A stretch of DNA of 5,099 nucleotides. Source: a virus. A program made the translations under genes and the position numbers. Location: positions 1-5,099 of IMG/VR virus record IMGVR_UViG_3300020041_000213, one strand, 5' to 3'. This document shows, one piece after another, positions 1 to 5,099 of the stretch. The notes beneath the pieces are model-generated. The model saw nothing but the letters and a program-made list of their open reading frames with translations. It did not search any database and was not told the origin of the DNA. The stretch's first letter is position 1; every line of letters starts with the position of its first letter.

Positions 1-18
1 GCCGTGACGGCGGGAGCC

Positions 19-50
19 GGTGGGCGTGCGTGTAATACGCCCACCTTTTT
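19..50 (+). promoter_or_regulatory. GC-rich hairpin plus T5 tract; candidate plus-strand origin (nick-site) hairpin and/or intrinsic terminator
   Basis: GGTGGGCGT (19-27) pairs perfectly with ACGCCCACC (37-45). The 9-nt loop is GCGTGTAAT (28-36), and TTTTT follows at 46-50. It lies in the non-coding region just upstream of the Rep promoter. A second copy is at 4997-5028. Confidence 0.5.
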
Positions 51-61
51 GCAATTTCCTC

Positions 62-90
62 TTGACAGCTCCTTCATATTGTGGTAACTT
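62..90 (+). promoter_or_regulatory. Sigma70-type promoter for the Rep-SSB(-tRNA) transcription unit
   Basis: Perfect -35 TTGACA (62-67), a 17-nt spacer, then an extended -10 TGgTAACTT (82-90). It sits about 15 nt upstream of the Rep ribosome-binding motif. A second copy is at 5040-5068. Confidence 0.6.
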
Positions 91-122
91 TTAGCCATGG
101 AAATGAAAGGTGGTTTTCTCAC

Positions 123-1259
123 ATGAAAACGGTTGTTAAGCTTGACTATGCTACGTTTGCTTTTGAGCAAGGTTCGATTTCTATTTCTATCATCGAAGAT
201 GCGCTTGCTCAGTGCGATTTACATTTTTCGCAGATTTCCAACGCAAGTGAGAATTCCCCATACAATTCCCCTGCGGGCCTTTTCTTTAAGCCGAACAATG
301 GCGCGAAACAGTCTCCGCACTCTTTGCAAGTGTCCGGTCATGGTTGTGAGCTTTTCCGCCCCACATTGCCGCGGCTCGCGTCACTGATGCAGGATGGTCA
401 TGAATTCGGTCACTTTTCCCGTCTTGACTTTTGCTTCGACGTTGTTATGTCAAAACAACGGTGGCGCGAGTTCTATCTGGGTGTTATTTCTGCTTCTGTT
501 GATGAAATGAATTACCCTGAAAAAGCCCGTAAGGTTCGGAAGGTCATGTATCAGGGCTATGGCGATGCTACTACCGTCTATATTGGTCGTAGAACGTCCT
601 CCGCGGTCTTCTGCCGCATCTATAATAAATCCCTGCAAGACCCCGAAAAAAAGCTCTGTGTGGCTTCTGGTGAGTTTCTGGACTGTCCTGATGATTCTTA
701 CATCATTCGTTATGAGATGGAATTGAAATATACTTCTCGTGTCCGTTCTGGTTCTCGCTCCGTCTATGACCCGTCTTCGCTTTTCTGGTTTTACTACGAA
801 GACCCTGAGAAGCTTTTCGCCTATCTTCGTAAAGTCTGGAATCGTTACGGAAACGATACTCTTCTTCCCGATGGTTGGGAAGACATGCAGTTCGTGACTG
901 ATATTGCTGCACGTGGCATTCATTACACTGATGACTTTTGGCATCCTCTTAGTGATGACCTTGCTCAGAAGCTTTCCGTCTCTATCCATACTGAGGAACA
1001 AAAAATGTCCTATGTTGCTAACGTCTTTGGGCACCGGATTATTGATATCCTTCTTTATCGTCCTGAGTTGCTTTCCCTCGCTTGTTGCAAGTGGGAGCAG
1101 TTCTATAATGAGCGTCTTCCGTTTTCCCCTCTGGCGCTGACACAGGAAGTTGCTCAGTTCTCGGAATCCTCGCGCATTGCTGTCGAGGAATTCTATGAAC
1201 TCGCTGATGACCCCTCTCCCTTTAGTGATGTCGGGTTTGATGATATATCTTTATTCTAA
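123..1259 (+). CDS. Rolling-circle replication initiator, Rep_trans / RstA-like (378 aa from ATG 123)
   Basis: It is the longest ORF. The motif order fits my recollection of the Rep_trans family (pT181 RepC, CTXphi RstA): KLDYATFAF, then HFSRLDFCFDV, then TVYIGRRTSSAVFCRIYNKSLQ, then IIRYEMELKY. ATG 123 lies 12 nt after AAAGG (106-110). The GTG at 81 in the ORF track lies inside the promoter. Confidence 0.8.
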   Translation: MKTVVKLDYATFAFEQGSISISIIEDALAQCDLHFSQISNASENSPYNSPAGLFFKPNNGAKQSPHSLQVSGHGCELFRPTLPRLASLMQDGHEFGHFSRLDFCFDVVMSKQRWREFYLGVISASVDEMNYPEKARKVRKVMYQGYGDATTVYIGRRTSSAVFCRIYNKSLQDPEKKLCVASGEFLDCPDDSYIIRYEMELKYTSRVRSGSRSVYDPSSLFWFYYEDPEKLFAYLRKVWNRYGNDTLLPDGWEDMQFVTDIAARGIHYTDDFWHPLSDDLAQKLSVSIHTEEQKMSYVANVFGHRIIDILLYRPELLSLACCKWEQFYNERLPFSPLALTQEVAQFSESSRIAVEEFYELADDPSPFSDVGFDDISLF

Positions 1260-1277
1260 TGAAAGGATGGTCGCTCT

Positions 1278-1520
1278 ATGAAAGTTACTGTAGTTGGTAA
1301 GTCCCGCCGCGCTGGTACTTCTAAGCAGGGCAAAGACTACGATTTTACCACTATCATGGCCGAATATTCGATGCGTGCAAACGATGATAATGACGGCGTG
1401 CAGGTTGATAGAATCAATGTCGATGCTCGCATGATGCCGTATGCGCTCTTTGTCGTCGGCACTACGTATGACCTCGACTTCGATCGCAACGGTTATCTTC
1501 TCGGAATTGAGGAAGTCTAA
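1278..1520 (+). CDS. ssDNA-binding protein, Ff gene-V-like (80 aa)
   Basis: Size and position directly after Rep fit gene V. The N-terminal segment RAGTSKQGKDY resembles the RSGVSRQGKPY segment of M13/fd gene V protein as I recall it. AAAGG (1262-1266) lies 11 nt upstream of the ATG. Confidence 0.75.
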   Translation: MKVTVVGKSRRAGTSKQGKDYDFTTIMAEYSMRANDDNDGVQVDRINVDARMMPYALFVVGTTYDLDFDRNGYLLGIEEV

Positions 1521-1556
1521 CTCCCTTTGTTCAAACCTAAATTTCATTTCCTATGG

Positions 1557-1576
1557 GAGAGCGGTTCGCCGCTCTC
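1557..1576 (+). other. Perfect 8-bp stem-loop with TTCG loop, 4 nt upstream of the tRNA 5' end
   Basis: GAGAGCGG (1557-1564), TTCG, CCGCTCTC (1569-1576). No T-tract follows, so it is not a classical terminator. It may be a processing, stability or attenuator element. Confidence 0.6.
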
Positions 1577-1580
1577 ACAT

Positions 1581-1654
1581 GGCGGGTTGGTGTAATGGTA
1601 ACACGCAAGGTTCTGAGCCTTGACTTGGTAGTTCGATTCTATCTCCCGCAACCA
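1581..1654 (+). tRNA. tRNA with anticodon CUG (Gln-type by anticodon), encoded CCA end and initiator-like acceptor stem
   Basis: Hand-folded cloverleaf. Acceptor GGCGGGT/TCCCGCA: 5 G:C pairs, with G1xA72 and U7xU66 mismatches. U8 G9. D stem GTGT/ACAC with loop AATGGTA. Anticodon stem CAAGG/CCTTG with loop TT-CTG-AG (CTG at 1613-1615). 4-nt variable loop. T stem GGTAG/CTATC with canonical loop TTCGATT. A73 and CCA at 1651-1654. Total length 74 nt. Confidence 0.8.
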
Positions 1655-1710
1655 CTGTCGTGATTGACCTCCGACAGGAAAAATGCTTTTGCCGTGAGGG
1701 GGTGCGCGAA

Positions 1711-2850
1711 TTGAAGAAAAAGCAGCTGTGCTTGATGAATCGCTTCGCCGCCCTTGTTGCGGCTCTTATGCTTTGTGCGTCTCTGTGTATGCCTGTTTTC
1801 GCGTCTAATAATGCTTCTACTCGCAAGTGGCGCGTGATTGCCTCTGAACAGCGTACGGGTGAAAATGGTTCTTTGACTACTTATTTTAAGCTTAGTCCGT
1901 ACGAAAATGGCGCTCTGTATCAAGTCCCCTTGTATACTCGTTTTGGTGCTGCCACTAAGACTATTTCTGGTTCTACTCTTTATGATGTTTGGGCCGAACC
2001 TGTAAATTATCCTGATTGGTGGCGTTCTGATATTCCCCTCGGCGCTCGTTCTTATGTCGAAATTTCTAACATTCAGGATTTATCTTATTGGTTTGATGGT
2101 TCAAATTCTCAGACTTCTTTTTCTATTCTGCCTGTTCATCGTGATACTCTGATGCGATTTTCTTTTTCGGCTTATTCTTCTGCATCTTCTTTTTCCGGTG
2201 ACTTGTCTGTTGTTCCTGTTCGTTTCCATCGTTATTTGGGTTCTTTTTCTGATGTCGTTGATGTCGGGTTTTACGGTTATAACTTTGAAAAATCTGATGT
2301 TAATGATAGTTCTTTTTCTGTTATTGGAGCTTTGGAGACACGTCAAAATCTTGTCTATACCCCTATAGACCTTGGTGTTATTGGTACTACTGACTTTGAC
2401 GTTGGTCCTTCTTATCCATTTTATAATTGTTCTTCTTCTGATTTGATTTGGATTGTTCTCCCTCGAAATTTAACTGCTTCTTCTTCGTCTGCGATGTATG
2501 GTTCTTTTGCTCGTGTGCGTTGTACTATTTCTTATTGGGTCGATGCCAATAAGCTTCCTGCTGGTCTTCAAGTTGGTGACGAATTTCCCGCTGATACTGA
2601 CGCTTTCGACCAGCTCCGTGACGACCTCATTAAACAGTTCCCGGAAGCATCTGAAAATATTGAGAACGGTAAAGATACTATTCAGGCCTGGAACGATACG
2701 GAAACGGTCGATACTGACGTTGCATCCACTTCTATTTCGGCGCTTAACGCCTTATTTCAGAATCTCGGCGGTTTCCTTTTCATAGTTTCTCTCATGGTCT
2801 TTGGTGCTGTTGTACTTCGTATGTTGATACGAAAGGCGGTTGACGGATGA
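1711..2850 (+). CDS. Secreted, C-terminally membrane-anchored minor coat / adsorption protein (pIII-like), about 379 aa
   Basis: A Sec-type signal peptide (M)KKKQLCLMNRFAALVAALMLCASLCMPVFA/SNN, a Ser-rich body, and a C-terminal TM GGFLFIVSLMVFGAVVLRMLIRK. TTG 1711 lies 8 nt after GAGGGGG (1696-1702) and supplies a basic n-region. ATG 1735 is the alternative start. The GTG 1660 in the ORF track starts 6 nt after the tRNA and has no RBS. Confidence 0.7.
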   Translation: MKKKQLCLMNRFAALVAALMLCASLCMPVFASNNASTRKWRVIASEQRTGENGSLTTYFKLSPYENGALYQVPLYTRFGAATKTISGSTLYDVWAEPVNYPDWWRSDIPLGARSYVEISNIQDLSYWFDGSNSQTSFSILPVHRDTLMRFSFSAYSSASSFSGDLSVVPVRFHRYLGSFSDVVDVGFYGYNFEKSDVNDSSFSVIGALETRQNLVYTPIDLGVIGTTDFDVGPSYPFYNCSSSDLIWIVLPRNLTASSSSAMYGSFARVRCTISYWVDANKLPAGLQVGDEFPADTDAFDQLRDDLIKQFPEASENIENGKDTIQAWNDTETVDTDVASTSISALNALFQNLGGFLFIVSLMVFGAVVLRMLIRKAVDG

Positions 2851-2978
2851 CTTTTATTGACTTCTTCAAACAAGTCTTTGGCCTGCTCGGTTCCGGTGGT
2901 GCCCTTGTTATCGCTGTTGTTGTCTTCCTCGTTGCCCTCGGTATATATAAGTTTGTAAAGGATTGGTTGCCATGGTAG
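2847..2978 (+). CDS. 43-aa single-pass hydrophobic protein (coat-protein candidate, Pf3-like, no leader)
   Basis: MTFIDFFKQVFGLLGSGGALVIAVVVFLVALGIYKFVKDWLPW. It has an acidic/amphipathic N-terminus, a TM segment and a basic C-terminus. The ATG overlaps the upstream stop (ATGA), and AAAGG (2832-2836) lies 10 nt upstream. It is too short to appear in the ORF track. Confidence 0.6.
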   Translation: MTFIDFFKQVFGLLGSGGALVIAVVVFLVALGIYKFVKDWLPW

Positions 2979-3139
2979 ATTTCGTTTCGACTCTCGGTGT
3001 TGTAACATCGTTTATTGCGAACGTTCTTAACCTTTCTTTTTTCGGTTTCGGGACTTTTGGTAACTTTGTTCTTGTTTGTCTCCTGCTTACGCTTGTTGGT
3101 TTCGTTCTTCGTGGCCTTTGGGATGGGGGTGAAAAATAA
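2972..3139 (+). CDS. 55-aa hydrophobic membrane protein (minor virion/assembly protein candidate)
   Basis: MVDFVSTLGVVTSFIANVLNLSFFGFGTFGNFVLVCLLLTLVGFVLRGLWDGGEK. It starts within the preceding stop region (ATGGTAG overlap), and AAAGG (2957-2961) lies 10 nt upstream. Its stop TAA overlaps the next ATG (TAATG). Confidence 0.55.
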   Translation: MVDFVSTLGVVTSFIANVLNLSFFGFGTFGNFVLVCLLLTLVGFVLRGLWDGGEK

Positions 3140-3753
3140 TGGAAGTTCCTACTATTATTAAAATTTGGGTTGATTCTGACGGCGTGACCGTTTATACAGT
3201 TCAGTATAAGGACGGTAGTACCTGTGACATGACCGTTCAGCAGTATGATTATCTTAAGGCATCTGCCGAAGCTGTTGTAAACCTCGATTCTCAGCAGGAT
3301 GCACAAGATTCCTCTTCTCCTGAAGCTCCTTTTTCTGGTGATCCTGCACAAAATATCACTGAATCTCCCGACCTTCGCGAAGGTTATGTGTCAGAGGAAG
3401 AAGTATTGCCTTTTGAAGGGAGCCTAACCGCTTATGATGACCGCGCCGCAGATACTCCGGCTTTGTATGCTAATCTCCCTAACGTCTCTAATAGTTTCAC
3501 TGCTATTATGGATTGGTTCGGAGACACGTTTTTTATCGAACGCACTGAGACGGTGCACAAGTCCGGTTATACGTCCGAAAGGTATTCCTATAGTGGTTCG
3601 ACTCAACTTATTCAGCTTCCTTATGAGGAAGATTCCACTACTACCTCTCAGGTTCTCAACCCGCAAGCTTGCGTTTCTGCTCTTCTTGTTGTCCTTGTCT
3701 TTGTTACTACTGTTACTTGGATTAAGCACGCGATTTGGGGGCGCATGAGCTGA
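3139..3753 (+). CDS. 204-aa acidic protein with a C-terminal TM anchor and no signal peptide; function unknown (possible second minor coat / host-interaction protein)
   Basis: The composition is protein-like and the C-terminal TM is ACVSALLVVLVFVTTVTWIKHAIWGR. GGGGG (3125-3129) lies 9 nt upstream of the ATG. I recognise no family. Confidence 0.65.
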   Translation: MEVPTIIKIWVDSDGVTVYTVQYKDGSTCDMTVQQYDYLKASAEAVVNLDSQQDAQDSSSPEAPFSGDPAQNITESPDLREGYVSEEEVLPFEGSLTAYDDRAADTPALYANLPNVSNSFTAIMDWFGDTFFIERTETVHKSGYTSERYSYSGSTQLIQLPYEEDSTTTSQVLNPQACVSALLVVLVFVTTVTWIKHAIWGRMS

Positions 3754-3866
3754 TGACTATATTACCCTTGCAGTATTGTCTCGGTATATTCTCCGTCCCC
3801 GAGATTGGCTACTTCATTATCTTCGCCGCTGTCTTCTCTATGTTGGTTCTCCTGCTCCGTCCGTGA
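3753..3866 (+). CDS. 37-aa hydrophobic peptide (pVII/pIX-size minor protein candidate)
   Basis: MTILPLQYCLGIFSVPEIGYFIIFAAVFSMLVLLLRP. The ATG overlaps the preceding stop (TGATG), and GGGGG (3737-3741) lies 11 nt upstream. Confidence 0.45.
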   Translation: MTILPLQYCLGIFSVPEIGYFIIFAAVFSMLVLLLRP

Positions 3867-3966
3867 CAGGTACCATAAATATTTTATGAAAGGATGATGA
3901 CTTCAGACTACGCCTACTTCTATCATTGCTACGCTGCTTTCTCAGGTCGGTGAGTTCTTCACCCAG

Positions 3967-4095
3967 ATGATTACCTGGATGGGTCAGTTGCTGGACTTCT
4001 ATGAGGCTCAGCCGATTCTCCTCGTCTTCGTCCTCATCGCTATTGCCGGCATTGTCCTGCGCGTCCTCCGTCGCTGGATTCCCGGTCGCTCTTAA
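3967..4095 (+). CDS. Major-coat-like small protein. The minimal ATG-initiated form is 42 aa; the frame is open from 3901, with a possible non-AUG (CAG 3904) start giving 63 aa
   Basis: MITWMGQLLDFYEAQPILLVFVLIAIAGIVLRVLRRWIPGRS has acidic residues, a TM segment and four Arg at the C-terminus, which is the classic inovirus coat layout. GGTGAG (3949-3954) lies 12 nt upstream of ATG 3967. A strong terminator follows immediately, as after gene VIII in Ff phages. See the findings for the upstream extension. Confidence 0.6.
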   Translation: MITWMGQLLDFYEAQPILLVFVLIAIAGIVLRVLRRWIPGRS

Positions 4096-4102
4096 GTGCT
4101 GA

Positions 4103-4148
4103 GAGAAAACGCCGCCGACCATTTTTGGTCGGCGACGTTTTCTCGTTT
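4103..4148 (+). terminator. Strong rho-independent terminator after the coat-like gene
   Basis: GAGAAAACGCCGCCGACC (4103-4120) pairs with GGTCGGCGACGTTTTCTC (4127-4144). That is an 18-bp stem with one mismatch (C4112xA4135), loop ATTTTT and a GC-rich core followed by TTTTCTCGTTT. It starts 8 nt after the TAA at 4093-4095. Confidence 0.75.
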
Positions 4149-4169
4149 ATGATGAAAGGTTGTTATGCT

Positions 4170-4793
4170 ATGGTTTATGGTATCCTTATCTTTTGCATTT
4201 GCTGGCTTTTTGTATATATCGATAATTATTGCAAAAACCCCTACAAACTTGAAGCTGTTGTTGGTTCGAAAGGCTCTGGCAAGTCTCTGTATATGTCTCG
4301 TGTTGCTGATAAGTGGCTTCGTTCTAATAAGGGGCTTATCTATAGTAATATGGGTATTGGTTATGAGTTAGAGCCGGAATACTGGAAACAGACTTTTCTC
4401 CCTGATTCCCTCATCCTCATAGATGAAATTGGCGTTTTGCACTCTAACCGGGATTTCAAGACTATGCCCCGTGAAGCAGTTGAGTTTTTCAAGATGCAGC
4501 GCAAGTATCACTTGACAATTATTGTATCGTCTCAGACCATGGACTTTGATAAAAAGATTCGTGATCTCTGCGATCGCATTTACCTCTGTAACCGCGTTGG
4601 TTGGTTCTGCCGCCTTACTCCCTATCGCTCCTGCATTGCCATGGAACATCGCCCCGAGGGAGGACAAGAGCTCGTCAATACGGTGCGTAAGGCGGGCAGG
4701 GCAAAATGGTATACCATCCCTAAGGCCGTGAAGCAGGTAAGCGCCTTAGAATACGATACAGAGCAGGTTATCAGCAAGACCCCCTCGAGATAA
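4170..4793 (+). CDS. Zot / pI-like morphogenesis P-loop ATPase, short form (207 aa) with an N-terminal TM helix
   Basis: Walker A GSKGSGKS (nt 4263-4286), Walker B LILIDE, and a Zot-type TIIVSSQ motif. AAAGG (4155-4159) lies 10 nt upstream of ATG 4170. In-frame ATGs at 4149 and 4152 are alternatives. The TTG 4125 in the ORF track lies in the terminator loop. Confidence 0.8.
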   Translation: MVYGILIFCICWLFVYIDNYCKNPYKLEAVVGSKGSGKSLYMSRVADKWLRSNKGLIYSNMGIGYELEPEYWKQTFLPDSLILIDEIGVLHSNRDFKTMPREAVEFFKMQRKYHLTIIVSSQTMDFDKKIRDLCDRIYLCNRVGWFCRLTPYRSCIAMEHRPEGGQELVNTVRKAGRAKWYTIPKAVKQVSALEYDTEQVISKTPSR

Positions 4794-4849
4794 AAACTTC
4801 CCCCCCCCCGTGCCCTTTAGGGTCAGGGGGGTTGTTTTTATTTCTGTTG
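4792..4849 (+). terminator. Long imperfect hairpin with C10/G6 tracts and a T-rich tail; likely terminator at the end of the gene array
   Basis: AAAAAC (4792-4797) pairs with GTTTTT (4834-4839). The C run 4800-4809 pairs with the G run 4826-4831. The inner stem is CCC-TTTA-GGG (4813-4822). TTGTTTTTATTTCTGTT follows. It begins at the Zot-like stop codon. Confidence 0.5.
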
Positions 4850-4915
4850 AGGAATTTCGCAGGCAGTTGCCACGTTTAGTCACGCGATAGCGTCTCCACC
4901 GCGGCCCCCGTCCCC

Positions 4916-4934
4916 GCAAGGGCAAAGCCCTTGC
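4916..4934. other. Perfect 8-bp hairpin in the GC-rich intergenic region (candidate ssDNA structural signal: minus-strand origin or packaging)
   Basis: GCAAGGGC (4916-4923), AAA, GCCCTTGC (4927-4934), directly followed by a second GCCCTT (4933-4938). Confidence 0.5.
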
Positions 4935-4978
4935 CCTTCCCAAAACAGGTTGGCAGGGGCTTTCGATACGTAGTGACT

Positions 4979-5099
4979 GCCGTGACGGCGGGAGCCGGTG
5001 GGCGTGCGTGTAATACGCCCACCTTTTTGCAATTTCCTCTTGACAGCTCCTTCATATTGTGGTAACTTTTAGCCATGGAAATGAAAGGTGGTTTTCTCA
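4979..5099. repeat. Right copy of the 121-nt terminal direct repeat (circular overlap)
   Basis: Identical to 1-121. It contains second copies of the origin-like hairpin, the promoter and the Rep leader motif, which are the same physical locus. Confidence 0.9.

Follow-up and report, generated by a model that had tools for sequence, protein, structure and literature searches.

A phage tRNA with anticodon CUG is a likely non-methionine initiator matched to a proposed CAG start codon

We identified a phage-encoded tRNA with anticodon CUG that is likely a non-methionine, non-AUG initiator, matched to a CAG codon at the Shine-Dalgarno (SD)-defined start of the phage's putative major coat gene. This assignment has no biochemical or proteomic evidence behind it: charging, formylation, use by IF2 and the P site, and the N terminus of the coat protein are all inferred. 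The analysed stretch, hereafter the window, comprises 5,099 nucleotides (positions 1 to 5,099 of IMG/VR record IMGVR_UViG_3300020041_000213). To our knowledge, all bacterial and phage proteins described to date are initiated with the host's methionine-charged initiator tRNA, at AUG or at codons closely resembling it, and no natural counterpart of the system described here is known; other start codons and amino acids have so far needed engineered initiator tRNAs. The phage that bears the tRNA is a 5-kb filamentous gut phage.

Table 1. Coordinates of the tRNA gene and of the coat-gene region in the window.
Feature	Position	Strand	Basis
tRNA gene, anticodon CUG, encoded CCA	1581..1654	+	ARAGORN, Rfam RF00005 and comparative
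tRNA position 1 (G1581), unpaired, opposite A72 at 1650 (1x72 mismatch)	1581	+	read off the sequence
Anticodon CTG (positions 34-36), complement of CAG; anticodon loop UUCUGAG	1613..1615	+	ARAGORN and sequence
A72, discriminator A73 (1651) and encoded CCA (1652-1654)	1650..1654	+	sequence
Shine-Dalgarno GAAAGGA of the coat gene	3888..3894	+	motif shared with window ATG genes
In-frame TGA TGA directly upstream of the coat frame	3895..3900	+	sequence
CAG, proposed non-canonical coat start codon, cognate to the tRNA anticodon	3904..3906	+	comparative
Putative major coat gene, 63 codons plus TAA	3904..4095	+	ORF and conservation; label inferred
Terminator-like hairpin just past the coat gene (9-bp stem, 7 G:C, then T-rich tail)	4113..4134	+	

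ARAGORN called a tRNA-Gln(ctg) at 1581-1654 on the + strand, and the same segment scored 46 bits (E = 1e-7) against RF00005, whose gathering score is 29. Rfam flagged two non-standard pairs, 1:72 and 7:66. The second of these, a U7·U66 mismatch, is confined to the window genome, 7:66 being paired in 34 of 35 distinct relatives. The tRNA is present in all eight GenBank relatives (8/8) and in 34 of the 38 IMG/VR relatives; the four without it are partial contigs. ARAGORN overlooked the tRNA of L389, which runs across the record origin. Across 35 relatives, the stems are at least 94% paired and covary; only 49:65 departs from this, with G·A in 20 of them. Folding the lone tRNA sequence for minimum energy does not give a cloverleaf (z = -1.1); we consider this uninformative and relied on comparative evidence instead. 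Detection by two methods and presence in essentially all complete relatives establish a genuine, conserved tRNA. It sits between the replication and structural modules, directly after an 8-bp hairpin (1557-1576).

The body of this tRNA is tRNA-Gln-like and its acceptor end is initiator-type. Below the G1·A72 mismatch, the acceptor stem consists of G2:C71, C3:G70, G4:C69, G5:C68 and G6:C67, and positions 2-6 and 67-76 are identical to those of E. coli tRNAfMet. The anticodon stem reads C27:G43, A28:U42, A29:U41, G30:C40 and G31:C39, the 11:24 pair is U:A, and the D loop has seven nucleotides. Overall identity is 76% to a Clostridia tRNA-Gln(CUG) and 61% to E. coli tRNAfMet (73% and 54%, respectively, when only the core is considered).

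Comparison with cellular tRNAs revealed which parts of the acceptor end are peculiar to the phage family. A GCGGG/CCCGC stem, A72 and a short D arm are ordinary in cellular tRNA-Gln(CUG) from Oscillospiraceae, other Clostridia, Patescibacteria and Elusimicrobia, and the stem is therefore not initiator-specific. Of 91 distinct cellular tRNA-Gln(CUG) sequences that carry this stem, 88 have U1:A72 and 83 have G73. The phage tRNAs depart from these at two places. Only one of 35 distinct CUG-class members pairs 1:72 (as U:A); the other 34 leave it open, using any of three bases at position 1 (24 with G·A, 7 with C·A and 3 with A·A), and A73 occurs in 35/35. Only the unpaired position 1 and an A rather than a G at position 73 separate the phage tRNA from an elongator tRNA-Gln. 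In a set of 15 tRNAs located through coat homology and not through a tRNA pattern, 13 retain G2:C71 and C3:G70 (the tRNAs of L388 and L390 are ambiguous for this count, having an additional U in their 5' strand), 4:69 to 7:66 covary in three, and 1:72 is never G:C or C:G. Position 1 varies yet 1:72 stays unpaired, and A73 is constant, both unlike cellular tRNA-Gln, while G2:C71 and C3:G70 are kept; the acceptor end is under selection, an inference drawn from sequence alone.

The anticodon stem gives no such signal. Bacterial initiators are defined by an uninterrupted run of three G:C pairs (29:41, 30:40, 31:39), which the window tRNA lacks, having A:U, G:C and G:C there, and the family as a whole shows no G:C enrichment at 29-31, with 0-3 G:C pairs, no more than cellular tRNA-Gln. 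U11:A24, the elongator type as opposed to A11:U24, is found in 79/79 distinct family tRNAs. The lack of three G:C pairs and the U:A at 11:24 are points against an initiator reading.

An earlier note, made without database searches, had proposed that this tRNA carries an initiator-type acceptor stem. All the bases it listed (G1xA72, 2:71 to 6:67, A73, CCA and the anticodon stem) are confirmed in the sequence, although its list omitted U7·U66, and its statement on the tRNAfMet termini held: all 5426 of 5426 E. coli genomes contain CGCGGGG...CCCCGCAACCA at 100% identity, with a median copy number of 4. The initiator-type label itself held with one qualification, position 1 and A73 being distinctive but the stem and A72 ordinary for cellular tRNA-Gln(CUG). 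The note had stated that host elongator tRNA-Gln genes sharing G1xA72, G2:C71, C3:G70 and A73 would refute it. Pairs 2:71 to 6:67 and A72 are indeed shared by cellular tRNA-Gln(CUG), so this was half fulfilled; the full condition does not hold because of the prevailing U1:A72 and G73 of the cellular sequences. Its description of a hybrid is corrected, in that the body and most of the stem come from tRNA-Gln and not from tRNAfMet, and its use of the AU/GC/GC anticodon stem as a sign of an initiator failed as a family trait, since the pattern is not conserved among relatives.

The two phage-specific positions coincide with those singled out by the literature on methionyl-tRNA formyltransferase. 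The determinants of this enzyme are the 1x72 mismatch together with 2:71 and 3:70 (PMC6393288); formylation of a U1:A72 mutant remains efficient, but a G72G73 mutant serves the enzyme very poorly (PMC6265465). Position 1 thus forms part of a main determinant, and G73 does harm in combination with G72. G4:C69 and A73 are also recognized as minor determinants, as the earlier note stated. With G2:C71, C3:G70, G4:C69 and A73, the window tRNA has both the main and the minor determinants. A 1x72 mismatch is, in addition, unfavourable for EF-Tu (PMC6393288). Engineered precedents exist: when an E. coli initiator is given the anticodon CUA, GlnRS charges it, it is formylated and it starts translation at UAG, and 3GC mutants of this CUA initiator fail to initiate in wild-type E. 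coli (PMC6393288).

The codon matching this anticodon lies at the start of the putative coat gene. The stop-to-stop coat ORF spans 3901-4095, and its first canonical in-frame start is the ATG at 3967. The spacing from GAAAGG to CAG is 10 nt; the canonical ATG starts of the window at 123, 1278, 2847 and 4170 lie 10-12 nt after GAAAGG, and that at 2972 lies at the same distance after AAAGGA. Within the clade, CAG is invariant in 43/43 distinct coat genes, the preceding codon varies (CTT, TTT or CAT), and an in-frame stop lies one or two codons upstream of CAG in all genomes. A CAG coat start also occurs in the distant lineages L005, L006, L007, L104, L128, L137, L379, L380 and L382. Some relatives have a canonical codon in frame near or inside the SD (GTG in L007, ATG in L104, TTG in L388-L390) and are ambiguous taken singly. 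The 21 codons between CAG and ATG 3967 display conservation at the protein level with synonymous changes across 43 genomes; specifically, codons 13 and 15-20 of this extension vary at the third position alone, and indels within the extension preserve the frame in clade relatives. The coat ORF thus has no usable canonical start, and CAG occupies the SD-defined start position. That the tRNA decodes this codon rests on comparative evidence only.

The 63-aa product varies at its N terminus, contains a single hydrophobic segment and ends in a basic stretch (RVLRRWIPGRS). AlphaFold predicts two long helices (res. 4-35 and 37-58) with a pLDDT of 85. Pfam, PHROGs, a PDB sequence search and Foldseek/BFVD returned nothing informative for the window protein, and a PDB search with the L005 coat gave no match. 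The homologous CAG-start protein of L005 (bajarodino virus 11) matches the virion structural protein family phrog_2186 at 4e-6, and its Pfam match to Inovirus_capsid has a value of 0.3. A g8p-like inovirus major coat is expected to have some 45-70 aa, one long helix, a hydrophobic core, a basic C terminus and a family match; the window protein shows the features but lacks the match. The coat label of the window protein is therefore inferred from its features and not from a family match. Ff phages have a terminator after gene VIII, which offers an analogy, and no more, for the hairpin past the coat gene.

We considered whether the coat instead starts at the internal ATG 3967, yielding a 42-aa product, with the upstream stretch acting as an RNA structure or a short ORF from ATG 3897 and the tRNA being unrelated. 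In favor of this reading, ATG or GTG is kept at the 3967 codon in the clade, and a 19-codon ORF runs in another frame from ATG 3894/3897. Against it, the third-position-only variation and the frame-preserving indels show that translation in the coat frame already covers the 21 codons upstream. The sole SD near ATG 3967 is weak (GGTGAG) and 13 nt away, whereas the strong GAAAGGA serves CAG, and ATG 3897 is just 2 nt from that SD. Homologues in L391 and L392 have a canonical start at the CAG-equivalent position and not at the internal Met (L008 was listed with them, although it is recorded elsewhere with ACG), and in other lineages the first canonical in-frame codon falls inside the membrane segment (codon 39 in L008). 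This alternative, which we rate as very improbable, predicts that no peptides covering QTTPTSIIATLLSQVGEFFTQ occur in virions or infected cells; no proteomic data are available.

A variant code, in which TGA is read as sense and translation proceeds from ATG 3886 through TGA TGA into the coat frame, is practically ruled out. Its support is that ATG AAA GGA TGA TGA CTT CAG is in frame in the window. However, ATG 3886 is AAG or TTG in several relatives, one relative has TAA in place of TGA, and other lineages carry TAA or TAG as the stop preceding their non-canonical start. Table 11 leaves every large gene intact, and read-through leaves the anticodon covariation described below unexplained. A frameshift from ATG 3894/3897 was also judged unlikely, as there is no slippery site and these ATGs are 0-2 nt from the SD.

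The tRNA anticodon and the start codon change together. In related phages, the pairs of anticodon and start codon are CUG/CAG, UUG/CAA, CGU/ACG, AGU/ACU, UGU/ACA and GGU/ACC. Where the tRNA is CUG, the locus has a coat ORF starting with CAG in 36/38 cases and with ACG in 0/38; where it is CGU, the start is ACG in 20/35 and CAG in 0/35. Homologous coat families swap their start along with the tRNA, as in L005 (CAG) versus L320 (ACA), L007 (CAG) versus L008 (ACG) and L128 (CAG) versus L298 (ACG). An independent test set of 17 GenBank inoviruses, picked by tblastn with the coat, gave the same result: all 15 tRNA-bearing members have the cognate codon at the SD-defined coat start (15/15, including UUG/CAA), and the two tRNA-less relatives have canonical coat starts, TTG or ATG. 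In tailed phages with a CCU tRNA, which has the 1x72 mismatch and A73, an SD followed by AGG starts the portal, major capsid and small terminase genes. L287, the sole IMG/VR match for the CGU version, is a tailed-phage fragment of 28% GC and contributes no start-codon evidence. Many phages thus show the anticodon and the start codon covarying. The earlier note had inferred glutamine charging, formylation and initiation at CAG with no CAG start to cite. The coat CAG at 3904 has now been found, and sequence comparison supports the proposal, although charging, formylation and P-site use are still inferred. The survey of related inoviruses that it suggested yielded the same tRNA in nearly all complete relatives, with an anticodon that covaries with the coat start.

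The most serious competitor is an ordinary elongator tRNA-Gln(CUG) that boosts CAG decoding, its odd acceptor end merely tuning charging, for instance through easier opening of 1:72 by GlnRS. GlnRS does unpair 1:72 in the E. coli complex. CAG is the major glutamine codon of the phage (37 versus 14 CAA in 1437 internal codons), the body has the identity to Clostridia tRNA-Gln(CUG) given above, and 11:24 and the anticodon stem are elongator-type. What this reading leaves unexplained is an invariant CAG at the SD-defined start of an ORF without a usable canonical start, the joint switching of anticodon and coat start across seven classes, and the canonical starts of the tRNA-less relatives; the disfavouring of EF-Tu by a 1x72 mismatch also speaks against it (PMC6393288). 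We regard a purely elongator function as unlikely. A dual role is possible, and an additional elongator function cannot be excluded because of the predominance of CAG among the internal glutamine codons.

A further alternative is that the tRNA-like sequence works as a DNA or RNA element (an attP site, a transcript-processing signal or folded single-stranded DNA) and not as a decoder. Its location between the two modules and after the hairpin fits this idea; processing by RNase P and RNase Z would cleave the mRNA at the tRNA, and tRNA genes are integration sites of many temperate elements. Yet the phages maintain a full cloverleaf, in which the D and T loops are conserved, the stems covary and CCA is encoded, and such an element does not predict an anticodon that is kept within clades and matches the coat start across clades. 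The attP form is further opposed by the lack of an integrase encoded in the window. We hold out little chance for this explanation, although mRNA processing at the tRNA could occur as a side effect compatible with the initiator.

The preferred initiator reading places the phage tRNA between known systems. Like E. coli tRNAfMet (metZWV/metY), it lacks a Watson-Crick 1:72 pair, has G2:C71, C3:G70, G4:C69, A73 and CCA, and is inferred to decode the codon at an SD-defined start. Unlike tRNAfMet, its anticodon is CUG and not CAU, its amino acid is presumably Gln and not Met, and it is virus-encoded, with AU/GC/GC in the anticodon stem, U11:A24 in place of A:U, a 7-nt D loop and a tRNA-Gln-like body. 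It resembles engineered anticodon-swapped initiators, namely the amber i-tRNA(CUA) and later orthogonal systems, in joining an initiator acceptor end to a non-CAU anticodon that selects a matching non-AUG start; i-tRNA(CUA) receives glutamine from GlnRS and becomes fGln-tRNA on formylation (PMC6393288). Those, however, were made in the laboratory by mutating tRNAfMet and retain its 3GC pairs, whereas the phage tRNA is natural, has the body of a tRNA-Gln, decodes the sense codon CAG and is matched to a virion gene that is essential. Its relationship to Clostridia tRNA-Gln(CUG) (Oscillospiraceae, Lachnospiraceae) extends to an anticodon loop of CUCUGAA or similar, the G2-G6/C67-C71 stem, A72 and the D arm (UUGUGUAAUGGUAGCAC versus UGGUGUAAUGGUAACAC); the differences are a G, C or A opposite A72 together with A73 in the phage, against U1:A72 and G73 in the cell. 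A looser parallel is found in crAss-like and Lak phages, which carry suppressor tRNAs recoding stop codons in late genes. There too a phage tRNA alters codon reading, and the altered codon is concentrated in virion or late genes, so that their translation needs the phage tRNA. Those tRNAs elongate at stop codons, whereas here a sense codon is the start.

A Clostridia-type tRNA-Gln(CUG) is the likely ancestor. Descent from tRNAfMet was rejected, given that the core is nearer to tRNA-Gln and that the GCGGG stem is normal in cellular tRNA-Gln(CUG). The ancestor would already have carried G2:C71, C3:G70 and G4:C69, as in tRNAfMet, and two changes would have sufficed for an initiator-type acceptor end: loss of U1:A72 through G, C or A at position 1, and G73 to A73.

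We propose that the tRNA acts in four steps, each of them inferred. First, it would be charged with glutamine through its CUG anticodon, by GlnRS or by GluRS together with GatCAB, as suggested by the anticodon and the E. coli i-tRNA(CUA) precedent. Second, the host methionyl-tRNA formyltransferase would formylate it, and the unpaired 1x72 end would keep it from EF-Tu and peptidyl-tRNA hydrolase. Third, IF2 would deliver it to the 30S P site. Fourth, it would pair with CAG 3904, which the putative major coat gene carries 10 nt past its SD. This would give a coat protein with (formyl-)Gln as its first residue and make its production dependent on the tRNA that the phage encodes. What a private start codon is for remains speculative; it may gate translation of virion genes or provide a non-Met N terminus.

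A bolder reading, which we also consider likely as one joint claim, is that gut phages encode non-methionine initiator tRNAs creating private start codons, CAG/CAA (Gln-type), ACN (Thr-type) and AGG (Arg-type), and that these sit on genes for virion proteins (the major coat in small inoviruses; terminase, portal and capsid in tailed phages), such that structural proteins are gated by a phage tRNA and start with a non-methionine amino acid. Searches of the open-access literature retrieved engineered systems alone, with no natural case and nothing on the tRNAs of these inoviruses; subscription journals were thinly covered, and a prior report is not excluded.

If the initiator reading is true, the start signal of the genetic code is reassignable in nature through a virus-encoded starter tRNA and a private start codon, a natural exception to the fMet-tRNAfMet rule of bacterial translation start. 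The suggested evolutionary route is simple, with a Clostridia-type tRNA-Gln(CUG) only two substitutions short of an initiator-type acceptor end. Synthetic biology and phage containment would gain ready-made parts for orthogonal initiation from the system, and it raises the questions of how an initiator functions without three G:C pairs, which enzymes charge and formylate it, and whether late-gene timing or N-terminus protection is at stake. It would also explain why coat and virion genes are missing or truncated in annotations of these phages, and would supply gene callers with a rule, namely to accept the codon matching a phage tRNA anticodon as an extra start. In the GenBank records we examined, the tRNA is unannotated and the coat gene mostly so. 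A hint of a Clostridia host comes solely from MAG or isolate contigs (L065, L104 and L137).

The window carries a direct repeat of 121 nt at its two ends (1–121 and 4979–5099) and therefore represents a circular genome assembled in full, with overlapping ends and a true length of 4978 nt. Every gene is on the plus strand. In a megablast search, the window was 82–84% identical over 34–43% of its length to porcine "Inovirus sp." genomes (uncultured, 4.9–5.5 kb), and we accordingly read the window as a small gut inovirus. Six of its genes, together with the coat gene (3904–4095), have GAAAGG or AAAGGA 10–12 nt ahead of the start codon.

Features of the window and of L324, a tailed-phage contig with a tRNA(CCU)
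Feature	Sequence	Position	Strand	Remark
Rep_trans-type replication protein	window	123–1259	+	ATG start
RstB-like small protein	window	1278–1520	+	weak match
379-aa protein	window	1711–2850	+	signal peptide
Several small hydrophobic proteins	window		+	
Coat Shine-Dalgarno (SD) sequence, GAAAGGA	window	3888–3894	+	
In-frame TGA TGA ahead of coat frame	window	3895–3900	+	
Coat gene ORF, stop-to-stop	window	3901–4095	+	63-aa product
CAG, proposed coat start codon	window	3904–3906	+	10 nt past GG of SD
Terminator-like hairpin 3' of coat gene	window	4113–4134	+	
Zot/g1p-like assembly ATPase	window	4170–4793	+	
Major capsid protein	L324	1013–2200	-	Phage_capsid, 1.9e-44
Portal	L324	2831–4474	-	Pfam Phage_portal, 1.6e-43
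Small terminase	L324	7167–7625	-	Terminase_4, 2.8e-5

The coat ORF lacks a usable canonical start, and the codon at its start position is cognate to the CUG anticodon of the phage tRNA. With a stop upstream and the earliest canonical in-frame codon, ATG 3967, downstream, CAG is the sole start available for the N-terminal extension, and its SD spacing recurs at ATG 2847, ATG 2972 and ATG 4170 (Zot). In 43 distinct clade genomes, CAG is invariant, the preceding codon varies (CTT, TTT or CAT), and a stop codon lies 1–2 codons 5' of CAG. Indels 3' of CAG keep the coat frame in these genomes and variation in extension codons 13 and 15–20 is confined to third positions, so the stretch after CAG is translated in the coat frame. 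The earlier note had predicted initiation at CAG; a cognate CAG does stand at the coat gene start, with initiation itself an inference. The product, variable at its N terminus and basic at its C terminus with a single hydrophobic segment, is predicted by AlphaFold to form two long helices (pLDDT 85). Family and structure searches found no family match for it; its homologue in bajarodino virus 11, also with a CAG start, matches phrog_2186 (virion structural protein, 4e-6). We infer that 3904–4095 encodes a putative major coat protein. The motif at 3886–3900, (T)ATGAAAGGATGATGA, is conserved beyond the SD itself and contains an in-frame ATG ahead of the SD, then the double stop, as well as two out-of-frame ATGs 0–2 nt past the SD.

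ARAGORN calls the tRNA at 1581–1654 (+) as tRNA-Gln(ctg), and Rfam RF00005 matches it with 46 bits (E = 1e-7), flagging 1:72 and 7:66 as non-standard pairs. The acceptor stem consists of G1·A72, G2:C71, C3:G70, G4:C69, G5:C68, G6:C67 and U7·U66, followed by A73 and an encoded CCA. The anticodon stem (C:G, A:U, A:U, G:C, G:C) carries the loop UUCUGAG, the D loop spans 7 nt, and pair 11:24 is U11:A24. Direct reading confirmed the earlier base-by-base description of the acceptor end and anticodon arm. The E. coli tRNAfMet sequence given there also held, with 100% identity in 5426/5426 E. coli genomes, so that the identity of positions 2–6 and the 3' end to tRNAfMet is real. The U7·U66 mismatch (window 1587 and 1644) reduces the tRNA to five Watson-Crick acceptor pairs and is peculiar to the window genome, since 34 of 35 distinct relatives form the 7:66 pair. 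Window positions 1557–1576 contain a perfect 8-bp hairpin, GAGAGCGG-TTCG-CCGCTCTC, ending 4 nt 5' of the tRNA without a T tract; it may be a processing element, a stability element or a single-stranded DNA structure.

The tRNA and its acceptor-end features are conserved. A tRNA occupies the equivalent place in 8/8 first-fetched GenBank relatives and is present in 34 of 38 IMG/VR genomes, which were collected via an unrelated protein (3139–3753) rather than via the tRNA; the four lacking it are partial contigs. Covariation is seen in the anticodon, D and T stems of the family. Among 35 distinct CUG-class tRNAs, position 73 is always A, and 1:72 is G·A in 24, C·A in seven, A·A in three and U:A in one. 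In the 15 tRNAs of a set gathered by coat-protein tblastn, 1:72 is never a G:C pair, G2:C71 and C3:G70 are kept in 13 (L388 and L390 being ambiguous), and 4:69 to 7:66 covary in three (L379, L380, L382). From this comparison, we infer that the tRNA is a family feature whose acceptor end is under selection. The 5' acceptor strand of the tRNA(CGU) in L388, L389 and L390 (MT135294, MT135306, MT135299) is longer by one U (UGUCGGGG versus CCCCGCA). None of the GenBank records examined (MT1352xx, PQ0061xx, PP511378) annotates the tRNA, and most leave the non-canonical-start coat gene unannotated; in PQ006104, the annotated coat CDS begins at a far-upstream start.

Anticodon and start codon covary across seven classes. 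Distant CUG-class lineages (L005, L006, L007, L104, L128, L137) share the CUG tRNA and CAG-start coat arrangement, with the tRNA 44 nt upstream of the coat gene in the bajarodino viruses L005 and L006. MT135301 (L008) has anticodon CGU and two tandem coat paralogues, one with SD and ACG, a TGA three codons upstream and no canonical in-frame codon before position 39, the other with an ATG start. A metagenome scan for versions of the same scaffold in which position 35 is G or C yielded 88 loci with anticodons CGU, AGU, GGU, UGU and CCU and 1:72 as G·A, C·A, A·A or U:A. At these loci, the cognate codon follows an SD at the head of coat-like ORFs, namely ACG in 19, ACT in L311, ACA in L320 and ACC in L357. 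In an all-codon control, CAG starts occurred at 36/38 CUG-tRNA loci and 0/35 CGU-tRNA loci, and ACG starts at 0/38 and 20/35, respectively; the only other frequent codons were immediate neighbours within the same ORFs. Homologous coat families mix starts, each matching the local tRNA (L005, CAG, versus L320, ACA; L007, CAG, versus L008, ACG; L128, CAG, versus L298, ACG). The independent test set comprised the 17 GenBank inoviruses selected by coat-protein tblastn. A tRNA was found in 15 (anticodons CGU, AGU, UGU, CUG or UUG; that of L389 spans the record origin), and all 15 have the cognate codon at the SD-defined coat start; the two without a tRNA (PQ006153, PP511378) have TTG or ATG starts only.

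Several smaller observations concern these relatives. L381 (MT135298) pairs a UUG tRNA (1896–1970, minus strand; C1·A72, A73) with the coat start AGAAAGGTGGAATGTTTT-CAA, giving a CAA/UUG pair. The coat start of L388, L389 and L390 reads TTG ACG, and either codon could serve. Tandem paralogues, one with a tRNA-cognate non-canonical start and the other with ATG, GTG or TTG, recur in many relatives (L008, L300, L333, L318, L311, L376–L378, L380, L382) and are possibly tRNA-dependent and tRNA-independent coat variants. The Thr-type tRNAs of the NGU class, from metagenome loci L288–L375, usually show three traits unusual for elongator tRNA-Thr: a pyrimidine at 37 (U in 20/36), mismatched U31·U39, and C or U as the discriminator (position 73).

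The origin of the acceptor stem was addressed by scanning one genome per bacterial species for CUG-A37, a T loop and CCCGCA-N-CCA. The >120 matching contigs, many long and chromosomal, come from Oscillospiraceae, other Clostridia, Patescibacteria, Elusimicrobia and others, and their tRNA-Gln(CUG) genes are of the ordinary kind, reading U-GCGGG...CCCGC-A-G-CCA; the D arm of the Clostridia genes is nearly that of the phage tRNA. Among 91 distinct cellular sequences, U1:A72 occurs in 88 and G73 in 83, and the three without U1 are located on short phage-like contigs. The window tRNA is 76% identical to cellular tRNA-Gln(CUG) and 61% to E. coli tRNAfMet over its whole length (73% and 54% over the core, positions 8–65). 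Because cellular tRNA-Gln(CUG) has the same stem and the higher identity, the "initiator-type" stem is inherited from tRNA-Gln. An origin of the stem from tRNAfMet is thus rejected, the GCGGG stem being ordinary in tRNA-Gln(CUG); the phage-specific changes are the lost 1:72 pair and G73 to A73. Methionyl-tRNA formyltransferase (Fmt) recognizes the 1x72 mismatch with 2:71 and 3:70, and the mismatch also excludes the tRNA from EF-Tu and shields it against Pth (PMC6393288). An initiator mutated to U1:A72 remains a good formylation substrate, and a G72G73 mutant is a very poor one (PMC6265465). From these determinants and the phage/cellular differences, a Clostridia-type tRNA-Gln(CUG) is two substitutions from an initiator-type acceptor end. 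On genome contigs L047–L166, from Clostridia, Patescibacteria, Elusimicrobia and other groups, cellular tRNA-Gln(CUG) shows U1:A72, G2:C71, C3:G70 and G4:C69. Judged by these pairs, it is close to a formyltransferase substrate, and G73 may be the feature that bars it from initiation.

The most economical reading, likely on comparative sequence evidence, is that the window tRNA initiates translation at a codon other than AUG. It would be charged with Gln, formylated by the host Fmt and delivered to the P site by IF2. The proposal of a Gln-charged, formylated tRNA initiating at CAG is thereby supported, with charging, formylation and P-site delivery inferred; engineered E. coli i-tRNA(CUA) takes the same route, with Gln at UAG (PMC6393288). 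Against an initiator role, the tRNA lacks the run of three G:C pairs at 29:41, 30:40 and 31:39 (3GC; here 29:41 is A:U), without which initiators fail in wild-type E. coli (PMC6393288), and 11:24 is of elongator type. In a few relatives, a canonical codon close to the SD also leaves the start ambiguous. Two features that define tRNAfMet (the CAU anticodon and the 3GC pairs) are missing from the phage tRNA, as are two that define elongator tRNA-Gln (U1:A72 and G73); it is therefore a member of neither class, apparently functioning, we infer, like an initiator. Internal Gln codons are also mostly CAG (37, against 14 CAA), so a dual initiator/elongator role is possible. The purpose of such an initiator is a matter for speculation: gating virion-gene translation on the phage tRNA, or a non-Met N terminus. 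The host is only hinted at, by Lachnospiraceae MAG contigs (L065, L104) and an Oscillospiraceae isolate contig (L137). In the literature searched, which left out most subscription journals, we found no natural non-CAU initiator tRNA, only engineered orthogonal initiators, and nothing on tRNAs or CAG/ACG/AGG starts in inoviruses.

The loci at which a tRNA(CCU) combines a 1x72 mismatch with A73 are tailed-phage fragments (contigs L324, L340, L307, L330, L354). Three genes of L324 have a strong SD and AGG without a canonical start; L340 shows SD and AGG with no canonical start at portal, protease-like, major-capsid-like and fourth structural genes. Two IMG/VR contigs, L179 (37 kb) and L201 (25 kb), encode class-I-sized tRNAs with anticodon CAG (codon CUG), C1·A72 or A1·A72, and A73; judged by tRNA sequence, these may be initiators for CUG starts. 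Many phage contigs (L167, L188, L217, L222, L225, L240 and others) encode a tRNA(CAU) whose 1:72 positions are mismatched and whose discriminator is A73; a short tRNA-Gln-like D arm (GGUGAAAUGGUAUCAC) replaces the usual tRNAfMet D arm, possibly pointing to a wider group of phage initiator tRNAs on a tRNA-Gln-like scaffold.

What the first reader, a model, noticed from the sequence alone, without database searches (positions are those of the whole stretch)
3886..3969. Coat-like gene has the conserved ribosome-binding motif but a CAG, not ATG, at the start position
The motif ATGAAAGG (3886-3893) precedes the coat-like ORF.
- At five other genes, AAAGG is followed by 10-12 nt and then ATG. Three of those have exactly 10 nt.
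- Here, exactly 10 nt after AAAGG lies CAG (3904-3906).
- This CAG is in frame with the coat-like ORF. That frame opens only one codon earlier, after TGA 3898-3900.
- The 21 codons before the first ATG (3967) encode a plausible amphipathic segment, QTTPTSIIATLLSQVGEFFTQ. This resembles the N-terminal exposed helix of inovirus coat proteins.
- The two ATGs at 3894 and 3897 are 0 and 3 nt from the motif, which is too close. They open a different frame that stops after 19 codons (3894-3953).
- CAG is the codon read by the phage tRNA at 1581-1654.

Alternatives: start at ATG 3967 (GGTGAG lies 12 nt upstream); a +1 frameshift from the 19-codon ORF; or an assembly indel.
Basis: partly seen in the sequence, partly recalled or inferred. 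Interest (0 to 1): 0.85.

Follow-up and report, generated by a model that had tools for sequence, protein, structure and literature searches.

The report
Phage tRNA matches non-AUG coat start
A 5-kb filamentous gut phage seems to start its major coat protein at a glutamine codon (CAG) instead of AUG, read by the phage's own initiator-like tRNA; relatives with other anticodons use the matching codons and relatives without the tRNA use ATG, which would be a natural non-methionine start system.

Summary
No experiment has tested it.

**The window.** It is a circular 4978-nt inovirus-like genome.

**Coding upstream of ATG 3967.** The coat frame is translated up to CAG 3904:
- synonymous:non-synonymous codon differences are 61:29 in the coat frame, against 8:85 and 0:86 in the other frames;
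- all indels after the CAG keep the frame;
- stops lie 1-2 codons upstream.

**The start position.** CAG sits 10 nt after AAAGG, the spacing used by the ATG-started genes.

**The tRNA (1581-1654).** It carries the formyltransferase identity set of bacterial initiator tRNA: an unpaired 1:72, G2:C71, C3:G70, G4:C69, A73 and CCA. Some relatives have exactly the E. coli tRNAfMet acceptor stem. The anticodon is CUG.

**Co-variation across about 145 related genomes.**
- CAG goes with anticodon CUG in 103 contigs.
- CAA goes with UUG in two deep lineages.
- ACG goes with CGU in seven genomes. In an eighth contig of that lineage, which lacks the tRNA region, a TAG stop directly precedes ACG.
- Three tRNA-less lineages have ATG there; in two of them the ATG is at AAAGG+10.
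- There are no discordant cases.

**Caveats.**
- The three G:C pairs of the anticodon stem are not conserved.
- Charging and formylation are inferred.
- Most ACG-lineage genomes keep an in-frame TTG one codon upstream.

No prior description was found.

The parts
3886..3893 (+). Extended Shine-Dalgarno motif ATGAAAGG (core AAAGG at 3889-3893) of the coat gene
   Evidence: The same AAAGG lies 10-12 nt upstream of ATG at five other genes of the window. It is invariant in relatives and is strengthened to AAAGGAGG in L042 and L143.
3894..3903 (+). 10-nt spacer. It holds two out-of-frame ATGs (3894, 3897) and two stops in the coat frame (TGA 3895-3897, TGA 3898-3900), then the variable codon CTT (3901-3903).
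   Evidence: rTGATG is invariant in the main clade. Codon 3901-3903 is CTT, TTT or CAT in relatives, and the stops close the coat frame 1-2 codons before CAG. The ATGs are only 0-3 nt from the SD. The frame they open is not conserved as a peptide, and the ATG is absent in the CAA lineages.
3904..3906 (+). Proposed start codon CAG, complementary to the phage tRNA anticodon CUG
   Evidence: CAG is present in 125/125 main-clade contigs at AAAGG+10. It is replaced by CAA where the tRNA anticodon is UUG, by ACG where it is CGU, and by ATG where there is no tRNA.
3904..4095 (+). Full coat-like ORF: 63 codons plus TAA. Product: QTTPTSIIATLLSQVGEFFTQMITWMGQLLDFYEAQPILLVFVLIAIAGIVLRVLRRWIPGRS
   Evidence: A frame-specific coding signal is present upstream of ATG 3967. 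Indels occur only in multiples of 3, and codons 3-6 have the form NCN. The architecture is an acidic N-part (net charge -3), a hydrophobic 37-55 segment and a basic C-tail (+4). AlphaFold gives one long kinked helix with pLDDT 83. The ORF belongs to a family of 55-70-aa proteins encoded next to zot in small inoviruses.
3967..3969 (+). First in-frame ATG: an internal Met-22, which gene callers take as the start
   Evidence: Upstream codons are under purifying selection in this frame. The position is GTG in L026 and L033. Database proteins of this family are truncated at various false starts of 42-57 aa.
1581..1654 (+). Phage tRNA with anticodon CUG (1613-1615), an initiator-type acceptor stem (G1.A72 unpaired, G2:C71, C3:G70, G4:C69, A73) and an encoded CCA
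   Evidence: Found by ARAGORN and Rfam at 46 bits. The cloverleaf is supported by covariation, and 1:72 is unpaired in 35/35 distinct sequences. Relatives with C1 have an acceptor stem identical to E. coli metZ. The 5' 24 nt are identical to a large-phage tRNA(CAU) that has three G:C pairs.
1557..1576 (+). Hairpin (8-bp stem, UUCG loop) 4 nt upstream of the tRNA 5' end
   Evidence: Read directly from the sequence. Relatives have a different sequence that also forms a hairpin at the same place (GGCCGC-TCCG-GCGGCC). Its function, whether processing or termination, was not tested.
4113..4134 (+). Intrinsic-terminator-like hairpin plus T-run directly after the coat ORF
   Evidence: Found by the terminator scan and conserved in relatives. 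Its position after the coat gene resembles the terminator after gene VIII in Ff phages (the Ff comparison is my own knowledge).

Best explanation
The coat-like gene starts at CAG 3904, and that codon is decoded in the ribosomal P site by the phage's own tRNA (1581-1654). This tRNA is an initiator-type tRNA whose anticodon has changed from CAU to CUG.

**Proposed steps**
1. The tRNA is cut out of the polycistronic plus-strand transcript. Its CCA is encoded.
2. A host synthetase charges it according to its anticodon, most likely with Gln. In the ACG lineage the amino acid would be Thr.
3. The tRNA has the complete identity set of methionyl-tRNA formyltransferase (unpaired 1:72, A73, G2:C71, C3:G70, G4:C69). 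So the aminoacyl group is formylated, and the tRNA is kept away from EF-Tu.
4. A 30S subunit held by the AAAGG Shine-Dalgarno places the codon 10 nt downstream in the P site. There CAG pairs with CUG.
5. The 63-residue coat protein is made with (formyl-)Gln, not Met, at its N-terminus.

**Shown here**
- The reading frame is coding up to the CAG, and no conserved canonical start exists.
- The SD spacing matches the ATG-started genes.
- The tRNA is structurally conserved.
- The tRNA has an initiator-type acceptor stem.
- The anticodon, or the presence of the tRNA at all, changes together with the codon at the start position across lineages.

**Inferred**
- Charging, formylation and P-site use of the tRNA.
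- The N-terminal residue.
- That the product is the major coat protein.
- The selective advantage. Possibilities are coat synthesis made dependent on a phage product, or a non-Met, possibly blocked N-terminus on a coat that has no cleaved signal peptide.
For: **1. Coding extends to the CAG.**
- In 3904-3966, synonymous:non-synonymous codon differences are 61:29 in the coat frame, against 8:85 and 0:86 in the other two frames.
- The distance from CAR to the conserved VGxFFT core is 33, 36 or 39 nt in 50/50 contigs.
- Codons 3-6 have C as their middle base in 63-67 of 67 distinct sequences.
- In-frame stops lie 1-2 codons upstream.

**2. No alternative in-frame start is universal.** ATH/NTG codons occur at four positions, in 115, 34, 123 and 97 of 130 contigs. 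L074 and L122 have none at the Ile positions. CAR is present in 130/130.

**3. Position.** AAAGG + 10 nt is the spacing of three ATG-started genes in the window. It is also the spacing of the ATG of the homologous coat genes in tRNA-less relatives. With a full AAAGGAGG, the CAG lies 7-8 nt after GGAGG. The region is unstructured (z = +1.4).

**4. The tRNA.**
- The cloverleaf shows covariation (score 0.38 against 0.13 in shuffles, 0/500 shuffles as high). Position 1:72 is never paired, being G.A or C.A, in 35/35 distinct sequences.
- The acceptor stem, A73 and CCA are identical to E. coli metZ in the C1 variants.
- These positions are the published formylase identity elements (PMC9976931; PMC5393177).
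- The only other IMG/VR sequences with this acceptor and D arm are tRNA(CAU) genes with three G:C pairs.

**5. Co-variation.**
- CAG with CUG in 103 contigs; CAA with UUG in L046-48/L144 and in the independent L264; no discordant cases.
- ACG with CGU in 7/7 genomes. In L280 an in-frame TAG directly precedes ACG.
- L265 and L271-273 have no tRNA and ATG at AAAGG+10. L277 and L278 have no tRNA and ATG after a different SD (AGGAGGTGA and a GGGGG-type motif).
- In the Zot tree, each tRNA clade has an ATG-starting, tRNA-less sister lineage.

**6. Codon usage does not explain the anticodon.** Gln usage is 73-75% CAG in both the CUG and the UUG lineages.

**7. Experimental precedent.** Anticodon mutants of E. 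coli tRNAfMet are charged by GlnRS or ValRS, formylated, and initiate at the complementary non-AUG codon (PMC2268962).
Against: - There is no experimental evidence of any kind: no N-terminal sequence, no ribosome profiling, and no data on charging or formylation.
- The three consecutive G:C pairs of the anticodon stem are a hallmark of initiators, and they are not conserved. The window and the CAA-lineage tRNAs are au/GC/GC, a natural functional variant. But 23 of 35 distinct main-clade tRNAs have C30:G40, a change that stops E. coli tRNAfMet from sustaining growth (PMC5389676).
- Pair 11:24 is U:A, not the initiator-type R11:Y24.
- IF2 binds fGln-tRNA worst among the aminoacyl groups tested (PMC2268962), which is awkward for a protein needed in thousands of copies.
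- The Thr-type tRNAs have a weak U1:A72 pair, U73 and C37. Seven of the eight ACG-lineage genomes read here keep an in-frame TTG one codon before ACG.
- The CAG/CAA switch amounts to one or two evolutionary events.
- Invariance of the start CAG is not unique: two of the 24 other conserved Gln sites also never show CAA.
- Three assemblies have an aberrant tRNA but keep CAG: L138, L025 and L016.
- If the host lacks GlnRS, the residue could be Glu instead of Gln (my own knowledge of the GatCAB pathway).
Confidence: 0.75

Rival explanations
1. Translation starts at a downstream near-cognate or canonical codon read by the host fMet-tRNA. Candidates are ATC 3922 / ATT 3925 (ATG in the CAA lineages), CTG 3934, TTG in relatives, or ATG 3967. 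The tRNA would then be an ordinary elongator that boosts Gln (or Thr) decoding.
For: The Ile/Met position is ATH or ATG in 115/130 contigs, and it is ATG in L045, L047 and L264, where gene callers start. GGTGAG lies 12 nt before ATG 3967. Phage-encoded elongator tRNAs are common (my own knowledge).
Against: - No such codon is universal, and L074 and L122 have none at the Ile positions.
- There is no SD within 25 nt of these codons.
- The codons between CAR and them show frame-specific constraint and in-frame indels.
- An elongator would not keep an unpaired 1:72 and the formylase identity set in 35/35 sequences.
- It also would not change its anticodon together with this one codon while Gln codon usage stays the same.
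- It would not disappear exactly where the codon is ATG.
Confidence: 0.1
2. Initiation occurs at the out-of-frame ATG 3894/3897, followed by an immediate programmed +1 frameshift into the coat frame. The product would be M-(L)-Q-T-T...
For: An ATG 7 nt upstream of the special codon is conserved in most tRNA-bearing lineages. An SD placed 3 nt before a P-site codon stimulates +1 shifting in prfB (my own knowledge).
Against: - The four bases between the ATG and the special codon vary: ACTT, TTTT, CTTT, ACAT, CCTT, ACCG. So there is no slippery site.
- The ATG is absent in L047 and L264 and is ATA in L050.
- It is in frame in L268-270, and in L280 it is followed by a TAG stop.
- It lies only 0-4 nt from the SD.
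- This model does not explain the tRNA.
Confidence: 0.04
3. The host initiator tRNA initiates directly at CAG, CAA or ACG at low efficiency, or at the preceding codon. The phage tRNA serves another role, such as decoding the first A-site codon, acting as an integration target, or acting as an RNA-processing signal.
For: Very weak initiation from many non-cognate codons has been measured in E. coli (my own knowledge). tRNA genes are common integration sites (PMC8530359).
Against: - A major coat protein needs strong expression.
- CAG and CAA differ from AUG at two positions.
- The preceding codon is unconserved: CTT, TTT, CAT, CCG, TTG or TAG.
- The exact anticodon-codon complementarity in three versions, and the formylase identity set, would be left unexplained.
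Confidence: 0.08
4. Sequencing or assembly error (a 1-nt indel), or the use of another genetic code with TGA read as sense, puts the motif's ATG 3886 or ATG 3894/3897 in frame.
For: ATG 3886 is in the coat frame, separated from it only by TGA TGA. In L042-44 that frame is open, and gene callers produce MKGGCLQTPSTS.
Against: - About 130 independent assemblies from pig and human samples give the same sequence.
- The upstream triplet is ATG, AAG, TTG or TAG, or is replaced by CGAAAGG, in relatives.
- TGA ends three other genes of the window, at 2848-2850, 3751-3753 and 3864-3866.
- All long ORFs are intact in the standard code.
Confidence: 0.01

Closest known systems
Engineered anticodon-mutant initiator tRNAs: E. 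coli tRNAfMet U35A36 (CUA), G34C36 (GAC), and later the AAC 'orthogonal initiators'
   Same: An initiator-type acceptor stem is combined with a non-CAU anticodon. The tRNA is charged by the synthetase that reads the new anticodon (GlnRS for CUA), is formylated, and initiates at the complementary non-AUG codon placed behind an SD (PMC2268962).
   Different: Those tRNAs are laboratory constructs. They keep the three G:C pairs and A11:U24. Here the system is natural, phage-encoded, dedicated to one gene, evolutionarily maintained in several codon/anticodon versions, and has a drifted anticodon stem.
Phage-encoded initiator tRNA(CAU) genes of large tailed phages, for example the tRNAs in L058 and L059
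   Same: They share the acceptor and D arm (24 identical 5' nucleotides with L059), G1.A72, A73, and being phage-borne. They are probably the same tRNA lineage.
   Different: They keep CAU, the CUCAUAA loop and three G:C pairs, so they read normal AUG starts with Met.
Phage suppressor tRNAs in stop-codon-recoded gut phages (crAss-like and Lak phages)
   Same: A phage tRNA changes how particular phage (often structural or late) genes are decoded, which makes their expression depend on a phage product (bioRxiv 10.1101/2021.08.26.457843, listed).
   Different: Those tRNAs act in elongation at stop codons. Here the tRNA acts, by inference, at initiation on a sense codon, and the genome is only 5 kb.
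Methionine-independent initiation of dicistrovirus capsid genes (IGR IRES; PSIV capsid begins with Gln CAA) - my own knowledge
   Same: A viral capsid protein begins with a non-Met residue encoded by a non-AUG codon.
   Different: The IRES mimics a tRNA-mRNA pair, no initiator tRNA is used, and the first codon is decoded in the A site. It is eukaryotic and mechanistically unrelated.
Signal-peptide-less inovirus major coat proteins such as Pf3 - my own knowledge
   Same: A small single-helix protein with an acidic N-part, a hydrophobic core and a basic C-tail, with no cleavable leader.
   Different: Pf3 coat starts with a normal AUG. No sequence or fold match to a solved coat protein could be obtained here.

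Membership tests
Bacterial initiator tRNA (tRNAfMet type) | No strong Watson-Crick pair at 1:72 (C1xA72 in most bacteria) | tested here: met
   Position 1:72 is G.A or C.A in 35/35 distinct Gln-type sequences. It is the weak pair U1:A72 in the Thr-type, and a weak pair is tolerated by the formylase (PMC5393177).
Bacterial initiator tRNA (tRNAfMet type) | Minor formyltransferase determinants A73, G2:C71, C3:G70, G4:C69 | tested here: met
   These are invariant in the Gln-type tRNAs and identical to E. coli metZ. The determinants are as listed in PMC9976931. The Thr-type has U73, and G4.U69 in some members.
Bacterial initiator tRNA (tRNAfMet type) | Three consecutive G:C pairs 29:41, 30:40, 31:39 | tested here: not met
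   The window and the CAA-lineage tRNAs are au/GC/GC, a natural variant that is functional in E. coli (PMC5389676). However, 23/35 distinct sequences have C30:G40, and 31:39 varies.
Bacterial initiator tRNA (tRNAfMet type) | R11:Y24 (A11:U24) in the D stem | tested here: not met
   The pair is U11:A24 in 35/35 sequences.
Bacterial initiator tRNA (tRNAfMet type) | Anticodon CAU, charged with Met | tested here: not met
   The anticodons are CUG, UUG or CGU. This departure is the essence of the finding.
Bacterial initiator tRNA (tRNAfMet type) | Is formylated and used in the P site at initiation | not testable with these tools
   This needs biochemistry or profiling.
Bacterial elongator tRNA-Gln | Gln anticodon (CUG/UUG) | tested here: met
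   Shown by ARAGORN.
Bacterial elongator tRNA-Gln | Acceptor identity of the E. coli type (U1:A72, G73, G2:C71, G3:C70) and overall similarity to tRNA-Gln | tested here: not met
   The phage tRNA has A73, C3:G70 and an unpaired 1:72. Identity is 48/75 to E. coli glnV against 57/77 to metZ. Host (Firmicute) tRNA-Gln genes were not available for comparison.
Inovirus major coat protein | About 45-70 aa, one long alpha-helix, acidic N-part, hydrophobic middle, basic C-terminus | tested here: met
   Supported by the charge and hydrophobicity profile and by the AlphaFold model with helices 4-35 and 37-58, pLDDT 83.
Inovirus major coat protein | Sequence or fold match to a described coat family | tested here: not met
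   There is no Pfam or PHROG hit, no PDB sequence hit and no Foldseek hit. The protein belongs to an unnamed family of 68 clusters encoded next to zot.
Inovirus major coat protein | Presence as the major virion component | not testable with these tools
   This needs virion proteomics.
Programmed +1 ribosomal frameshift site | Conserved slippery sequence and an upstream ORF with a conserved start | tested here: not met
   The bases between the ATG and the special codon vary, and the ATG is absent in L047 and L264.

The most novel reading that the evidence does not exclude
A clade of about 5-kb filamentous phages of gut Firmicutes carries a private initiator tRNA that has been re-targeted at least to CAG, CAA and ACG. 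Their major coat protein is therefore initiated with formyl-Gln or formyl-Thr at a sense codon that the host cannot use as a start.

This would be the first natural example of non-methionine, non-AUG-family initiation by a dedicated initiator tRNA. It would amount to a natural orthogonal translation-initiation system. Start codon and anticodon co-evolve, and the system has been gained or lost together with reversion to ATG.
Probability: 0.7. Interest if true: 0.95.

Novelty: categorically new. Interest (0 to 1): 0.92.

Why it matters
All known natural cellular and phage translation in bacteria starts with the initiator tRNA(CAU) on AUG, GUG, UUG or rare near-cognate codons. Non-AUG initiation with another amino acid has been achieved only with engineered initiator tRNAs. 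If this finding is true, several things follow.

- **Start-codon identity can evolve.** A mobile element could reprogram it with a single 74-nt gene.
- **A natural orthogonal initiator.** These phages offer a compact, evolution-tested initiator/start-codon pair, in three versions, for synthetic biology.
- **An annotation blind spot.** The coat gene is missing from the GenBank records of these phages and from PHROGs. Protein databases hold it only as truncated fragments. Other genes that depend on phage tRNAs for initiation may be hidden in the same way.
- **New questions.** How do host IF2, IF3, formylase and deformylase handle fGln and fThr? What does a phage gain from a non-Met coat N-terminus, or from making coat synthesis depend on its own tRNA?

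Tried and rejected
**Explanations rejected**
- TGA as a sense codon (code 4 or 25), which would make ATG 3886 the start. Rejected because TGA ends three other genes, the upstream triplet is not conserved, and all ORFs are intact in code 11.
- Start at ATG 3967. Rejected because the upstream region is coding in the same frame.
- A +1 frameshift from ATG 3894/3897. Rejected because there is no slippery site and the ATG is not universal.
- Start at the Ile/Met codon (3922/3925). Not universal, no SD, and the upstream codons are constrained.
- The tRNA as a codon-usage supplement. Rejected because Gln usage is identical in the CUG and UUG lineages.

**Tests with limited power**
- Unusual invariance of the start CAG gives only modest support: 3 of 25 conserved Gln sites, including the start itself, never show CAA.

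**Searches that found nothing useful**
- Pfam, PHROGs, PDB sequence and Foldseek searches for the coat gave no hits.
- IMG/VR scans with the Zot proteins of the ACG lineage and the L265 lineage found no relatives.
- Five literature searches found no description of the phenomenon.

**Corrections and cautions**
- Host label: the 'Alistipes' label of L143 is contradicted by the flanking ORFs. From their translations I read these as radA, cwlD, cotJB, cotJC and cysK, which point to a spore-forming Firmicute. The integrated relative L271 lies next to a gene with a SpoIID Pfam hit.
- Rfam's default filters missed a genuine tRNA in L268. The negative results for the ATG lineages were therefore repeated with permissive filters.
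Full report
**1. The object**

The window is a terminally redundant copy of a circular genome of 4978 nt; bases 1-121 equal 4979-5099. All genes lie on the + strand:
- rep (123-1259; PF02486/phrog_27843);
- an 80-aa gene (1278-1520);
- a tRNA (1581-1654);
- a 379-aa secreted protein;
- three small membrane proteins and a 204-aa protein;
- the coat-like ORF;
- a Zot-type assembly ATPase (4170-4793).

Four GenBank 'Inovirus sp.' genomes from pigs are about 80% identical, and none of them annotates the coat ORF. PHROGs has a family for every gene except this one.

**2. The observation**

- AAAGG precedes ATG by 10, 10, 10, 11 and 12 nt at five genes.
- At 3889-3893 it precedes CAG 3904 by 10 nt.
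- CAG is in frame with the ORF ending at 4095.
- TGA TGA (3895-3900) close that frame just upstream.
- The two ATGs at 3894 and 3897 lie in another frame that stops at 3951-3953.

**3. The region upstream of ATG 3967 is translated in the coat frame**

- Against the four pig phages, codon differences in 3904-3966 are 61 synonymous to 29 non-synonymous in the coat frame. In the other two frames they are 8:85 and 0:86.
- In 50 distinct contigs, the distance from the CAG/CAA to the conserved VGxFFT core is 33, 36 or 39 nt, always a multiple of three.
- Codons 3-6 keep C as the middle base in 63-67 of 67 distinct sequences, while their first and third bases vary. They encode only Ala, Thr, Ser or Pro.
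- The frame opens only one or two codons before the CAG. The preceding codon is CTT, TTT, CAT or CCG, and before that comes TGA, TGT or TGC.
- No in-frame ATG, GTG, TTG, CTG or ATH codon is universal. They occur at four positions, in 115, 34, 123 and 97 of 130 contigs, and two contigs have none at the Ile positions. CAR is present in 130/130.
- ATG 3967 is therefore an internal Met. Protein databases hold this gene only as fragments of 42-57 aa that begin at assorted false starts.

**4. The tRNA is an initiator-type tRNA with a changed anticodon**

- In 35 distinct sequences the cloverleaf is maintained by compensatory changes. Eleven pairs change on both sides. The covariation score is 0.38 against 0.13 in shuffles (0/500 as high) and at most 0.10 in slid controls.
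- Position 1:72 is never paired. It is G.A in most sequences and C.A in nine genomes.
- G2:C71, C3:G70, G4:C69, G5:C68, G6:C67, A73 and an encoded CCA are invariant.
- The C1 variants therefore read CGCGGGG...CCCCGCA-A-CCA, identical to the acceptor stem of E. coli metZ.
- These positions are exactly the published identity set of methionyl-tRNA formyltransferase: the unpaired 1-72 is the major element, and A73, G2-C71, C3-G70 and G4-C69 are minor elements (PMC9976931).
- Lack of a strong 1-72 pair also keeps initiators away from EF-Tu and peptidyl-tRNA hydrolase (PMC5393177).
- The only other IMG/VR sequences with this acceptor and D arm are tRNA(CAU) genes of two large phages. They have G1.A72, A73, a CUCAUAA loop and three G:C pairs. 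One shares its first 24 nt with the window tRNA.
- The tRNA is unlike E. coli tRNA-Gln: 48/75 identical, against 57/77 to metZ. It has A73 instead of G73 and C3:G70 instead of G3:C70.

Departures from a canonical initiator:
- 11:24 is U:A.
- The three G:C pairs are not kept. The window and the CAA lineages are au/GC/GC, a natural variant that works in E. coli. But 23 of 35 distinct sequences have C30:G40, which in E. coli enters 70S complexes but does not sustain growth (PMC5389676).

**5. The start codon changes together with the tRNA**

I assembled about 145 related contigs from the following sources:
- GenBank and IMG/VR;
- JGI/ENA metagenomes;
- GTDB genomes;
- Logan/ENA assemblies.

| Lineage | Codon at the start position | tRNA |
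|---|---|---|
| Main clade | CAG at AAAGG+10 | CUG in 103 contigs |
| L046-48 / L144 (99% identical to each other) | CAA at +11 | UUG |
| L264 | CAA at +11 | UUG |
| L045 (fragment, 71% to L047) | CAA at +10 | region not on contig |
| L143 (72% to the window) | AAAGGAGG-AATGACCG-CAG, in-frame TGA two codons upstream | region not on contig |
| ACG lineage: L267-270, L274-276 (Zot about 50% identical to the window) | ACG at +9/+10 | homologous tRNA with CGU in 7/7 |
| L265 | ATG at AAAGG+10 (MSDAGMTLATLL...) | none |
| L271-273 | ATG at AAAGG+10 (MEGGGTTAMTLA...) | none |
| L277 / L278 | ATG after a different SD | none |

- In the main clade, the contigs without a tRNA are fragments, apart from one 2x-coverage assembly with a disrupted 5' half. 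There is no discordant pair.
- In the ACG lineage, the Thr that follows the called start is invariant in 120 protein clusters (MT.P / MLT.P). Most members have an in-frame TTG one codon upstream. In L280 that codon is TAG, so the coat frame opens exactly at ACG.
- In L265 and L271-273, the slot between the ssb-like gene and the g3-like gene, where the tRNA sits in the other lineages, is closed.
- The wider coat family (68 clusters at 50% identity) normally starts with Met.
- In a Zot tree, the Gln-type clade and the Thr-type clade each have a tRNA-less, ATG-starting sister lineage. So tRNA state and start codon have changed together in at least three or four events.
- Gln codon usage is 73% CAG in the window and 75% in L047, so the UUG anticodon does not follow general codon usage.
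- In the main clade, 21 of the 24 other conserved Gln sites are polymorphic between CAG and CAA. The start codon never is, although two other sites are invariant as well.

**6. Mechanism**

The best-supported reading has these steps:
- The SD-bound 30S subunit places the codon about 10 nt downstream in the P site.
- That codon pairs with the phage tRNA.
- The tRNA is charged according to its anticodon.
- It is formylated because it carries the formylase identity set.

This is exactly what happens with laboratory anticodon mutants of tRNAfMet. The U35A36 mutant is charged by GlnRS, formylated, and initiates at UAG. The G34C36 mutant does the same with Val at GUC (PMC2268962).

Further support:
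- The start region is unstructured (z = +1.4).
- A terminator follows the gene.

The product (63 aa) has:
- an acidic N-part (net charge -3);
- a hydrophobic segment at 37-55;
- a basic tail (+4);
- an AlphaFold model that is one long kinked helix, including the residues upstream of Met-22 (pLDDT 83).

This architecture is that of a leaderless inovirus major coat protein. No sequence or fold match to a described coat family could be obtained.

Charging, formylation, P-site use, the N-terminal residue and the benefit to the phage are all inferred.

**7. Host**

- The extended SD (AAAGGAGG) fits a Firmicute host.
- L143 is joined to DNA whose ORFs I read as RadA, CwlD, CotJB/CotJC and CysK.
- The integrated relative L271 lies between genes with semialdehyde-dehydrogenase, SpoIID and queuosine-synthesis Pfam hits on one side, and an integrase followed by a glycerol-3-phosphate-dehydrogenase gene on the other.
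- L144 is binned with Roseburia.
- CRISPR spacers assign related gut inoviruses to Clostridiales (PMC8530359).

**8. Weak points**

- The evidence is entirely comparative.
- The anticodon stem is not initiator-like in most main-clade members.
- fGln is the aminoacyl group that IF2 binds worst (PMC2268962).
- The Thr-type tRNA has U1:A72, U73 and C37, and usually a neighbouring TTG.
- The CAG/CAA switch represents few independent events.
- An out-of-frame ATG 7 nt upstream of the special codon is conserved in most tRNA-bearing lineages and remains unexplained.

**9. Novelty**

Five full-text searches found no description of a phage- or virus-encoded initiator tRNA with a non-CAU anticodon, or of a CAG, CAA or ACG start in these phages. 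The closest known things are:
- the engineered initiators;
- phage tRNA(CAU) genes;
- phage suppressor tRNAs;
- by analogy only, Met-independent capsid initiation in dicistroviruses.

I rate the best explanation at 0.75 and the interest at 0.92.

Noticed in passing
window 3894-3899, and homologous positions in L042, L045, L143, L267, L268 and L280: An ATG lies 7 nt upstream of the special start codon, and only 1-4 nt after the SD, in most tRNA-bearing lineages. In L268-270 and L280 it lies 6 nt upstream, which puts it in frame. It is absent in the CAA lineages L047 and L264 and in the tRNA-less ATG lineages. L050 has ATA there. It could be a decoy, a relic, or part of the SD pairing; this remains unexplained.
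   Followed up: partly
Of 119 matches, 114 had CAU. Two unrelated phage contigs carry such a tRNA with anticodon UGU (in a 71% GC contig, with C33) or ACU. These may be further re-targeted initiator tRNAs.
   Followed up: partly
window 1557-1576: A hairpin with an 8-bp stem and a UUCG tetraloop ends 4 nt before the tRNA 5' end. Relatives have a different sequence that forms a hairpin at the same place. It may be a processing or termination signal.
   Followed up: no
L075 (777-5805 of a 50.7-kb contig), L090, and L143 (1-1822 of a 96-kb contig): Phage sequence is joined to unrelated DNA. In L075 and L090 the junction lies at about window 914-952, inside rep. In L143 it lies after zot, next to Firmicute sporulation genes, although the bin is labelled Alistipes. 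These junctions are either integration events or assembly chimeras. The relative L271 is a clear prophage with a tyrosine integrase.
   Followed up: partly
L138 1560-1650; L025 tRNA; L016 tRNA; window 1587/1644: Several tRNA copies are aberrant. L138 has its 5' half replaced (2x coverage). L025 has an 8-nt anticodon loop (CUACUGAA). L016 has G33. The window's own tRNA has a U7.U66 mismatch that none of the other 34 distinct sequences has. All of these genomes keep CAG at the coat start.
   Followed up: partly
L280 557-565; protein P0210: The database protein MQTPAATG... was called by reading an in-frame TAG as Gln. So some pipelines assign these phages a recoded genetic code because the real start is not recognised.
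   Followed up: partly
window 103-110, 1259-1266, 3886-3893, 4152-4159: The full 8-mer ATGAAAGG, not just AAAGG, recurs at four gene starts on the + strand and never on the - strand. At the zot gene its ATG is in frame with the ORF. The ATG is not conserved in relatives, where it is AAG, TTG or TAG.
   Followed up: partly
L144 1-210: The Roseburia-binned genome of the CAA lineage has a tandem array of a roughly 28-nt unit at one contig end; blastn shows repeated 58-nt matches at 28-nt steps. The array presumably lies in the non-coding origin region.
   Followed up: no
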